Virus record (IMG/VR): IMGVR_UViG_3300028797_000099
Coordinates: 64,001-128,000 of that record
Origin: a virus
Lineage: Duplodnaviria; Heunggongvirae; Uroviricota; Caudoviricetes
Length of the DNA stretch: 64,000 bases
Reading direction: 5' to 3' (one strand)
The notes under the pieces were generated by a model. That model did not search any database and was not told the origin of the DNA. It saw nothing but the letters and a program-made list of their open reading frames with translations. Below, piece by piece: positions 1-64,000 of this stretch. How positions within the stretch are numbered: the first letter of the stretch is position 1; every line of letters begins with the position of its first letter. Both the position numbers and the translations under genes were made by a program.

Positions 1-852
1 TGCAACGAAGGACATATCTTCCGAACCAGAACCATCAAGACGCTTGGAGAGGCCAGCACTTGCGTTACGGGCCGTCTTCTTCGTCTGGGAATACTTTTCG
101 AGGAACATGCTTTCCTTCAACATGAACTCGCCACGGATTGAACCAGTGAAGTTCGGAATGCTATGGACAAGACCCTTCCATTTCAAGGCAGACTGCGTGA
201 TGTCCTCACCCTGGAAACCATCGCCACGGGAAATCGCCTGAACTACCTGGCCATCCTGATACATTACTTCACTTCCAGCTCCATCGCACTTGCCGTTCAG
301 CATGAGACGGTGCGTGCTTCCATACTGCGGGAACCATTCCTTCTCAAATTCTTCCATGTTGGCAAACTTCTGCTGAGTGCCAGTTACAAGGTAATGCGGG
401 TACTTCTTTCGCCCCGTATCGTCCGAGGCAGCCAAACCGCCCGCAGCCAACGGGTTCTTCGGGTTGATTTGGCGGAGTTCGAGAACAAGGGCGTCGTAAA
501 TTTCGTCGGACGCTTTTTCACGGCCATTGTAGTATTCCTTAGCGATGTAATCGATTACTTCACTCAGCAAGGCTTCACGGTCAAGCGCCTTGCCCTTCTT
601 CGAGTTCGCCGTGACCGCAATATCCGATGCGGCACTGACAGACATTTTAAGCTCGTCGGCAAACACCTCTGGGCGAAGACCCGCACCTCGCAGGAGTACG
701 GAATACTTGTAGTAGACATCGTCCTCATCGTTTCCGTATTTTGCGAAATCGGATTCGGCAAGGATGTTCATAACGACCATATCAATAGCCGTCTGCAAGC
801 CACCAGTAGGCAGCTTAGGGGCAAGATGTTCAATAAATTCAATGTTCTGCAT
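1..852 (-). CDS. ligA: NAD-dependent DNA ligase, N-terminal part (runs off window start); not in the supplied ORF track
   Basis: Manual translation from ATG 852: domain Ia YY..SDEIYDAL, adenylation motif GKCDG, SRGDGFQGEDIT, RGE, RNASAG; about 95-aa N-terminal extension. Confidence 0.88.
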   Translation of the reverse strand, partial: MQNIEFIEHLAPKLPTGGLQTAIDMVVMNILAESDFAKYGNDEDDVYYKYSVLLRGAGLRPEVFADELKMSVSAASDIAVTANSKKGKALDREALLSEVIDYIAKEYYNGREKASDEIYDALVLELRQINPKNPLAAGGLAASDDTGRKKYPHYLVTGTQQKFANMEEFEKEWFPQYGSTHRLMLNGKCDGAGSEVMYQDGQVVQAISRGDGFQGEDITQSALKWKGLVHSIPNFTGSIRGEFMLKESMFLEKYSQTKKTARNASAGLSKRLDGSGSEDMSFVA

Positions 853-856
853 ACTA

Positions 857-1171
857 TTACCTGCATTCTGGGCGACGGACGGTGGACTTGTTCGTCACAG
901 TGACCTTCAACTTAGAGAAATCGCCGTTAAAAAGCAGAGAACCCGGCTTCCAACGGTTCGACAGTTCGGAACCGACCGACTGGCTTTCCCAAAAGCTCTT
1001 TTCAACCGGGATGTTAAACTCGATTGCATTCATGCTGTTCTTGATATGCTCACTGATACTGAGCGTAAATGTCGATTGCTTGACTTTAAGAGTCAAAACG
1101 TAGTGATACGGGTCAGAGCATGCGGCAGAAATGCCAGCAGCAACAAGAATACCTAAGATGATTTTCTTCAT
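857..1171 (-). CDS. Putative lipoprotein
   Basis: MKKIILGILVAAGISAAC signal peptide with lipobox-like Cys; SD upstream. Confidence 0.6.
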   Translation of the reverse strand: MKKIILGILVAAGISAACSDPYHYVLTLKVKQSTFTLSISEHIKNSMNAIEFNIPVEKSFWESQSVGSELSNRWKPGSLLFNGDFSKLKVTVTNKSTVRRPECR

Positions 1172-1194
1172 GAAGTTTCCTTTTTATGTTAGAT

Positions 1195-1374
1195 TTACAT
1201 TTCACCAACACCCATGAGGTCAAGCTTATCCCTTGACTGGGTGGTAACTTGCGTCAACGGCACATGATGCGGCTCAAAATGTTCATGAGTCGTCAGATAC
1301 ACTTCGGCATCGGGTTTAACCTCGCCTGTCCACCTGATGTATGTAAGTTTGTTATACAGTTCTTCAAAAGTCAT
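1195..1374 (-). CDS. Small hypothetical protein (59 aa, MTFEELYNKL...)
   Basis: Manual translation; first ORF behind the 1401-1429 promoter. Confidence 0.5.
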   Translation of the reverse strand: MTFEELYNKLTYIRWTGEVKPDAEVYLTTHEHFEPHHVPLTQVTTQSRDKLDLMGVGEM

Positions 1375-1400
1375 TGAATACCCTTTGTATCCTTGACTAA

Positions 1401-1429
1401 AATATAGTAAAATAACTCTCGGCTGTCAA
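1401..1429 (-). promoter_or_regulatory. Sigma70-type promoter for the ligase operon
   Basis: TTGACA-N17-TATATT on minus strand. Confidence 0.7.
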
Positions 1430-1460
1430 CAAAAAAGGCCCTAGATTTCAGTCGGGACAA

Positions 1461-1469
1461 TATAAACTA
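1461..1469 (+). promoter_or_regulatory. Late-type promoter motif TATAAACTA
   Basis: Same motif precedes about 15 genes in the window. Confidence 0.6.
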
Positions 1470-1487
1470 GAGTTATACGTATTAGGA

Positions 1488-3179
1488 ATGAGAATGAACC
1501 CACTTTTTAACCATTACGCTTCCAAGCTAGATTTAACACTTCCGCAATACGAAGCGGTATGTGCATTGGCTAATTCCTTGTTTGAAGATGCGGCATCGAC
1601 AGCAAAGCACAAGACAAAAAGAGCCATACGTAATGCATTGCCCGCATTTAACATTTTTTTCGATGAAATCGCAAAAGACGACGAAAAAAATCCGATATTG
1701 ACTGAAAGAGGCAATACACAGACCGTACTCGAATATCTTGAAAATAATGTGAGGGCTACATTCTTCCACGACGGAACAACAAGTATAAAGTTCGAGCCAG
1801 GCGCCGCTAGAATTGCTTACGGCGAACTTGGCATGCAAGCCCACGAGGATACTAGAAAACTTACTCTCCTTGGAAAGATACTACAAGAAATTTCGATAGC
1901 TCATGAAACCGAATACGACTCAAACCTAAACGGCATGACGTTCAATGAACTTAAAGACCGATTCGGTGCATCAATAAATAAAGCCGACGCCGAAACCGAA
2001 GAAAAGTTAAAAACCAAGACCTACGATAAAAGTGATTACATAATCAAATGGATTCCAGATTTCAGTACAGCACAACAGTATAGTCAATACACTGACTATG
2101 GGCCAAACGAACACTGGTGTTTGACTCATGATAAAAGAATGTGGGACAACTACACAGGCTCGCATAACGAAAACAAAGTATATTTCTGTCATGTTCCTAA
2201 TTTCGAATCCGTTCCGAGAGAAATTGGACCTAATGCGCCGCTTGATGACTATGGACTTAGTTTGGTTTCCGTTATAGTAATGCCAGATAAGCACTTGCGA
2301 GCAGTAACATCTCGTTGGAATCATACTAACGGTGGTTCTGATGGCGTCATGAACAAGGAGCAATTATCCGATTTGCTTGGCGGATACGTATTTAACATTT
2401 GCCCCCCTTACAGCAGAGAAGAAGTCATCAAACGAGGATATATCTACCTGGACGAAGTTCAGCAAATGCTCGATGATGGTATTGACCTGAGTAAATATAT
2501 TGATGGTAAAGGGCGTATTAAGATTAATGACAAAATGAATATTCTGCACGGGCGGAAACTTTTGTCTGACCAATGGTTTGATTGGATAGATGACTTCAGG
2601 AATGGATTCGCCCTTGTTCAATTGAATGAAAAAGAAAACTACATCGACATAGAAGGAAATCTGGTGTCCGACCAATGGTTTGAGGAGGTAGAGGACTTCG
2701 TTAATGGATTCGCTAAGGTTTACTTGAATGGAAAAACGAACTTAATCAACACAGCGGGAAAGCTACTGTCTGACCAATGGTTTGATAGGATAGGTATTAT
2801 CAAAAATGGATTCACCCATGTTAAATTGAATGGAAAATACAACTTCATCGACACAGAAGGAAATCTGGTGTCCGACCAATGGTTTGATGCTGTCTCATTC
2901 GATAATGGATTCGCCCGTGTTCAATTGAATGGAAAATACAACTACATCGGCACAGAAGGAAATCTACTCTCTGGCCAATGGTTTGATGTGGTAGGGTGGT
3001 TCAGTGGTGGATTCGCCCGTGTTAAATTGAATGGAAAATACAACTTCATCGACACGAAAGGAAATCTTCTATCTGACCAATGGTTTGATGAGGTAGGTAG
3101 GTTCGATAATGGAGTCGCTGTTGTTCGATTGAATGAAAAATACGCCAACATCGATACAGAAGGAAATATAAGGCGGTAG
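1488..3179 (+). CDS. WG (KWG Leptospira-type) repeat protein with shared N-terminal leader
   Basis: C-terminal tandem repeats LSDQWFD..FxNGFAxVxLNGKYNxIDTEGN; N-terminus LFNHYASKLDLTLPQYEAV..LFE. Confidence 0.8.
   Translation: MRMNPLFNHYASKLDLTLPQYEAVCALANSLFEDAASTAKHKTKRAIRNALPAFNIFFDEIAKDDEKNPILTERGNTQTVLEYLENNVRATFFHDGTTSIKFEPGAARIAYGELGMQAHEDTRKLTLLGKILQEISIAHETEYDSNLNGMTFNELKDRFGASINKADAETEEKLKTKTYDKSDYIIKWIPDFSTAQQYSQYTDYGPNEHWCLTHDKRMWDNYTGSHNENKVYFCHVPNFESVPREIGPNAPLDDYGLSLVSVIVMPDKHLRAVTSRWNHTNGGSDGVMNKEQLSDLLGGYVFNICPPYSREEVIKRGYIYLDEVQQMLDDGIDLSKYIDGKGRIKINDKMNILHGRKLLSDQWFDWIDDFRNGFALVQLNEKENYIDIEGNLVSDQWFEEVEDFVNGFAKVYLNGKTNLINTAGKLLSDQWFDRIGIIKNGFTHVKLNGKYNFIDTEGNLVSDQWFDAVSFDNGFARVQLNGKYNYIGTEGNLLSGQWFDVVGWFSGGFARVKLNGKYNFIDTKGNLLSDQWFDEVGRFDNGVAVVRLNEKYANIDTEGNIRR
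2560..3175 (+). repeat. About six tandem ~100-bp coding repeats (WG repeats)
   Basis: Recurrent gaccaatggtttga and ggattcgc...aattgaatggaaaatacaac. Confidence 0.85.
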
Positions 3180-3224
3180 GGAAATACTCGACCCATCATC
3201 CTTTCTGAACGCTTTATAGCAAAC

Positions 3225-3265
3225 AAAAAAGGCCCGACTATTAAAGTCGGGCCCATATGTTTTAT
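3225..3265. terminator. Intrinsic terminator between convergent units
   Basis: aaaaaa-ggcccgac-tattaaa-gtcgggcc. Confidence 0.7.
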
Positions 3266-3284
3266 CTTTCGGCTTTGCAATTAG

Positions 3285-3358
3285 TACCCGAGACAGGGGT
3301 CGAACCTGTCACCAACGGTTTAGAAGACCGTCGCTCTAGTCCACTGAGCTACTCGGGC
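3285..3358 (-). tRNA. tRNA-Arg(TCT)
   Basis: Cloverleaf; ACGGT-CTTCTAA-ACCGT. Confidence 0.9.
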
Positions 3359-3369
3359 AAGTTCATTAG

Positions 3370-3443
3370 TCGGCAGAGTGGGACTCGAACCCACAAAATC
3401 TTGGGTTTGAACCAAGCACGTATACCAGTTCCATCACCTGCCG
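3370..3443 (-). tRNA. tRNA-Leu(CAA), short variable loop
   Basis: CTTGG-TTCAAAC-CCAAG; Leu-type D loop, 5-nt variable region. Confidence 0.8.
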
Positions 3444-3450
3444 AATTTAG

Positions 3451-3534
3451 TCGGTAAGGGGGGACTCGAACCCCCACGTCCTTACGGACACCAGCCCCTC
3501 AAGCTGATGCGCCTACCAGTTCCGCCACCTACCG
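3451..3534 (-). tRNA. tRNA-Leu(GAG)
   Basis: TCAGC-TTGAGGG-GCTGG; long variable arm. Confidence 0.9.
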
Positions 3535-3552
3535 AGATGGAAATAAAAGTAA

Positions 3553-3634
3553 TCGGAAAGGTGGGACTCGAACCCACACACCTTTCAGCACAAGAGCCTA
3601 AATCTTGCGTGTCTACCAGTTCCACCACAATCCG
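3553..3634 (-). tRNA. tRNA-Leu(TAG)
   Basis: CAAGA-TTTAGGC-TCTTG; long arm; two U-U mismatches in acceptor stem. Confidence 0.85.
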
Positions 3635-3648
3635 AAAAAAAGTTATAG

Positions 3649-3721
3649 CAGGACGTGATGGACTCGAACCACCGACTAACAGTTTTGGAGACTGCAGACC
3701 TACCAACTGGTCGAACGCCCT
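3649..3721 (-). tRNA. tRNA-Trp(CCA)
   Basis: GCAGT-CTCCAAA-ACTGT. Confidence 0.9.
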
Positions 3722-3754
3722 GTAATGGATGGCCTTTCGGCCACCCGAATGAAA

Positions 3755-5098
3755 CTACTCTTCGGTGTTTCCATTCATCTTTTCGTACTCAGCAATGTAC
3801 TTGAAGATACCGTCGCTGAATCCGTTGATGTGAATGAACTTACCGTATTCAATTCCGTTCTGGTACGTTGCTACGTTCACAATGTACTTGTGCGGAATTC
3901 TGAGTACTTCCTTGCTGAAGTAGCTACCAGAAGACTGTTCGTCCGTAATGATAATCAATCGGTCGAACGGTCTGTTGTTAGCCTTGACAGCATCGTTCGT
4001 GCTTCTCTGGATGTCAGTACCACCCATAGAACGAGCACAACGGTCAGCAAGAGAGAAACCCTTCTCCGTGCAAAGATGTGCAGTATTGTCAAAGGTGTAG
4101 ACCTTCGTGAACTCGCACACTTCGTTCATGATAGCAGCGATGGAAGCTGCTGCCTGAGCACGGGTGACTTCGCCCTTGCCGGACAACTGACAACTCATGG
4201 AACCCGACGTGTCAACCATGAAGAGAGTGTTCCCTTCAAGCTTGTCGAACGTTTCCCTGGCGGATTGAAGCATTGCTGCTTCAAGCTGCTTGGAGTATGT
4301 TCCAGCGCTGTACTTGTTGGCCGTATAGAAGTTGTACGGCATGACACCACGAACATTCATCTTCTCGATGCCATCCACGATTGCTCGTTGTGACACCTTT
4401 GCCTGCTCCATGTTGCGGAGGTTCCTCAACAGGGCAAGCGCACCGAGCCTGTTCTGGGAAAGAAGGTTCTCGAAGACTTCCTTCTTATCCTTGCCTGCGC
4501 TCAACTCAGTTTCCCAGGTAAGCGGTGTTGCAAGGCTGTCGTCCACAATCTTCTTGTAGAGAGCGTTCGTTTCGTCGTTCGGGGCCTTCGGGTGGCAAAG
4601 CATGACCGCATCCTTCAAGGAAACCGTCTTCTTCGTGCCCTTGTACTTACCGAACTGGTACTCGTCGAACTTGGCGAATGCCAATGCGAGACCCTTCTGC
4701 AACTGCTTCGGCAACGTCTTCTTGCCTTCCGCAAGGAACATTGCAAGCAACTCGGTGATGTCATCAACACGGGTTACGGTCGAATTGACAAGTTCCTTGG
4801 TAAGCTTGCCTTGCTGTGCAAGAACAGTCAGCATGAACAACGGGGTATGACGAAGGTGATATTCGTGTTTTACCTTGTTCAATGTTGCAATGGCGAACTC
4901 GGTGCTGACCTTGCCCATGTACTCCTTGATGCGGTCCTTGACCGACTGACCGTCCTCATAGAACGTATCCTCGTTCAAAAGACAGCTGAGCACGGTACGC
5001 TGCAGCTTCTCCTCGTAGCCAATGTGTGATGCCTTTCCACCCTCGTAAGTAGACACCGGGGTAGATACCTTTCTCTTGTTAATCGACGCCATAATCAT
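3755..5098 (-). CDS. rsr: TROVE-domain Ro60-like RNA-binding protein with C-terminal vWA domain
   Basis: TYEGG, L.RTVLSCLL.ED.FYE, LRHTPL, KFDEYQFGKY, TWETELS, ALLRNLRN; vWA DTSGSM, GGTD, IITDEQ. Confidence 0.92.
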   Translation of the reverse strand: MIMASINKRKVSTPVSTYEGGKASHIGYEEKLQRTVLSCLLNEDTFYEDGQSVKDRIKEYMGKVSTEFAIATLNKVKHEYHLRHTPLFMLTVLAQQGKLTKELVNSTVTRVDDITELLAMFLAEGKKTLPKQLQKGLALAFAKFDEYQFGKYKGTKKTVSLKDAVMLCHPKAPNDETNALYKKIVDDSLATPLTWETELSAGKDKKEVFENLLSQNRLGALALLRNLRNMEQAKVSQRAIVDGIEKMNVRGVMPYNFYTANKYSAGTYSKQLEAAMLQSARETFDKLEGNTLFMVDTSGSMSCQLSGKGEVTRAQAAASIAAIMNEVCEFTKVYTFDNTAHLCTEKGFSLADRCARSMGGTDIQRSTNDAVKANNRPFDRLIIITDEQSSGSYFSKEVLRIPHKYIVNVATYQNGIEYGKFIHINGFSDGIFKYIAEYEKMNGNTEE

Positions 5099-5138
5099 CT
5101 CCTTTGTTGATTAGGAATTGTTGATGTTGAAAAAATAT

Positions 5139-5277
5139 TGCCAGATGCCGGACTCGAACCGACAACTTCCTGCTTGGATTATCTAAGTAGCACATCCAAC
5201 GCCACAGACCATATGGACTGGGAAAAAGCGAACGTGAACATTGAGGGCTGGCGCTCTACCTATTGAGCTAATCTGAC
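5139..5277 (-). ncRNA. tRNA-shaped Y-like RNA A (tRNA-Gly-like body, ~65-nt insert in anticodon loop)
   Basis: Acceptor GTCAGAT/ATCTGGC, D arm, T arm TTCGAGT; insert CGCTTTTTCCC...GTGGCGTTGGA..TACTTAG. Confidence 0.75.
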
Positions 5278-5287
5278 ATAAATGTAG

Positions 5288-5432
5288 TGCCGATGGAAAG
5301 ATTCGAACTTTCAATAGTTTTTAGCTAAGTAACTCTCACTATCGCAGCGGTTTCCCGAGAAAAGCGCAAGAGGAACATTTCCCCTGCCAGTTATCAACCT
5401 GTGACACAGATTGACGGGGAAATAACATCGGC
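5288..5432 (-). ncRNA. tRNA-shaped Y-like RNA B (D arm replaced by long hairpin)
   Basis: Acceptor GCCGATG/CATCGGC, T arm GAAAG-TTCGAAT-CTTTC, module GCTTTTCTC...TGCGATAG..TTACTTAG. Confidence 0.65.
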
Positions 5433-5445
5433 ATAAAAATTGTAG

Positions 5446-5579
5446 TACCATAGGCTGGATTTGAACCAACGACCACAAGTTCCTCATCGAAGTAAGCCAT
5501 TCAAACGTCACCTTTTCAGGGAAAAAAGACGAAAGGCGATTTCATATACTCGTGCTCTACCAGACTGAGCTACTATGGT
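5446..5579 (-). ncRNA. tRNA-shaped Y-like RNA C
   Basis: Acceptor ACCATAG/CTATGGT, D and T arms; insert CTTTCGTCTTTTTTCCC-TGAAAA-GGTGACGTTTGAATGGCTTACTT. Confidence 0.75.
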
Positions 5580-5586
5580 ATTTTAG

Positions 5587-5670
5587 AGGAGAGAACAGGG
5601 TTCGAACCTGCGTGTCGTTTCCGACAAAGCTTTAGCAAAGCTCCGCTTTTACCAATTCAGCCATCTCTCC
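5587..5670 (-). tRNA. tRNA-Ser(GCT)
   Basis: GAGCT-TTGCTAA-AGCTT; long arm. Confidence 0.9.
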
Positions 5671-5674
5671 ATAA

Positions 5675-5748
5675 TGTGCTTGGCCAGAGTCGAACTGGCG
5701 ACCTACAGTTTAGGAAACTGTTGCTCTATCCAGCTGAGCTACAAGCAC
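5675..5748 (-). tRNA. tRNA-Arg(CCT)
   Basis: ACAGT-TTCCTAA-ACTGT. Confidence 0.9.
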
Positions 5749-5755
5749 AAGCGGA

Positions 5756-6037
5756 TTACTTCAATGTATCATCAGTGTATTCCAACGATACCTTGTCATT
5801 GCCGAAAAAGATTTCGACAGTAACAGTGTAAACCTTTTCAGTGTTGTACCTGTCCCAAACTCGCCACAACTTGGCACCAACGGAAGCTGCGGCACCCTGG
5901 AAGATGTCGCATACGCTATTAAGGACATCCTTCTTAGGCAAGGTCGTATCTTTGCTATCGACCGTTTTAAGCAACTTCGCCATCTTGTCAGCAACGGCTG
6001 CCTTTACAGCATTAACATCATTCAATGATGCACTCAT
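5756..6037 (-). CDS. Hypothetical protein inside tRNA array
   Basis: AAAGGAG SD before ATG 6037 (MSASLNDV...). Confidence 0.65.
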   Translation of the reverse strand: MSASLNDVNAVKAAVADKMAKLLKTVDSKDTTLPKKDVLNSVCDIFQGAAASVGAKLWRVWDRYNTEKVYTVTVEIFFGNDKVSLEYTDDTLK

Positions 6038-6065
6038 ATCATCTCCTTTACTGTTTAACATTTCG

Positions 6066-6150
6066 AGCGCACGGTAAGAGTCGAACTTACGTGGGCGTTC
6101 AGCCTAGAGGTGTTGCAGACCTCCCCCTTCGACCGCTTGGGTACGTGAGC
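6066..6150 (-). tRNA. tRNA-Cys(GCA) with long variable arm
   Basis: GAGGT-CTGCAAC-ACCTC; U73; Tyr-like D loop and long arm. Confidence 0.75.
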
Positions 6151-6154
6151 AAAA

Positions 6155-6755
6155 ATCGCCATTCTCTTTATAACAAACCGAATGGCGAAGGCCGTGTATC
6201 CTTATATAGACACAATCATCCACGCTTATGTACACTAACATGGCCAGTTTTTCGGATTCACCGCAGGGAACAGTACCTGATTGTAACAACGAAGACGTCT
6301 GTTATCTTGACTTAATGCACCTCTTGCAACAACATTGCTGTACCCGCCCTCATTAAGGACCTGCCTCTATTCGGAACGGCAGCTGCAATTCTTTGTCGGT
6401 ACACATGGGCTTTAATACCCACATTCCTTCGTGCAATATATCCTGTTAGAAAGAACAGGAACTTGTGCATCATCTTCTTCCCTTGGCTTCCACACCTTGA
6501 ATGAGAGCAGTCTGCCCTCACCGATTTGGGTTTAACTAATCGGGATGATGCATCGGGAATCACACGGATAGTAGCATGCCAGTCACGGTGAACTATCTGC
6601 GTCCTATCCATAACTACCGCCAACTGCATTGTGGCGAAGACGGCAGTCATTTTTTAGTGATTGTGGAAAATCTTGTCGGCACCCGTTATGTGGCTTTCGC
6701 CGCAACCTTTGGCTTTTATAACGTGTCTTGCAACACATGACCATCTTTCAGTGCC
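6155..6755 (-). ncRNA. Candidate ~600-nt structured RNA
   Basis: No convincing ORF; multiple perfect inverted repeats; sits between tRNAs. Confidence 0.35.
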
Positions 6756-6762
6756 TATTTAG

Positions 6763-6835
6763 TTGGGGTAGCTGGACTCGAACCAACGAATATGGGAATC
6801 AAAATCCCATGTCTTACCAACTTGACGATACCCCA
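6763..6835 (-). tRNA. tRNA-Gln(TTG)
   Basis: TGGGA-TTTTGAT-TCCCA. Confidence 0.9.
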
Positions 6836-6842
6836 GTAATAG

Positions 6843-6915
6843 TACCCCATCAAGGGTTCGAACCTTGGACCCGCTGATTAAGAGTCAGCTGCTCTTCCAA
6901 CTGAGCTAATGAGGC
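6843..6915 (-). tRNA. tRNA-Lys(CTT)
   Basis: GCTGA-CTCTTAA-TCAGC. Confidence 0.9.
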
Positions 6916-6924
6916 GAAACTTCG

Positions 6925-6997
<73 letters not shown>

Positions 6998-7001
6998 ATA
7001 G

Positions 7002-7074
7002 AGCGGATAATGGGGTTCGAACCCACAACAACCTGCTTGGAGGGCAGGAACTCTACCAGTTGAGCTACATCCGC
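7002..7074 (-). tRNA. tRNA-Gly(TCC), C at position 33
   Basis: CCTGC-CCTCCAA-GCAGG; U73. Confidence 0.85.
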
Positions 7075-7082
7075 AAAATTAG

Positions 7083-7152
7083 TTAACCTTCGTGAATTCG
7101 AACCACGACACAGAACGAACCGAAGCCCGTTGTGCGCCAAACCTGGAGGCTA
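7083..7152 (-). ncRNA. tRNA-like RNA with UUCG tetraloop in place of anticodon loop
   Basis: Acceptor TAGCCTC/AAGGTTA, T arm CGTGG-TTCGAAT-TCACG, AACGGGC-TTCG-GTTCGTT. Confidence 0.55.
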
Positions 7153-7404
7153 AGATTTGTGCACCAATCTATTGCACCATCAGCTCTTTGGGACGCTGAC
7201 ACCCCACCTTCATCTCGGGACGGTGCGAAACGCTATCTATTTGACACTCGCCAAGGCATAGAATTATCCTTATGTGAAGTTCACCCGCATTACCAGATAC
7301 GGTTTTCGACGCCATATCCTTCCTGCCCTTTTTACTTCCAACTTTAGAGGCCGTTTGATTTGCAATGTCATCACAGTAAATAAACGGTAAGAAAGCAAGA
7401 TTCG

Positions 7405-7480
7405 TGGGCCCCCCGAGACTTGAACTCGGAAAACCTTCGGGTTATGAGTCCGCTGCTCTGACCTATTGAGCTAGAGGCCC
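7405..7480 (-). tRNA. tRNA(CAT), probably Ile2 (lysidine type)
   Basis: GGGCCTC acceptor, CTCATAA loop; resembles bacterial Ile2; weak anticodon stem. Confidence 0.7.
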
Positions 7481-7491
7481 AGAAACAATTT

Positions 7492-7623
7492 GATTAGGAT
7501 AGCACCAATGAGCAGCACGTTGTATTACTACAACTCGGTCTCACAGCTACCATTTCCCTCCCTTGGAGGAGAGCGTATTAAGCACTCAGCATTACTACAT
7601 TGAGTTCATTTATACGACTAATC
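7492..7623 (-). ncRNA. Structured RNA H, closed by GATTAG/CTAATC, with anticodon-like hairpin (TAA)
   Basis: GAGTG-CTTAATA-CGCTC followed by TCCTCC-AAG-GGAGGG and GTTGTA-GTAA-TACAAC hairpins. Confidence 0.4.
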
Positions 7624-7627
7624 TTAG

Positions 7628-7758
7628 CGCCAGCGGCAGGACTCGAACCTACGACCCCGAGCTTCCTAATGCTAAGTAACCCATTCCAAAACGCCACCCT
7701 TGCGGGAGAAAATGCGGACAGGTGTTGTACGTGCTCTAACCAACTGAGCTACGCTGGC
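7628..7758 (-). ncRNA. tRNA-shaped Y-like RNA D (56-nt insert, 8-nt anticodon-position loop)
   Basis: GCCAGCG/CGCTGGC acceptor; CG[insert]AGC-ATTAGGAA-GCTCG; T arm. Confidence 0.78.
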
Positions 7759-7766
7759 AAAAAAAA

Positions 7767-7859
7767 TCCAGGTAAATGCAGAAACCGATGTGCCCATCGC
7801 AAGGCACTATACATTAAGAGTGTACAAGGTCTATGTATCGGTTATCTATCGACACTGGA
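7767..7859 (-). ncRNA. Permuted Y-like RNA G displaying a Lys(CTT) anticodon stem-loop
   Basis: TCCAG-TGTCGAT...TTTAC-CTGGA closing stem; GTACA-CTCTTAA-TGTAT. Confidence 0.62.
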
Positions 7860-7870
7860 TGAATTTCTAG

Positions 7871-7999
7871 TACCAGGGGCAGGACTCGAACCTACGACCA
7901 CGAGCTTAACAGGCTAAGTAACCCGTTCCAAACGCCACCCTTGCGGGAGAAAAACGGACAGGTATTTTTACGTGCTCTAACCAACTGAGCTACCCTGGA
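7871..7999 (-). ncRNA. tRNA-shaped Y-like RNA E (tRNA-Asn(GTT) plus 55-nt insert between nt 28 and 29)
   Basis: Removing the insert yields a 74-nt cloverleaf with CGAGC-CTGTTAA-GCTCG. Confidence 0.8.
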
Positions 8000-8008
8000 G
8001 AAAAATTA

Positions 8009-8095
8009 AAGTCAGGTAAAAGACGAAAGCGCATTGCCATAGGCGAACGGATTTGCAGTCTGTTTCTAAGTAACGCTTTCAAACGACACTGACTT
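8009..8095 (-). ncRNA. Permuted Y-like RNA F displaying a GCA anticodon stem-loop
   Basis: AAGTCAG-TGTCGTTTGAAAGCG-TTACTTAG...AACAGA-CTGCAAA-TCCGTT...CGCTTTC-GTCTTTTAC-CTGACTT. Confidence 0.68.
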
Positions 8096-8097
8096 AG

Positions 8098-8186
8098 TGG
8101 GTTGAATAGGAGTCGAACCTACAATGTTTACCCAGAGGGAACGGATTTACAGTCCGTTGCGAAACCACCATCCTCGCAGTCAACCC
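8098..8186 (-). tRNA. tRNA-Tyr(GTA)
   Basis: AACGGA-CTGTAAA-TCCGTT; long arm. Confidence 0.85.
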
Positions 8187-8201
8187 AAATAAAATTGTTA
8201 C

Positions 8202-8274
8202 TGGAGCATAGGAGATTCGAACTCCTGACCCCCTGCGTGCAAAGCAGGTGCTCTACCAACTGAGCTAATACCCC
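8202..8274 (-). tRNA. tRNA-Ala(TGC)
   Basis: CCTGC-TTTGCAC-GCAGG; G3.U70. Confidence 0.92.
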
Positions 8275-8335
8275 ATAAATTGCAAAGCCAAAATTTCAAT
8301 CAGCGGGCTAACAACTCGTGTCAACCACGGTCAGA

Positions 8336-8364
8336 AAGATAGAAACTAAGACATCGTTTGTCAA
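8336..8364 (-). promoter_or_regulatory. Internal sigma70-type promoter of the RNA array
   Basis: TTGACA-N17-TATCTT with AT-rich upstream tract. Confidence 0.7.
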
Positions 8365-8398
8365 GGGTTTCTACCAAAATTTTCAAACTTTTTTTTAG

Positions 8399-8480
8399 TC
8401 GGGTACGTGAGATTCGAACCCACACTCCTCGCAGAACATCGCCCTGAACGATGCGTGTCTACCAATTCCACCAGAACCCG
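8399..8480 (-). tRNA. tRNA-Leu(CAG)
   Basis: CATCG-TTCAGGG-CGATG; long arm. Confidence 0.9.
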
Positions 8481-8486
8481 AAGTAG

Positions 8487-8561
8487 TTGCGGAGAACGGA
8501 CTTGAACCGTTGACACACGGATTATGATTCCGTTGCTCTAAACCAACTGAGCTACACCGCA
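8487..8561 (-). tRNA. tRNA-Met(CAT), elongator
   Basis: ACGGA-ATCATAA-TCCGT. Confidence 0.8.
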
Positions 8562-8564
8562 TCG

Positions 8565-8855
8565 GTGATGACGCTTTTGGACTATCAGTCTACGGTCTTT
8601 CATAGCAGGTACGTCATCGTGGGCAACCTCAAACTTCTCCAGTTGTAGTCGTTTGCCACCTCGGGTTCGTAAGCACCTCGCATGCTTCAACCCGTCATTA
8701 GCTCTTTTACGAGAAGAACGCTAATGGCCTTTTAAATGGCGGCGTTTTAGCCTGTCACCGAGCAGGGGCCACGTTTCCCGTCCATCCCATGCCCGTCTCG
8801 GCATGATTGACTCAAATTGACGGGACCCGCCTTGCAAGCACAACAAAATCATAGA
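8565..8855 (-). ncRNA. Candidate structured RNA (~290 nt)
   Basis: Serial stems GATGACG/CGTCATC, GGCAA/TTGCC, CGGGTT/AACCCG, CATTAGC/GCTAATG. Confidence 0.35.
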
Positions 8856-8863
8856 ATAGTTAG

Positions 8864-8934
8864 TCCGCCAGTCGAGACTCGAACTCGAACTAAGGGAATC
8901 ACAATCCCTTGTGCTACCGTTACACCACTGAGGG
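8864..8934 (-). tRNA. tRNA-His(GTG), atypical (A73, no encoded G-1)
   Basis: AGGGA-TTGTGAT-TCCCT. Confidence 0.75.
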
Positions 8935-8939
8935 GGTAG

Positions 8940-9014
8940 TACTCCCAATAGGATTCGAACCTATGACCCCTTGCTTGTAAGGCAAGCGCTCTGAACCAAC
9001 TGAGCTATGGAAGT
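8940..9014 (-). tRNA. tRNA-Val(TAC)
   Basis: CTTGC-CTTACAA-GCAAG. Confidence 0.9.
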
Positions 9015-9022
9015 AAATTTAG

Positions 9023-9105
9023 CGCAACCAGCGAGACTTGAACTCGCACGCCCATAGGGCACCAGCGTGACAGGCTGGCCTGGCTACCAATTTCAGCATG
9101 GCTGC
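9023..9105 (-). tRNA. tRNA-Asp(GTC) with long variable arm
   Basis: CCAGC-CTGTCAC-GCTGG; arm TGCCC-TAT-GGGCG; G73. Confidence 0.78.
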
Positions 9106-9112
9106 ATACATA

Positions 9113-9186
9113 TAGCTCCAACGGGACTCGAACCCGTATTACCGCCTTGAGAGGGCGACGAACTAGGCCAGTTATTCGATAGAGCC
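9113..9186 (-). tRNA. tRNA-Glu(CTC)
   Basis: TCGCC-CTCTCAA-GGCGG. Confidence 0.9.
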
Positions 9187-9194
9187 AAAATACA

Positions 9195-9376
9195 ATGGAT
9201 AGGTGAATATGCGGAGTATCACCGTGACAGCTTCCCCGTACCGATGCGAAATCTGCTTATAACCTAAAACAAACCGTTTCGCTTTTACGCCTATCTTGTC
9301 GGCACGTATATCTGTCGTAGCTGGCATGTAGGTTGTTCCTTCAGGCAACCAGCCCGCTGAACAGAGTTCTATCCAA
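9195..9376 (-). ncRNA. Candidate ~180-nt long irregular hairpin RNA (6S-like shape)
   Basis: GGATAG/CTATCC ends; GACAG/CTGTC, CGTGCCGA/TCGGTACG, GCGAAA/TTTCGC stems separated by bubbles. Confidence 0.4.
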
Positions 9377-9382
9377 TGTTAG

Positions 9383-9459
9383 TGACACTAGCAGGACTCG
9401 AACCTGCGACCTTCTCGTTCGTAGCGAGACGCTCTAAATTCCGACTGAGCTATAATGCC
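9383..9459 (-). tRNA. tRNA-Arg(ACG)
   Basis: TCTCG-CTACGAA-CGAGA. Confidence 0.9.
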
Positions 9460-9468
9460 ATAAAAGTA

Positions 9469-9541
9469 AGCGTCATGTCGGACTCGAACCGACGACCTTC
9501 TCCATGGCAAGGAGACGCTCTACCAACTGAGCTAATGACGC
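9469..9541 (-). tRNA. tRNA-Gly(GCC)
   Basis: TCTCC-TTGCCAT-GGAGA; U73. Confidence 0.9.
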
Positions 9542-9549
9542 AGTAAAAG

Positions 9550-9642
9550 AAGCGAGGGTGGGATTCGAACCCACGGATGACAGGGCCACTGCCACCGACG
9601 GTTTTCAAGACCGCTGCAATAAGCCAGCTCTACCACCTCGCC
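9550..9642 (-). tRNA. tRNA-Ser(TGA)
   Basis: GCGGT-CTTGAAA-ACCGT; long arm. Confidence 0.9.
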
Positions 9643-9650
9643 ATATTTAG

Positions 9651-9724
9651 TCGGAATGGCAGGATTTGGACCTACGACCTCTTGCTCCCGAAGCAAGCGC
9701 TCTACCAGACTGAGCTATATTCCG
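9651..9724 (-). tRNA. tRNA-Pro(CGG)
   Basis: CTTGC-TTCGGGA-GCAAG. Confidence 0.88.
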
Positions 9725-9731
9725 AAATTTA

Positions 9732-10005
9732 TTTAAACACAAACTTACAGGCGTCCTAATTTCAAGGACGGATTAAGGAGCACACTTGGTGGTTAACCCA
9801 AAGTTTATCTCCCCCATTCTTATTTCAAATGGTCTCACGTGGCATATTTTAGTAGAGCCAATACTACACCTCTGCGACCATCATTCTGGTATTCATCTAA
9901 TTCGCAGAGACAGATTCCTCATCCCTGAGTTTTCCCCATCAGGGTTAGCCCGTTAGCATGAAATCAAGAACGATGCAACACGGGTTCTACTCATTTGTGT
10001 TTAAA
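9732..10005 (-). ncRNA. Candidate ~275-nt multi-hairpin RNA
   Basis: 12-bp terminal stem TTTAAACACAAA/TTTGTGTTTAAA enclosing at least 6 hairpins. Confidence 0.5.
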
Positions 10006-10019
10006 CAAAGTTTGATGAA

Positions 10020-10240
10020 TTCGAGGAGCTGCGGGGGTTACGGCATCCTTTCCGCTTGTCGCCGAGGCCATCGGTTTGTCATCTATGTTGCGAACGGGCT
10101 CACCTACTAGCCCTTACATAGACCGAAGATGGTTATCGTTACCATTTAATAGCAGGCTTCATCACGCCTCCCGTCCATCGATATCCGAACGAAACGGGTC
10201 TGGCCCTCAATGACGGACATTTAGCCAGATGTTTTCTAAC
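10020..10240 (-). ncRNA. Candidate structured RNA (~220 nt)
   Basis: Stems TCTGGC/GCCAGA, CCCGT/ACGGG, ATGGT/ACCAT, GGGCT/AGCCC. Confidence 0.3.
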
Positions 10241-10330
10241 TCCGACAGTAAGACTCGAACTTACGACCTGAGCTTTAGGTGACTACTTATGGCTACTGAG
10301 TGAACCATATTACACCTATAATTTAATTAG

Positions 10331-10403
10331 CTCCGATGGAGAGACTCGAACTCCCGACCAGCTCATTACGAATGAGCTGCTCTACCAACTGAGCTACAAC
10401 GGA
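10331..10403 (-). tRNA. tRNA-Thr(CGT)
   Basis: GCTCA-TTCGTAA-TGAGC. Confidence 0.88.
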
Positions 10404-10409
10404 ATGTAG

Positions 10410-10483
10410 TAGCGCCAACGGGACTCGAACCCGTATTGCCGCCTTGAAAGGGCGATGAACTAGGCCAGTTATTCGATAGCGCC
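10410..10483 (-). tRNA. tRNA-Glu(TTC)
   Basis: TCGCC-CTTTCAA-GGCGG; near-copy of tRNA-Glu(CTC). Confidence 0.9.
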
Positions 10484-10493
10484 AAAAATATAG

Positions 10494-10567
10494 TCCGCAA
10501 CCCTGGACTCGAACCAGGAACCTCCACCTTATCAGAGTGGCTATCTAACCAGTTGCTATAGCTGCGG
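10494..10567 (-). tRNA. tRNA-Ile(GAT)
   Basis: CCACT-CTGATAA-GGTGG. Confidence 0.85.
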
Positions 10568-10654
10568 ATAAAAACAATAGGTGGGTGGTTTATAACCACC
10601 AAAATCCCACCCCGTGGGCACCTACTTTGTTTCACCTATTGTTTAATACTTTCG

Positions 10655-10728
10655 TGCCAGCTTCTGGAGTCGAACCAGACTACTCGGATTTTCAGTCCGG
10701 CCCAATCACCGGGTTTGGGTTAGCTGGC
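10655..10728 (-). tRNA. tRNA-Phe(GAA)
   Basis: CCGGA-CTGAAAA-TCCGA. Confidence 0.85.
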
Positions 10729-10824
10729 AAAATGATTGACCAAGAATCACGAAGGAGTCCAACCTTCCACATGGACTGAGCCATCGCCAGCGGGAACATT
10801 GAGACCCTTGGCCAATCGAGTTAG

Positions 10825-10898
10825 TAGCGGGGGCAGGACTCGAACACTGCGACCTTTGGGTTATGAGCCCAACAAGCTACCAACTGCTCCACCCCGCA
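10825..10898 (-). tRNA. tRNA-fMet(CAT), initiator
   Basis: TTGGG-CTCATAA-CCCAA (three G-C pairs); 1:72 mismatch. Confidence 0.88.
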
Positions 10899-10911
10899 AA
10901 TTTCTTCATAG

Positions 10912-10984
10912 TTGCCGTTGAGCGGTTCGAACGCCCGAATACAGGAGTCAGAGTCCTGTGCCTTACCAGCTTGGCGAAACGGCA
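10912..10984 (-). tRNA. tRNA-Gln(CTG)
   Basis: CAGGA-CTCTGAC-TCCTG. Confidence 0.88.
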
Positions 10985-10992
10985 ATAAATAG

Positions 10993-11063
10993 CTCACGTT
11001 AAAGGAATCGAACCTTTGTTTCCCGCTGCAGACAGGCAACTCTTCCAGTTAAGCTAAACGTGA
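10993..11063 (-). pseudogene. Degenerate tRNA, anticodon undetermined (TGC?)
   Basis: Good acceptor TCACGTT/AACGTGA and T arm; irregular anticodon arm GCCTG-TCTGCAG-CGGGA. Confidence 0.5.
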
Positions 11064-11066
11064 ATA

Positions 11067-11139
11067 AGCCTGTGGAGAGGCTCGAACTCCCGACCAGATG
11101 CTTACAAAGCAACTGCTCTACCAACTGAGCTACACAGGC
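11067..11139 (-). tRNA. tRNA-Thr(TGT)
   Basis: GTTGC-TTTGTAA-GCATC. Confidence 0.88.
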
Positions 11140-11144
11140 GATAA

Positions 11145-11520
11145 AACAACTTCACCAATTCCACCATCATATCGGCCTACACCGATATTAACTTCTCCCG
11201 CTCCCGAAGCGAGTGTGTCTCCTGATTACAAAGCTAAAATGCTCAGGCTAATAGGCGGCCCTTTTCGGTTGGGTTCCCACAATGGAGCTACCATCACGAT
11301 TATCACAACCTATTAGGGGCCGCTTTTCACCTGCGGATGTTTCTGGGAGCTACCCAGAGGTCCATTCTAAACTTGGGGCGTCGTTTTGCTTTACCGTCCC
11401 TACCGTCCCGGCCAGACTTCCTGCGCACTCCGTACTAGCCTGCGAATTTCGTTTCAGCGGATGTATATGCGGTAGTTAACTACCACCTGGGAACTATGCC
11501 ATAACCTGTGTCAACATCCT
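11145..11520 (-). ncRNA. Candidate ~370-nt structured RNA
   Basis: Hairpins GGTAG-TTAA-CTACC, CTGGG-TAGCT-CCCAG, ATATCGG-TGTAGG-CCGATAT; no credible ORF. Confidence 0.35.
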
Positions 11521-11531
11521 TTTAAATTTAG

Positions 11532-11604
11532 CTGACATGACTGGACTCGAACCAGTGACCAGACGATTAACAGTCGCCGACTCTACCTACTGAGCTACAT
11601 GTCA
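11532..11604 (-). tRNA. tRNA-Asn(GTT)
   Basis: GGCGA-CTGTTAA-TCGTC; G73. Confidence 0.9.
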
Positions 11605-11610
11605 ATAATA

Positions 11611-11920
11611 TCCCTGGGCACCACCCCTTTCACATGTTGTCATGGGTGCGTCAGGATTGGACGCAGAAAGCTTTACTCAAAGCTAACGAACCTACCGCCT
11701 GTAACGATGGGTAAACACCGAATGGAGGAAATAGGACCAATTACCGATTACCTTTTACCATTTTAGACGGATTTGTTGTCGGTTGTGGCACCAAACCCCA
11801 ACGAACTGGCCGTCGCCAGACATAGAGTTTGCAAACCGTCAGAAAGCCACTTTACCATAAAGCATATACCGAAGTATATACCGATGGTTCTCGTCCATCC
11901 AACACAAACTGGAAGGACAA
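11611..11920 (-). ncRNA. Candidate ~310-nt structured RNA
   Basis: ATATAC-TTCG-GTATAT, CTGGC-GACG-GCCAG, AGCTTT-GAGT-AAAGCT, TGCGTC/GACGCA. Confidence 0.35.
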
Positions 11921-11923
11921 TAG

Positions 11924-11997
11924 TCGGGGTAGCCAGATTCGAACTGACGACATCCTGCTCCCAAAGCAGGCGCTCTACCAGACTGAGCTACACCCCG
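11924..11997 (-). tRNA. tRNA-Pro(TGG)
   Basis: CCTGC-TTTGGGA-GCAGG. Confidence 0.9.
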
Positions 11998-12004
11998 CAA
12001 GTTT

Positions 12005-12378
12005 TTAAGGTGCTTCCGGCACCACCGTTGAACGGCATAGCGGTTACTCACCGCTAGGAAACGCTGTCGTTCCCTTATTCGGAGACCTCCATATGAAGAC
12101 CCCCGAAAAAGAGAACGCAAGAACGATGCCTTCCGACCTGTATCGAACAAGGCGTTTTCAACATTGCTGCTGACGGTTCCCTCACCTACGGGTACACCGT
12201 TCTCAACGTCATGATTGTTTAAATCACCCAACACAGTCCATTGCCAAGACTATCATGTGTGAGTAAGGTTATCAACCTAGCAACTTTTGCAAAGCCGAAA
12301 TGTCAATCTTCTGAAAGGACTCACGGTCCAATCTGACGCAGGAAAGTAAGTTCGAAACCTTGACTGTTCCCGTTTACG
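12005..12378 (-). ncRNA. Candidate ~370-nt RNA at the 5' end of the array transcript
   Basis: Starts right after a consensus promoter; stems GAGAACG/CGTTCTC, TAGCGG/CCGCTA, GGTGC/GCACC. Confidence 0.35.
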
Positions 12379-12384
12379 TCGTCA

Positions 12385-12413
12385 ATTATAGAAATATTCA
12401 AAAGCTTTGTCAA
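12385..12413 (-). promoter_or_regulatory. Consensus sigma70 promoter driving the RNA array
   Basis: Perfect TTGACA-N17-TATAAT. Confidence 0.85.
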
Positions 12414-12442
12414 GGGGGAATTCGATATTTTTTTTAAATTTT

Positions 12443-13057
12443 TTATCGAATTTCTTCCGTCGCTCTGAAAGCTATTAGTTCGTAACTGTCTTTATCACAA
12501 TCTCGAACGTACTTTTTGAACGACTCAAAGGATTTGAACATCTCGCCAAGACTCAGGAACATATATTCTCCGACCTCGAAGTCGGGCGCCCTTAGCTTGG
12601 TCTTGCCGCAGATATCAATAATCTCTTCCATTGATAGCTGTCGGTTACTGTCCTTGTCCACCACGTTGATTACGTTGTAGTCATAGACTGGTTGTCGATA
12701 GGTACCCGTTACGGGGTTATCGAGTCTGATGAATTTCAACGTTGCCATTATGGTGATTTCGTAACCGCTTGGCAAGTGTTCTTCGATAAGATGTCCAAAC
12801 TGTTTGGCGATATCGGAGCACACGTTGTATTCATCTCCCTCTGGTGGTGTGAAGTTCGCCAGCTTCGCTGTTCGATTAAACTTCTTCCACCAAAGATGCC
12901 CTGTCTGTTCCAATATCGTACAATACTTCAATTCAAGGCCAATGTCTGCACGCTGGAACCAGAAATGCCTGTTCAAATTATTTGAATAAAATTCGAGCAG
13001 GGCAGCCTCATCCAGTACGGACAGGTTGATGACATTCATGTCTTCGTATACGCTCAT
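12443..13057 (-). CDS. Hypothetical protein
   Basis: Long ORF; GGAG SD before ATG 13057. Confidence 0.7.
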   Translation of the reverse strand: MSVYEDMNVINLSVLDEAALLEFYSNNLNRHFWFQRADIGLELKYCTILEQTGHLWWKKFNRTAKLANFTPPEGDEYNVCSDIAKQFGHLIEEHLPSGYEITIMATLKFIRLDNPVTGTYRQPVYDYNVINVVDKDSNRQLSMEEIIDICGKTKLRAPDFEVGEYMFLSLGEMFKSFESFKKYVRDCDKDSYELIAFRATEEIR

Positions 13058-13073
13058 AATGTCTCCCTCTCGG

Positions 13074-13730
13074 TTAATTGTTGAACATGTCAATCTGGTC
13101 TTTAGAATCAATCTCTTGCAGCAGCGATTCCATTGACTTTGATAATTGTTTATATGTTGACATTCCGTCCGAAATTTTTTTGAGTGCCTCTTTTGCAGTT
13201 TTTTCTGCCTTTTCTATGAGAAATTTGCTTTTATCCTGCTTTTTGGCATCATTTTCCGCCTGTTTTTTCTCTTCGGCAATCAACCGGGCCAACGATTCGA
13301 TGCCTTTCTTGGCTTGGTACATGACTAGACCATACTGCTTAATGCGTTCCTTTCCGTCGGGTTTCTTAATGAGGAGGGCTTTAAGAATGCTTGCATCAAT
13401 CGGTGAGAGCTTGTATTCCTCGATGATTTCATCGACTCGGGATTCGCTCGGCAGGGAAGATGATGTCGGCCACGTTACACCAGTCTCTATCTGGCGAACC
13501 CTCTCGGAGGAGATATGGATGATTTTCTCGTAGTCAAGCTTCCTAGCTTCCGACTTGGTCATGCCACCTTCGGCCTTCGTGCGGAGCGTCCTCTTGACGA
13601 GGTCTGCATCGAACGGGTTCAACTGGAACTCAATCCACACGTCCCACGGCTGGATTTTATGCTTTGCGTAGTCCGATTTTCCTACATTATGGTTTCTAAC
13701 ACTGTCCGTCGCATTGTTCACTTCTTGCAT
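13074..13730 (-). CDS. DUF3310-like protein
   Basis: VGKSDYAKHKIQPWD...FDADLVKRTLR resembles the DUF3310 core; AGGAG SD before ATG 13730. Confidence 0.5.
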   Translation of the reverse strand: MQEVNNATDSVRNHNVGKSDYAKHKIQPWDVWIEFQLNPFDADLVKRTLRTKAEGGMTKSEARKLDYEKIIHISSERVRQIETGVTWPTSSSLPSESRVDEIIEEYKLSPIDASILKALLIKKPDGKERIKQYGLVMYQAKKGIESLARLIAEEKKQAENDAKKQDKSKFLIEKAEKTAKEALKKISDGMSTYKQLSKSMESLLQEIDSKDQIDMFNN

Positions 13731-13753
13731 TTGGAGTCTCCTGTTTGAATACA

Positions 13754-14554
13754 CTAAAATAAATTATTTGGAACCAAGTCTATCACGAAATCTTCCTTTT
13801 TTAGAGAATTGTAATCATAGGGTTTCTCACTGGGGTATCCCATCGGGTTGATATAGAGGTGGCCGACCTGATATGCTGTATGGGTATGGCCAGCACACCA
13901 GATGGCGTCTGGTTTCAGCATGCCGATATATTCAGGAGAGAAATAGTAGTAGACCGAGTTGAACTTGTCATGCTCGTCCGGGACACGGAAATTGATAGGA
14001 GCGAAGTGGGTGACCATGACATCGGGCTTCTGTGCGAGGACGGACCTGCACTGCTGGTTCAACCTCTCACGAATCCGAACTATATCGTTGTCCATGTAGT
14101 TCCAATACTTGCCGTCATAGGTCTTCGACACCCAGTTGCTGTCCACTTCCTTCCTGGAATGCGGTATGTCGAGGTATTTCAGGAAGGTGTAATCCCATAT
14201 CCCAATGCAGCCACCGATATTGACACCGCCGACATTTTCCACATTCCCATCCAGCATGTGAAGGTTGTCTATGGAGTCTGCCAGCTTATGGAAACATTCA
14301 ATCTTGGCTTCCGTATTCCTGAACTTGCCGTTGTCGAGATGTACGCTCATGTCATGGTTTCCCATACAGAAAAGGACATGGCTATACATGTCACATAACC
14401 GAACAAGAATTTCACGGGCGGCATTAAACTTGCTTGCCATATCCCCAGGGATAATCAGTATATCCGCAGGAAGGAAACTGGATACGAAAGTATCCATCGA
14501 CATCTCCTTCTTGTAGTAGTCGTAGTGAAAATCCGAGAAAATAAAGGCCTTCAT
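13754..14554 (-). CDS. Calcineurin-like metallophosphoesterase
   Basis: SDFH, PGD, GNHD, VMVTHF, GHTH motifs. Confidence 0.88.
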   Translation of the reverse strand: MKAFIFSDFHYDYYKKEMSMDTFVSSFLPADILIIPGDMASKFNAAREILVRLCDMYSHVLFCMGNHDMSVHLDNGKFRNTEAKIECFHKLADSIDNLHMLDGNVENVGGVNIGGCIGIWDYTFLKYLDIPHSRKEVDSNWVSKTYDGKYWNYMDNDIVRIRERLNQQCRSVLAQKPDVMVTHFAPINFRVPDEHDKFNSVYYYFSPEYIGMLKPDAIWCAGHTHTAYQVGHLYINPMGYPSEKPYDYNSLKKEDFVIDLVPNNLF

Positions 14555-14613
14555 ACCACAAATATAGGATATGAAGGCCGATTTGTCAATGACACTTTAC
14601 ACTAGGCATCAAG

Positions 14614-15483
14614 TCAAAGCAAGTCATTTTCCTTAGGCGGTGCCTTCGAGAACAGGTCGGAATCTCGTCCAAAACGCTTCTTGGTAAACGCCCTTTGTCC
14701 ACCCGGCATATTGTGCCAACCGAACCACACCTTGTCACTATTGTCAAGATACATTGACGGAACACGACCATTGAACTTTACGTCTGCAATATACGCCATC
14801 CTGTTGGATAGGTCGGCATACTTTCTCTTGGTAGCTTCATTGTCTGCGGCTGACATACCTGCATTAAGCGGGTGCATGAGCGCCTTATCCAAGCAATACT
14901 GTCCGATAAGGTCAGCCGTTCCACCATGTGCCAAGGCATCATTTATTACGGGGTCGTTCTTGTAAGCAGCGATACCTGAACCACGGGTCAGGAACTTATG
15001 CTTCAAGCAGTCTCTTTCCCATTGGAGATATCGGCGGAAGTCAGTTCTATCCTTCCTGCTCTTATCAAACATCATATTGAGCCATGCCTTCGCCTGTGCA
15101 TCGGCATCGTATCTCTTTTCTTCGTCACTATATGTAGAATCCGCTGCGAAGTTCTTGATTCTCGGAATCCACGTTAGTTTGCTCAGGTCCACCTTATACC
15201 AGTCGTTCTCAGGCTCCCTTAGCTTATAGTGGTCTCTCACTTCCATCCACTTCTTGTTAAGCTCATCGTGTAATTCTTCATCAGTAGGGTGTTGAAGTTG
15301 TAGGAAATATGCGTACGCATCCATCCTCTCGTTGACTTCGTTGATGATGTCACCAATGTTCTCACCGTTAATCTTCGGCCTGTTCATGGTAATCTTATAC
15401 AGATTGCTGGTAGCTTCCAACTGAGCCGGGGTAAGTCCCAGCTGAGATATAGCTTCCATGAAAATTGCGTAGTTGTCCGTCAT
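14614..15483 (-). CDS. Hypothetical protein with shared N-terminal leader
   Basis: IFMEAISQLGLTPAQLEATSNLY; AATAAACTAT upstream. Confidence 0.7.
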   Translation of the reverse strand: MTDNYAIFMEAISQLGLTPAQLEATSNLYKITMNRPKINGENIGDIINEVNERMDAYAYFLQLQHPTDEELHDELNKKWMEVRDHYKLREPENDWYKVDLSKLTWIPRIKNFAADSTYSDEEKRYDADAQAKAWLNMMFDKSRKDRTDFRRYLQWERDCLKHKFLTRGSGIAAYKNDPVINDALAHGGTADLIGQYCLDKALMHPLNAGMSAADNEATKRKYADLSNRMAYIADVKFNGRVPSMYLDNSDKVWFGWHNMPGGQRAFTKKRFGRDSDLFSKAPPKENDLL

Positions 15484-15503
15484 AATCGTCCACCTAAATT
15501 CAA

Positions 15504-15860
15504 TTATAGTTTATTGTCCTTCGGTTCAAGCAACTGTTTCAAGTGTTCGTCAATAAATACGATTTCCCAATGATAGGAGTTGACGATACCGTTTGCAATC
15601 CCGGCAACAAGAGTTCCCGTACGGTTACGGTACACCGCAAAATGGCGTTTCATCCTGTCGGCCAAGATGGTGACTACGGAATCCTGATATGATATTCCAT
15701 GCATCTTCTTATGACCAAGCAGTTCAACTTCCTCTACGTTCTTGCCGAAGCGTTTAAGAACATCCACCGCACGCTGTATCATCTCAGCAACGTCATAGTT
15801 GATGAGCAACTTAGGTGCGTTCTGGTCGATTATCTGATTTGTTTGCATGATTGCTTGCAT
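15504..15860 (-). CDS. Hypothetical protein
   Basis: ORF with TATAAACTA immediately upstream. Confidence 0.65.
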   Translation of the reverse strand: MQAIMQTNQIIDQNAPKLLINYDVAEMIQRAVDVLKRFGKNVEEVELLGHKKMHGISYQDSVVTILADRMKRHFAVYRNRTGTLVAGIANGIVNSYHWEIVFIDEHLKQLLEPKDNKL

Positions 15861-15939
15861 ATCTCTAGTTTATAACGTCAGGAAAGACGTTTATTACACC
15901 GCATATTATAAACTGTTATTAAGTTTGCAAGGAACATCA

Positions 15940-16722
15940 ATGAAATCTCTTTTTGAGCGAATAGACAAGCTTGACACCAACCTTCGGATTTCAAGCGAGT
16001 GGGCCAAGCGCAAGTACAACGAGTTCAACTCTCGTTTCTTCGGAGGCAAGCTCCCGAAGGACATCAAGTTCGAGATGTCTGGCACGCAAAACGCTGTCGG
16101 CGACGCATCATGCATTGTCAGCAACCAGCCGTCACCCGGAAGCATTCCCGTAGGTGATAACTTCGTCAGCAAGCTCAAAATACGTCTATCGAGCTACTTC
16201 AACGACATTACCGAGACGGAAGCCGAGGAAGTCCTGCTCCATGAGATGATTCACATCTGGCAGTACGTCACCATTCCGAAGGCCCAGTGGGGTGCGAACA
16301 TGCATGGAACATCGTTCACCAACAAGATGAACGAAATCAACAGGATGTCCGGCGGAAAGTACAACGTGACCGCCACCAACGATTCCAGCATGAAGGCCCG
16401 CCACGCTGACGACCTCATGCGGAACAAGAAGGAATACGACGAACTCAGCGAATCAAGGCTCATGTTCATCAAGGACAAAAACAACAGCGCCAAGGTTGAT
16501 GTAATCCGATTCAAGAACGAATCAGATATGAACCAGTTTGCCGAACAGTTCGTCCCGATGCACGAGCTTGAAGTTACGGGAACCGCTGCCCCGCACGACA
16601 TCGACGCATACCGATACAGGTTCGGGGCGTTGAAGCCAAACACTGAAGAGAACCGCAACGGATATTACATCATGAACAAGAGGGACATCGAAGAGGCCAA
16701 GCGTCTCGGTGCGATATCCTAG
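15940..16722 (+). CDS. SprT-like zinc metalloprotease
   Basis: YNEFNSRFFGGKLP, LLHEMIHIWQY, HGTSF; AAGGA SD before ATG 15940. Confidence 0.85.
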   Translation: MKSLFERIDKLDTNLRISSEWAKRKYNEFNSRFFGGKLPKDIKFEMSGTQNAVGDASCIVSNQPSPGSIPVGDNFVSKLKIRLSSYFNDITETEAEEVLLHEMIHIWQYVTIPKAQWGANMHGTSFTNKMNEINRMSGGKYNVTATNDSSMKARHADDLMRNKKEYDELSESRLMFIKDKNNSAKVDVIRFKNESDMNQFAEQFVPMHELEVTGTAAPHDIDAYRYRFGALKPNTEENRNGYYIMNKRDIEEAKRLGAIS

Positions 16723-16733
16723 GAGAGAACACT

Positions 16734-16928
16734 ATGTCATTGAAGAAACACCTGTTCGAAGCAGAAATCAAGAAGCTGAACTTGCCGCCTGCAATGGAAG
16801 CGGCAATCGACGACCTTCACGACGCAACTTTTCCCGAGGATGGCGACGACCCCGAATTTGTCGAGAAGGACTGGAAGTCTGTGGACAAGGACCTTGGCGA
16901 CGGAACGTCGTCAGTCGAAACTACATGA
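16734..16928 (+). CDS. Small acidic protein consisting mostly of the shared leader
   Basis: AGGAG SD; LFEAEIKKLNLPPAMEAAIDDLHDATFPE. Confidence 0.65.
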   Translation: MSLKKHLFEAEIKKLNLPPAMEAAIDDLHDATFPEDGDDPEFVEKDWKSVDKDLGDGTSSVETT

Positions 16929-16993
16929 TTTGGCCAACGATAACTTTCGCAATCGTCGTCATAACAATTCTATTGATAACGGGCAAGGTATAA
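16925..16993 (+). CDS. Possible 22-aa membrane peptide
   Basis: ATGA stop/start overlap; MIWPTITFAIVVITILLITGKV. Confidence 0.3.
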   Translation: MIWPTITFAIVVITILLITGKV

Positions 16994-17027
16994 AGGAAAG
17001 TTCCATGGGTTAATCCATGGAACTTTA
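16994..17027. terminator. Hairpin between convergent genes
   Basis: aaagttccatgg-gttaat-ccatggaacttt. Confidence 0.7.
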
Positions 17028-17038
17028 TAATTCAACTC

Positions 17039-18658
17039 CTATACATCACTCAGTATAGCTCTCAGGTCATCCATAGTGAATGTCTTTGCTTTAGCCAAGG
17101 CAGTGCAAAACGCCCATTTAAACGTATATTTTTTATCTAATAGTTTTTTGATAGCATTTCGTTTTTCATCAGTGACATTTGTCCAACCAGCAAATAGGCC
17201 TTGGGTCATTTCGTTATATGCCTTATCCCATTTATCAGACAAGTCACTATTTTTAGCATTCACATAACAATCCTTCACAGCCTTCATATACCGTTTGTTA
17301 TTATCCGCTGTATTCCTCATCATTGATTTATAATCCAATCCCACTCTATGAGATAGTTCAATGTATGTATCATCAACCTTCTCTGGAATTAAGTCGAACA
17401 ACTTCTCAGCATCAACTTCAAGGAATGCATTAATGTTATTTATAACGGTAAGTAAGTCCGGGACTTGATATCTGTTGGTCATCGCATTTACGTCCAACAA
17501 GTGCCTTAGCATATCATCCTTATATTTCTTGTTTACATCACGAGTATCTTTAATAGCACGGGATATATGCCCTTCTTGTCCTTTAAACTTTGTGCTATCC
17601 TTTTGCATCCAAGGCCTATTGGATTTTGGCGGTATATAAGCCGCAGCAATCAATTCCTTAGGAGTATGCAAACGTCCGTCATTCTTCGCCGCATCATATT
17701 TCTCACTGCTTATTCTACAACTTTGATTTGCAATACACTTTGCTGTTTCATCCATTACCCATTTAAATTTGTCAATAGGAACTTCATTAAAGGCCATATA
17801 CTTATTAATATGAAGAGAACGAATTAAGCTGTCTATTGTATTCACCAGATACTTTGGCAAAAAATGTTGCGCCTCACTATACGTGGTCGAATAACTTGTA
17901 TTATTTTTCCATACTACCCATGGTATAAAATTGCTAATTTCTTCAAGAACATGTTCGTCTTCTTTTTGCATTAAAGATAAGTTTTCTTTACCAATATCTT
18001 CTCCAAACACATCAATCTGATATTCCCCTTCCCTCGAAATACTCGGTTCTCCCTCATTAACCTTAAACATGCTACTCGCACTTCTCCTTCCAGATGGAAG
18101 TTTTCGCCTATCCATTTTATTGTATTTATCTTTATCAAGTGTAATTTTCAATGTATCAATCTTGTCACGATGCTGTGCTGGTGGGTTATATGGAATTTCA
18201 TATTCATCATTAAAATTATCAGAGTTTCCAAAGTCACGCCCTTTACGAATCAATCTGGGCTTTTTCTTATTGAAATCTCTTAATACAGGAATCATGTATG
18301 GATTAAGGGCAGTCCATACTACATTGTCATATTCGTTAGTATCGCCCGTGTTGCGCCCATAATTCTTATTTTGAATGGTTATGCCATTATTCAGTATAGA
18401 GTCAACATTATCTGAATGCGTACGATGGAAACGCACCTTAACAGGATGTTGAGCTTTGTACCGTGCCAATTCGACATTTTTATCGGATTTACCCATGCGT
18501 GTATCTTTTGATGGCATATCTCCAGACCGCATGATAGATTTCATCTCGTATAACGGCTGTACACTTTCAAAACAAGCAGTGTACAAATCAGCACAACTTT
18601 TAACTTGATGAGGAGTCAAATCCATAGCTTTTAACGCTTCAATGAAATATTTTTTCAT
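17039..18658 (-). CDS. Leader-bearing protein with putative ADP-ribosyltransferase-like domain (paralog 2)
   Basis: FHRTHSDNVDSILNNGI...VWTALNP...EYQIDVF; paralog of 18668-20368. Confidence 0.6.
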   Translation of the reverse strand: MKKYFIEALKAMDLTPHQVKSCADLYTACFESVQPLYEMKSIMRSGDMPSKDTRMGKSDKNVELARYKAQHPVKVRFHRTHSDNVDSILNNGITIQNKNYGRNTGDTNEYDNVVWTALNPYMIPVLRDFNKKKPRLIRKGRDFGNSDNFNDEYEIPYNPPAQHRDKIDTLKITLDKDKYNKMDRRKLPSGRRSASSMFKVNEGEPSISREGEYQIDVFGEDIGKENLSLMQKEDEHVLEEISNFIPWVVWKNNTSYSTTYSEAQHFLPKYLVNTIDSLIRSLHINKYMAFNEVPIDKFKWVMDETAKCIANQSCRISSEKYDAAKNDGRLHTPKELIAAAYIPPKSNRPWMQKDSTKFKGQEGHISRAIKDTRDVNKKYKDDMLRHLLDVNAMTNRYQVPDLLTVINNINAFLEVDAEKLFDLIPEKVDDTYIELSHRVGLDYKSMMRNTADNNKRYMKAVKDCYVNAKNSDLSDKWDKAYNEMTQGLFAGWTNVTDEKRNAIKKLLDKKYTFKWAFCTALAKAKTFTMDDLRAILSDV

Positions 18659-18667
18659 AAGGTACCC

Positions 18668-20368
18668 CTATACATACTGCAATTTGGTTTGCAGCATATT
18701 AAACCATTTATTAGTAGCATCGCCTGTCATACCAACGCAAAACGCCCATTTAAACGTATATCTTTTATATAATATTTGTTTTAGAACATTGATTTTTTCA
18801 TCTGATGCCCTATCCTTAAACCTATCTTCAAACAATTCATCACGTAATTTATGCCATTCCTCATATACATCACTATTTTTAGTTCTTGTATAAAACTCCT
18901 CTATACCATCATATAAGGCATCATCACCCTGCCTACCATTATGCATACGTCGTGGTATGGATTCACGGATAAAACTTTCTAAACATGGCTTAAACATGTG
19001 AATCGACTCATCATACAGGTCTTCTATAAAACGACCAACAGACCAAAACAAACTGTTGTACTTCCTCATACCGCCGTGCGGCGTTTCTTGTATAGCGTCA
19101 TCCGAGTGTAGCACATTCATTATAGGGGCATCGTACATCTTATCAGTAAACGAACGTTTATCCCTGCTTATGTCACGAGTATCCCGCACCGAACGAGATA
19201 TATGACCTTTTGCCGCCTTGACATTAGACCTGCCTTCAAGCTCTTCCCCCATCCAAGGTCGATTAGATTTCGGCGGTACATAACCAATTTCCACAACCTC
19301 ATCAGGACTAATAGGATAATCAACACCTGACGTACGCTCTTTAAATCGTGAACTACTTATTCGATATGGGTGCTGGGCTATGCACTTTGAAGTTTCCTGC
19401 ATTACCCATTTTAATTTTTCGAATGGAACATGAAAGTTGCCACTATTCACTTTCAGTACATACGGCACTTCAGTTACCCGGAAAAATTTCCATTGTTCAA
19501 TCAAGCTAGATATTGAATTTAACAAATAAGATGGCAAAAACTTTTTTACTTGGTTAAAGGTAGTCGAGTATCTACGCCGATGACCATCTGCATCAACAAC
19601 CCATGCAATAAAATTTTCAATTTCTCGAATCACATTTTCATCTTCTTTTTTCATAAGAGATATATTCTCTTTGCCAATATCTTCGCCAAACACATCTATT
19701 TTGTAAGGTCCCTCATGAGAAACACTGGATTCACCTTCGCCAACTTTTTTCATATATTTTGCGCTTTTTCTTCCATCTGGAAGCCATCTTCTATCCATTT
19801 TATTGTATTTATCTTTATCAAAAGTAAGCTTTAACGTGTCAATATTCGAACGGTATCGTGCTGGAGGATTATATGGATATTCATATATATCCTCGTCATC
19901 TTCGTCGGGTTCAACCCAATTACCCTTTTCATCCCAATGCGGACGGATTGCTTTATGTAGCAATATAGGTTCTTTTTTGTCGAATTTTCTTAATACGGGT
20001 ATGTTATCTGGATTAAGAGAAGTCCAGACAACAGGGTCATACGCATTCGCATCTCCAGTATTACGTCCATAATTATCATTCTGGGTCTTTAATCCAGTAT
20101 TCAGTATTGAATCTACATTACCCGCAGCGGTACGATGGAACCGAACCGTAACAGGATGTTTCGACTTGTATCTTGCCAATTCGATATTTCTATCTGATTT
20201 ACCAACACGTTTACCTTTTGTATCTGCATCACCAAAGGTAAGCGTATCTTTCATTTCATATAACGGATGTACACTTTCAAAACAGGCCGTGTACAAATCG
20301 CCACAACTTTTAACTTGGCTAGGAGTCAAATCCATCGCTTGTAACGCTTCAATAAAATCCTTTTTCAT
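18668..20368 (-). CDS. Leader-bearing protein with putative ADP-ribosyltransferase-like domain (paralog 1)
   Basis: FHRTAAGNVDSILNTGL...VWTSLNP; shared C-terminal YTFKWAFC. Confidence 0.6.
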   Translation of the reverse strand: MKKDFIEALQAMDLTPSQVKSCGDLYTACFESVHPLYEMKDTLTFGDADTKGKRVGKSDRNIELARYKSKHPVTVRFHRTAAGNVDSILNTGLKTQNDNYGRNTGDANAYDPVVWTSLNPDNIPVLRKFDKKEPILLHKAIRPHWDEKGNWVEPDEDDEDIYEYPYNPPARYRSNIDTLKLTFDKDKYNKMDRRWLPDGRKSAKYMKKVGEGESSVSHEGPYKIDVFGEDIGKENISLMKKEDENVIREIENFIAWVVDADGHRRRYSTTFNQVKKFLPSYLLNSISSLIEQWKFFRVTEVPYVLKVNSGNFHVPFEKLKWVMQETSKCIAQHPYRISSSRFKERTSGVDYPISPDEVVEIGYVPPKSNRPWMGEELEGRSNVKAAKGHISRSVRDTRDISRDKRSFTDKMYDAPIMNVLHSDDAIQETPHGGMRKYNSLFWSVGRFIEDLYDESIHMFKPCLESFIRESIPRRMHNGRQGDDALYDGIEEFYTRTKNSDVYEEWHKLRDELFEDRFKDRASDEKINVLKQILYKRYTFKWAFCVGMTGDATNKWFNMLQTKLQYV

Positions 20369-21099
20369 AAGGCGCCTCTAGTTACATAGTTAAGTGAAAC
20401 CCACCCGTCAGTGGTTCGGCCCCATCCACGCCTTTCAGCATAGATATTTATCTGGGTGCCCTTCTCATATTTCGTGACAACATTTCCTACAATGGGAGCT
20501 TCACGGCAATTCAGATTTGCCGTTGTCATACCAGAATATAGAGGGTTCCTCGGTAGCTTCTCGGGAGCAAGGATTTTCAGGAAGTCATACCAGTTGGACA
20601 GACACTCCTCGTTTCTCACCCACGGCTGAGGGCATTGCTTACCGCTAATGCAGTGGTGCATGATGACATGGTCGAGAGGAATATCGTATTCCTTCATGAG
20701 CTTCTTTGCAAGCAATGCAGTACGCTCGACCACCTTGTCGGATATGCTCCAATCCGTGTCGGAAACTTTGAGGGACTTCGTATTCTTCTTGTCTGAACAC
20801 ATCTCGATTGAAATGCAGTTCACATTGCGGGCCTTGCCGTACAGGGTTCCACCAAGCGATGTAGAAATTTTTTTGTACAGCTTGTCGCCAACCGCCCAGC
20901 AATACTGGTTCCTAATGTCGGTGTTGAACTGGACCGCTTCTTCCTGGTCCACAATAAAGTCGGCACTTGCGTTTGTGCCCTGCTTCCCAAAATAGTTTGC
21001 GAAGCTCCTTGCCTTCCCTCCCTTCGAAGTCGTACCAGCGGTGAAGTGTATCACCAGGTATTCAATCGGGCGGTTCTTTTTGACGGTTACGTTGTACAT
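20365..21099 (-). CDS. N-acetylmuramoyl-L-alanine amidase (Amidase_2) with SH3b domain; probable endolysin
   Basis: YLVIHFTAG, SADFIVD, CWAVG, ISIEMC, HHCISGKQCP; C-terminal LNCREAP...GWGRTTDGWVSLNY. Confidence 0.88.
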   Translation of the reverse strand: MYNVTVKKNRPIEYLVIHFTAGTTSKGGKARSFANYFGKQGTNASADFIVDQEEAVQFNTDIRNQYCWAVGDKLYKKISTSLGGTLYGKARNVNCISIEMCSDKKNTKSLKVSDTDWSISDKVVERTALLAKKLMKEYDIPLDHVIMHHCISGKQCPQPWVRNEECLSNWYDFLKILAPEKLPRNPLYSGMTTANLNCREAPIVGNVVTKYEKGTQINIYAERRGWGRTTDGWVSLNYVTRGAL

Positions 21100-21100
21100 A

Positions 21101-21634
21101 CTACACCGTCGCTCCGCCACCAACGTCGGCACCACCGCCTCCGCCGCCATCGTAACAGCCTACTGCACATCCCTGCTTGTACGGCGAGTAGTTCATCCTG
21201 TTCGGGGATGCATATCCAGTCACCATCGGCTGAGCTGTCGTGTTAAAACAATTTACTGGATACTTGCTGGGCAGATGGTCCTGAGCCCTTTCCATCATCT
21301 CCCTGATTTTAGGGTCAGACTTAACCTTGCCACGCTTCCATTGAATCTTCCCTGGGAACAACTGTTTCATTTCTTCCTTCGGGTCACGGTTGGCGTTCGG
21401 ATTAGTGGATAGGGTCATCGGGTTCTTGTACGCACCCATGTCGTTGGAATGAGAACCGTTAGTTGCCATCGGCGCCTGAATTGCGTCATGGATGTTATGG
21501 TTCTCAGCCATCGGCAACGTCAGATGCTGTTCAAAGCCTTCAAAACAAGCCTTACACAGACCCGTGAGGGCTTCCATCTGGGCTTCGGAAAGACCTAGCT
21601 TTCCAATAGATTCAAAAAACAGTTTCGTGTTCAT
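21101..21634 (-). CDS. Hypothetical protein with shared leader and Gly-rich C-terminus
   Basis: MNTKLFFESIGKLGLSEAQMEALTGLCKACFEG. Confidence 0.7.
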   Translation of the reverse strand: MNTKLFFESIGKLGLSEAQMEALTGLCKACFEGFEQHLTLPMAENHNIHDAIQAPMATNGSHSNDMGAYKNPMTLSTNPNANRDPKEEMKQLFPGKIQWKRGKVKSDPKIREMMERAQDHLPSKYPVNCFNTTAQPMVTGYASPNRMNYSPYKQGCAVGCYDGGGGGGADVGGGATV

Positions 21635-21639
21635 ACCTA

Positions 21640-21655
21640 ATAGTTTATAAACTAT
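21640..21655. promoter_or_regulatory. Palindromic bidirectional late-type promoter
   Basis: ATAGTTTATAAACTAT carries TATAAACTA on both strands between divergent genes. Confidence 0.65.
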
Positions 21656-21659
21656 TTGC

Positions 21660-22685
21660 ATGAAGGTAAACGGATTCATCATACCCGTAAGGGGGAACTG
21701 CCGAGCTATGAACGAGGAGCGAAAGAACTTCTCGGTAATGACTCATGTTTCCGAACATCTTTGGAACGACAGGCTTGGAGCCTATGTCGAACGTTCGGAG
21801 AAGGCCCAGATTAACAACCCAGTCATGTCCCGTGACAGGAACCTCGGGGTGAGGTTCCACTACCGCAGGCACAATGCGTTCCTCGACCAGGAGCGCTACG
21901 ACAGGATGTCGGCTGACTTCGTGAAGCGTCAGGGAGTATTCATCAAGTATTACACAGTGACGATGGACGTAGACAGCAACTCGCTGTTCCACGAGGACAA
22001 CTTGCGTGTCGTGGACAGGGAGTTCGACTTCCAGGTGCTAATCGGGTTCCAGCCGCAGAAGGAACTTTACGACAGGTACGGAATCCAGTTCGACGGAAAG
22101 ATGGAACTCCAGTTCCTGATGACCTACTTCCTAGAATGCAACTACCAGTCCCTGAGGGAACACGGTATCAAGCCCCTGTGCGCCCCTTCTGAGCATAACC
22201 CAATCTGGTATCAGCGTGGCTACGAGGATTTCCGTTACTATGGTTACACCGCACAGCAGATTTTCCCCAAGGCTGGCGACATGCTCAAATTCGAGTTCAA
22301 CAACATCTTGTATCAGGTGACCAAGATTTCAGACGAGCAGCCTGAATACGAGTACAAGCAGAGAAAGTACTGGTGGAAGGTATTCGTGGATACGGCAGTG
22401 GATTCTGGGCAGAAGGTATCGGACGACGTTTTGAAGAAGCCCGAACAGGAAAACTTCATCAACAACCTCCTCGGGCAGACTACCTTCGAAAAGACCGAGA
22501 TGGAATCAGGTGCAGATGCGGCAAAGGCTACAACAACGGCAGAATACCCGTTTGCAGTCAACGCCACCGTGGACGAACTGAAAAAGGATGTCCTTTTCAG
22601 GCCACCCGAAGTTCCAGAATGCGTGGAAAATGTTACCGAATCCCCGTCTTACCAGCCGTGCGAAAAGCTGCTCGGCGGCTGGTAG
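21660..22685 (+). CDS. T4 gp14-like neck/head-completion protein
   Basis: GVFIKYY...LFHED...YGIQFDGKMEL...PKAGDMLKF..NNILYQV pattern. Confidence 0.65.
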   Translation: MKVNGFIIPVRGNCRAMNEERKNFSVMTHVSEHLWNDRLGAYVERSEKAQINNPVMSRDRNLGVRFHYRRHNAFLDQERYDRMSADFVKRQGVFIKYYTVTMDVDSNSLFHEDNLRVVDREFDFQVLIGFQPQKELYDRYGIQFDGKMELQFLMTYFLECNYQSLREHGIKPLCAPSEHNPIWYQRGYEDFRYYGYTAQQIFPKAGDMLKFEFNNILYQVTKISDEQPEYEYKQRKYWWKVFVDTAVDSGQKVSDDVLKKPEQENFINNLLGQTTFEKTEMESGADAAKATTTAEYPFAVNATVDELKKDVLFRPPEVPECVENVTESPSYQPCEKLLGGW

Positions 22686-22880
22686 CTACGTTTTACTACG
22701 TGCGCTCAATACGGCTTCACGAGCAAACCCTTTTAGGTCCCAGTATTCAGACAGATACTTAACCGTATCGACTTCCTTTGCACTAGCAATAATGCCTGGG
22801 CCTTTGCCTCGTTTCACCTCATTGCCAGACTTCATCGCAGAAGTCAATACTGCTTTCCATTTTTCGCTACTGCTTCTCAT
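22686..22880 (-). CDS. Small hypothetical protein
   Basis: ORF track; tightly packed. Confidence 0.45.
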   Translation of the reverse strand: MRSSSEKWKAVLTSAMKSGNEVKRGKGPGIIASAKEVDTVKYLSEYWDLKGFAREAVLSARSKT

Positions 22881-22883
22881 AGT

Positions 22884-23285
22884 CTATTCACCAATAGAAA
22901 GTGCTGTATTCAACCACTCGATTATAGGCGTGTTGTCCTCGCCTTCGAAGTATTTTCCGCCAATGTCTTCACCTTTCTGGATTATGCAATGAACGCAGTT
23001 AAGATTTTCGACATCAATGATGGCAGACACCCTGTATTCACCATGCATGAGGAGAAGTTCGACATCGTCGTTGGAAAACACAAACTTAATCGAATCGGGT
23101 TCAACCGATATTGATTTTAGAATCGTTTCCAACCGAGATGTGAACTTCTGCATCTTTAGCGTGTAAGCATACAGGTCAACAGGCCTACCCTTGGTCAGCA
23201 TAAGCTCAATGCGGCAGTACGAATTGAGCCCCTTACTTATGGCGGCTTCGATTAGGTCTTGTTCAACGACCGAGCAACTCATCAT
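22884..23285 (-). CDS. Hypothetical protein
   Basis: ORF track; overlaps upstream stop. Confidence 0.6.
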   Translation of the reverse strand: MMSCSVVEQDLIEAAISKGLNSYCRIELMLTKGRPVDLYAYTLKMQKFTSRLETILKSISVEPDSIKFVFSNDDVELLLMHGEYRVSAIIDVENLNCVHCIIQKGEDIGGKYFEGEDNTPIIEWLNTALSIGE

Positions 23286-23836
23286 TCCGCCTTTACGTGT
23301 CTGAAACCAAGTTCCATAGCTTCCGCAACGGTGATTTCATCCCCGTCCTTGTACACCTTGCCCGTCTTTTCGTTGGGTTCGCCAGCCTTGAATGTGGAAG
23401 CAGGCACCGGGTTACCGGGATGGAAGGTGTACATCACTTCACCCAAACCTTCTTCGGGTCCGATAATGAGAATGGTAAACCCGACATCCTTACGCATATC
23501 CGTATTTATGCAAAGCGAGAGGTAGCCCGTTTTCTTAAAGTCATTGAAATGACAGACATCGTCTGGCTTAAAATCGGCGAGGTCAAGCATGCCGTGATGG
23601 CCAGGAATGTCAGTCGTAATCACTGCCCTGCATCCAGGGGCGAGAACACCCGTGCTATCAACCCACGGAGACCAGTTTGCCGTCATCAGTGCGTTTTCAA
23701 GGGCTTCAACCGTGCTGTAATCGGTGGTAGAACCGATACCCGTGTCGAGTCGCTGTTCCAAACAGGACTTGAAGTAGTCAGGGAGTGCCTTCTTCGTCTT
23801 CTGGATTATATCATAGATTTGCTTGTTGAAATTCAT
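23282..23836 (-). CDS. Hypothetical protein
   Basis: GAGG SD before ATG 23836; YTFHPG motif. Confidence 0.65.
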   Translation of the reverse strand: MNFNKQIYDIIQKTKKALPDYFKSCLEQRLDTGIGSTTDYSTVEALENALMTANWSPWVDSTGVLAPGCRAVITTDIPGHHGMLDLADFKPDDVCHFNDFKKTGYLSLCINTDMRKDVGFTILIIGPEEGLGEVMYTFHPGNPVPASTFKAGEPNEKTGKVYKDGDEITVAEAMELGFRHVKAE

Positions 23837-23881
23837 TTTAAACCTCATACTAAAAACATTGTTTAACCACTTGTATCACAC

Positions 23882-24205
23882 CTACGGAGGAATGACAGAC
23901 TTATGGGAAGCACGAGCCCTCTGGTGCTGATGGGAAGGGTTTCTAGGGAACCTGAACCGCTTCCACACTTCCTTCGCTGCAATGTTTTCATCCACTATTG
24001 CCGACATCTGCAATCTGGTATCAGCCTCGACGCCCACCTTCTCGATTGACTGGTCGGCATGGTGCAGGTCGTGACCTAGCTCGATTGCCTGTTCCGAATA
24101 TCCCGAGGAGGAAGCGTTGGTAGATTGTTCATAGTTCCAGGCCGACACGGAGCCATAGAGGGCGCTAGCGGTCAAAAGGATAAGTGCAACTTTCTTGATA
24201 TTCAT
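23882..24205 (-). CDS. Putative secreted protein
   Basis: MNIKKVALILLTASALYGSVSA signal peptide. Confidence 0.5.
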   Translation of the reverse strand: MNIKKVALILLTASALYGSVSAWNYEQSTNASSSGYSEQAIELGHDLHHADQSIEKVGVEADTRLQMSAIVDENIAAKEVWKRFRFPRNPSHQHQRARASHKSVIPP

Positions 24206-24233
24206 GGTATCCCGTGTTAAAGTCAATTTACAT

Positions 24234-24653
24234 CTAATTGGATTCAGTTGTTTCTTGCTTAGGTGCTGGTATGAAAGCGATGTGGATATCGGTAATCTGG
24301 CCGTCATGCTGTCTTTCGACCTTGATGCCGTCGACGGAAACGAGGTTGATGCCGAGTTGGTTGACGATGAATTCGCCGAGCTTGTTGGCGGCAGGGTCTT
24401 CCTTCATGTCCTGCAAGAGGTTGTTCTGCTTCCGCTTCATGTACTTGTCTACATCGAAGGGGAGTTCAACATGGAGGGAGTAACCGTTGTTGATGACTCC
24501 GTATTTCACCCTGCAGTCTTCCTTGCAGCGTTTCATCGCTTCCCTAAGCTTTTCCCATGACTTCTGGGAGACATCGTATTCTAGGGTGCTGTCCGCTAAG
24601 TCGAGGAAATTGTAAAGTCTTTCCTCAAGATTTGTCAATTCACGTTTGAACAT
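24234..24653 (-). CDS. Hypothetical protein
   Basis: GAGG SD; host-like codon usage. Confidence 0.7.
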   Translation of the reverse strand: MFKRELTNLEERLYNFLDLADSTLEYDVSQKSWEKLREAMKRCKEDCRVKYGVINNGYSLHVELPFDVDKYMKRKQNNLLQDMKEDPAANKLGEFIVNQLGINLVSVDGIKVERQHDGQITDIHIAFIPAPKQETTESN

Positions 24654-24679
24654 AGTTGTTTACCTCTTGTAGCCTTTTG

Positions 24680-25036
24680 TTATTTGCAACCACCAAATAC
24701 CAGAAAGATAACAACGCCGAATATCATAAGTGGCATGGCGTTGATTGAAATAATGTACTGCCAGTAAAACCTAAGGTCGTTATACTCTGGGTGACAGTCC
24801 CGCATCTCTGGATAGACCACGAGGACCCAAAGAAACGTAACAGGAACCATACTGAATATGCCAAAGAGCGTACTCTTAAAGATTGGAAAGAATTCGACTA
24901 CCTGGTTGTACTTATCACTCCAGAAACCGAAGCCTATTCCTAGAAAGGCAACAACTAGCGGCCAAACAACCGAGAAGTTCAGCAGCTTCTCACGGAAATC
25001 TTCACCCTTTGTATGTGGAACCGTGCAGTCTCTCAT
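24680..25036 (-). CDS. Small membrane protein (about 3 TM)
   Basis: Three hydrophobic segments; AGGAGG SD. Confidence 0.7.
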   Translation of the reverse strand: MRDCTVPHTKGEDFREKLLNFSVVWPLVVAFLGIGFGFWSDKYNQVVEFFPIFKSTLFGIFSMVPVTFLWVLVVYPEMRDCHPEYNDLRFYWQYIISINAMPLMIFGVVIFLVFGGCK

Positions 25037-25141
25037 TAGCGAGCCTCCTTTTCTTCGTCATCGACGAGGTTAACACATGGAATTTTTAGACCGTCACCCA
25101 TGTCGATTACGCAGTTTCGGTGACTGCATATAAGACAGAGG

Positions 25142-25327
25142 TCACGGTTTTTGACTTTCTTGGTAGCAAGCTGTGTATTGTCCATTACGAATCCTTTTGT
25201 ATATGGTAGCATAGATTGCGTTTAGTAGTGCGAAAGCGACTGCAAAAATAGCAGCCGCTATCCTGAAACCAAGGAATATGTCATGCAGCCGTAGCTTTAA
25301 ACGGCGGTATGATTTCCTTGATATCAT
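25142..25327 (-). CDS. Small single-TM protein
   Basis: ATGA overlap with infC stop; hydrophobic core. Confidence 0.5.
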   Translation of the reverse strand: MISRKSYRRLKLRLHDIFLGFRIAAAIFAVAFALLNAIYATIYKRIRNGQYTACYQESQKP

Positions 25328-25920
25328 ACGGATGCCTTCGGCTGCGACTTGCCCTTCACATAGAAGAACACCCAGTCACGAGCATGATTCTGTTCAGTGA
25401 TAGGCAATTCCTTGGTGCAGACTGCGTTGGCCGCACTCATCTTGTTGACAATCATCGGTTTCAGCGTGGACATCGCAGCGTCCTTGTGGGAGAGTTCACG
25501 ACCATGGAACTGTACCGCAATCTTGACAGGATGACCAGCTTCAATGAACTCGGCTGCCTTGTTCATCTTGGTGTTGAAATCGTTTTCGCCAATGTTCGGG
25601 CCAAAAGTAATAGTCTTCTCTTCGGAACGACGAGCGTTTTCACGGTTCTTCTTGTCCTGTTCCTTTTGAGCCTTTTTCTTCAAGTATTCTTCCTTCTTGC
25701 GGTCACCGAGCTTGAAGATAGCAGCCTTTTCGTTAACAACGACAACGTCAAGACCCTGGTCTTTTGCCAGCGTTTCCGCCTGACCATAGGTCATCTGTTC
25801 GATTGTCCCATCATCTTTCTTCAAACGAATGGAAGCGTTACGGTCAAAGGTCTGGGTTTCGGTGGATTCCTTAGCACTACGCTTAAAACCGTAGTTGCCG
25901 TTGTTGTAGGATTTGTACAT
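25324..25920 (-). CDS. infC: Translation initiation factor IF-3
   Basis: IRL...A..LA...GLDVVVV; K.ITFGPNIGENDFNTK...FIEAGHPVKIAVQFHGRE. Confidence 0.88.
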   Translation of the reverse strand: MYKSYNNGNYGFKRSAKESTETQTFDRNASIRLKKDDGTIEQMTYGQAETLAKDQGLDVVVVNEKAAIFKLGDRKKEEYLKKKAQKEQDKKNRENARRSEEKTITFGPNIGENDFNTKMNKAAEFIEAGHPVKIAVQFHGRELSHKDAAMSTLKPMIVNKMSAANAVCTKELPITEQNHARDWVFFYVKGKSQPKASV

Positions 25921-25972
25921 TTAATTTCCTTGTTTTAATTGTTGATTAGGGATTGTTTATCCCGATGACAAG

Positions 25973-26001
25973 AATATAGATAAATAAATCCCCTCTGTCA
26001 A
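25973..26001 (-). promoter_or_regulatory. Sigma70-type promoter of infC
   Basis: TTGACA-N17-TATATT. Confidence 0.75.
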
Positions 26002-26042
26002 GGGGATTTAAACAATGTAATGTAAAAATATATTAACAAATC

Positions 26043-29000
26043 CTAATCCACGAAGTCTACGCAAGTCGGTTTAATTGCGTTATACAAATCGACAAACTCC
26101 TGCACCGATATCGGGGTGTCATAGAACCTGAAATCATAAGATTTAGGAATGCTGATTTTCGTACTGTTGGACTTGATTGTCCAGTTTTCCGTGATGGTTC
26201 TCCATGTAAGCTCGTTTCCGACAGCGACCCTGATAGGATAGCGTTTCTTCTCGACGACGGGCTTTATTTCCCCGTCCTCGTCCTCCTCATATCTCGTCAC
26301 CACGTCGTACGTCGGCACCTCATGCGAAAGGAAAGCGTCATAGGTTATAGACTTTTCGTCCTGCTTATCAACCGTGATAGTAAACGGTATCGGGCGGATT
26401 CGCCCCTTATCCGAATAGGCATAATAGGTATTGCCAACCGTGAGAGGGCTACTTGCAGGAACAACCAATGTATAGTAATCCTTACTTTCAACGGTGGATT
26501 TATACTTCATCGGATAGTCCGCAGTGCCGCTAAACACCCAGGACGGGTCGCTAATCTTTATTCCTTCACCGACCATCCGATGATGGTACAGTTCCACATG
26601 GTAGGCATCCTTGTCGAATCCTGCGGGGAGCGACACCAGCGCCGTCGCTTTATTATTGTCGATACGAGTAACCGTTGCCTTCAACTTATCTTCCAAGGCA
26701 TTTCCGTTAGACACATCGACCACGTCGCCGACCTGCAAATTATCGACCTTTCCGTCAGTAGGAACGTCGAATTTTATCATTGCCGCAGAGACACTCGCCT
26801 CGCTTATTGGAACTTCCCTGTAATATACTGGCTCATCGTCTTCTGTAGATGAAACGGCGAGAAGTTCAAACCAGTCGGTCACATAAACCATTTCCGTAGT
26901 AGCGGCACCGACTTGATGCAAGCGATATGCAACATACTCCTTAGGATTCTTCGAGGTGCGTCCCACCAAAGCATACATAGTCCATGAGCCGACACGGTCA
27001 TCGTCCATATCCGCCTGCCAGAACACGATGCTGAACCCGCTATAATCACTGCTGTTGTACTTGTCGTTTTCTCCCTTCGAGAACGCACCGTACTCGTGGT
27101 CGCATAGAACATCCTCATTGCAGTCCGGCAATACAGCACCCTCAATGCAGGTATCTTCCAGTACAATATCCTCCACATCAAACCTGTACTGCTTGTCGAA
27201 GGATTCCACATTCTTGACACAATCATCAATGAGCGGGTCGCCACTGCTACCCGGCATCAATTCCTTATCGACTTCCGTCTTTATCTGATAGTCCGTAATC
27301 CTGATTCGCTTACCCGGAACCAGAGTGCCTTCTTTCTCGCCGCACTTGCCGACAACCTTCACCGTCCTTGTAGCGGTATTCAATACGCACGAGCCGTTCA
27401 GGTAGTAATACCAGATGTGATAGATTCCACACTTGCAGAAGTCAATGTCATTGTATGTAACAATGTCGTTCGACATGTCGATTGAATTGCCACTGTACGG
27501 GCCAGCCTTACCCAGATACTTCCAGTCGCCGCACATGATGCGGTACAGGCCGTCCTGACCGTCTTCCTGATTCTGCAGGTTTACAATCATCCCGCTTCTG
27601 AGGTTGACACTTCCAATCCAGTAGTTTCCATACTTTCTTCCGACATTGGTGTCTATGGTTGCCGCTACGGTCTCGGTTACACGGGCGCCGAGGTCAATGA
27701 ACATATCATCCGTGACTGGACCGTAATATTCCCATGCCGTCTTCTTTACAACCCACAGGCCGTTTTCGCTTACAGCCTTTACTGATTCAGTATCATCTTC
27801 ATCATCAGGGGAATCCTTATCGAACTGCGACGTAAGCCATACCAAGTCGTTTTCCTGCAACTTGATTCCGTTAAGCGTAAGTTCACCGTACTTGTATTCA
27901 AGATACTCGTTATACTTCACCTTTACCGAAATGTATCTCATTTTACAGCAAGATTCTTTATCACGCAACTTGATATAAAGGTCCTTGCCGTAAGTCTTCA
28001 TCGGAGTGTTCACATTGTTGGGGTCGTCATCCGTGTTCAACTCGATTGGCGAAACATAGATGCAGTTCGCACCAGTCGTGTACTTTCCATCAAACTTAGA
28101 GCCGTCGTAGACATACCTTATGACCGGGAAATCGACACGATATGCAGCCTCAGTGCCATCGCAACCTTTGCCGCTCAATACTATCCTGCTCTTTCCGCAG
28201 ACTTCCCTTCCTTGTTCATCAACAGGGAACATGCCCTTCATCAGGTTTATCTTGATTTGATTGTTCTCCCAATCAATTTCATACACGGGCACGTCCGCCT
28301 TGCTTGAACCGTTATACAGTTGCAGTTCGGTGCAGGAAGACCTAGAAGCCTCGACGATGAAATCATTGTGGCACACATCAATCGGAAAACCCTGAGCGTT
28401 AATATCTACGGGGCTTTCCAATGTAAGCGTATTGTCGTTCTGAACGTACTTGACTTTTATTTTATCAGATTCCCGCCCACCGTCCATGTACTTCTTCGCC
28501 TTGTCGATGACATAGTAGGTGTCGTTGCCATAATCATCCACACCAACCTTGTATTTCAGGGTAAGGATATCGCCTGGGGCAAACAGTTCCTTTACCTTGT
28601 ATCTAGGTTGTATCTTTATGCTCTGGTAGAACATCTGACAGAACCGGGTCTCAAACGAAGAATGCTCGGCAACCACCTTGTCGCCTTCGTTCTCGAAAAG
28701 CACATGGAAATAGTCCAGCAGCTTATCAATGTCCGCAGTGGACGGGTCAAACCCCTCATGGCACGGGGTATTTCCATTCTCGTCAACCACTGGCAGCATG
28801 TTGAAGTCGAGAACCAGCTGTTTTCCGTAGGTATTCGCCTCGGTTGCCGCATTCTCGACATGGCCAGGTATAACGGTATAAATTGGAAGCGTGCATGTTT
28901 CTTCGGCGCCGTTCACACGCAGTTCAAGTTCATTGATGACAGGGCATTCGCACGCATGAGCATTGATAAGATTACACTTGTACAACGTCAGTTCGTAATA

Positions 29001-29192
29001 GGCGCCATCATACATCGGTTCCAGATGGAACAGGCCGTCATCATCGGCCAAATCCAAACTTTTGATATCATCAGCGACGAGTATACGAGAGACGAACTGA
29101 CCTGTATAGTTACGGCCATAGATTATAAACGGTGTTTCTATCTTAATCTTCTCTGTATCGCACAACGCCATCGAGGTAAACCACTGATTCAA
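26043..29192 (-). CDS. Large Cys/Asp-rich protein, probably virion (tail/baseplate); start may be ATG 29171
   Basis: 1049-aa ORF; TATAAACTA upstream; internally repeated V.L..Q....ENGLW/QDGLY motif. Confidence 0.65.
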   Translation of the reverse strand: MNQWFTSMALCDTEKIKIETPFIIYGRNYTGQFVSRILVADDIKSLDLADDDGLFHLEPMYDGAYYELTLYKCNLINAHACECPVINELELRVNGAEETCTLPIYTVIPGHVENAATEANTYGKQLVLDFNMLPVVDENGNTPCHEGFDPSTADIDKLLDYFHVLFENEGDKVVAEHSSFETRFCQMFYQSIKIQPRYKVKELFAPGDILTLKYKVGVDDYGNDTYYVIDKAKKYMDGGRESDKIKVKYVQNDNTLTLESPVDINAQGFPIDVCHNDFIVEASRSSCTELQLYNGSSKADVPVYEIDWENNQIKINLMKGMFPVDEQGREVCGKSRIVLSGKGCDGTEAAYRVDFPVIRYVYDGSKFDGKYTTGANCIYVSPIELNTDDDPNNVNTPMKTYGKDLYIKLRDKESCCKMRYISVKVKYNEYLEYKYGELTLNGIKLQENDLVWLTSQFDKDSPDDEDDTESVKAVSENGLWVVKKTAWEYYGPVTDDMFIDLGARVTETVAATIDTNVGRKYGNYWIGSVNLRSGMIVNLQNQEDGQDGLYRIMCGDWKYLGKAGPYSGNSIDMSNDIVTYNDIDFCKCGIYHIWYYYLNGSCVLNTATRTVKVVGKCGEKEGTLVPGKRIRITDYQIKTEVDKELMPGSSGDPLIDDCVKNVESFDKQYRFDVEDIVLEDTCIEGAVLPDCNEDVLCDHEYGAFSKGENDKYNSSDYSGFSIVFWQADMDDDRVGSWTMYALVGRTSKNPKEYVAYRLHQVGAATTEMVYVTDWFELLAVSSTEDDEPVYYREVPISEASVSAAMIKFDVPTDGKVDNLQVGDVVDVSNGNALEDKLKATVTRIDNNKATALVSLPAGFDKDAYHVELYHHRMVGEGIKISDPSWVFSGTADYPMKYKSTVESKDYYTLVVPASSPLTVGNTYYAYSDKGRIRPIPFTITVDKQDEKSITYDAFLSHEVPTYDVVTRYEEDEDGEIKPVVEKKRYPIRVAVGNELTWRTITENWTIKSNSTKISIPKSYDFRFYDTPISVQEFVDLYNAIKPTCVDFVD

Positions 29193-29203
29193 TCATCAAT
29201 AGT

Positions 29204-29758
29204 TTATACCCCGTCCAGCTCGGAAAACGACAGGTCGGGCACCGATGCGACCGTCGGGTCTTGTTTCTTCCCGACATCCTTAAACGCTTGCTCGCAAGGA
29301 TACATCAGGATATTCTTGTATATCTCCCATAACAAATCGGGAACCTCGACAGCATGAGAAGGGGAAACAGAAAGCCAACACCTACCGTCCTCGACAAGTC
29401 CAAAACCAACCCACTTCTTACATTTCAGTTTCGAGAACAGGAAGTCCATCCGCATCTTATACATAGATTTGTCTCCCCTAAATGTATGCCTTCCCTTGCT
29501 GTATTCACTCTTGAAGGTCAAGCAAAGCTGGACTACCCCTCTATCAAGTACATTGACGATGATTCCTATTGTACAGTCACGCAATTTCTTTTCGGATTTT
29601 ACCGACACGACTTCCATCAGTGCGATTCCCTTCCATTCATCTACGGACGCATACCGTTTAAACCCCGATGCCGTAGTCTTCTTGTTCCACTGGTCGAGCT
29701 TGTATCCGCTGATATCAGCCAATAAGTCAGAAAAGTTGTATTCTTCCAAAGTTCGCAT
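29204..29758 (-). CDS. Hypothetical protein
   Basis: ORF track; ATG 29758 chosen as start. Confidence 0.6.
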   Translation of the reverse strand: MRTLEEYNFSDLLADISGYKLDQWNKKTTASGFKRYASVDEWKGIALMEVVSVKSEKKLRDCTIGIIVNVLDRGVVQLCLTFKSEYSKGRHTFRGDKSMYKMRMDFLFSKLKCKKWVGFGLVEDGRCWLSVSPSHAVEVPDLLWEIYKNILMYPCEQAFKDVGKKQDPTVASVPDLSFSELDGV

Positions 29759-29843
29759 AAAAGTAAATATAATTCGCCAAATGAAATTTGGCAAGGCTTT
29801 GTTGAAGCTATAAACTAAATGAGAAGTCATAAAAGGATTCTTT

Positions 29844-30326
29844 ATGGGTACGCTAAAATCTTCCGAATACGCTTATCGCAGTGCTGGTGACAACTTCGAC
29901 ACCCACCCGGACTACAGACACGACATGTTCACGATGTGCCAGGAATACGCCAAGAACGTGAGCGACATTTCAAGCGGCAAGGCTAAGAAGTTCCTCGACC
30001 GTGCATATAGCCAGAACTACTGGCATACCGCAGACCGACTCGCAGCCGAGCAGGATAAATTCCTTGAAGACGACATGGTAAACAACACCCCAGGTCGTGG
30101 CTACCGCAATTACCGCCGCATGGAGTACGACATCCCCAAGGACGCCAGCAACATTGGCAAGTCCGCACAGAGGGACCGTGAAGCCGCAGAGGAACGTGGC
30201 GTATGGGACAAGGACGAACTGCTTAAAGCTCTCAGGCAGAACAGGTTCGCCATCTGCTCTACCGCATCGGCAACTTCCGACAAACCGATTACCCAGAAGG
30301 ACTACAAGGACCAGATTAAGCTTTAG
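29844..30326 (+). CDS. Hypothetical protein
   Basis: TATAAAC at 29809 and AAAGGA SD. Confidence 0.75.
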   Translation: MGTLKSSEYAYRSAGDNFDTHPDYRHDMFTMCQEYAKNVSDISSGKAKKFLDRAYSQNYWHTADRLAAEQDKFLEDDMVNNTPGRGYRNYRRMEYDIPKDASNIGKSAQRDREAAEERGVWDKDELLKALRQNRFAICSTASATSDKPITQKDYKDQIKL

Positions 30327-30355
30327 TTGTGGTGAATTGCCTCCTTATAGCCACA

Positions 30356-30392
30356 ACAAAGGAGCCTCCCTGCAAAGGGAGGCTTTCTTGTT
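30356..30392. terminator. Bidirectional terminator
   Basis: aaaggagcctccc-tgcaaa-gggaggctttctt. Confidence 0.75.
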
Positions 30393-30407
30393 ATATGAAA
30401 CGAACCT

Positions 30408-30878
30408 CTAGTTCTGGTGTTTCTTCTTGTACTCGGCATACAGCGTTTCGAGGAACTTTACCGCCTTGTCTGTCGGCATCCTCCCCGTCGCCTTGCGCTG
30501 TGACGTGAAGTACCGTTTGAACTTCTTCGGTTCAATCTGGGCAATAGGTATCGCATCAACCACATGCCAGCCATAGTCCTGAAATGGGATGAAACCAGCC
30601 ATTTGCAGCATTACGGTGAAATGAATGTACCTGTCGCTCATCGGATTGCCATCGGCATCACGTAGAGGCATCTTGCGACCAACCCACCTCAGAAGTTTGT
30701 TGAACGGAGTGCAGATGAAATTCCACGGTCTACGGAACAACCTGAAATAAAGGCTAGGCTTTATCAGCAGGGCGTTAGTGCCGTATGTCGCTTTGACAAA
30801 TGCAACGAGCTGGCTCCTAGGTAGGCAAACGAGCTCACCCATTTCAGCAAGCGTATCGACATATTCTTGCATGGTCAT
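30408..30878 (-). CDS. Hypothetical protein
   Basis: GAGG SD; ORF track. Confidence 0.7.
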   Translation of the reverse strand: MTMQEYVDTLAEMGELVCLPRSQLVAFVKATYGTNALLIKPSLYFRLFRRPWNFICTPFNKLLRWVGRKMPLRDADGNPMSDRYIHFTVMLQMAGFIPFQDYGWHVVDAIPIAQIEPKKFKRYFTSQRKATGRMPTDKAVKFLETLYAEYKKKHQN

Positions 30879-30926
30879 AATATGTACCTCATTTCTTGTG
30901 AACCGAACGAGTTTTCCAGCCGTCCA

Positions 30927-31526
30927 TTAGGCTTCCTTCTTGGTTTTCTTGGCACCCTTCTTCACGGTCTTCTTGAAACCAACGTACTCCACTTCGACTT
31001 TCTTTTCTTTCTTGGCAGTTTTACCAGCCTTCTTCTTTGCCTTGGGCTTGTCGGCAATCGGTTGGAGAAGCTTCGGGGCAGCTACGTTATCGGCGTTCCA
31101 CAGACGCTCATGGCAGAAAGCCTTCATGCCTTCGAAGAGAAGGACTACGATATTGTGAAGGCTCGGCACGTCGCAAACGACTTCCGTCGGTTCGCTGTTC
31201 TTGAGGTTCGTGTCAATCTTCACCTTGTCGACCTCGTCGAGCGTGGTCCTTGATGTATTCATCAGGTCACGGGCGACACGGCAGAAACCTTCCCTCATGG
31301 AATTTTCTACGGCATCGAGGAAGTCATATATCTTGCCGTAATCTTCCGTATTGAGTTCGGTATTCAGTCTTGTGTTGCGGGCGTGCCAAAGGGTATCAAA
31401 ATCGGAGATTTTGTATTCGTTTTCGGGACGGTCAAGACCCCTGCCGAACGCACGGTCGAAAAGACTCTTCTGTTCGTCAAGTGTGATGTTGAGGTCTTTA
31501 GAATGGAGGGTAAGTGTATGTTTCAT
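30927..31526 (-). CDS. Hypothetical protein with Lys-rich C-terminal tail
   Basis: KPKAKKKAGKTAKKEKK...KKGAKKTKKEA. Confidence 0.75.
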   Translation of the reverse strand: MKHTLTLHSKDLNITLDEQKSLFDRAFGRGLDRPENEYKISDFDTLWHARNTRLNTELNTEDYGKIYDFLDAVENSMREGFCRVARDLMNTSRTTLDEVDKVKIDTNLKNSEPTEVVCDVPSLHNIVVLLFEGMKAFCHERLWNADNVAAPKLLQPIADKPKAKKKAGKTAKKEKKVEVEYVGFKKTVKKGAKKTKKEA

Positions 31527-31640
31527 TGGGATATCCCCTAAGTTAAACTAATCTTAAAATACATTTTTCGAAATATATTTTTATACCGAAACAGTTCTAT
31601 TCCACCGTGATAAACTATAAACGAAAATACGTGAGCCAAT

Positions 31641-34600
31641 ATGTTCGATTTCAGCAAATACTTCAAAAAGATGTCCGCAAAGACGGACGCCAAAATAGAG
31701 CTAAAAGACGTGCCCATAAAGGCAGACTCGTCCGTCGCAACAGATGACGGAGACAACTCTCTGAACGAATATGTTACCCGCAACATCGACTACATCGTTA
31801 CGGGCATAACCCTCGATGACACCACCCGTTACTACGGAACCGACCGTTATTTCGACGGAAGCACTAACGACAAGAAGGACATGCTGGTGCAAAGCTGTTC
31901 AGTAATTGGCGAGGACGGAAAAGAAAGCGACGACAGGTACGCTTTCAGGGTAGGCTCCTCTCTCGGGGATGCCGAATACGAGGTTCCACGACCAGGTGGC
32001 ACCCTGATTTCGACCGTCAATGGGTACGCCCATTACGACGACGATGCCAATGTAGACCAGAAAGTCGGACTTAAACTGAGTGTCGTGCCGAAATACGCCC
32101 TCATAAAGAACCCGCAGCCAGTAGCCGACGATGCCAGCGTGTATGCACACGCAATGGCCATGTTCGGCCTGTTCGGAAGCGGATGCGAAACGTACAAGTG
32201 GGCTACATCCGACAAGTACGAAAAGAAGAACTGCTCCCTTTCCCACTCCACGCTTCAACGCCGCATGAGCAAGGTAGCGAGGGATGTTCAGGAAAACAAG
32301 TTCGAGGTCGAAGTGTCTACCTATTATGACCTCGTGGACCCGAACGCCGCACCTCCGCCACCAGGAAAAAATGCGGAAGATGTTACAGTCGTCGACCTTT
32401 CAAGGCGCATGACAGCCTCCGATGTAGCCAAGGCGGATACGGCTGGGTTCTGCAAAAAGATGCAGAACTATGGCTATATGATTGACTGCACGGGAGACAA
32501 CCAGACTCCGTTCTTGCCTTCTCTCCGTGATGCATTCGAGGCGTACTTCCCGAAGGAAGAAGTCGCCGAAGATTTCGAAGACCAGTTCAGCGATGTCCTT
32601 GCCGGAATAAAGAGCCTTTGGTCATTGAAGAAGCACCTCAAAAAATCTACACGGCAAAAGATTGAGAAGGTCTCGGCAGCAGACTTCCGTAACGCCAGCC
32701 CAGATGAAATAAATTACACAGCCGAGGGAGAAACATTCCTGATTGATGTCGAATCGCTGAAATGCAGTTTTGCTAATGATGAGAGTTCTGACTTGAATAG
32801 TTTCGTTACTATCGTCACTCCATACTTCTCCATTGACAAATACAAACGATTCCAGTTTAAGAGGCAAATTAATGGAATATACATCTATACCAAAATGGAC
32901 TCGCCTGTCGTATTGAAGGACCTGTATGACGCCTACTCTGGCTCATCAGTTGCTAATGCATTGATATCATACACCGAGTATAAGTTACCCGATTTTTACT
33001 CTATGCTGGAAGGCATTTTTGATACCTATGTCGCACCAAGAATACCGAATATCAAAAAATATGAATGGCTCAGCAATCTGTTGAACCACGCCGTCATCGG
33101 TACAAAGACTCCGATATCAAAAGCAAATGACCCGTCATTTACTTCCCCATTCCTATTCGGGCAGACAGCCGAAGAGATTGAGGCCTATGTGAACGCAAAT
33201 TCGGAGATGACGATAAAGGTGGTCGACTGGTACAATGGCGCCAAATATGATACCGAAACCAACGTGGCGTCGACTGCACGCAAGGAGCTCATCCCGTTGT
33301 TCCAGGCGGATTCATCCATCACGTCATCGCACTTGCACGACAAGATAGACATTGTCGATGACATCGACGACATCGTAGATACTTTCGACTCCGTCATCAC
33401 GGCACTGGCATTTCTGCACCCATCGGCTGCTGCCATCTTGAAGATAAGGCTGAACTCGTTGAAGCGTGAAGTTGACGACTTCAACCGTGTAATCAACCGC
33501 ATAAAATACTTCGAGTATTACACTGCCGATTCAGTGTTTGAAAGCAAGGAACGCCTCCTCTCCGATGCGCAGTGCTATCGTGTTACCAACGGAATTCCAA
33601 TCACGGCCAATTACCCGGCAAGACTGCTGATTCCTACCCGCCTGTACAAAAAGGTCAAGAAGAAGATTCGTTTCCTCTACTTCTGGAAAACCATAACCAG
33701 AACAAAGTACATCGGCACACGCTGGACGGAAATCAGGTTCATCAATGTCGGGCTGTACAGCAAGTATCCGAAGGACATGAGGATACCCAAGCGCATGATA
33801 CCGTTCGAGTCCAGTTACACATACGGAACCAGCATTATTGTCAACAGGGAAATTCCTAGCGACCTCGAACCGGGAAAGAAGGTATCGCTCAAAGTCGAGA
33901 ACTTCGCAGATGAACTTTCCGCCACGATAACCGATGCCCATACGATAACTCTCGATTCTATCGCAGCAATACCGAAGACTGGAAATACCCAATACTTCAT
34001 GGTGGGCCTCGACGACACCAAGAGCGGCGACGAGACATCCCAGGTGAATATCGAGTACAACCTTCCATACTTCCCGTATGACGAGGAAATACGTGGATAC
34101 GCATTCGGTTCCTACGGCCCGTTCGACCAGTCGAGATATGCAATCAAGGACCGCAGCGGTAGCTTCGGTTCCGGCAAGGACGGCTGGAAAATCTTCTACG
34201 ATACCAGCAAGGAAATTTCCGCACTGAGGAAGGGAATAAACATATATCCATGTGTAGCCCACCTTGTCAAAATCTTGAAGGACGAGTTCGGAAAGGAAAA
34301 GGTCGAACTGGTAGAGACCACACGCTCTGTCGATGACCAGAGGGCAAGGTGCCTAGGCGGAAGCGAGAGCGCTTTCCTCTCATGGCACAACTACGGACTT
34401 GCTGCCAAAATAATGATTTATCAGGATGACAAGAAGACCCCAATCAAGGACGGAAGCGACGACATGATGAAGCTCGTCGATATCGCCCGTACGTTCACCG
34501 ACGATTGCCTGAACGGCAAGTACGGTACAAGGTTCAATGTTGTCTGGTGCGGTCGCCTTACTGTCGGTGCCGACCTGTTCGACTGGGAGTTTCTACCGAT

Positions 34601-35861
34601 AGGAGTGAACCACAAGGACGCACCCAAGTTCCGTGACAGCCTGATTTCCCAGAGAGACCCGGTAGTAGATTTCTCCTATGTTCAGGCAAGTAAATATGCG
34701 AAAGCCCCTACTCCCGAATTACAGAAATCAAAGACAATCCAATGGATTTCAAACAAGTCGTCCGTTTATCAAAACGCCGACACTTTTGGTGGTGTAAGGT
34801 ACGTAAGTCCCAAGTCTATTCGTAACTTCAATTTCCCTAAGAACCTCCCGCTTATCAACCTGATTGAATATCTAAGGATGATTCAGTTGAAGATGGACGC
34901 TTACGGAACGAAGATGCCGAACAAGGGCGACATGTACGAATGGCTCAACAAGAACAAGATGGCATACCAGCAGTTGCTCGTGTATTTCGGCATGATGGGC
35001 AACCTGCAGTCATTCCGAGCCCTTCTCGCTGGCGAATACATCAGCCGATACAAGCCAATCGTTCTAAGCTATTATTCGACAGACCCGATTGCATTCGTCA
35101 AGAACTTCCTCGGAGATGAATACTACAAAATTCAACTCCGGGCTGACGACATGATTGATGCGTCGTACATTACACTATCAGACGGAAGACTACACATCCC
35201 GTGCGGAGACGGCAGGCCCAACCTTCCTCTGTCAGTAGACAACATGTTCGACCAGAAACAGGTCACGAAAGATAATTACCAACGGGGTCGCTGGGTTGAC
35301 GGAATCTTCGTTCCGGCAACAAAGGAAGACGAATATGTTTCCAAGACATCAGTCATCGGTGGTTACAACAACTTTGTTGCAGTCGGCGGGGATGCCTATA
35401 TCCTGCATGCATTCATCGGAGACCAGATTAAACAAGAGTTCGATGCAATAGTCAAGATGTTCGAAGGATACAACGGAGAACTGATGTTCGACTCGTTCTA
35501 CAACGGACCGTATGCAGACAAGTACGAGCAGCTCGAAAACGAGTTCGGCATCATCGCAAAGCAAGACCTCATTGATTTCGACAAGTTGAAGGGAATGCTT
35601 ACCGTCGCCAACATAAACGACCAGAAAACTGAATCTGGTACAACTCCAATCAGCACTGACGAAGAAACTGGGTACAAGGATATATATGAAAAGGTGGTAT
35701 CGAACGCCGAAGTCGCTGGAATGAAACTAGCATCACTTAGCTCAGAACACCTTGAAGTCAACCCTCCGAAAGCAGAGACCGTAACAATAGAAGATGTCTA
35801 TAAGATAATCAACAACGGCATTGCCCCAACGGCAAACGACATAATTAAATCAACGCATTAA
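31641..35861 (+). CDS. Large virion-type protein with degenerate peptidase M15-like domain
   Basis: ETTRSVDDQ...SWHNYGLAAK; TATAAAC upstream. Confidence 0.65.
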   Translation: MFDFSKYFKKMSAKTDAKIELKDVPIKADSSVATDDGDNSLNEYVTRNIDYIVTGITLDDTTRYYGTDRYFDGSTNDKKDMLVQSCSVIGEDGKESDDRYAFRVGSSLGDAEYEVPRPGGTLISTVNGYAHYDDDANVDQKVGLKLSVVPKYALIKNPQPVADDASVYAHAMAMFGLFGSGCETYKWATSDKYEKKNCSLSHSTLQRRMSKVARDVQENKFEVEVSTYYDLVDPNAAPPPPGKNAEDVTVVDLSRRMTASDVAKADTAGFCKKMQNYGYMIDCTGDNQTPFLPSLRDAFEAYFPKEEVAEDFEDQFSDVLAGIKSLWSLKKHLKKSTRQKIEKVSAADFRNASPDEINYTAEGETFLIDVESLKCSFANDESSDLNSFVTIVTPYFSIDKYKRFQFKRQINGIYIYTKMDSPVVLKDLYDAYSGSSVANALISYTEYKLPDFYSMLEGIFDTYVAPRIPNIKKYEWLSNLLNHAVIGTKTPISKANDPSFTSPFLFGQTAEEIEAYVNANSEMTIKVVDWYNGAKYDTETNVASTARKELIPLFQADSSITSSHLHDKIDIVDDIDDIVDTFDSVITALAFLHPSAAAILKIRLNSLKREVDDFNRVINRIKYFEYYTADSVFESKERLLSDAQCYRVTNGIPITANYPARLLIPTRLYKKVKKKIRFLYFWKTITRTKYIGTRWTEIRFINVGLYSKYPKDMRIPKRMIPFESSYTYGTSIIVNREIPSDLEPGKKVSLKVENFADELSATITDAHTITLDSIAAIPKTGNTQYFMVGLDDTKSGDETSQVNIEYNLPYFPYDEEIRGYAFGSYGPFDQSRYAIKDRSGSFGSGKDGWKIFYDTSKEISALRKGINIYPCVAHLVKILKDEFGKEKVELVETTRSVDDQRARCLGGSESAFLSWHNYGLAAKIMIYQDDKKTPIKDGSDDMMKLVDIARTFTDDCLNGKYGTRFNVVWCGRLTVGADLFDWEFLPIGVNHKDAPKFRDSLISQRDPVVDFSYVQASKYAKAPTPELQKSKTIQWISNKSSVYQNADTFGGVRYVSPKSIRNFNFPKNLPLINLIEYLRMIQLKMDAYGTKMPNKGDMYEWLNKNKMAYQQLLVYFGMMGNLQSFRALLAGEYISRYKPIVLSYYSTDPIAFVKNFLGDEYYKIQLRADDMIDASYITLSDGRLHIPCGDGRPNLPLSVDNMFDQKQVTKDNYQRGRWVDGIFVPATKEDEYVSKTSVIGGYNNFVAVGGDAYILHAFIGDQIKQEFDAIVKMFEGYNGELMFDSFYNGPYADKYEQLENEFGIIAKQDLIDFDKLKGMLTVANINDQKTESGTTPISTDEETGYKDIYEKVVSNAEVAGMKLASLSSEHLEVNPPKAETVTIEDVYKIINNGIAPTANDIIKSTH

Positions 35862-36945
35862 ACTGGCCTGCCTTTTCCTTGGCCTTTCTGCGTTCTTCCT
35901 TTTCTATGGCACGCATCTTTGCGTTTACTTCCTGCCTGTGCTTCACGTTGGCCTGGTGGATGCTACGTCTTACCGCACGGTTGTATTCAAGCCTTTTCTG
36001 TGATACATGGCCATTTTCAACGAAGTCTTCTGGGTTCATTCCAAGGACTTCACCCACCATGATTTCTTCGTCAGACATCGTACATAGTGCATTCTTTCTT
36101 GCCGTAGCATTTACACGGGCCTCGTCCACCCTCTTCTTGATGTTGTCGAAGATTCCGTACATGACATTGAAGTTCTTTTTCAAATACTGCACAAGACGGG
36201 CACCCGTCATCGGAGTCCTCGAAATCAAACCTTCGGGAACAACCCTGCGGTTCATCCACAGTTTCTTCTTCACTTCACATGGGACGATGATAAATAGTCC
36301 GTCAGCCGTGATTTTCACAAGGGTGATATGTTCAGGGTTTGCCGCCCAGCAAATGCTCCTTTCTTCCATTTGCCCGTTGGAGTCATACTTGATACTTACC
36401 GTTTCGTCGCATGTGAATATAACACCCCAGTAGTAACCATGGGTGTCTCTCGGTCTGACCGTACCCAGCTTCCTTGCATAGATATATCCATTACGGCGAC
36501 CGCCGACTTCTTCAGGCTTGGAGTTAGTCTCAATTTTCATGAACGAGTTAAGGTTCGGATTCCCGTGATATACCTGAGTTTCCACAATGTTCCTCGCCTT
36601 CACCTCCGACTTCATCAGGTCTATGTACCAAACATTCGGGGGTTCCTCATGGTAGCCGCTAGTATGGTAGAAAATGTTAAGAGTACCGTTTACAAAGTCT
36701 ATCCAGTTCTGGTCCGTGCTTGTCTGGAAATCAAACTTTTTAAACCAGTCTTCATATTCCTTCTGCACTGCGGTCGGAAGCGATTCCACCGTAACGAACC
36801 CCTGCAACTTGTCTGGTGAACGATTGTACTGCGGAGCGACTTTCTTTATCCAATAATCAAGAACGATATCCTTATGGTCCTTCCAGTTGATACCATCATT
36901 CAAATAGTTAAACAAACGGATTCCGGCAAGCTTCTTCGACTTCAT
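35845..36945 (-). CDS. Hypothetical protein
   Basis: 366-aa ORF; TATAAACTA upstream. Confidence 0.75.
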   Translation of the reverse strand: MKSKKLAGIRLFNYLNDGINWKDHKDIVLDYWIKKVAPQYNRSPDKLQGFVTVESLPTAVQKEYEDWFKKFDFQTSTDQNWIDFVNGTLNIFYHTSGYHEEPPNVWYIDLMKSEVKARNIVETQVYHGNPNLNSFMKIETNSKPEEVGGRRNGYIYARKLGTVRPRDTHGYYWGVIFTCDETVSIKYDSNGQMEERSICWAANPEHITLVKITADGLFIIVPCEVKKKLWMNRRVVPEGLISRTPMTGARLVQYLKKNFNVMYGIFDNIKKRVDEARVNATARKNALCTMSDEEIMVGEVLGMNPEDFVENGHVSQKRLEYNRAVRRSIHQANVKHRQEVNAKMRAIEKEERRKAKEKAGQFNALI

Positions 36946-37031
36946 AAACTACCTATCTTTACCAAATAGTTTATACTTCCGCCCAACCCAGAACTATATA
37001 AACTATATGTGAATTCAATCGGAATACAACA

Positions 37032-37979
37032 ATGCAGAACGAAGAACTTTCCATTTTTGAATCACAGTCCTTGTTTGAGGAGATAAACCAGCAGTGCAAG
37101 GCCATTGCCAATCTGCCCCCAGACGAAGATGACACACCGAATGACGAAGAGGACATTGCGGTTGTCGTCAGGGCCAGCCCGCATGAGAATGAAAACGCAC
37201 CCCTATATAGGGCATACGGGATTTCCGGCGAACAAATAAACACCAAGAAAGGACCGATTTTCAGTGCAACAGACGACCATGAACTTACCACCAAAGACAA
37301 GGAAACCATCTGTGAGTGCGGTCTTGGTCTGAACACCATGAATGCCATCCATGCGATGAAGAACATCAACGCTCTCGAATCGCTTGGTTACGAAGCACCG
37401 TACAATGTTGGCGATACCGTCCACTTGAAGAACCAGGACATGCCGCACATCTTCGTCATTGTATCGACCGACGGTGACGGATATGAGCTCGCAAAGCCGA
37501 CAAACAACTGTGCCGAAATGCGTACCTGCGGTGACGGCTGCTGGCCAAGAATGCACTGTTCCGCCGACGAAATCGACAAGAAGACGATGTACGACCTCAT
37601 GGCAATCGTGAACATTCTCAAGGAGAACGAGGCGTGTGACAAACAGATGAAGGAAAAGCTCTGCCCGACCCTCATCCCGGAGTATGACACTACTCGACTC
37701 GGAATGCATCAGCTCCATGAAGCCCAGATTTCTACGGTGGATAGCCGGGGCCAAAAGCTGGCAAAGCAAAACCGCAACGCAATAATGCACCAGGACCTGA
37801 AAACCCTCCACAATAACCAAATGATGGACGAGCAAGGCCACCTAAAACCGAACAACAAGGAACTATTCAAAGGCATATCGGAACGCATGGACGAAATCTT
37901 CGGCACTGGATACAAGGATAAGTTCACTTATGACGGTGGCCCGGAAGTTCAATGGTCTGACGAACCTATTCAGGCTTAG
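37032..37979 (+). CDS. Hypothetical acidic protein
   Basis: TATAAACTA upstream; 315-aa ORF. Confidence 0.75.
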   Translation: MQNEELSIFESQSLFEEINQQCKAIANLPPDEDDTPNDEEDIAVVVRASPHENENAPLYRAYGISGEQINTKKGPIFSATDDHELTTKDKETICECGLGLNTMNAIHAMKNINALESLGYEAPYNVGDTVHLKNQDMPHIFVIVSTDGDGYELAKPTNNCAEMRTCGDGCWPRMHCSADEIDKKTMYDLMAIVNILKENEACDKQMKEKLCPTLIPEYDTTRLGMHQLHEAQISTVDSRGQKLAKQNRNAIMHQDLKTLHNNQMMDEQGHLKPNNKELFKGISERMDEIFGTGYKDKFTYDGGPEVQWSDEPIQA

Positions 37980-37999
37980 TTCAATTCAAAGGAGATGCT

Positions 38000-38338
38000 A
38001 TGACATTGAAACCCAAAATCTACTACGATGCAAGCTGCCCAGTATGCAGCAGCTACATCCGCCTGATTAAGAAGAAGGTGAGCGAAGAAGTTGTAGACTA
38101 TCTCGATGCAGGTTCCGAAGCAAAGGACTTCAAGTACACCGATGCCAACGGAAACACCTACACAGGAACAACAGCAATCGACCGCATGGCCAAGGACTTC
38201 CCGGAAATCCTCGACTTCATGTGGGTTCTTCCTCCATCACTCAGATTGAAAGGTCTAAAAACGGTTTACAAAGCTAGCGGTGTCGCAAGACGCACAATAG
38301 CAAAGGTAACTAAACGACCGTGTAACTGCGGACATTAA
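38000..38338 (+). CDS. DCC-family (DUF393) thiol-disulfide oxidoreductase-like protein
   Basis: IYYDASCPVC motif; AAAGGAG SD. Confidence 0.75.
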   Translation: MTLKPKIYYDASCPVCSSYIRLIKKKVSEEVVDYLDAGSEAKDFKYTDANGNTYTGTTAIDRMAKDFPEILDFMWVLPPSLRLKGLKTVYKASGVARRTIAKVTKRPCNCGH

Positions 38339-38341
38339 ATT

Positions 38342-38372
38342 TAAAACCCACTGAGAAATCAGTGGGTTTTTA
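38342..38372. terminator. Bidirectional terminator
   Basis: aaaacccactga-gaaa-tcagtgggtttt. Confidence 0.85.
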
Positions 38373-38376
38373 GTAT

Positions 38377-38814
38377 TTAGTTCGTTCCGTCGGTTACCTC
38401 AATGGTCTTAGCCTCGCCGCTATCAGGTCTTTTCTTCACAGCGATAGTACAGAGACCATCCTTGACGGTAGCGGCAGCATTCGCCACATCGTATGCACAT
38501 GGATATGTCCACGAGAACGTGAAGTTCGGCCTCTTGATGTAATCGTAGAAAGGCACATAACCCTCAGGGTCTTTCGGGGAGGTCGCAGTAACCTTAATCA
38601 CGTTACCCTTAGCCTCTACTTGAACATCCGATGCGGAACAACCAACAACGGCAATCTCAAGAATAAGGACTTCCTCGTTCTCCTGGGTCTCTGGATTCTG
38701 GATGACAGCCTTCTTAAATGCGTAAGGGAAAATCGGGCGTCCGTATTTCTTCGGCTCGAATATGTCGAATACCGTTTCATACATAGCGTTCAATGCAGGA
38801 AGTGTTCCCACCAT
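38377..38814 (-). CDS. Small heat-shock protein (Hsp20/alpha-crystallin domain)
   Basis: LEIAVVG...DVQVEAKGNVIKV...F.F....DVANAAATVKDGLCTI; AGGAG SD before ATG 38814. Confidence 0.8.
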   Translation of the reverse strand: MVGTLPALNAMYETVFDIFEPKKYGRPIFPYAFKKAVIQNPETQENEEVLILEIAVVGCSASDVQVEAKGNVIKVTATSPKDPEGYVPFYDYIKRPNFTFSWTYPCAYDVANAAATVKDGLCTIAVKKRPDSGEAKTIEVTDGTN

Positions 38815-38914
38815 AGTTATTCTCCTGTCGGCAGTTTGCCGACCGTTGAGTGAACCGAGGCCCCGACAGTTTGTCAAGACCCCATGCCATCAGGAGTTTC
38901 CGTCAGGCAAATGA

Positions 38915-38940
38915 AAAAGGGAGCCAGTGCGGCCCCCTTT
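38915..38940 (-). terminator. Intrinsic terminator
   Basis: GGGGGCC-GCACT-GGCTCCC-TTTTT on minus strand. Confidence 0.65.
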
Positions 38941-38968
38941 CCATATTCTAGTTTATACACTCAACGAG

Positions 38969-39325
38969 TTAGAGTTCTTCGTCGTTGACCGAAGCTGTCG
39001 GTTCGGCTTCCGTTTCGTATTCCTTTACCCTCAGGTCGTTTGCGGCACCCGTTCCTACCAGTGCAGCATCAAGGCCTTCGGCATTCAGGAATTCGACAAC
39101 CGACAATAGTCCACGGCGTATTTCAGCCGGAGTCTTCTTCGTCATTACCTTGCTGGACATAATCTGCTTGACAGTCTTGAGTTCAGCCGCCCTGCGCCAT
39201 ACTCTCCATTCGTAGTCGCTCATGTCTCCACGCTCGGTAATCATGTAGCCCATGTTGGTATCTCTCAGAAGAGGGACTAGAACATAGTTGGCGTTAATGA
39301 TTTCTGCAATCGTCTTCATGGCCAC
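38969..39325 (-). CDS. Hypothetical protein
   Basis: AGGAGG SD. Confidence 0.75.
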   Translation of the reverse strand: MAMKTIAEIINANYVLVPLLRDTNMGYMITERGDMSDYEWRVWRRAAELKTVKQIMSSKVMTKKTPAEIRRGLLSVVEFLNAEGLDAALVGTGAANDLRVKEYETEAEPTASVNDEEL

Positions 39326-39328
39326 CTC

Positions 39329-40231
39329 CTAGATGCTAACACTCACACACACTCCCTTTTCGCTAGACAGTATGGCGATAGTAACATGCAACTGGCCGTT
39401 TTCAAATGCAGCCTTAACATTGTCCTCGTCAACAGGCTTCGCAAACGGGAATGTAAACTTAAAGTGATTCAACAAGTATGCCGGAACACTGGACTGTGCG
39501 GCCAACACCTTGATTCTCTTATTCTTCTTGCCAGCAGCAGGAGATTCAGAATGAAGCTTACGGATACCGCTTACTTCGAGGCTGTTCTGAACAACCCTTA
39601 CCTTGATGTCACTCGGGTTAACTCCCGGCAGGTCGATGTAACATTCATAGTTCTGGTCGCTGGTTACATACATTTCAGAGAACGGCGCCCCAAACCCGTC
39701 ACTCATTTGCGGAACCTGCGGAACAGGCTGCATCTGCATCGGCTGTTGCGGGTAGTACTGCGGCGGCTGAGGATATCCTTGTTGCGGATAACCCTGCTGC
39801 GGATAATACTGCGGTTGAGGCGGGTAGTACGGCTGTTGCTGCATCGGTTGTTGCGGCATCGGCTGTGGTTGCTGAGGAATCGGCTGTGGAGCCTGCGGTT
39901 GAGGCAACGGCTGGGCCACCATCTGTGCCGGAGCCACACGCTGTACGTTATTCACAGGCGGCTGCTGGTAATTGTTGTACTGGGCAACAGGACCTTGCTG
40001 TCTGGGTACTGGACGTTGCGGTTGCTTACGGTTAATCTGCCCAGGGATAATACCGAGCGGGCTCTTGTTGGCCAACTCAGCCGCTTCCTGAATCTGCCTT
40101 GCCGCTTCACTGTTTGACATAGTCGGTTCACCGTTGGGAACATCGCCAACAGACTGACCAGACGTTGCTATTGTTGGTTCTTCTAACATTTTTTTCTCTC
40201 CATTAAAAAATCGTGTAATGAATTTGAACAT
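39329..40231 (-). CDS. Hsp20-domain protein with Pro/Gln/Tyr-rich low-complexity N-terminal region
   Basis: YIDLPGVNPSDIKV...F.FPFAKPVDEDNVKAAFENGQL; PQQGYPQQGYPQ repeats. Confidence 0.8.
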   Translation of the reverse strand: MFKFITRFFNGEKKMLEEPTIATSGQSVGDVPNGEPTMSNSEAARQIQEAAELANKSPLGIIPGQINRKQPQRPVPRQQGPVAQYNNYQQPPVNNVQRVAPAQMVAQPLPQPQAPQPIPQQPQPMPQQPMQQQPYYPPQPQYYPQQGYPQQGYPQPPQYYPQQPMQMQPVPQVPQMSDGFGAPFSEMYVTSDQNYECYIDLPGVNPSDIKVRVVQNSLEVSGIRKLHSESPAAGKKNKRIKVLAAQSSVPAYLLNHFKFTFPFAKPVDEDNVKAAFENGQLHVTIAILSSEKGVCVSVSI

Positions 40232-41025
40232 TATGAATTCACCGTCTCTTTAAGAAGACTATAAAATTCCTTGTTCTTGGCTATTTTTTCATAGGCAGCC
40301 TTCTTAATCTTCTGAAACTCTGCCTTCTTCATATTGAGGTTTGCCGCAATATCCGCCGCAGGAAGGACCACATCATCCTTCAATCCAAACGAATATCGCA
40401 TTATGTAGAGTTCCTTGCTGTCCAAACTGGTTTCGAGCATCTTCCAGAGAGCATCCTTCATATTATCGTGTTCAAGCTCTTCGATGCCATCGGAGTTCAG
40501 GTCAGGGGCCTCATTATAGATACTATCCGGGTTGTCATCCTTCGAAGTCCTGATAGACTGCTTCAAGTTGCTCATTACTTCGTTGGCATGCCCCTCACGT
40601 TCCGTATAATCAGTCTGGTTTAAACGACGCTTCTTTGAGACGTTCGACTTCAATGCGATAGGAATACGGATTAGGTCGTCGTCAGACACAAAGGTATTCA
40701 ACGCACGGCGTACATACCACACGACAAACGAGATGAATTTGGTGCCTACATGGGGGTCATACTTGTTGAAAGCTTCAATCAAGCCAATTTTCGCCTCGGC
40801 AAACAAGTCATCTATGGACTTGTCACATTCCTTGGCTTTATCACTTGCCATCTTGAACGCAAACTTCAAGTTGGCTATGATGATTTTGTCGAAGATTTCC
40901 TTCTTACGGGACTCATCCGTGCTGTTGGCATACTCCTCGAACAGCCGACGTTCCTCTTCCCGACTCATTGTAACTGATTTGTTAAGTTCTGCCTTTATGC
41001 ATGGTGTAATCTTACAGTAGTCCAC
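40231..41025 (-). CDS. RNA polymerase sigma factor (sigma-70 family)
   Basis: ANLKFAFKMA, DDLFAEAKIGLIEAFNKYDP..GTKFISFVVWYVR, LIRIP, region-4 HTH. Confidence 0.9.
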   Translation of the reverse strand: MDYCKITPCIKAELNKSVTMSREEERRLFEEYANSTDESRKKEIFDKIIIANLKFAFKMASDKAKECDKSIDDLFAEAKIGLIEAFNKYDPHVGTKFISFVVWYVRRALNTFVSDDDLIRIPIALKSNVSKKRRLNQTDYTEREGHANEVMSNLKQSIRTSKDDNPDSIYNEAPDLNSDGIEELEHDNMKDALWKMLETSLDSKELYIMRYSFGLKDDVVLPAADIAANLNMKKAEFQKIKKAAYEKIAKNKEFYSLLKETVNS

Positions 41026-41111
41026 AAAACAACCATTTGTTTCGAGTATATCCTAATATATATTATTTGACAGCAATTCCCTCAAACTATTTTGAGGGAA
41101 CCGCTTTTTCA

Positions 41112-44100
41112 TCACATTTGACGTTTTCTCGGGTCTGGAACACCCAGTCGGAGAAAGTCGTTCAGTGTAGCCTCCCTTGCCAGAAGACCTTCACGGTGAA
41201 CCATTGGCGAGCGAGTATCACTCCTCAGTCTAACAGGACCGATATATGTCTTGCCAAATCCTAGACCCTTCTCTGGAGAGTAGGTTATCTGCTGATAACG
41301 CATCTTAGTGTTTCCTGCGTTCTCATAGAACTCCCTCTCAGAGCTATCCACATAGCCGACCTTACTGCACTTTGCAAGGACGCTATACGGCATTCCATCA
41401 TGTCTAGCATCTCTACCCCTGAGGAAATACACCTTTTCGTTACTCTTCAAATTCAACTGAGCTAGAATCTGGTTGTACGGGTCCACCAGAGACTCATCGA
41501 CATCATTTGACTTCATCGCATTTCCACGTAGCATATTCAGTTGATATGCAAGACTGTTTTTCTGTTTCAATCCTTCGGTATTTCCTGAAATAGCCCTAGC
41601 AATGATATCAAGCGCATGTCTGTTTGCAGATGTTCCAGAATCAAGCAGGTATTTATAACCCGCCCTATACATGGCATCAGACTTGCAATCTACCTTATAT
41701 GGAGTCGGATAGTGCCAAACGTCATCATCGTCACGCCACTGCTTCGAACATGTACTCTGAATAACTTTTCCTTCATCGTCAACAACCGGGGAGCTGTATT
41801 CGTAGTGGGCACGTTCAGTATCTATCATCATACGACCGTCAATGTCGGTGTATGCATTCATGATAGTATCATAATTATCAATCTTACCGATATGGTTCGG
41901 GCTATCAATCACGTCATCACGGAACTGATTGACACGGCTCTGGGAATTTTTTTCAACAATTTTCATCTGGTCTGCGGTAAGACTAAGCGGAGTCTTGTGG
42001 TCCTTTCCGTTGATGAGGAAAATCTGCACAAAATCCTTTTCGCTTACATATCTGAAACAATCATTATAGCCGTTCTCTTCAAGGAACTTCAGATACTCTC
42101 TCAGAGTAATCTTGCCTGCCGCATACATGTCGAAATCCATATTCTGAACAAACAGTTTCCTTTTCCTAAGAATTGCATCATGGTTCAGAACAACGTTCGG
42201 ACACTTCAGCATCACAATCTGTCGAGCTACATTTACAGGTTTTCCAGATGCATCAGGCTTCTGGTTTATCACACCTATAAAGAAAGCACCTGTATGGTCC
42301 CAGATAGTAGTCTTCAACCGCTCGTTAGGGATAATGTTGCCATCCGGGTCAATATCCAGGAACACACTCTTATTCATGTGGACTGACGACGGATTATTTG
42401 CGACGAAATCCTTGACAAGAAACTTGGTTGGGAATAATGTCAACCCGGCCACCGACATGTCTCCTGCCTTGAATTTGGCATACTTCACCAACGGATTTTC
42501 ACCCTTAGCCGAACCGCCAAACGTATTTTGCCCAAGTTGCAACCTATTTGCTACACTAATAGCATCAGTGCAGTCGCCCTTCAATATGGCGTCATTATTA
42601 AGGAATACACTAAGCATTGCTGAATCAGTTTCGTTGAGGCTATACGGAGAACAGCCCTCCAAGTGCATGTTTCCACGAACTACGACTTCATCATCAGACC
42701 CCTGCGGGCTGGATATTTCAGAGCCGAACACATGAGCACCGCCCTCGACATACACTCTTCCGGCAAGTTCGATGAGTCCGGCACTCCTGTCTTCCCTTGA
42801 TTTTCCAAACACAGTTCCACGGCGACGACCGTGGTCGATGCGGATACACTTGGCGATATTCTCTGCTGGTGTCGTATTGACACCGCTTATTTCAGTCCTT
42901 GCAAACTGTCCACCACCTTCGGCATTAGCACCAACAGTAGTTCCTTTAAGAGTACATGTGCGGATGCTGCATGGGCCATTGGCAACCACATTGTTCAAGT
43001 AACAGCCGCTACATGCCACTGAACCCGCACTCGAATCCAATGTGACATCACCGACAAGCTGGGTAACAACCTCACCCTTCTCGAACAATTTATGTCCTTT
43101 GGAACCGTTAGCAGCACTCTTTATGAATCCAGTTTCATAACTTGCCGTTCCGAAGATGCTAATCAAGTTGTCTCCCTTGAACGTGACATTTGCTGCATCT
43201 ACCGGGTCAAGTCCACGCTTCCATCCATTAAATGTCTTGTCGCCAGCGTTACTCATGTGTAGATTCACAAGGTTACAATCATCGATTGTGGCATAGCCAT
43301 TTTCGATAGTCGAACTGCGTATCTTTGATTTGATTATGGTTACGCCACGAAGGCCTTTCTTGGAGATTTCCCCATATATACGGTTATTGGGCAACATCTC
43401 GTTAGCGCCATTGTTTCCAACAGCAATGGTCGTATCCACAAGAGAAGAGCCATAACCAATGTTCACAAATCCTGTACTTTGCGAGATGTCCACCTTGCTC
43501 AGCTCGCACTTGCCGATAACAAATTCTCCATCCTTTGCAAGATTACATCCGTCCACGATTATAGCAAATCCCCGTATAGTCGGGACACCACCTTTAAGAC
43601 CAGTCTTTCCGACAATCCTTTCCAGCGATTCACCCGGCTTGCAGCTGCTATCATCAAACATGGCAACAACCTTTGCCGACAAATAGCCATTAGGCGTTCT
43701 ACCGAGCAGAATCAACGGATGGCATGGAGTTCCTTCGGAAACAACATTTCCCTCGGCATCCTTCGTTCCGCCAATCATGACCGTATTCTTTCCGGCAACG
43801 TAATTATTAAGGTTGGACGACACCCCCTTTCCATACGCTTGCCTAATCTTGGCTTCAACCCCTTCTTGCAATGTGTAGTCGCCGTTCTTGTCAAGAGCAC
43901 ATTCGATGTTCTCGACCCAGCCGTTTTCATCATATCCATAAGCATTAGAAGCCGCCGTGGACGTAAGGCTCCTTCCCTCGTACTCCGTCTTGACAATAGT
44001 GTTCAACATGTCGACGCCATATCGCTTAACCTGACTCTGGTCAAAGTTCGGGTTATTCTTGACATAGCTATCGTAATTGTCATCATCCATATAGACATAC

Positions 44101-45185
44101 GGCGTTGCTGACGTAATATTCTCAATTCCACCATTGTTCGGAACCTGATATATCGTCTCGGTGAATACACGCCCTGGAGCCATAGCCGCACTCGGCTTGA
44201 ACAACAGCCTGAACATATCCTGGCGCTTCGCCCATTCGTTCATCTTTTTGTTCTGACCAAGAGTGTTTTCTTTTTTCCGCTTCGGTTTGTCCAGAGGAGC
44301 GATACTATTCGTCGAAGCAGCCAGCGTATTGTTTACGTCCTTGGAGATGTCATAGACCACGCCAGTGGTTTCATCCATGCGATACTTATCGCTTGCGTCC
44401 GTCCATTCCTTGAGCATCACCCGGTAAAGACTTTGCACTGGCAATCCGTATTCGTCTTCCAGCTTTTTCTTTGCCGCCTCGTTAGTAGTGGTCACATCAG
44501 TCCTAATATCACGGTCGTCGATAGATGTAGACAAAACTACTGCATTCGGGTTGATTTGAACCCTGCAAGGAATACCGATGTTAGCAGCTTCCTCACCCGT
44601 CCTGTGTAAGCCAATTCCAAGCACTAAACGCTTAATATCGATAAACGGGATACTTTCTAGGCTATCCACACCATAATGCTGCAATATCCTGTTATGGACA
44701 TCATCACTCATCATAACCGGGTTAGTCGCCGTCTCGTAAGTTCTCTTTCTGGCACCATCTTCCCCTTCCGCAATGATTTCATACATCACTCGTTCAGCAC
44801 TGAAATACACGTTTTTACCGTCAAGACCAGGAACCATGAACGAGATTTTGTCAATAGCATTATTTTCATTCCACAGAAGGTCGAATCTATTTACCTTACG
44901 AGCCCATTTCCTTGCCATCGGGAAGGCTTCCTGGAACGGAATACGCAATTTGTAGTCGAGTTCATCTGGGCTGAGTTCCACTCTCTTTTCTGATGTGAGA
45001 ACGGTATTTTCTTCTCCAGGAACAGGCTCGGCAACAGGTGAAATATCAAGTCCATCAGCATCGTCAAACAAGTCCTGAACACCTTCAAACAAGACTCCGT
45101 TTATTTCCTTGACCGCTTCAAGAACAGTCTTTTTCAGCCTCATCTGGCCAAGATATTTTTCAAAAACCTCTTTCCTACTAGACAT
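41112..45185 (-). CDS. Very large hypothetical protein with leader-like N-terminus and probable beta-helical central region
   Basis: VFEKYLGQMRLKKTVLEAVKEINGVLFEG; TATAAACTA at 45218-45224. Confidence 0.7.
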   Translation of the reverse strand: MSSRKEVFEKYLGQMRLKKTVLEAVKEINGVLFEGVQDLFDDADGLDISPVAEPVPGEENTVLTSEKRVELSPDELDYKLRIPFQEAFPMARKWARKVNRFDLLWNENNAIDKISFMVPGLDGKNVYFSAERVMYEIIAEGEDGARKRTYETATNPVMMSDDVHNRILQHYGVDSLESIPFIDIKRLVLGIGLHRTGEEAANIGIPCRVQINPNAVVLSTSIDDRDIRTDVTTTNEAAKKKLEDEYGLPVQSLYRVMLKEWTDASDKYRMDETTGVVYDISKDVNNTLAASTNSIAPLDKPKRKKENTLGQNKKMNEWAKRQDMFRLLFKPSAAMAPGRVFTETIYQVPNNGGIENITSATPYVYMDDDNYDSYVKNNPNFDQSQVKRYGVDMLNTIVKTEYEGRSLTSTAASNAYGYDENGWVENIECALDKNGDYTLQEGVEAKIRQAYGKGVSSNLNNYVAGKNTVMIGGTKDAEGNVVSEGTPCHPLILLGRTPNGYLSAKVVAMFDDSSCKPGESLERIVGKTGLKGGVPTIRGFAIIVDGCNLAKDGEFVIGKCELSKVDISQSTGFVNIGYGSSLVDTTIAVGNNGANEMLPNNRIYGEISKKGLRGVTIIKSKIRSSTIENGYATIDDCNLVNLHMSNAGDKTFNGWKRGLDPVDAANVTFKGDNLISIFGTASYETGFIKSAANGSKGHKLFEKGEVVTQLVGDVTLDSSAGSVACSGCYLNNVVANGPCSIRTCTLKGTTVGANAEGGGQFARTEISGVNTTPAENIAKCIRIDHGRRRGTVFGKSREDRSAGLIELAGRVYVEGGAHVFGSEISSPQGSDDEVVVRGNMHLEGCSPYSLNETDSAMLSVFLNNDAILKGDCTDAISVANRLQLGQNTFGGSAKGENPLVKYAKFKAGDMSVAGLTLFPTKFLVKDFVANNPSSVHMNKSVFLDIDPDGNIIPNERLKTTIWDHTGAFFIGVINQKPDASGKPVNVARQIVMLKCPNVVLNHDAILRKRKLFVQNMDFDMYAAGKITLREYLKFLEENGYNDCFRYVSEKDFVQIFLINGKDHKTPLSLTADQMKIVEKNSQSRVNQFRDDVIDSPNHIGKIDNYDTIMNAYTDIDGRMMIDTERAHYEYSSPVVDDEGKVIQSTCSKQWRDDDDVWHYPTPYKVDCKSDAMYRAGYKYLLDSGTSANRHALDIIARAISGNTEGLKQKNSLAYQLNMLRGNAMKSNDVDESLVDPYNQILAQLNLKSNEKVYFLRGRDARHDGMPYSVLAKCSKVGYVDSSEREFYENAGNTKMRYQQITYSPEKGLGFGKTYIGPVRLRSDTRSPMVHREGLLAREATLNDFLRLGVPDPRKRQM

Positions 45186-45235
45186 GATAACCCATAATTG
45201 GTTAATTTTCATGTATAGTTTATAACCTATCAAAG

Positions 45236-45268
45236 CAAAAAACCCGTCCAACCAAATGGACGGGCCAC
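45236..45268 (-). terminator. Intrinsic terminator
   Basis: CCCGTCCA-TTTGGT-TGGACGGG-TTTTTT. Confidence 0.75.
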
Positions 45269-45309
45269 ATTTTCAGGCTATCTTCTCACTCTTCGGATGG
45301 TTCGTCGGC

Positions 45310-45957
45310 CTATACCCGCTCATCCGCCTCGAAGATAAGCTCATCATCGGAAGCATACTCGATTGCATCAGCCGCATCGAGCATGTCTATGTACTTCTGC
45401 TTGCGCTCCTCCGTAAGGAACGGGTCAGGTTCTAACCCTTGGATTATGCTCTTGGCCTCCCTGAACGAACCCGTCATAATTAGCGAGTAGGCATTGCCAA
45501 GCTTGACTCCGATTTCAAGCGGGGTGATTCCCGTGAACTTTGTCAGGCGGCACTCTTCCTTGAAGAGGGCAATCATCTCGTAGCCAACGTCGATGTTATA
45601 CATGACTTCACCAAGGTTTCCGTCCATCGACCGAATACGGTTAAGATTACTATTCAATTCGTCAACATACCTGTCGTAAGTAACCTTTTTCCCTAGAAAG
45701 TCAAACACCTCATGCTCGGCATAGTTTTCCTGGGTAAGCGGGTTATCTACGGCAGTCTTAGACCAGTAATCCTTGTTGTTATAGACGCACTTGCCGTCGA
45801 CGTGGGTAATGCGTGAAACATATTTCATGTCAAACTCCTGTAAGATTAAGTAATCTTTTATATCTTGTCCAGATTGTTCCATCATTATATCCAAATTCTG
45901 CTTATTCGGACACATAAAATGAATCTTATAGTCTTCTTTCCCTACGGCGTAAAGCAT
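45310..45957 (-). CDS. Hypothetical protein, possibly fibre assembly/chaperone
   Basis: Directly downstream of fibre-like genes. Confidence 0.55.
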   Translation of the reverse strand: MLYAVGKEDYKIHFMCPNKQNLDIMMEQSGQDIKDYLILQEFDMKYVSRITHVDGKCVYNNKDYWSKTAVDNPLTQENYAEHEVFDFLGKKVTYDRYVDELNSNLNRIRSMDGNLGEVMYNIDVGYEMIALFKEECRLTKFTGITPLEIGVKLGNAYSLIMTGSFREAKSIIQGLEPDPFLTEERKQKYIDMLDAADAIEYASDDELIFEADERV

Positions 45958-47162
45958 TATATATCACTCCCATTTATTCTAACAAAATATTTGTCTCCTG
46001 ACTGAACAGCGACAAGATTAAAGTCCTTTGCATAATTATCAGTTACCATTTCGCAATAGTTTGTCGCATTATATGTGTCGTCTACATTAACTATTGCTTC
46101 GTAATTTGTAGCAACTTCCCACTGACTGCCCGTCCATATAACAACAGCACGATAATTTATTCCACCAGTCCAAGTATTTGCGTTTGATTTATAATATATG
46201 TCAAACTGAGATTTGTTAGACGGCTCATTATCTACTGGAGTCATAGAGCGAATTTTATTATTACTCCAAGGCCATTTGGTCGTATAAATCTTGTGCTTGC
46301 AATTAGTAAACACCTTCGTTCCGTTCCCTGCATTAAATCCAGCACCATAGCCATCACCAACATTCATTATAAACTCATCGCCGTCGTTAGTTCCCATTGT
46401 ATAGAACATGAACGCATATCTATCTATATCATCATTAAAAGAACCACCAGTACTACCAAAATCAGAATCAGTAAATACATGAGTAACTCTACTCATATTC
46501 CTATGCAAAAGATAAGGGTATGGGTTTCCTTGACCACCATTTGAAGGCTGCAAGCCATTTGTTAGTCCAGCACCTCTCCAAATGAAATAGCTATCAACAG
46601 GATTTTGTAGCTGAGTTATTTCGGCGAATGTTGCAGCTTCGCCACTACAACGATGGTTTGACGCTCCTGAATAGACAGAATTTACATTTTGTATGTTACT
46701 GAACGATTTATAATTACCAGTCAGTCCAACATACTGAGGAACATACATTCCATCGTTTTGGCCACGCATGCTTATGTAATACTTGTTCCCGGCATACAAC
46801 GTGATTGTTCCCAGACTTGTCCACGTCCTCAATATACCCGTCTTGTTATAGATGGTCACGTCACTCTGTGCGCCATTACCATTTTGATATGCGACACATA
46901 GACCGACTTCATTCAATATGCGAAGTATACATTCCGTGTTATAATGCTCACCCAACGTAGAGACCGAGTCGAGTGTTATGTCGGTAGAAGGGATAATCTC
47001 AATCAACTTATCTGTTGTATTATAATACCCATCTTTAAAAAGATATTTAATTTTCGCCCATACCAGAACATTACCGTAATATACATAGTCAACAGACATA
47101 TCCCCAAAGTACATATCTTCGGTATTAGCTCCGTTGAACATTATGTATCCATCTGCTGCCAT
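45957..47162 (-). CDS. Tail fibre/receptor-binding-like protein
   Basis: N-terminal MYFGDMSVDYVYYGNVLVW motif typical of fibre-associated proteins; N/G/Y-rich; AT-rich DNA. Confidence 0.5.
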   Translation of the reverse strand: MAADGYIMFNGANTEDMYFGDMSVDYVYYGNVLVWAKIKYLFKDGYYNTTDKLIEIIPSTDITLDSVSTLGEHYNTECILRILNEVGLCVAYQNGNGAQSDVTIYNKTGILRTWTSLGTITLYAGNKYYISMRGQNDGMYVPQYVGLTGNYKSFSNIQNVNSVYSGASNHRCSGEAATFAEITQLQNPVDSYFIWRGAGLTNGLQPSNGGQGNPYPYLLHRNMSRVTHVFTDSDFGSTGGSFNDDIDRYAFMFYTMGTNDGDEFIMNVGDGYGAGFNAGNGTKVFTNCKHKIYTTKWPWSNNKIRSMTPVDNEPSNKSQFDIYYKSNANTWTGGINYRAVVIWTGSQWEVATNYEAIVNVDDTYNATNYCEMVTDNYAKDFNLVAVQSGDKYFVRINGSDI

Positions 47163-47189
47163 TAGATTACTCCTTCAGTCAACCCATCT

Positions 47190-48770
47190 TTAAGCCACCG
47201 TTCCTGTACTCAGAACAAAGTGAAGAATACCGTCATTTGCCCACTGAGTCGGGTCTGCACCTGCATTTTCAATCTTGGCCTTGATGTAGTAGAACGTATT
47301 TCCCTCAGCTCTCTGATAAGAATTATTCGTAAGGGTATACTGAGTTCCCGTAGGACCCGTCGGGCCAGGAGCTCCATTAGTACCATTCGTGCCATTCGTA
47401 CCCGTTGCTCCCCGAGGGCCTGCTGGGCCTGTCGCACCTTTTTGACCGACAAGGCTAGCTAAGAAGTCTTCCTCGGTTCCAGTATGCCCCTTTTCTAGCC
47501 AAATCTCATATGCGGATTTTCCGTCATCGCCTGTTGCCCCGGTCGGGCCTGCTGGGCCCGCTTCACCGTCCTGTCCATCAACGCCTGATGCACCTGTCGG
47601 ACCTCTTGGGCCCGGTTCACCGTCTTCACCCTTTTCACCCTGCGGAGCGCTAAATTCAACCCACCTTGAATCATCCGCATATGGATGCGTTGTAGACATA
47701 AACGGGCTGCTCGCTTGGCAAATCCACATGGAGTTATCTTGACTGTCTTGCGACTTCTGGTCAAACACATAATCATTGCCAGCATAAGTCGTTCCAGATA
47801 CCCAAGCTCCTTTATTATTCAGACCTACGCCAGCCGGACCCTGAGGTCCCTCTGGGCCTGTCTGTCCCTGTGGTCCCTCTGGCCCGACCAAGGCATTCAA
47901 GAAGTCAGCCTCCGTTCCAGTATTTCCCGCATCTATCCATACTTCATATGCGGATTTTCCGTCACTTCCCGTTGCGCCAGTAGGTCCCGTTACACCACCA
48001 GTGACTCCTGTAATTCCCGGAGGGGTTGCCCATTCCAGGCCAGAACCGTCTTCTTTTACCCTGAGGTAGTCACCATTGTGCCAGTCGTAGCGGTAATACG
48101 GGAGCCTTTCCTGATACTCGGCCATCCATATGGATTCACCAGGCTTTATTTCATAGAGCCTCATGTAGTCTTCGTCCTTGTACCTGATGTAGGCAATCAG
48201 CCCACCACGATAAGGAGTGGAATACATGCCCATGCGGAAAAACTCTATGCGGACAGCCTTGCCAGGATTAGGTGCATACTGGCTCCACCATTCAGACTGG
48301 TCCTGCCATGTCACCATGCGGTAAACAGCACTCCAACCTTCCTTTCCATTGCGTCCGTCAACTTCGTACAGCTCGAAAATCTGACCGTCTTCATACCATT
48401 CGAAAAGCTGGTCGGCTGTAACCCTCGGATATCCACTAGGGTCATCAGGGTCTTCTGCCTCAAGGTCATGCAACCAGTCGCCAGCAGGGTGCTGCGCATC
48501 ATCGCTCGCATTGGTATACCACCTGAGAAGACGGTGAACGCTAGTACGTCCTTCACCCGTCGCACCCCGTGGGCCTATCGGGCCTGTTGGGCCTGTTGGG
48601 CCTATTTGTCCACGGGCCGCTTCACGCAATGCGTCTAAGCTAAAACCGACAGTCTGACGGCCTACACCACCCCGTTTCTTCATTGTAGCAAGAAAGTAGG
48701 CATCATCGACAGTTCCTGTGTAGCTTCCTGTATATAACGGCAATCCAATTATTTTCTTTCCTTTAAACAT
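47190..48770 (-). CDS. Collagen-like (Gly-X-Y) fibre protein
   Basis: Several GPTG/GPEG/GATG blocks; duplicated DGKSAYE.W...G.TGTE.DFL..LVG unit. Confidence 0.85.
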   Translation of the reverse strand: MFKGKKIIGLPLYTGSYTGTVDDAYFLATMKKRGGVGRQTVGFSLDALREAARGQIGPTGPTGPIGPRGATGEGRTSVHRLLRWYTNASDDAQHPAGDWLHDLEAEDPDDPSGYPRVTADQLFEWYEDGQIFELYEVDGRNGKEGWSAVYRMVTWQDQSEWWSQYAPNPGKAVRIEFFRMGMYSTPYRGGLIAYIRYKDEDYMRLYEIKPGESIWMAEYQERLPYYRYDWHNGDYLRVKEDGSGLEWATPPGITGVTGGVTGPTGATGSDGKSAYEVWIDAGNTGTEADFLNALVGPEGPQGQTGPEGPQGPAGVGLNNKGAWVSGTTYAGNDYVFDQKSQDSQDNSMWICQASSPFMSTTHPYADDSRWVEFSAPQGEKGEDGEPGPRGPTGASGVDGQDGEAGPAGPTGATGDDGKSAYEIWLEKGHTGTEEDFLASLVGQKGATGPAGPRGATGTNGTNGTNGAPGPTGPTGTQYTLTNNSYQRAEGNTFYYIKAKIENAGADPTQWANDGILHFVLSTGTVA

Positions 48771-48834
48771 AGCGTGACCAGCAAAACTTTACAAATAGTT
48801 TATAACACCACGATAGTTTTAATGCTAAAAGGAA

Positions 48835-48858
48835 AGGCGACCTTGTCGGGTCGCCTTG
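48835..48858. terminator. Terminator-like hairpin
   Basis: aaggcgacc-ttgtc-gggtcgcctt. Confidence 0.55.
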
Positions 48859-48882
48859 TTATATGATGCGTAAGTTTATAAA

Positions 48883-49539
48883 TTATTTCAGCATATTCAG
48901 CTTTCCGATGTAGTTCCGCAAGCCTGCGGCAAGCTTGTCAAGGTTCGGCTTGAATTTCGGAACCTGGTCCTGGCTTCCTTGTGGGAACCAAGAAGCCGGG
49001 TCGGAAACAATCTGTGCCAACTGTTCCATGGAATTCAGGACAGCGATAAGGTGTTGTCTGTCATTGATGCCAGCGTTACCCTTGATTGACGCCATCTTCT
49101 GATTCATCGCATTGATGTTTCCCTCGACTCCAGAATTTTCCGTTCCGTTAATCAAGTCAAGAGCATTGTTCAACTCTTCGAGTCTTCCGTCGGCATCAAT
49201 AGCGTTGCAATAATCCCTTGTTGCAGAATCAGTGTCGTTTCCATACGGAGTTTCAACGATTCGCTGGCCACCGGGAAGCTTGTTCGGCCTGCCCTGCTGC
49301 TGTCCATAGCCCTGTCCATAACCCTGTCCTTCAAACTGAGGACGTTGCTGGTATGCACCCGGCGGCATGATGCCGGGATTTCCCATCGGCTGTTGATATC
49401 CCTGCTGGGGATAGCCCTGTTGAGGATAGCCCTGTTGAGGATAGCCCTGCTGAGGGTAATACTGAGGCTGCTGAGGATATCCCTGTTGCGGTGCGTACTG
49501 CGGTTGCTGAGGCTGTCCAAAGTATTCGTTATTGTTCAT
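48883..49539 (-). CDS. Protein with PQQGY low-complexity N-terminus and helical C-terminus
   Basis: PQQGYPQQPQYYPQQGYPQQGYPQQGYPQQGYQQ. Confidence 0.8.
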   Translation of the reverse strand: MNNNEYFGQPQQPQYAPQQGYPQQPQYYPQQGYPQQGYPQQGYPQQGYQQPMGNPGIMPPGAYQQRPQFEGQGYGQGYGQQQGRPNKLPGGQRIVETPYGNDTDSATRDYCNAIDADGRLEELNNALDLINGTENSGVEGNINAMNQKMASIKGNAGINDRQHLIAVLNSMEQLAQIVSDPASWFPQGSQDQVPKFKPNLDKLAAGLRNYIGKLNMLK

Positions 49540-49579
49540 AATCTACCTAGTAGACGTTTCCATCCTTAAATTATATTTT

Positions 49580-50242
49580 TTATTCCCTGTTCACATACAG
49601 GTTGATGTCATACTTTACGGCATCAATCCTAAACGTTTTTACATACTTGTAGTGGACTTTCCTCATCAGCTCGTTCGTAGTCACATCATCGGCTGGACAT
49701 ACTAGGAAGGTCGCAATCTTCTGTTCAAGCAGATGATTTACCAGCTCTTGGGCGATAGGATACTCATTCATCTCGGAAGATACAACGAAATACTCGATTT
49801 CAAGCCGATTGTCAAGGTTGTATGCGCTGTGGAGAGAATATGTCTCGGCGGGGACGATATTCATGTAGTTTTCCTTGGTCGGGTCAGAAACGGTAAGAAC
49901 GCCTACCGGGACGTCTTCGTATGTGATGTACTCAACCAGGTCAGAGTTTTTTATTTGTTCCACAGTATCCGGCTGAGCAACAATACGTTTCAGATTACGG
50001 AAATCATCACTGTACTTACCATCGATTAGTTTTCCAAGCTCACTCAGAGTGGCATCATCGATGTCGCTCGGGTTCTTTATATACAGCTTGAAGTTTTCAT
50101 CAAACGGTCCAGCGTTGGTCTGACCATCAATCTCGAAACCGTCGATTACGCCGCCATCATCTTCCGGCTGGTATTCCTCAATCAGTGATTCACCACTGAT
50201 AGCCTCGAAGAGCTCATGTTCAGGAACATCTTTGAAATCCAT
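49580..50242 (-). CDS. Hypothetical protein, possible degenerate GNAT fold
   Basis: VPVGVLTV...LEIEYFVVS...IAQELV...ELMRKVHYK; GGAGG SD before ATG 50242. Confidence 0.45.
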   Translation of the reverse strand: MDFKDVPEHELFEAISGESLIEEYQPEDDGGVIDGFEIDGQTNAGPFDENFKLYIKNPSDIDDATLSELGKLIDGKYSDDFRNLKRIVAQPDTVEQIKNSDLVEYITYEDVPVGVLTVSDPTKENYMNIVPAETYSLHSAYNLDNRLEIEYFVVSSEMNEYPIAQELVNHLLEQKIATFLVCPADDVTTNELMRKVHYKYVKTFRIDAVKYDINLYVNRE

Positions 50243-50252
50243 ATAGGCCTCC

Positions 50253-50867
50253 CTAGATTCCATCACCTGCCGATTCCGACGGGTCTTCCTCGCCTTCTGC
50301 CACTTCGCCAGTTTCATCAACGGGTTCCGTGTCATCGGCATTTGGGACCACGTCAACTTCCGGGCCGGGTTGTTCTGGAGTCGGCTCGATTGAGTTAATG
50401 AAGTCAAGCGACTGGTTGGTCATGTCTGAATCTCCATTTACCGAGCTAGCATCAGCCTGCTCATTCATGGCAATGCTCGCACCAGTCAGGTCATTGTTTT
50501 CCGGGTTCATTGAATTAGCCCAGTCAGCAACCTCATCCCAATTATTCATATCCATAGCACTGAACTCATTTGCCCCAGGTGCCTGTTCGGTTGTAGACGG
50601 ATTGACATCATCCGAAAACTCGACTTCTGGATGCATCAGTTCAGCCTTCACTTTCTCGGCAGCATATTTCACTACATCGTACGGTTCATTCATGTTATCA
50701 TAGGAACCCGGCGACATCATGCGTTTGTCCTGTTCAGAACGAATCTCTGCATCCAACTTTGCGGCAACCGTTCCCTGGTCTACACCCGATAAACCAGCCA
50801 AGTCAGAAACCACGGGCGTTCCACTGCTAAGTGGATTCGCCTTGATAACTATATCCTCACCTCTCAT
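50253..50867 (-). CDS. Highly acidic hypothetical protein (possible prohead core component)
   Basis: D/E-rich; in late operon. Confidence 0.65.
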   Translation of the reverse strand: MRGEDIVIKANPLSSGTPVVSDLAGLSGVDQGTVAAKLDAEIRSEQDKRMMSPGSYDNMNEPYDVVKYAAEKVKAELMHPEVEFSDDVNPSTTEQAPGANEFSAMDMNNWDEVADWANSMNPENNDLTGASIAMNEQADASSVNGDSDMTNQSLDFINSIEPTPEQPGPEVDVVPNADDTEPVDETGEVAEGEEDPSESAGDGI

Positions 50868-50877
50868 GGCTTACCTC

Positions 50878-52440
50878 TTAAAACGGTTGATTTTCATCCG
50901 TTTGGCTAGTGTCACTATTGCCACCAAGATTTGGCAATTCTTCGCTCGTATTTTCACTAATCTTGTCTACTTGGCCAATGTCGTTGATGTCCGGCCCAGT
51001 ACCAAGGTCGGCGCCAGCCATGCCTGTATCCAGGCCGCCCGTGCCGTCATCCATACCAGGCATTCCTGTATCCATACCAGCCATGCCTGTATCCATACCG
51101 CCAACGCCGCCTCCAATGCCGCCTCCAATGCCGCCCGTGCCTGCATCCATACCGCCAGCGCCTGCACCTCCCATTCCAGTTGCAGCAGTACCATCGTCAG
51201 GAAGACCCATGCCTGAATCCATATTTTCTTCACTGTTCGTAGTCTCACGGCCTTCACCCTTACGAGCAGCCATTTCCTGCATCATTTTGTCGCTATACAG
51301 CCATGACTCAAACTCCAACGCAGAGTTTACATCGTTAGATTCAAGGAACCGACAGAATGCTTCGGCTTCCTTTTCATAAACCATTCCTTTGAATTGCTTA
51401 TAGAAGGTCTGGAATTCTTCAAGCTTTTTCACAGGCGACCAGTCCGTCATAATTCCCTGCGTACCCTTGCTAATCTGTTTTCCCGTCGGCATCAATCCTT
51501 GGTGATTCTGTCTCGCCTCATTAGCCATTTTGTCCGCCAGAATGTTTGTCAGTCTAGTAAAACTTCCGTTTTGTGAACTATCCTGAGACACAGTCGTGCT
51601 TAGCTTCTCTAGACAGTAGTCGACAAAGTTTACCTCTTTGTTAGGACCTTCAAGGTCGCCTCCAAGGCCCGCATTCCCACCAGTGGCACCACCAGCAGCG
51701 TTGCCGCCCATTCCTCCTGACATGTCAGGAGCCATGCCAGTTCCATTATCCGCAGGAGCGGCAAAATCGGCTTCGCCAAACCCTCCGTCAGCACCACCCA
51801 TGTCAGATTCCATGATAGCATTAGCGATATTCAGTAGACCACGCATATCAGCATCCATTATAGGCTGATATCCGTTTTCGTCCGTAGAATAGATATTATC
51901 TTCCTCAGCCATTTCGTTGGCTTCCTTAATCGCATCATCGCAACACTGCAGAATAGTCTGTCCAAACCCGTCTATATAGTGTTCTGAATCCAACGAGAGT
52001 TCAAACATTTTTTCAACGAAATCATCGACATTATACTTAATCGTTATGTTTCCGTTATCGTTAGGATATAGCATATCAACGACAACAGAGTGGTTTTTCC
52101 TATTCATCTTGAACTTAGCATGTGCAGAGTCACATACTACATTTCCTAGGTCAAGACGGAACAAAGACTGACCAACAGACTGTGCGACCGCCTCTGTCAG
52201 AGCCTTGTTCAAAATTGTCTGTATCGTCGTGTATCCGTGAGGGTTACAATCCTTGTTCACCTTCTTTGCGAGGTCTCCCCAATTAACACCCTTTTCGCCA
52301 CGGACATGTTTGCCCTGAATTGATGCAACAATATTCTTCATCGTCTCGATTGGCACAGCTTTGGCGGGTTTTACCGGGCCGCTTTCAGTGTGGACGTATG
52401 CAAACGTGCTGTTGTTATTCATACTTATGAACTCCGACAT
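50878..52440 (-). CDS. Hypothetical protein with Gly/Met/Asp-rich repeats
   Basis: GGMDTGMAGMDTGMPGMDDG; TATAAACTA upstream. Confidence 0.75.
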   Translation of the reverse strand: MSEFISMNNNSTFAYVHTESGPVKPAKAVPIETMKNIVASIQGKHVRGEKGVNWGDLAKKVNKDCNPHGYTTIQTILNKALTEAVAQSVGQSLFRLDLGNVVCDSAHAKFKMNRKNHSVVVDMLYPNDNGNITIKYNVDDFVEKMFELSLDSEHYIDGFGQTILQCCDDAIKEANEMAEEDNIYSTDENGYQPIMDADMRGLLNIANAIMESDMGGADGGFGEADFAAPADNGTGMAPDMSGGMGGNAAGGATGGNAGLGGDLEGPNKEVNFVDYCLEKLSTTVSQDSSQNGSFTRLTNILADKMANEARQNHQGLMPTGKQISKGTQGIMTDWSPVKKLEEFQTFYKQFKGMVYEKEAEAFCRFLESNDVNSALEFESWLYSDKMMQEMAARKGEGRETTNSEENMDSGMGLPDDGTAATGMGGAGAGGMDAGTGGIGGGIGGGVGGMDTGMAGMDTGMPGMDDGTGGLDTGMAGADLGTGPDINDIGQVDKISENTSEELPNLGGNSDTSQTDENQPF

Positions 52441-52460
52441 GTAGTCTAATCATTCATAGT

Positions 52461-54800
52461 TTATAACGTCTTGGTACCCAAAAGCATCGGCAAACGGTGT
52501 TGCCAACGCAACACGAAATTGATTTGGTCCTCGTCCCAGTCATCACCCCCGACATAATCCATGTAGTCGATACAGGTTACGACATTCGTGTCCATCACAC
52601 ACACCCGCTGTCGGCACTCATGGCAGAACATCGAGAGTTCCGCAGCAATATGGTCATCGCCGATTATATAACCATTCAGTATTCGTACACGAAGAATATC
52701 TGGTATCATACTCGCCCTGATTGCAAATACGGGCCCGCCAAGAATCGCCACATCGGTAAGCTCGCCAAATCCTAGTTCCCCGATGATTTTCTTCGTACTG
52801 TTGTCCTTAATCGACAATCCCTCATAGCAACCGTAGGAGTCGTGACTGTCATGCCAGTTGAACGTGTTAGGAATAGTTTTCCAGCCATATGTTCCAACCA
52901 TACCCACATCAGTTGGAAGCTTGTCAAGTTTTTCCTTCCAGAATATGTCAGAAATACAGGTAGAACTGTCCATGAACATGAACCAGTCAGGAGGAACGCT
53001 GAATGTCACTTCCTCCATCTTGAACATGCCGGAGAACAACGCCTTTACACTAAGGGAAACCCTATCCGCACTGTTTTTCTTTGTGAAGAAATGGTTCGGA
53101 TGATACACATAATCGTATGTCTTGTATCCGCCATCAAATCTCTTGTACAGGTCAACCTCTCCCCTCTTGTAAATGCAACGGAAAATCTGCGGTGATGTCA
53201 ACGACTTGACCACATCATTGTTCGTAACGGCACTGCACTTAACGGGAGTCAACCCAAGGATATTCCTCATCTTGTTGTCATGGTCGATTTCCTGCTGTCT
53301 AATCCTCTTCAACAGACGCTTCTTTTCCGACATGACAAGACGGGGTTCGTTAATCTTCGTGTCAAGTGCAAGGGTAACATCATCGTCCGTAACTTCGTGG
53401 TACTGATACGGACTCTTCTTACGCATATCGACATACTTCTTGTGCATCATGAGGATTGAGAACTTTCCCTTCTTATAGCGTTTGGCATTCTCCTCCTTGT
53501 CAATCTTCAATTTCTTCCTGATAAATTCATGGGTGATGTCGATAAAGTTCCCGCCCTTGATTAGGGCCTCGATATCGACATAGTTGATGCCGACCATGAC
53601 TTCCTTAATCTTCTGAGAATGATAGGTATACCACGTCATTATATTGCCCGAAGCAAGCTTGACATGAACTTTCTCACTGTTCTTTGCGTATGTATCAATC
53701 CACTTGTCGTTAACACCGTATCTGTTCTTGATATGCTTCCTTGTTATGAACTCCTTTCCAAGTCCATACAGTATTCCGCAATCCCTGTCATAAATGTACT
53801 TGTCAAGGTCTTCCACAAGGAACATGGCAAACCCTTTTCCTGAACGGCTCAACTTGGCGCCATTGGCTTTTCGCACAGGCTTTATCAGTTTCTTTTCATA
53901 CCTCGCCCGCAGCCATTCCTTCTTCGATGCACCGACATATATCCTAGCCATATCGCTGGAAATAATGTCCTTCAACGGGTTGTAAATAGCGATATCACCA
54001 GCATGTGATGCAATGAACTTTCGTATATCATCGGACGAGTAGCGGTCTGTAACATAACCATCCATCGTCTTCATCTTACGTGGCTTATACACTGCAAAGA
54101 ATTCGTTAGATTTCGCCGTATTTCCAATAATGTCAAGAACATCCTCGAAGGAAATCGTTGCGTTAGCCTTTGCCACAATATCAAGAAAACGGTTATGACG
54201 ATAGTACACGTCAAGGTCTTTCTTGTAGTAAACGACGTGCTTCTCTCCGTCTGTAGACATCTGTTCCTTGAATGGAATGTCCTTAACAATCGACTCAAAC
54301 TGTCCCTGGGACATGCCGAGGTATTCTGCGGCTTCCATCCTACCGAACGTGGAGAACGGAAGGTCTTTCCTTCTAAACTCTATGGACAGAAGTTTGCACC
54401 GTTCCACCACCTCTGGTTCACGGTAAAGCCTGTCCCCATTACTATCGAGAATGTAGAATAAGTTGTGAAGGATATCCCTGTCGATAACCCATTCTACCGT
54501 GCGGTTGAGGTTTCGGCAAATGTATTTCAAACTGATATACTTTACATTGTCCTTCAACACACGGTCAGCTTCCGAAAGTTCGTACAGCCCGTACTCAACA
54601 TTCGCTTGGAGTATCTTTTTAGTGTCCGTCGGTATCTCGTACTTTATCTCGTCATAGTTAACCTTTCCTTCGGATTCATTCCGAAGAAAGTCCATGGCAG
54701 CAATCTCCTCGTCATTGACAACGGGAGATATGTCGTAGTCAGATGCAAGAGCAAGAGTGTCTTGCGGTAATTTCCAAAGTTCGTCGTGTTTAGGATTCAT
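52461..54800 (-). CDS. Fusion of tandem HTH-like region and C-terminal glycosyltransferase-2-like domain
   Basis: GRMEAAEYLGMSQ, ISFEDVLDIIG, SSDMARIYVG; C-terminal VGMVG...VAILGGPVFAI...W..DQINF..RW..RLP. Confidence 0.55.
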   Translation of the reverse strand: MNPKHDELWKLPQDTLALASDYDISPVVNDEEIAAMDFLRNESEGKVNYDEIKYEIPTDTKKILQANVEYGLYELSEADRVLKDNVKYISLKYICRNLNRTVEWVIDRDILHNLFYILDSNGDRLYREPEVVERCKLLSIEFRRKDLPFSTFGRMEAAEYLGMSQGQFESIVKDIPFKEQMSTDGEKHVVYYKKDLDVYYRHNRFLDIVAKANATISFEDVLDIIGNTAKSNEFFAVYKPRKMKTMDGYVTDRYSSDDIRKFIASHAGDIAIYNPLKDIISSDMARIYVGASKKEWLRARYEKKLIKPVRKANGAKLSRSGKGFAMFLVEDLDKYIYDRDCGILYGLGKEFITRKHIKNRYGVNDKWIDTYAKNSEKVHVKLASGNIMTWYTYHSQKIKEVMVGINYVDIEALIKGGNFIDITHEFIRKKLKIDKEENAKRYKKGKFSILMMHKKYVDMRKKSPYQYHEVTDDDVTLALDTKINEPRLVMSEKKRLLKRIRQQEIDHDNKMRNILGLTPVKCSAVTNNDVVKSLTSPQIFRCIYKRGEVDLYKRFDGGYKTYDYVYHPNHFFTKKNSADRVSLSVKALFSGMFKMEEVTFSVPPDWFMFMDSSTCISDIFWKEKLDKLPTDVGMVGTYGWKTIPNTFNWHDSHDSYGCYEGLSIKDNSTKKIIGELGFGELTDVAILGGPVFAIRASMIPDILRVRILNGYIIGDDHIAAELSMFCHECRQRVCVMDTNVVTCIDYMDYVGGDDWDEDQINFVLRWQHRLPMLLGTKTL

Positions 54801-54821
54801 CGTAGTTAAAATACAATATTT

Positions 54822-54856
54822 GAATGGGGGTCCCCGTGAGATAGGACCCCCATTCG
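54822..54856 (-). terminator. Terminator after the prohead operon
   Basis: gaatgggggtcc-ccgtgagata-ggacccccattc. Confidence 0.7.
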
Positions 54857-54879
54857 TTTGGTGTATAGTGGAAACTTGG

Positions 54880-55833
54880 TTACGAGAACACGTTCATTCC
54901 AGCGTTCAGGGCTAGCCTAACGTCATCGTCAGCAACACCGTTGTCCAGCGAACTGGGCTGGGACAGCATTTCCTTGGTAACGTCAGGGCTGTTGTACACC
55001 TTGTTCTGGGACAGTCCCTGCCCAAGGGCTTCAAACGCAGCAGACTTGCTGCCGAAGCCGACGGAGGCTAGTTTGGGCGCAGGACGCATCCTTTTGCTGA
55101 CAGCAGCGCTTCCACCAGCAGGATACCTGACCTCGTTAACTGCGAGGTTATTCTTCCGATAGTTCGTCAACCCGTTGTCCATGATGTCGTCATGCATCAG
55201 GCCGTCGGCTATCTCGTTCAATTCGTTCATGTCAATTTGGTTGGGAGCCTTTATTTCACCGATTCCGCTAAACTCCCTGCTAGAAGTCTTCTCGTCTTCA
55301 ATCCCGTTTATGTACTTGAAAATGTCTTCACGTTTAAGGTCATCAAGAGAAACATCTCGGTTCGGGTCAGTGAAGTATTCAACCGCCTTCTGCTGGAGGT
55401 CTGGACGGTAACCGTTGGTTTCACGGAGAACCTTGTCTTCAATCTTCGCATACATGAGCTGCTTCATAGCACGCTTGTATTCGACCACTTTCTCTTGAAG
55501 TTCCGCCTTCAACTGTGCAACCGCTTTCTTCGCTTCTCTTTCCCGTGTAGTTTCTATCTGACACTCTTCGAGGACATTCACAATCTTTTGCAACGCCTCA
55601 AACAAATGTCCGTTGACGGCGTTGTCGCCCATGTTGTCAACCTTTTTCTGAACAGCTGGTTTTACCAACGCATCGAATTGTCCAGATACCGCCTCGACCA
55701 AGGACTTGAACTGTCGGTCGCCCTTCGCCTCGTAGTCGGATATAGCCTTGCTATACCCACCCTCAATCTTCGATGCAATCTCGGGGGATATAGTACCAAG
55801 TTCTTCTTTTGTTAAGATGTCTGACAGTTGCAT
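54880..55833 (-). CDS. T4 gp22-like prohead core scaffold protein
   Basis: Follows the gp21-like gene; coiled-coil; HLFEALQKIVNVLEE resembles the gp22 ELFES..GLK.LF.E block. Confidence 0.6.
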   Translation of the reverse strand: MQLSDILTKEELGTISPEIASKIEGGYSKAISDYEAKGDRQFKSLVEAVSGQFDALVKPAVQKKVDNMGDNAVNGHLFEALQKIVNVLEECQIETTREREAKKAVAQLKAELQEKVVEYKRAMKQLMYAKIEDKVLRETNGYRPDLQQKAVEYFTDPNRDVSLDDLKREDIFKYINGIEDEKTSSREFSGIGEIKAPNQIDMNELNEIADGLMHDDIMDNGLTNYRKNNLAVNEVRYPAGGSAAVSKRMRPAPKLASVGFGSKSAAFEALGQGLSQNKVYNSPDVTKEMLSQPSSLDNGVADDDVRLALNAGMNVFS

Positions 55834-55842
55834 ATTGTCACC

Positions 55843-56568
55843 TTATCCACGCAAATTGTTGAGTAGAGCAATCCTGTTATAGCAATGACACTTATTAGTG
55901 CGGAAATCAATGTTGCGGTTCATAACAACTTCCTTGCGGCAACGGTCAATAGATTCTGTAAGAATCTTGTGAGCCTTCCTCTTGCCTGCATCGCTTTCGA
56001 AGTGGCTAGTGATTAGGGCCTTATTGTCGAAGCTCGGGTTTCCTACAACGTCAACAGTAATCAAAGTGTACTCAGGGTCAATTTCTTCATAACCTGTGGG
56101 AAGTTCGATGGTATCGCCTGCTCCACGCAGAGAGTAGCCGGGAGTATATCCCGCCTTGATGAGGCCAGCAAGATTTCGACCCGCATCAGTATCCTCTGCG
56201 ACAACCATTCGGCAGTAAAGATTCTTTCCGTCCATACGGAGTTCCTCGATTACTGCACAGGTCTTCCACAAGTTCATTTCGAAAATCGGGTAATCTTTCG
56301 GGTTTCCTTCCATGTCTACACGAGGGTGGTTCAATTCAGCCGCCAATCGTCCAAGAGGAATCTTCGTCTTGTTCAGCTTCGCAACTTCCCTGGCGATGAT
56401 TGCACGAGGATATGAACGACCGTTGATACCCGGTTCGTCACAGACAATAGCCGTGCCTTCCAGGATAAGTCTCTTAACCTTATTTCCATAAATGTCGGTA
56501 CGTTCGGCGACAGACACCTTGCTGTCATCGAAATTAGGTACGCTAATGATTTCCCGCATCTTTCCCAT
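55843..56568 (-). CDS. T4 gp21-like prohead core protease
   Basis: LILEG...NGRSYPR, AELNHP, AGRNLAGLIKAGYTPGYSLRGAG, LITVDVVGNPS. Confidence 0.9.
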   Translation of the reverse strand: MGKMREIISVPNFDDSKVSVAERTDIYGNKVKRLILEGTAIVCDEPGINGRSYPRAIIAREVAKLNKTKIPLGRLAAELNHPRVDMEGNPKDYPIFEMNLWKTCAVIEELRMDGKNLYCRMVVAEDTDAGRNLAGLIKAGYTPGYSLRGAGDTIELPTGYEEIDPEYTLITVDVVGNPSFDNKALITSHFESDAGKRKAHKILTESIDRCRKEVVMNRNIDFRTNKCHCYNRIALLNNLRG

Positions 56569-56581
56569 GACGCTCCCCTAC

Positions 56582-56761
56582 TCACACTTTCTTGGGTGAG
56601 TTAATACTTTCCATGACTATCTTGGTTTTTTCCTTCATGCACATACTATACACGGACTCCATATAGGCATTGACCATTTTTTCCACATTGGTGGAGTCGC
56701 CGTTAAGCAGATAGCTTATCAGCGAGCGTGCGTCATTGTCTTTAAGTCCTGGTATGGCCAT
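56582..56761 (-). CDS. Small gp67-like prohead core protein (59 aa); not in the ORF track
   Basis: MAIPGLKDNDARSLISYLLNGDSTNVEKMVNAYMESV...; directly upstream of the protease, behind TATAAACTA. Confidence 0.5.
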   Translation of the reverse strand: MAIPGLKDNDARSLISYLLNGDSTNVEKMVNAYMESVYSMCMKEKTKIVMESINSPKKV

Positions 56762-56864
56762 TACTGAAAACCAATAATCATTACATTCGTATATAGTTTA
56801 TAATAGAGAGCGTCGGGCCAATATCTCTCGATACTGACCCATACCCTAAAATACGTTTTTTCTA

Positions 56865-57611
56865 CTAAATTCCGTTCTCGTCAGGTGAAATATTCTCATC
56901 GGGAACAGGAGGCAACATAGGCTCCTCCACTGGATTCTCCTGAACAGGCGCCTGAGCCGGAGTAGCAGGCTCTTGTTTCGGTGTCACTTCTGCCGGAACG
57001 TGGTATGTCCTTGCCGCTTTTAGTATAGTCATCCAGTTTGTCATCACTGCGGTAAATGCCGCCAGCAAATGTTTGCATACCCGATTCTTGTGCTGCGGGT
57101 CCCTTACCTTAGGCGCAATGTCTTCACCTCCCGAAGGGACTCCATCGATAGATTCGTAGCCAGAAAGGTAGCTGTCGTAAATATGTTTTAGGTTGTACTT
57201 CATGCCGCTCCAGTTGAAGTCCGGGCACGTACAGAATACCTTGACATCACATGAACGAAGCAACGCAATCTTCTTTGCAGGCGCCATCGCACCTTGCGCC
57301 TGACTGAACAACGTCCCCTGCTTCGGTATGAACTCGATGTATACATCATAGTTCTTCTCGTTGCTTGCCGAAGGAACAACAAAGTGAACGACCGCATGAC
57401 CACTTTTCGGGTCTCTTGTCAGGTCGTTATAGTGGAATGTAAGGGTCTTGCTCCTGTATTTCCTTAGGTTATCCGCCGCCCCCGAAAGGTCTGCCATAGT
57501 AGCCTCGAAGCACGCATCGTACAGACGAGATACGCTCTCATACTGACGCATACTTAGACCTAGATTGCCTACGGCTTCCATAAAGATTTTCTTCTCGTTC
57601 ATATATTCCAC
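56865..57611 (-). CDS. SWIM-type zinc-finger protein with shared leader
   Basis: FCTCPDF...VCKHLLA; N-terminus IFMEAVGNLGLSMRQYESVSRLYDACFEA. Confidence 0.75.
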   Translation of the reverse strand: MEYMNEKKIFMEAVGNLGLSMRQYESVSRLYDACFEATMADLSGAADNLRKYRSKTLTFHYNDLTRDPKSGHAVVHFVVPSASNEKNYDVYIEFIPKQGTLFSQAQGAMAPAKKIALLRSCDVKVFCTCPDFNWSGMKYNLKHIYDSYLSGYESIDGVPSGGEDIAPKVRDPQHKNRVCKHLLAAFTAVMTNWMTILKAARTYHVPAEVTPKQEPATPAQAPVQENPVEEPMLPPVPDENISPDENGI

Positions 57612-60212
57612 CTAGCTAAACAGCACTTCCGCATCATGGTTTTCCATGATGAAAACTCCATCCATACCAGCCTTCTTGACGTGTATGGCAACAAGGTCAA
57701 CATCAAGCCTAATCAGGTCGCCAAGGAAATTATTGTTGCGAGCTATCCTATAAACCTCGTTATTGGTCCCCGTAAACTGGTCGGTCAGAACGTAAGTGTA
57801 AGGATATCCGTCATGTTCCATAATATCCTGGCGGAACACTGTTATAGCAGCATCGGAAACAGAGCTCGGGTCAATAGTACCGCTCGATACGGTATCCATC
57901 TGAGCCTGGAACATTCCATTTCCACCAGCACCCAACGGAAGGTTGCTAGAAAAGGCACCGCATGCAATATACTCGTCAGCATTTTCCAACGGGTTTACAA
58001 TGTCATAGAATTGTTTCAAATATTTCTTAGAAACCGCCGCACTCTTCTCCGGCTTGACCGGGTTGATAACCCTGACGTTTGCAAACTGGTCGTTCTCGTA
58101 GTTAGAAACAATCGGATTCCTGTCATAGGCGTTATTCTGGTTAGTCGCAACAACCAGGGTATTCCTCGAGACCGGGGTTTCCTCACCGTCCAAAGCCATC
58201 TTGATTAACTTCAAGATGTTCTTGATGAGCAACGTATTGGATGCAAACGAAGTTATCCGGCGTAGGCTTTTCTCGATAGATGATACCAACCCAAGACCTT
58301 CTCCGGCAACCTGAGTGTCCTTCCTGGTATCACCCACAAGGAATTTCGACATCAGGCTGCCTTGCTTGATTTCCTTTATAAGCTGACGTTCTGCCCTATC
58401 CGCATTCGCTTCTATGTCACGAACACGCTTCTCGGCCAGCTTGTCCATTGCGTTTTTCTTTCCACCAGATTTCTTTGCGTTTTTATATTTGTTACTGTAC
58501 CTCATCGCTATCGTCTTGAACAGAGGATGGCGTATGTTGATAAACGGAATTCCGAACACTTCCGTATACGGTTTGCTTATCTCGATATGAGACTTGCTCA
58601 GACCATATCCTGCTGGGATATATGCCCTCGTCGCAATGTTTTGCCCATGGTCGATGCTTACCCTATCCCTTTCCTCACGAGATTCAATCTCTTTCTTAGG
58701 ATTAAACAATTCATCACAGTAATACTCTATGGCATTCGTTTGCGATGCCCTGTAACCACGACTTACCAAGCTATCGACGACACGCTCGACATCCTCGTTG
58801 TCATAGTTTCGGTTATACCTTACAGCAAACTCATCCATCTTCGCAATTACAGCAGCATAAAGAGAAGCCGCCTCTCCCGGAGAGTACGATTCCATGTTGA
58901 GGTCGATATCCCTCATGTCTATTCCTACCGTACCATAGCCACCAAAAGTCTTTAACATCTTGTAGAATGCGTCGTAATCACCTTCTTCGATAACATGAAG
59001 CATCTCTGGCTTTTCTGTCTCTATCCTCCTATAGGCGATTTCGTACTTTTCCAAAGTGTCACCAAGCATGTGTGCGTAGCTACGATAAGCGACAGCCACT
59101 GCCAGTTGAACCGCAGCATCAACCGATTCATCTACATTGTTCGCTACCTTCAAGTCATCGGAAACACCCATTGTGGTCAGATAAGAAATGATAAACGCAT
59201 TCTCTACCATGACCCTCATCTTGGTATAACCAACGCCATCGAGCAACATAATGTAATTATTATTAGAATCATATGCCGCAAGTTCATTACAGTAATTGAT
59301 GATATCGCTTGCCGTAATCACAGCACTTGCATTCTTCTTGATGTACGATACTACTTCGGAAACTATGGCACATAGAGGTCGCTGGCAATCCTGACCTAAA
59401 ACCGTAGACATGAACTTGACAAAATTGACACAATCATTCATGTAAGCACGGGAATCATATTTAGTTGAAAGCGTCTTCGTTACAGTAGGGTCAACCTCAG
59501 TAAGGAAATGCAAAACACCTGCATAATCCACATTGTTGTCTTGGGCAGCCTTATTCAATATGTCATTGAGCGGCAAGTTAACGGGAGGAAGGTTATCCTT
59601 TCTACCATTACCCTTATCGTCTTTCTTATCATCAATAATTTCAGGCTTCTTGTTTTCTTTAGGAGGCTCCATAGGAGGAACTCCTTTGAATGGATTTTCT
59701 TCCTCACCCTTCCCTTTGCCCGCTTTTTTGACCGTGGGTTTACCTTTCGCTTTCTTCGCTTCTTCGACTTGGGAGTCACCGTTTCCGTTGTTCTCAGTAG
59801 ACTTTGCTCGTTTACCACCTCGTTTTTTCTTTGCAGGCGCACCCGTTCCGTCAGCAGAGGCTGATTCAGCATCCTTCTTTTTATGTGAGCCTTTCGGGTT
59901 TTTTGGATTAGTATCTTTTGTATCGTTCACTTTACTTTCAGCGTTGCCATCTCCAAACAATACATTATCCATAGCTGTCGGCTCGGTTGGTTTTGGGTTT
60001 TCCTCGTTTTTTTTCTTATTGTCCTTCAATTCAGCCGTAGATACAGTCTCGTCAGGGGAGTTCATGAACGCTGCAACATCCCCTTCAAGACTCGCAAGGT
60101 CAATATAGTTGGCTGAATCGTCGCCAACATTCCCTACGGCGAAATCATCATCGTCTGGCAAATCGTTAACGTTAATTCCTTCAATCAAAACCCTCGTATC
60201 ACCTTTCATCAT
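57612..60212 (-). CDS. Large hypothetical late protein with charged low-complexity N-terminus
   Basis: 866-aa ORF; TATAAACTA at 60238-60244. Confidence 0.75.
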   Translation of the reverse strand: MMKGDTRVLIEGINVNDLPDDDDFAVGNVGDDSANYIDLASLEGDVAAFMNSPDETVSTAELKDNKKKNEENPKPTEPTAMDNVLFGDGNAESKVNDTKDTNPKNPKGSHKKKDAESASADGTGAPAKKKRGGKRAKSTENNGNGDSQVEEAKKAKGKPTVKKAGKGKGEEENPFKGVPPMEPPKENKKPEIIDDKKDDKGNGRKDNLPPVNLPLNDILNKAAQDNNVDYAGVLHFLTEVDPTVTKTLSTKYDSRAYMNDCVNFVKFMSTVLGQDCQRPLCAIVSEVVSYIKKNASAVITASDIINYCNELAAYDSNNNYIMLLDGVGYTKMRVMVENAFIISYLTTMGVSDDLKVANNVDESVDAAVQLAVAVAYRSYAHMLGDTLEKYEIAYRRIETEKPEMLHVIEEGDYDAFYKMLKTFGGYGTVGIDMRDIDLNMESYSPGEAASLYAAVIAKMDEFAVRYNRNYDNEDVERVVDSLVSRGYRASQTNAIEYYCDELFNPKKEIESREERDRVSIDHGQNIATRAYIPAGYGLSKSHIEISKPYTEVFGIPFINIRHPLFKTIAMRYSNKYKNAKKSGGKKNAMDKLAEKRVRDIEANADRAERQLIKEIKQGSLMSKFLVGDTRKDTQVAGEGLGLVSSIEKSLRRITSFASNTLLIKNILKLIKMALDGEETPVSRNTLVVATNQNNAYDRNPIVSNYENDQFANVRVINPVKPEKSAAVSKKYLKQFYDIVNPLENADEYIACGAFSSNLPLGAGGNGMFQAQMDTVSSGTIDPSSVSDAAITVFRQDIMEHDGYPYTYVLTDQFTGTNNEVYRIARNNNFLGDLIRLDVDLVAIHVKKAGMDGVFIMENHDAEVLFS

Positions 60213-60280
60213 GCACTCACGATAAAATTCATCTATAGTTTATATTGCAGAACCAACGTCATTTTTGGTACCGTACAAAA

Positions 60281-60310
60281 AGAGCCACCATCACATAGAC
60301 GGTGGCCCTT
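60281..60310 (-). terminator. Terminator-like hairpin
   Basis: GGGCCACC-GTCTATGTGAT-GGTGGCTC-TTTT. Confidence 0.55.
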
Positions 60311-60328
60311 AATATTATTTACGCTATA

Positions 60329-63300
60329 CTAGGATACCCCAAGTGTAGTCTTAATTTTTCCCTTGCAAGTATCACTAATACACTTGGCGAATTTAGCCCC
60401 GCTCAACTTACTATTTGGGGCAGGTGCCTTGTAATTTTCTTCCAAGTATTTTATAGCTCCATCGTATGTCGGGTTATCAGTTGACTGCTGATATTCGAGT
60501 ACAAGAGGCTTAGCGAACACCCAGTTCCGTGCCATGATAATATCGGCAAGTTCATCTTTGTATACACCCTGCATTGTATTAACGATATCATTGACATCTT
60601 TCGGGGTAAGGCTGTATTCCTTCTGAGTATCAGCGCTATTCAGGCTATACGCAATCCATGAAGGCCTTACACATCCATGGGCACTGATAAATTTATCAAC
60701 CAACTCCTCCAGGATTTTCTTGGTTTTCACATCACTACTGGTCGCTTTCAAAATTTGAGCATTGCCCATAGCCTTCAACTTGGATGCGAGTGCAGTATTG
60801 ATGGAAATGCCAAGGCTTCCGGCAAGGTCAACAAAGTCGTCTGGCAGCAAATCAACAATCCTGCGACCGAGAGCACTATCAGGACCGTATTTAATCAAGT
60901 CGCTTGCTACTGTGGTAACAAGGTCTCTTACACACTGCCCGTTAATCGGCTCGCCGCCAAAATCAATCTTCGTTTTCGGCCTGAGACTTTCATCATTGAA
61001 GTTGCTTACACGCCATGCACAGTATGCGATGGCAGATTTCATCACAGCAGAGACCTGAGAACCACCGTACAACAGCTTCAAGTAATGAAGTTTTTTCATA
61101 ACCTGTGCCGGGACTACTTTATTCTCGTAGTCCTCATGCCATTGGCCAAGCTTCCGCATGACATCATCAAATCTATTCTCCAATGCAATGCAGCCCAATG
61201 CGTTTCTTATCTGGAAACGACCGAAAGGAATATCCTTATCACCTTCGTTAAGCCAGTACACTCTTGTCACGATGTAATCCTTAGCCCTTTGCTTAGTCTC
61301 TCCTTTCTCGTTAACGTAAGTTTCGTAGTTGACCGTCTTTACATCAGATACTCGGGTAGTTCCATTGACATGCACCAGAAGCGTATCACCCTCATGCAAG
61401 ATGGTGCTCGCAGTAATGCGCATCGTGCCATCGTCATTCACTCCAATGACATCCATCGTTTCGTTAAAGTTTATGGCACTACCTTCCTTTAGGTCAGGGT
61501 TTCCTTCCCTATCCATATCAGCAAGAATATCTTGCAGCTTATTATCGTCAGCAGCGTCATCACTGATAACGTTTTGAATCAAGTCATCTACACTGTTCGT
61601 CGGATAACCAGTTTTTCCACGCAGGAAATTCCTAGCGCTTGTAGCAGGGTTGTTATTAGACGACTTGTTGAACACACCTGTTGCCAATGCGAGTTCCGCA
61701 TCAACATTTACAAGCTCGTCCAGAAGGGCGTCATCGACAAGATGGATTCGACCAGATTTAACTCCCTCAGAGCTCAAAGCCTTCGCCTGCGAAGCGAGAA
61801 GCTCGATAAACTCCTTACGGTTATTTCCGAATCCACGGCTGCCTGCCGCATTGAGGATTTCTCTTGCAAGCCTGTACTCCAGCAGTTTCAGCTCGGATAT
61901 ACGATACCTTGCAAGCGTATCACCCTTAAAGGTATTCATCACCTTTCCGTTTTTATCCCTTACAGGATAGTCCTTGAAGAATTTCTTATTTGCAGTTTCC
62001 TTATCAAGCGTGTCTTGGTCACTCGACTTATTCATGATGTCAACGGCGGTCGGGTACCTACTTCCATATTCATCAAGATAACGCTCAAAGTCAGCCTTAG
62101 CCTTTTCGAAAGTAATGTTTATTTGTCCAACTTCCAATGCCAGAGTTTCATCGTCTCGAATATCAAAGGCCAATGTACCAGCATGTACCGCCTTAGCAAC
62201 ATTCTTGTTAAGGCCGATAACTTCACGGTCCCTACCTGTTTCCTTTGCGACATCACGACGACCATAAGCAGCGCCAGACGGAGAGGCATCACGGGCTCTA
62301 GCCTTAAGTCCTTCTTCGTAATAAGCGAATGCCGTGATAAGTCTTGCGTTGTTATTCACTAGCACGGTCATCGGATTCATTACGACCTCTCTCATAACCG
62401 TATTAAGAATACGGACATCAAGCGCTTGCAGAGGCTCGCCATTAGACAATTTGTTCACCGTGTTAGTGAACGCACTGTACAATGTTGCAAAATGCTCGTT
62501 TACGACAGTCTTTTTTCTCTGTTCTTCATTGTTCAGCGTCTGCTGACGATAAGTCATCTTGGTATTACGCTTACTGTGGCCAACAGTGTTGTATTCTTCG
62601 GTAAGGTCCATAAGAGACTTGAAGAAGCTATGCACCTTATCCAAGTTAATATTATCGCCATCAAACGTATAAGGCGACTTGACACCCTCAGCTTCGACAA
62701 AGCGGCCAATACCATTCGAATAAACATCTTTAATGTCATCAGCAACCTGAGCATATTTACCTTTCAAATCCGCTTTATTGAAATACGACTCCAACGCAGA
62801 GAGTTCATTTTCGGAAATACTCTTATACGGCATCGCATCAATACGAGAAACATCACCTATACCGTTACGATAGTCAATAGATAGGCTGTCTTCTGGAACA
62901 GTCTGTCTCAGTCTATTCATCATAACACGAAGAGCGTTGCTCTCACGGAACGCATCGGTAAGCTTACCCAGTTCCTCAGACGCATTGCTTTCGAAGTTAT
63001 AGACGCAAAAGTCAATAATAGCGTTTCCGGGACTGTCAAAACCTTTAACAGTTGAAGCGACAAAAGGAACTATCATTCCCCCGGCATCAACCTTCATGCC
63101 CAATGCATCCCTACGAATGGCATCTCCATTCTTCACAACGATATCGGCAACCTTAGCCACATAATCGGTATCATTATGAATTTTCTTGTTTATTGCCGCA
63201 TAGATTTTAACCTCATCTTTAAGCTGTTTCTGAACACTATCCTGTCTAGCATTATCCATACCACCCAAGGCACTCTTGCTAACAGCATTCAGCGCATCGA

Positions 63301-64000
63301 TTTTTTCCTGCAATTCATTTGCGAAATTATCATTGAACGAATCAACAAGAGTATCACGGTCGAACGCAGGGTTGACATCATTCTTTGATGCATCCTCGGC
63401 GGCATATTTAACCATCAAGGCACCCATTGTCGGAATAATCTTCTTGTCGATATCATCATATTGACCCGTGCCAAGATATCCACGCAACACTTGCTTGGTA
63501 AAGTACATCGGTGCCGGAGATGCATCGGCATCATCCCCAAGGAGACTATCCATTCTGATAGTATTGTCGTCAACATCCGGGCTAGCCGCAACCGCATCGT
63601 TCACGATTCTCAAGAACTGACGGTTAAAGTCAAACTTATTACGAACATTGATGTCATTCTTGACAAGATGCGCTATTTTGATGCCAAGTTCACCATTGTT
63701 TTGCAGGTAGAGCAACTTCTCTGCGAGCTTATCTTTAAGCGAGTTGACCTCGTCCGCAGTAAGAATAGCATTTCTTTTGCCACGAGTAACTTCATCCAAA
63801 GCTTCCTGGTACGCTTGCTTTGCTACCATCTCATCCTTATTACCCGGCGTCGTGGTATCTACAGGCTCCCCTTGCATGTCATCGGCATCGGTTTTCCTTC
63901 CGTTGATTTCTTCACTATCACCAGTTTCTATCGGATAGTCTTCAACCTCAACCTTGGTAAACCTATCTTTCAACCGATTAATGAAGTCATCGAAATCACG
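60329..64000 (-). CDS. Very large hypothetical protein, 5' end outside the window
   Basis: Frame open to the window edge (RDFDDFINRLKDR...), so the TTG at 63973 is not the true start. Confidence 0.75.
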   Translation of the reverse strand, partial: RDFDDFINRLKDRFTKVEVEDYPIETGDSEEINGRKTDADDMQGEPVDTTTPGNKDEMVAKQAYQEALDEVTRGKRNAILTADEVNSLKDKLAEKLLYLQNNGELGIKIAHLVKNDINVRNKFDFNRQFLRIVNDAVAASPDVDDNTIRMDSLLGDDADASPAPMYFTKQVLRGYLGTGQYDDIDKKIIPTMGALMVKYAAEDASKNDVNPAFDRDTLVDSFNDNFANELQEKIDALNAVSKSALGGMDNARQDSVQKQLKDEVKIYAAINKKIHNDTDYVAKVADIVVKNGDAIRRDALGMKVDAGGMIVPFVASTVKGFDSPGNAIIDFCVYNFESNASEELGKLTDAFRESNALRVMMNRLRQTVPEDSLSIDYRNGIGDVSRIDAMPYKSISENELSALESYFNKADLKGKYAQVADDIKDVYSNGIGRFVEAEGVKSPYTFDGDNINLDKVHSFFKSLMDLTEEYNTVGHSKRNTKMTYRQQTLNNEEQRKKTVVNEHFATLYSAFTNTVNKLSNGEPLQALDVRILNTVMREVVMNPMTVLVNNNARLITAFAYYEEGLKARARDASPSGAAYGRRDVAKETGRDREVIGLNKNVAKAVHAGTLAFDIRDDETLALEVGQINITFEKAKADFERYLDEYGSRYPTAVDIMNKSSDQDTLDKETANKKFFKDYPVRDKNGKVMNTFKGDTLARYRISELKLLEYRLAREILNAAGSRGFGNNRKEFIELLASQAKALSSEGVKSGRIHLVDDALLDELVNVDAELALATGVFNKSSNNNPATSARNFLRGKTGYPTNSVDDLIQNVISDDAADDNKLQDILADMDREGNPDLKEGSAINFNETMDVIGVNDDGTMRITASTILHEGDTLLVHVNGTTRVSDVKTVNYETYVNEKGETKQRAKDYIVTRVYWLNEGDKDIPFGRFQIRNALGCIALENRFDDVMRKLGQWHEDYENKVVPAQVMKKLHYLKLLYGGSQVSAVMKSAIAYCAWRVSNFNDESLRPKTKIDFGGEPINGQCVRDLVTTVASDLIKYGPDSALGRRIVDLLPDDFVDLAGSLGISINTALASKLKAMGNAQILKATSSDVKTKKILEELVDKFISAHGCVRPSWIAYSLNSADTQKEYSLTPKDVNDIVNTMQGVYKDELADIIMARNWVFAKPLVLEYQQSTDNPTYDGAIKYLEENYKAPAPNSKLSGAKFAKCISDTCKGKIKTTLGVS

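What the first reader, a model, noticed from the sequence alone, without database searches (positions are those of the whole stretch)
7628..7999. Complete tRNAs carrying a 55-56-nt module inserted between nt 28 and 29 of the anticodon stem
Seen: deleting exactly 55 nt from RNA E gives a 74-nt tRNA-Asn(GUU) with a perfect stem CGAGC-CUGUUAA-GCUCG. Deleting 56 nt from RNA D at the same register gives CGAGC-AUUAGGAA-GCUCG, an 8-nt loop. The anticodon loop is retained and the insert branches off as a three-way junction. This is not a canonical intron position and the insert is far too short for a group I intron. Inference: these are Ro-tethered full tRNA mimics that could be aminoacylated, act as bait for anticodon nucleases, or be excised and religated by an RtcB-type route.
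Basis: partly seen in the sequence, partly recalled or inferred. Interest (0 to 1): 0.8.

Follow-up and report, generated by a model that had tools for sequence, protein, structure and literature searches.

The report
tRNA-shaped Ro60 partner RNAs keeping anticodon loops
Two genes in a giant phage's tRNA cluster encode complete tRNA look-alikes that carry a docking hairpin for the phage's Ro60 protein as a side branch of the anticodon stem while keeping a genuine-looking anticodon loop, a layout that I then found in many phage and bacterial Ro60 partner RNAs and could not find in the literature I could reach.

Summary
RNA E (7871-7999, minus) minus 55 nt is a 74-nt tRNA-Asn(GUU). RNA D (7628-7758) minus 56 nt has an 8-nt loop.

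The insert is not an intron. It is the Ro60/Rsr-binding stem of YrlA-type Y RNAs, closed into a hairpin, and a Ro60 gene lies 2.5 kb downstream on the same strand. D and E are therefore Y RNAs in normal tRNA order, with free acceptor ends. Published YrlA is circularly permuted by comparison.

Comparative evidence:
- All seven E orthologues keep the Asn loop.
- D orthologues in a sister clade carry a Cys GCA loop with a compensatory stem change, three of four with U73.
- In 139 distinct related RNAs of either order, the 2-bp stem base (27-28/42-43) covaries (129/139 paired; shuffled mean 37).
- A 3-bp/7-nt hairpin follows the conserved UACUU in 86/113 viral and 70/109 bacterial sequences. Its loop obeys tRNA rules: U33, R37, A38, and G37 after G36.

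Published work calls this hairpin a variable arm and says YrlA lacks an anticodon loop.

Function is inferred only: Ro60-bound, isoacceptor-specific tRNA mimics, probably active in conflicts over tRNA cleavage and repair. This scan had already noted tRNA-order Y RNAs on other DNA (cyanobacteria, other phages).

The parts
7871..7999 (-). RNA E: tRNA-order Y RNA, 129 nt including A73. It has an Asn-type anticodon hairpin and is followed by CUA, like most tRNAs of the array.
   Evidence: All seven orthologues keep the hairpin, and acceptor pair 7-66 covaries (G-C to A-U).
7916..7970 (-). E module (55 nt). Order: A-rich linker, basal helix, internal loop carrying GGCGUUUG opposite a U-rich strand, CCC-GCAA-GGG tetraloop hairpin, then the exit motif UUACUU. 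This is the presumed Ro60/Rsr-binding arm.
   Evidence: [quoted passage not shown]
7903..7915 (-). E anticodon mini-hairpin AGC-CUGUUAA-GCU (positions 29-41). The loop is identical to that of the phage's own tRNA-Asn.
7628..7758 (-). RNA D: tRNA-order Y RNA, 131 nt including G73, a paralogue of E (85% identity over the tRNA body).
7674..7729 (-). D module (56 nt), same anatomy as the E module.
7660..7673 (-). D mini-hairpin AGC-AUUAGGAA-GCU. The 8-nt loop resembles a Leu(UAG)-type loop plus one A. In the sister clade it is AGU-CUGCAAA-ACU (Cys GCA).
7759..7869 (-). RNA F, lying between E and D: a small Y-like RNA in the published order. Its ends form the module (GUGUCGAUAG strand), and inside it has a 5-bp/7-nt hairpin with the Lys CUU loop CUCUUAA at 7825-7809. 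It ends in a run of U.
   Evidence: Ends are approximate.
8000..8096 (-). RNA G, just upstream of E: a small Y-like RNA in the published order with a GCA-type loop (CUGCAAA).
   Evidence: Ends are approximate.
3755..5098 (-). Ro60/Rsr homologue (447 aa), the presumed protein partner.
   Evidence: Pfam TROVE E 1e-15 plus Ro60 vWA. Full-length match to Thermus phage phiLo Ro60, PDB 9KOP/9L5Y, E 1e-26.
5139..5579 (-). RNAs A (5139-5277), B (5288-5432) and C (5446-5579): three more tRNA-order relatives directly upstream of the Ro60 gene. They carry the same module at other insertion points.
   Evidence: Rfam tRNA 43.5 and 48 bits with large inserts

Best explanation
D and E are Y RNAs of the YrlA class built in ordinary tRNA order.

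Proposed pathway:
1. They are transcribed within the phage tRNA array and probably matured like their neighbours (RNase P at the 5' end; the same N73-CUA trailer at the 3' end; then CCA addition).
2. They fold as an L-shaped tRNA whose anticodon stem is a three-way junction. Pairs 27-43 and 28-42 form the base. Pairs 29-41 to 31-39 plus a 7-nt (E) or 8-nt (D) loop form a short anticodon hairpin.
3. A 55-56-nt hairpin leaves the 5' strand between nt 28 and 29.
4. That hairpin is the YrlA-type Ro60-binding stem: a GNCG(A/U)... strand, a pyrimidine-rich partner strand and a YUAY exit. It docks on the phage Ro60 encoded 2.5 kb downstream.
5. The result is a Ro60 particle displaying an almost complete, isoacceptor-specific tRNA (Asn for E; Leu-like or Cys for D and its orthologues) with a free acceptor end.

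Shown here: the anatomy, its conservation and covariation, the homology of the module to YrlA, and the linkage to Ro60 genes.

Inferred: Ro60 binding, maturation, and function.

Most likely function: to present a specific anticodon arm to proteins that read it, within the phage's investment in tRNA supply and repair. The RNAs would act as a competitor or decoy for host anticodon nucleases, or as an adaptor bringing Ro60 to tRNA-handling enzymes.
For: Anatomy and arithmetic.

D/E orthologues in six related phage contigs:
- E keeps the Asn hairpin unchanged while the module varies.
- D switches between an 8-nt UAGG loop and a Cys GCA loop, with a C31-G39 to U31-A39 change.
- Acceptor stems covary.

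Pair counts on 12 sequences: 97.7% paired, 12 doubly changed pairs, 0/500 shuffles.

Homology of the module to YrlA:
- Phages with 26-38% identical Ro60 carry RNAs upstream of the gene with the same GUGGCG...GGUUACUUC strand; those of the four scanned (35-38% identical Ro60) hit Rfam YrlA at E 1e-9 to 4e-4.
- The model aligns GGGUUACUUC to the YrlA consensus ggGgaaCUAc.

Linkage to Ro60: the pattern 'GGUUACUU, 12-20 nt, GGUC, T arm' occurs in at least 119 viral and 120 bacterial stretches. 94/119 and 79/120 have a Ro60 homologue within the fetched flank.

The junction is general:
- 27-28/42-43 are both paired in 129/139 distinct RNAs, with 8 or more pair types (shuffled mean 36.7, maximum 54).
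- A 3-bp/7-nt hairpin follows UACUU in 86/113 viral sequences (shuffled 20.4) and 70/109 bacterial sequences (shuffled 16).

Loop grammar in the viral set:
- U33 in 75/86, R37 in 75/86, A38 in 76/86.
- G37 in 16/18 loops with G36 versus 1/57 otherwise, p = 3e-13.
- This is the same rule as in the phage's real tRNAs.

tRNA order also occurs beside Ro60 in L073 and in Sorangium and related genomes. Two L075 RNAs have an encoded CCA.

D and E share the N73-CUA trailer of 25/35 array tRNAs.

The phage also encodes RtcB and a Band-7 protein.

Hughes et al. 2020 (PMC7790460) proposed that the YrlA tRNA-like domain may competitively inhibit an anticodon nuclease.
Against: - There are no expression, processing or binding data for any of these RNAs.
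- Rfam YrlA does not score D or E at all. This is expected for a permuted order, but it means the homology rests on partial alignments and motifs.
- The presumed Ro60 motif deviates from the published GNCGAAN0-1G: it is GGCGUUUG here and GCGAUAG or GCGACAG in orthologues.
- E has a conserved U1.U72 mismatch and A73. D has an 8-nt loop. Neither is therefore a perfect copy of a cognate tRNA.
- The loop statistics come from sequences selected by one motif and are not phylogenetically independent.
- The bias towards U36-A37-A38 loops could partly reflect common descent.
- Nothing links the displayed anticodons to any particular nuclease.
Confidence: 0.72

Rival explanations
1. D and E are true tRNA genes (Asn, and Cys or Leu) interrupted by a short intron-like element. 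The element is cut out and the halves are joined, for example by the phage RtcB, to give decoding tRNAs.
For: Deleting the insert gives a clean tRNA-Asn. The phage encodes RtcB. Wang et al. [quoted passage not shown]
Against: - The same module, exit motif and hairpin occur in about 200 RNAs where the module strands are the RNA's ends, so nothing can be excised.
- The module is conserved as a Ro60-type stem and travels with Ro60 genes.
- The array already holds ordinary tRNA-Asn and tRNA-Cys genes.
- D would give an 8-nt loop, and E has U1.U72.
- At 55 nt the insert is far too short for a group I intron.
- By inspection, the two junctions face each other at a three-way junction rather than flanking a 4-bp helix as in a bulge-helix-bulge motif.
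- No splicing endonuclease is known in bacteria.
Confidence: 0.05
2. D and E are aminoacylated, unspliced tRNA mimics. Their main partners are aminoacyl-tRNA synthetases or EF-Tu, so that Ro60 is tethered to the charging or translation machinery (or sequesters it), rather than to nucleases.
For: - They have free 7-bp acceptor stems and the tRNA-type 3' trailer.
- Two L075 RNAs have an encoded CCA.
- Three D orthologues combine GCA with U73, the CysRS identity set (established knowledge).
- M. smegmatis YrlA gains CCA after RNase P cleavage (PMC4201824).
Against: - E has A73 and U1.U72, whereas bacterial AsnRS favours G73 (established knowledge).
- D in this window has an 8-nt loop.
- L005's D orthologue has A73, not U73.
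- No synthetase of class II type or CCA-adding enzyme was found in the 175 kb held, which is only about 42% of the genome.
- This rival is not exclusive of the main explanation.
Confidence: 0.12
3. D and E are decaying tRNA pseudogenes that were hit by a repeated hairpin element. The remaining anticodon loop is an accident.
For: The module is repeated at least seven times within 5 kb. Insertion points differ among RNAs A, C and D/E.
Against: - Orthologues in seven or more phage contigs keep every helix, with compensatory changes.
- The E hairpin is invariant while its flanks change.
- The same junction is kept in myxobacteria and in distant phages.
- The loops obey tRNA rules far beyond chance.
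Confidence: 0.03

Closest known systems
YrlA (Y RNA-like A), Rfam RF02553; Chen et al. 2014 (PMC4201824); crystal structure in Wang et al. 2018 (10.1101/312249)
   Same: - Encoded near a Ro60/Rsr gene and on the same strand.
- tRNA-like D and T arms.
- A GNCG... strand followed by a YUAY motif running into the T arm.
- Found in both bacteria and phages.
   Different: - Published YrlA has its ends in the Ro60-binding stem, a closed acceptor stem-loop, and the T arm 5' of the D arm. D and E have tRNA order, free acceptor ends and a closed module.
- Published work states that YrlA lacks an anticodon loop, and treats the hairpin after YUAY as a variable arm. Here that hairpin sits at positions 29-41 and follows anticodon-loop rules.
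- The Rfam model does not detect D or E.
[quoted passage not shown] 2014)
   Same: It ends up with an open acceptor stem bearing CCA while still bound to Rsr.
   Different: That RNA is made in the permuted order and becomes two pieces held together by base pairing. D and E would be single chains in tRNA order from the start.
Band-7-associated tRNA-like RNA (b7a-tRNA), predicted by Burroughs and Aravind 2016. The paper is not held here; I cite it through Wang et al. 2018.
   Same: A tRNA-order, tRNA-like non-coding RNA tied to RNA-repair loci. It is said to lie occasionally next to Rsr.
   Different: It travels with Band-7 and RtcB and is described as closely resembling an authentic tRNA, with no Ro60 module. 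This phage has a separate candidate at its RtcB/Band-7 locus: 74 nt with no insert.
Deinococcus radiodurans Yrn1
   Same: A Ro60-bound Y RNA that can be drawn with a T arm and a possible anticodon arm (Chen et al. 2014).
   Different: The Ro60 stem takes the acceptor position. The putative anticodon loop has 6 nt, and there is no full D arm.
tRNA genes with introns (group I introns in bacterial anticodon loops; archaeal bulge-helix-bulge introns) and circularly permuted tRNA genes of algae and archaea
   Same: A tRNA gene interrupted in the anticodon arm. A circular-permutation relationship exists between two gene orders.
   Different: The insert is a conserved protein-binding hairpin of 55-56 nt at position 28/29. 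It has neither a group I core nor a bulge-helix-bulge geometry. Nothing indicates removal.

Membership tests
YrlA (RF02553) | Encoded close to a Ro60/Rsr gene and on the same strand | tested here: met
   The Ro60 homologue lies at 3755-5098 (-). D and E lie 2.5-2.9 kb upstream on the same strand.
YrlA (RF02553) | tRNA-like D and T arms with the conserved elbow nucleotides | tested here: met
   The D arm is GCUC-AGUUGGUUA-GAGC and the T arm is GUAGG-UUCGAGU-CCUGC, with G15/C48 present. The L005 D orthologue scores 48.9 bits on Rfam tRNA.
YrlA (RF02553) | GNCGAAN0-1G motif and YUAY on the strand that runs into the T arm | tested here: inconclusive
   The position and spacing are the same as in the Rfam consensus. 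The motif itself reads GGCGUUUG, or GCGAUAG/GCGACAG in orthologues. YUAY is present as UUACUU.
YrlA (RF02553) | Permuted order: ends in the Ro60 stem, closed acceptor stem-loop, T arm 5' of D arm | tested here: not met
   D and E have tRNA order with covarying open acceptor stems and a module closed by a GCAA tetraloop. There is no RF02553 hit at E up to 1.
YrlA (RF02553) | Binds Rsr/Ro60 | not testable with these tools
   Needs co-purification or a gel-shift assay.
Canonical tRNA (RF00005) | 7-bp acceptor stem, D arm, 5-nt variable loop, T arm | tested here: met
   E has U1.U72 in all orthologues.
Canonical tRNA (RF00005) | Uninterrupted 5-bp anticodon stem with a 7-nt loop | tested here: not met
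   The stem is split after pair 28-42 by 55-56 nt. The E loop has 7 nt and the D loop 8 nt. Rfam tRNA gives only a partial, sub-threshold hit on E (24.9 bits).
Intron-containing tRNA gene | Group I intron core, or a bulge-helix-bulge motif at the exon-intron junctions | tested here: not met
   No Rfam intron family scored at E up to 1 over 3000-12500. The insert is only 55-56 nt. By inspection, the junctions face each other at a three-way junction.
b7a-tRNA | Lies beside Band-7 and RtcB genes | tested here: not met
   RtcB and Band-7 lie about 39 kb away and have their own lone tRNA-like gene.

The most novel reading that the evidence does not exclude
Ro60 partner RNAs of the YrlA class are mimics of particular tRNA isoacceptors, not generic tRNA look-alikes. 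The hairpin so far read as a variable arm is a functional anticodon arm. Its identity (Asn, Ser, Thr, Pro, Lys, Cys and others) sets which anticodon-reading protein is engaged: a host anticodon nuclease, a synthetase or a modification enzyme. Phages swap these loops, as D does between Cys and Leu-like, in an arms race over tRNA cleavage. The tRNA-order forms may additionally be CCA-tailed and charged.
Probability: 0.25. Interest if true: 0.85.

Novelty: new variant of a known kind. Interest (0 to 1): 0.66.

Why it matters
The partner of the tRNA-like domain of bacterial Y RNAs has been unknown since 2014.

If that domain keeps a real anticodon arm with a defined identity, the search narrows to proteins that read anticodon loops. 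It also becomes directly testable with matched and mismatched loops.

The tRNA-order forms give two further points:
- A simple evolutionary route. A tandem pair of such genes contains a published-order YrlA between the two modules.
- A possible reason why earlier covariance searches found few Y RNAs in some Ro60-bearing groups such as delta-proteobacteria.

For phage biology, this adds a Ro60/tRNA-mimic layer to the known tactics around tRNA cleavage, which include large tRNA arrays and RtcB.

Tried and rejected
- Rfam at gathering and E-value thresholds gave no YrlA or other family on D or E.
- Megablast of 3000-12500 against GenBank phages found only single tRNA matches and no related phage.
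- Single-sequence MFE folds of D and E are no better than shuffles (z -0.7 and +0.7) and misfold the D arm, so they are uninformative on their own.
- The D/E bodies are not recent copies of the phage's own tRNA-Asn. Identity is 71%, no higher than to several other tRNAs.
- MAFFT misaligns the module's 5' strand, so I did not count the module helices with the count of structure pairs. Folding each insert separately gives the same hairpin.
- I considered an alternative pairing of the last two U of UACUU with 42-43. It fits only 70/139 sequences, against 129/139 for 27-28.
- Searches of the phage's 175 kb found no CCA-adding enzyme, class II synthetase or Rnl-type ligase. The record is only about 42% complete.
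- Three papers are not held and could not be checked: Sim and Wolin 2018, Sim et al. 2020, and Burroughs and Aravind 2016. The supplements of Chen et al. 2014 are not held either.
- I did not use structure or complex prediction, because the tools take no RNA.

Full report
**Setting.** The window belongs to a 175-kb IMG/VR virus record estimated to be about 42% complete, so this is a very large phage. Bases 3284-11997 hold 36 ARAGORN-called tRNA genes, one of them an artefact discussed below, all on the minus strand. Inside this array lies a 447-aa ORF (3755-5098, minus) with a TROVE domain and a Ro60-type vWA domain. It matches the solved Ro60 of Thermus phage phiLo over nearly its whole length (PDB 9KOP/9L5Y, E 1e-26). 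Directly upstream of it are three tRNA-shaped RNAs with large inserts (A, B and C at 5139-5579). Two of them reach the Rfam tRNA threshold despite the inserts. The finding concerns two further RNAs, D and E, 2.5-2.9 kb further upstream.

**The observation.** I read the minus strand and checked the coordinates by script.

RNA E is 7999->7871 (129 nt):
- acceptor stem
- D arm
- A26, C27, G28
- 55 extra nucleotides
- AGC-CUGUUAA-GCU
- C42, G43
- variable loop UGGUC
- T arm
- acceptor 3' strand
- A73

Deleting exactly 55 nt gives a 74-nt sequence that ARAGORN calls tRNA-Asn(GUU) with a standard loop. Deleting 56 or more nt breaks it. RNA D is 7758->7628 (131 nt). It has the same plan with a 56-nt insert and an 8-nt loop, AUUAGGAA. 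ARAGORN's own 'tRNA-Asn 7870-7944' is a miscall that borrows part of the insert.

**Conservation.** The Ro60 protein finds six closely related phage contigs (84-93% identity) and five distant ones (26-38%). All six close relatives carry orthologues of D and E in the same order G-E-F-D.

- E orthologues keep AGC-CUGUUAA-GCU without a single change. Meanwhile the module changes (GGCGUUUGG becomes UGCGAUAG) and acceptor pair 7-66 switches from G-C to A-U. The U1.U72 mismatch and A73 are kept.
- D orthologues in the 84% clade read AGU-CUGCAAA-ACU. This is a canonical 7-nt Cys GCA loop, with a compensatory C31-G39 to U31-A39 change. Three of the four have U73, which together with GCA is the classical CysRS identity set (established knowledge).

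On 12 D/E-type sequences (one from an unrelated contig, L073):
- 97.7% of cells pair.
- 12 pairs changed on both sides.
- All three mini-stem pairs are compensatory.
- No shuffle or slid register comes close.
- RNAalifold finds the mini-stem unaided.

**What the insert is.** Folded alone, every insert gives the same hairpin. From 5' to 3':
- an A-rich 5' linker
- a basal helix
- an internal loop with GGCG(U/A)... on the 3' strand opposite a U-rich strand
- a CCC-GCAA-GGG tetraloop hairpin
- a 3' exit UUACUU

In the distant phages, RNAs just upstream of the Ro60 gene carry the same strand (for example GUGGCGUAGAGGUCGGUUACUUC) but in the published YrlA order. In the four of them scanned (L009-L012) these RNAs hit Rfam YrlA at E 1e-9 to 4e-4. 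That is below the gathering score but far from chance. The model aligns GGGUUACUUC to the consensus ggGgaaCUAc, the conserved YUAY. In a tRNA-order RNA, the module's 3' strand is the strand that continues into the anticodon stem's 3' half, the variable loop and the T arm. That is exactly the role of the YrlA 5' strand, which bears GNCGAAN0-1G (Chen et al. 2014, PMC4201824). D and E are therefore circular permutations of YrlA: the same parts, with the chain ends at the acceptor stem instead of in the Ro60-binding stem. Rfam's model cannot see them for that reason.

**How general the layout is.** I scanned for GGUUACUU, 12-20 nt, GGUC, 3 nt, then the T-arm start.
- The scan hit at least 119 viral and at least 120 bacterial or archaeal stretches.
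- A Ro60 homologue lies within the fetched flank in 94/119 and 79/120.
- About 200 matches are in the published order.
- tRNA order occurs in the window's own clade, in L073 (Ro60 gene 160 nt downstream; Ser GCU loop), in L075 (two RNAs whose genes encode CCA), in Sorangium, Polyangium and related genomes (four of them with Ro60 in the flank), and on a contig of an ANME-1 MAG.

**The junction and the anticodon hairpin.** Across 139 distinct RNAs of either order:
- The two nucleotides after position 26 pair with the two nucleotides before the 5-nt variable loop in 129 cases.
- The pair types include CU/AG, CG/CG, CC/GG, GC/GC, UC/GA, GU/AC, CA/UG and GG/CC. Shuffled partners give 36.7 on average and at most 54.

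Between UACUU and that 2-bp base, a 3-bp stem with a 7-nt loop forms in 86/113 distinct viral sequences (shuffled 20.4) and in 70/109 bacterial sequences (shuffled 16). There are 19 stem types.

The loops follow anticodon-loop rules:
- In the viral set: U33 in 75/86, a purine at 37 in 75/86, A38 in 76/86.
- In the bacterial set: C32 in 57/70, U33 in 64/70.
- G37 follows G36 in 16/18 loops, against 1/57 otherwise (Fisher p = 3e-13).
- A37 follows U36 in 45/46.

The phage's real tRNAs obey the same rule, and E's loop is identical to that of its tRNA-Asn. The triplets shown vary: GUU, GCU, UGU, UGG, CUU, CAG, UGC and others.

Chen et al. 2014 call this hairpin 'V' and equate it with the variable arm. 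Wang et al. 2018 (10.1101/312249) state that YrlA lacks the anticodon loop. On the present evidence the true variable loop is the 5-nt NGGUC, and the hairpin occupies positions 29-41. Two caveats apply. The sequences were chosen through one motif and share ancestry. The excess of U36-A37-A38 loops may partly be inherited.

**Processing signals.** 25 of 35 tRNAs in the array are followed by N73-CUA, and so are B, C, D and E. The small RNAs G and F sit immediately 5' of E and D and end in runs of U. This suggests that a G-E unit was duplicated to give F-D.

**Mechanism and rivals.** What is shown is an RNA family with a defined, covarying architecture that is linked to Ro60 genes. That Ro60 binds the module is inferred from homology with YrlA. 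That the RNAs are matured like tRNAs is inferred from the shared trailers.

The function is inferred more loosely. The phage also encodes RtcB and a Band-7 protein, with their own small tRNA-like gene. In Salmonella the rsr-yrlBA-rtcBA operon responds to cleaved tRNAs, and its authors suggested that YrlA might competitively inhibit an anticodon nuclease (PMC7790460). A Ro60 particle that shows a specific anticodon arm fits that idea, or an adaptor role toward synthetases or modification enzymes.

The intron reading is unlikely for four reasons:
- The same module forms the chain ends in most relatives.
- Ordinary tRNA-Asn and tRNA-Cys genes exist in the array.
- The junction has no bulge-helix-bulge geometry.
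- D would yield an 8-nt loop.

The pseudogene reading is excluded by the compensatory changes.

**Novelty.** Ro60-linked tRNA mimics in phages have been known since 2014. I did not find the tRNA-order layout, or the anticodon identity of the 'V' hairpin, in the papers I could search. Two reviews and the 2016 comparative-genomics paper are not held, so earlier mention cannot be ruled out. This scan had already noted tRNA-order Y RNAs on other DNA: cyanobacteria in e1-2630374 and e1-3140236, and another phage in e1-1830111. The same reader also noted the wider family in this window (e1-5440301). What this report adds is three things: the test of the 28/29 junction, the retained anticodon arm and its loop grammar across both orders, and the switching of loop identity between orthologues.

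Noticed in passing
7759-7869 and 8000-8096 (minus): Two small Y-like RNAs (F and G) in the published order sit immediately 5' of D and E. F shows a 5-bp/7-nt hairpin with the Lys CUU loop CUCUUAA, identical to the loop of the phage tRNA-Lys(CUU). G shows a CUGCAAA (Cys-type) loop. The G-E and F-D pairs look like one duplicated unit.
   Followed up: partly
L253 (G000:C1:24000-33000): 2815-3762, 4797-6008, 6377-6452, all minus: About 39 kb from the Ro60 locus, the same phage encodes a Band-7 protein and RtcB. Just upstream is a lone 74-nt tRNA-like gene (called Leu UAA, with D-stem mismatches). This is probably the Band-7-associated tRNA-like RNA predicted in 2016.
   Followed up: partly
3284-11997 (minus): 25 of 35 tRNA genes carry no encoded CCA and are followed by C-U-A after the discriminator. 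RNAs B, C, D and E share this. No CCA-adding enzyme was found in the 175 kb held.
   Followed up: partly
6065-6150 and 9022-9105 (minus): The only tRNA-Cys(GCA) (86 nt) and the only tRNA-Asp(GUC) (84 nt) have long, class II-like variable arms. This is unusual for these identities.
   Followed up: no
L163, L180, L194, L212, L226, L240, L152 (Sorangium, Polyangium and related genomes): tRNA-order Y RNAs with the same 28/29 junction, A73 (followed by CC in L152, L194, L212, L226 and L240), and anticodon-like hairpins occur in myxobacteria (for example CUCCUAA). Four of them have a Ro60 homologue in the flank. This may explain why the 2014 covariance search found few YrlA RNAs in delta-proteobacteria.
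   Followed up: partly
L075:476-609 and 763-892: Two tRNA-order Y-like RNAs on a viral contig have a genomically encoded CCA end. In one of them a complete 5-bp anticodon stem encloses the module in place of the loop.
   Followed up: partly
L190 (contig of a Methanophagales/ANME-1 MAG): A tRNA-order RNA with the same module and a CGC-CUUGUAA-GCG (Thr-type) hairpin lies on a contig binned with an archaeon. It could be a viral contig or a mis-binned one.
   Followed up: no
L010:4903-4978: A distant Ro60-bearing phage contig carries a tRNA with a CUA anticodon (an amber-suppressor type, which ARAGORN calls 'Pyl').
   Followed up: no
5446-5579 (RNA C): In RNA C the module appears to sit between positions 31 and 32. 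A 7-nt AUGAGGA (Leu GAG-type, G36-G37) segment is left before the 3' strand of a complete 5-bp stem. The module has therefore been placed at different points of the anticodon arm in different paralogues.
   Followed up: partly
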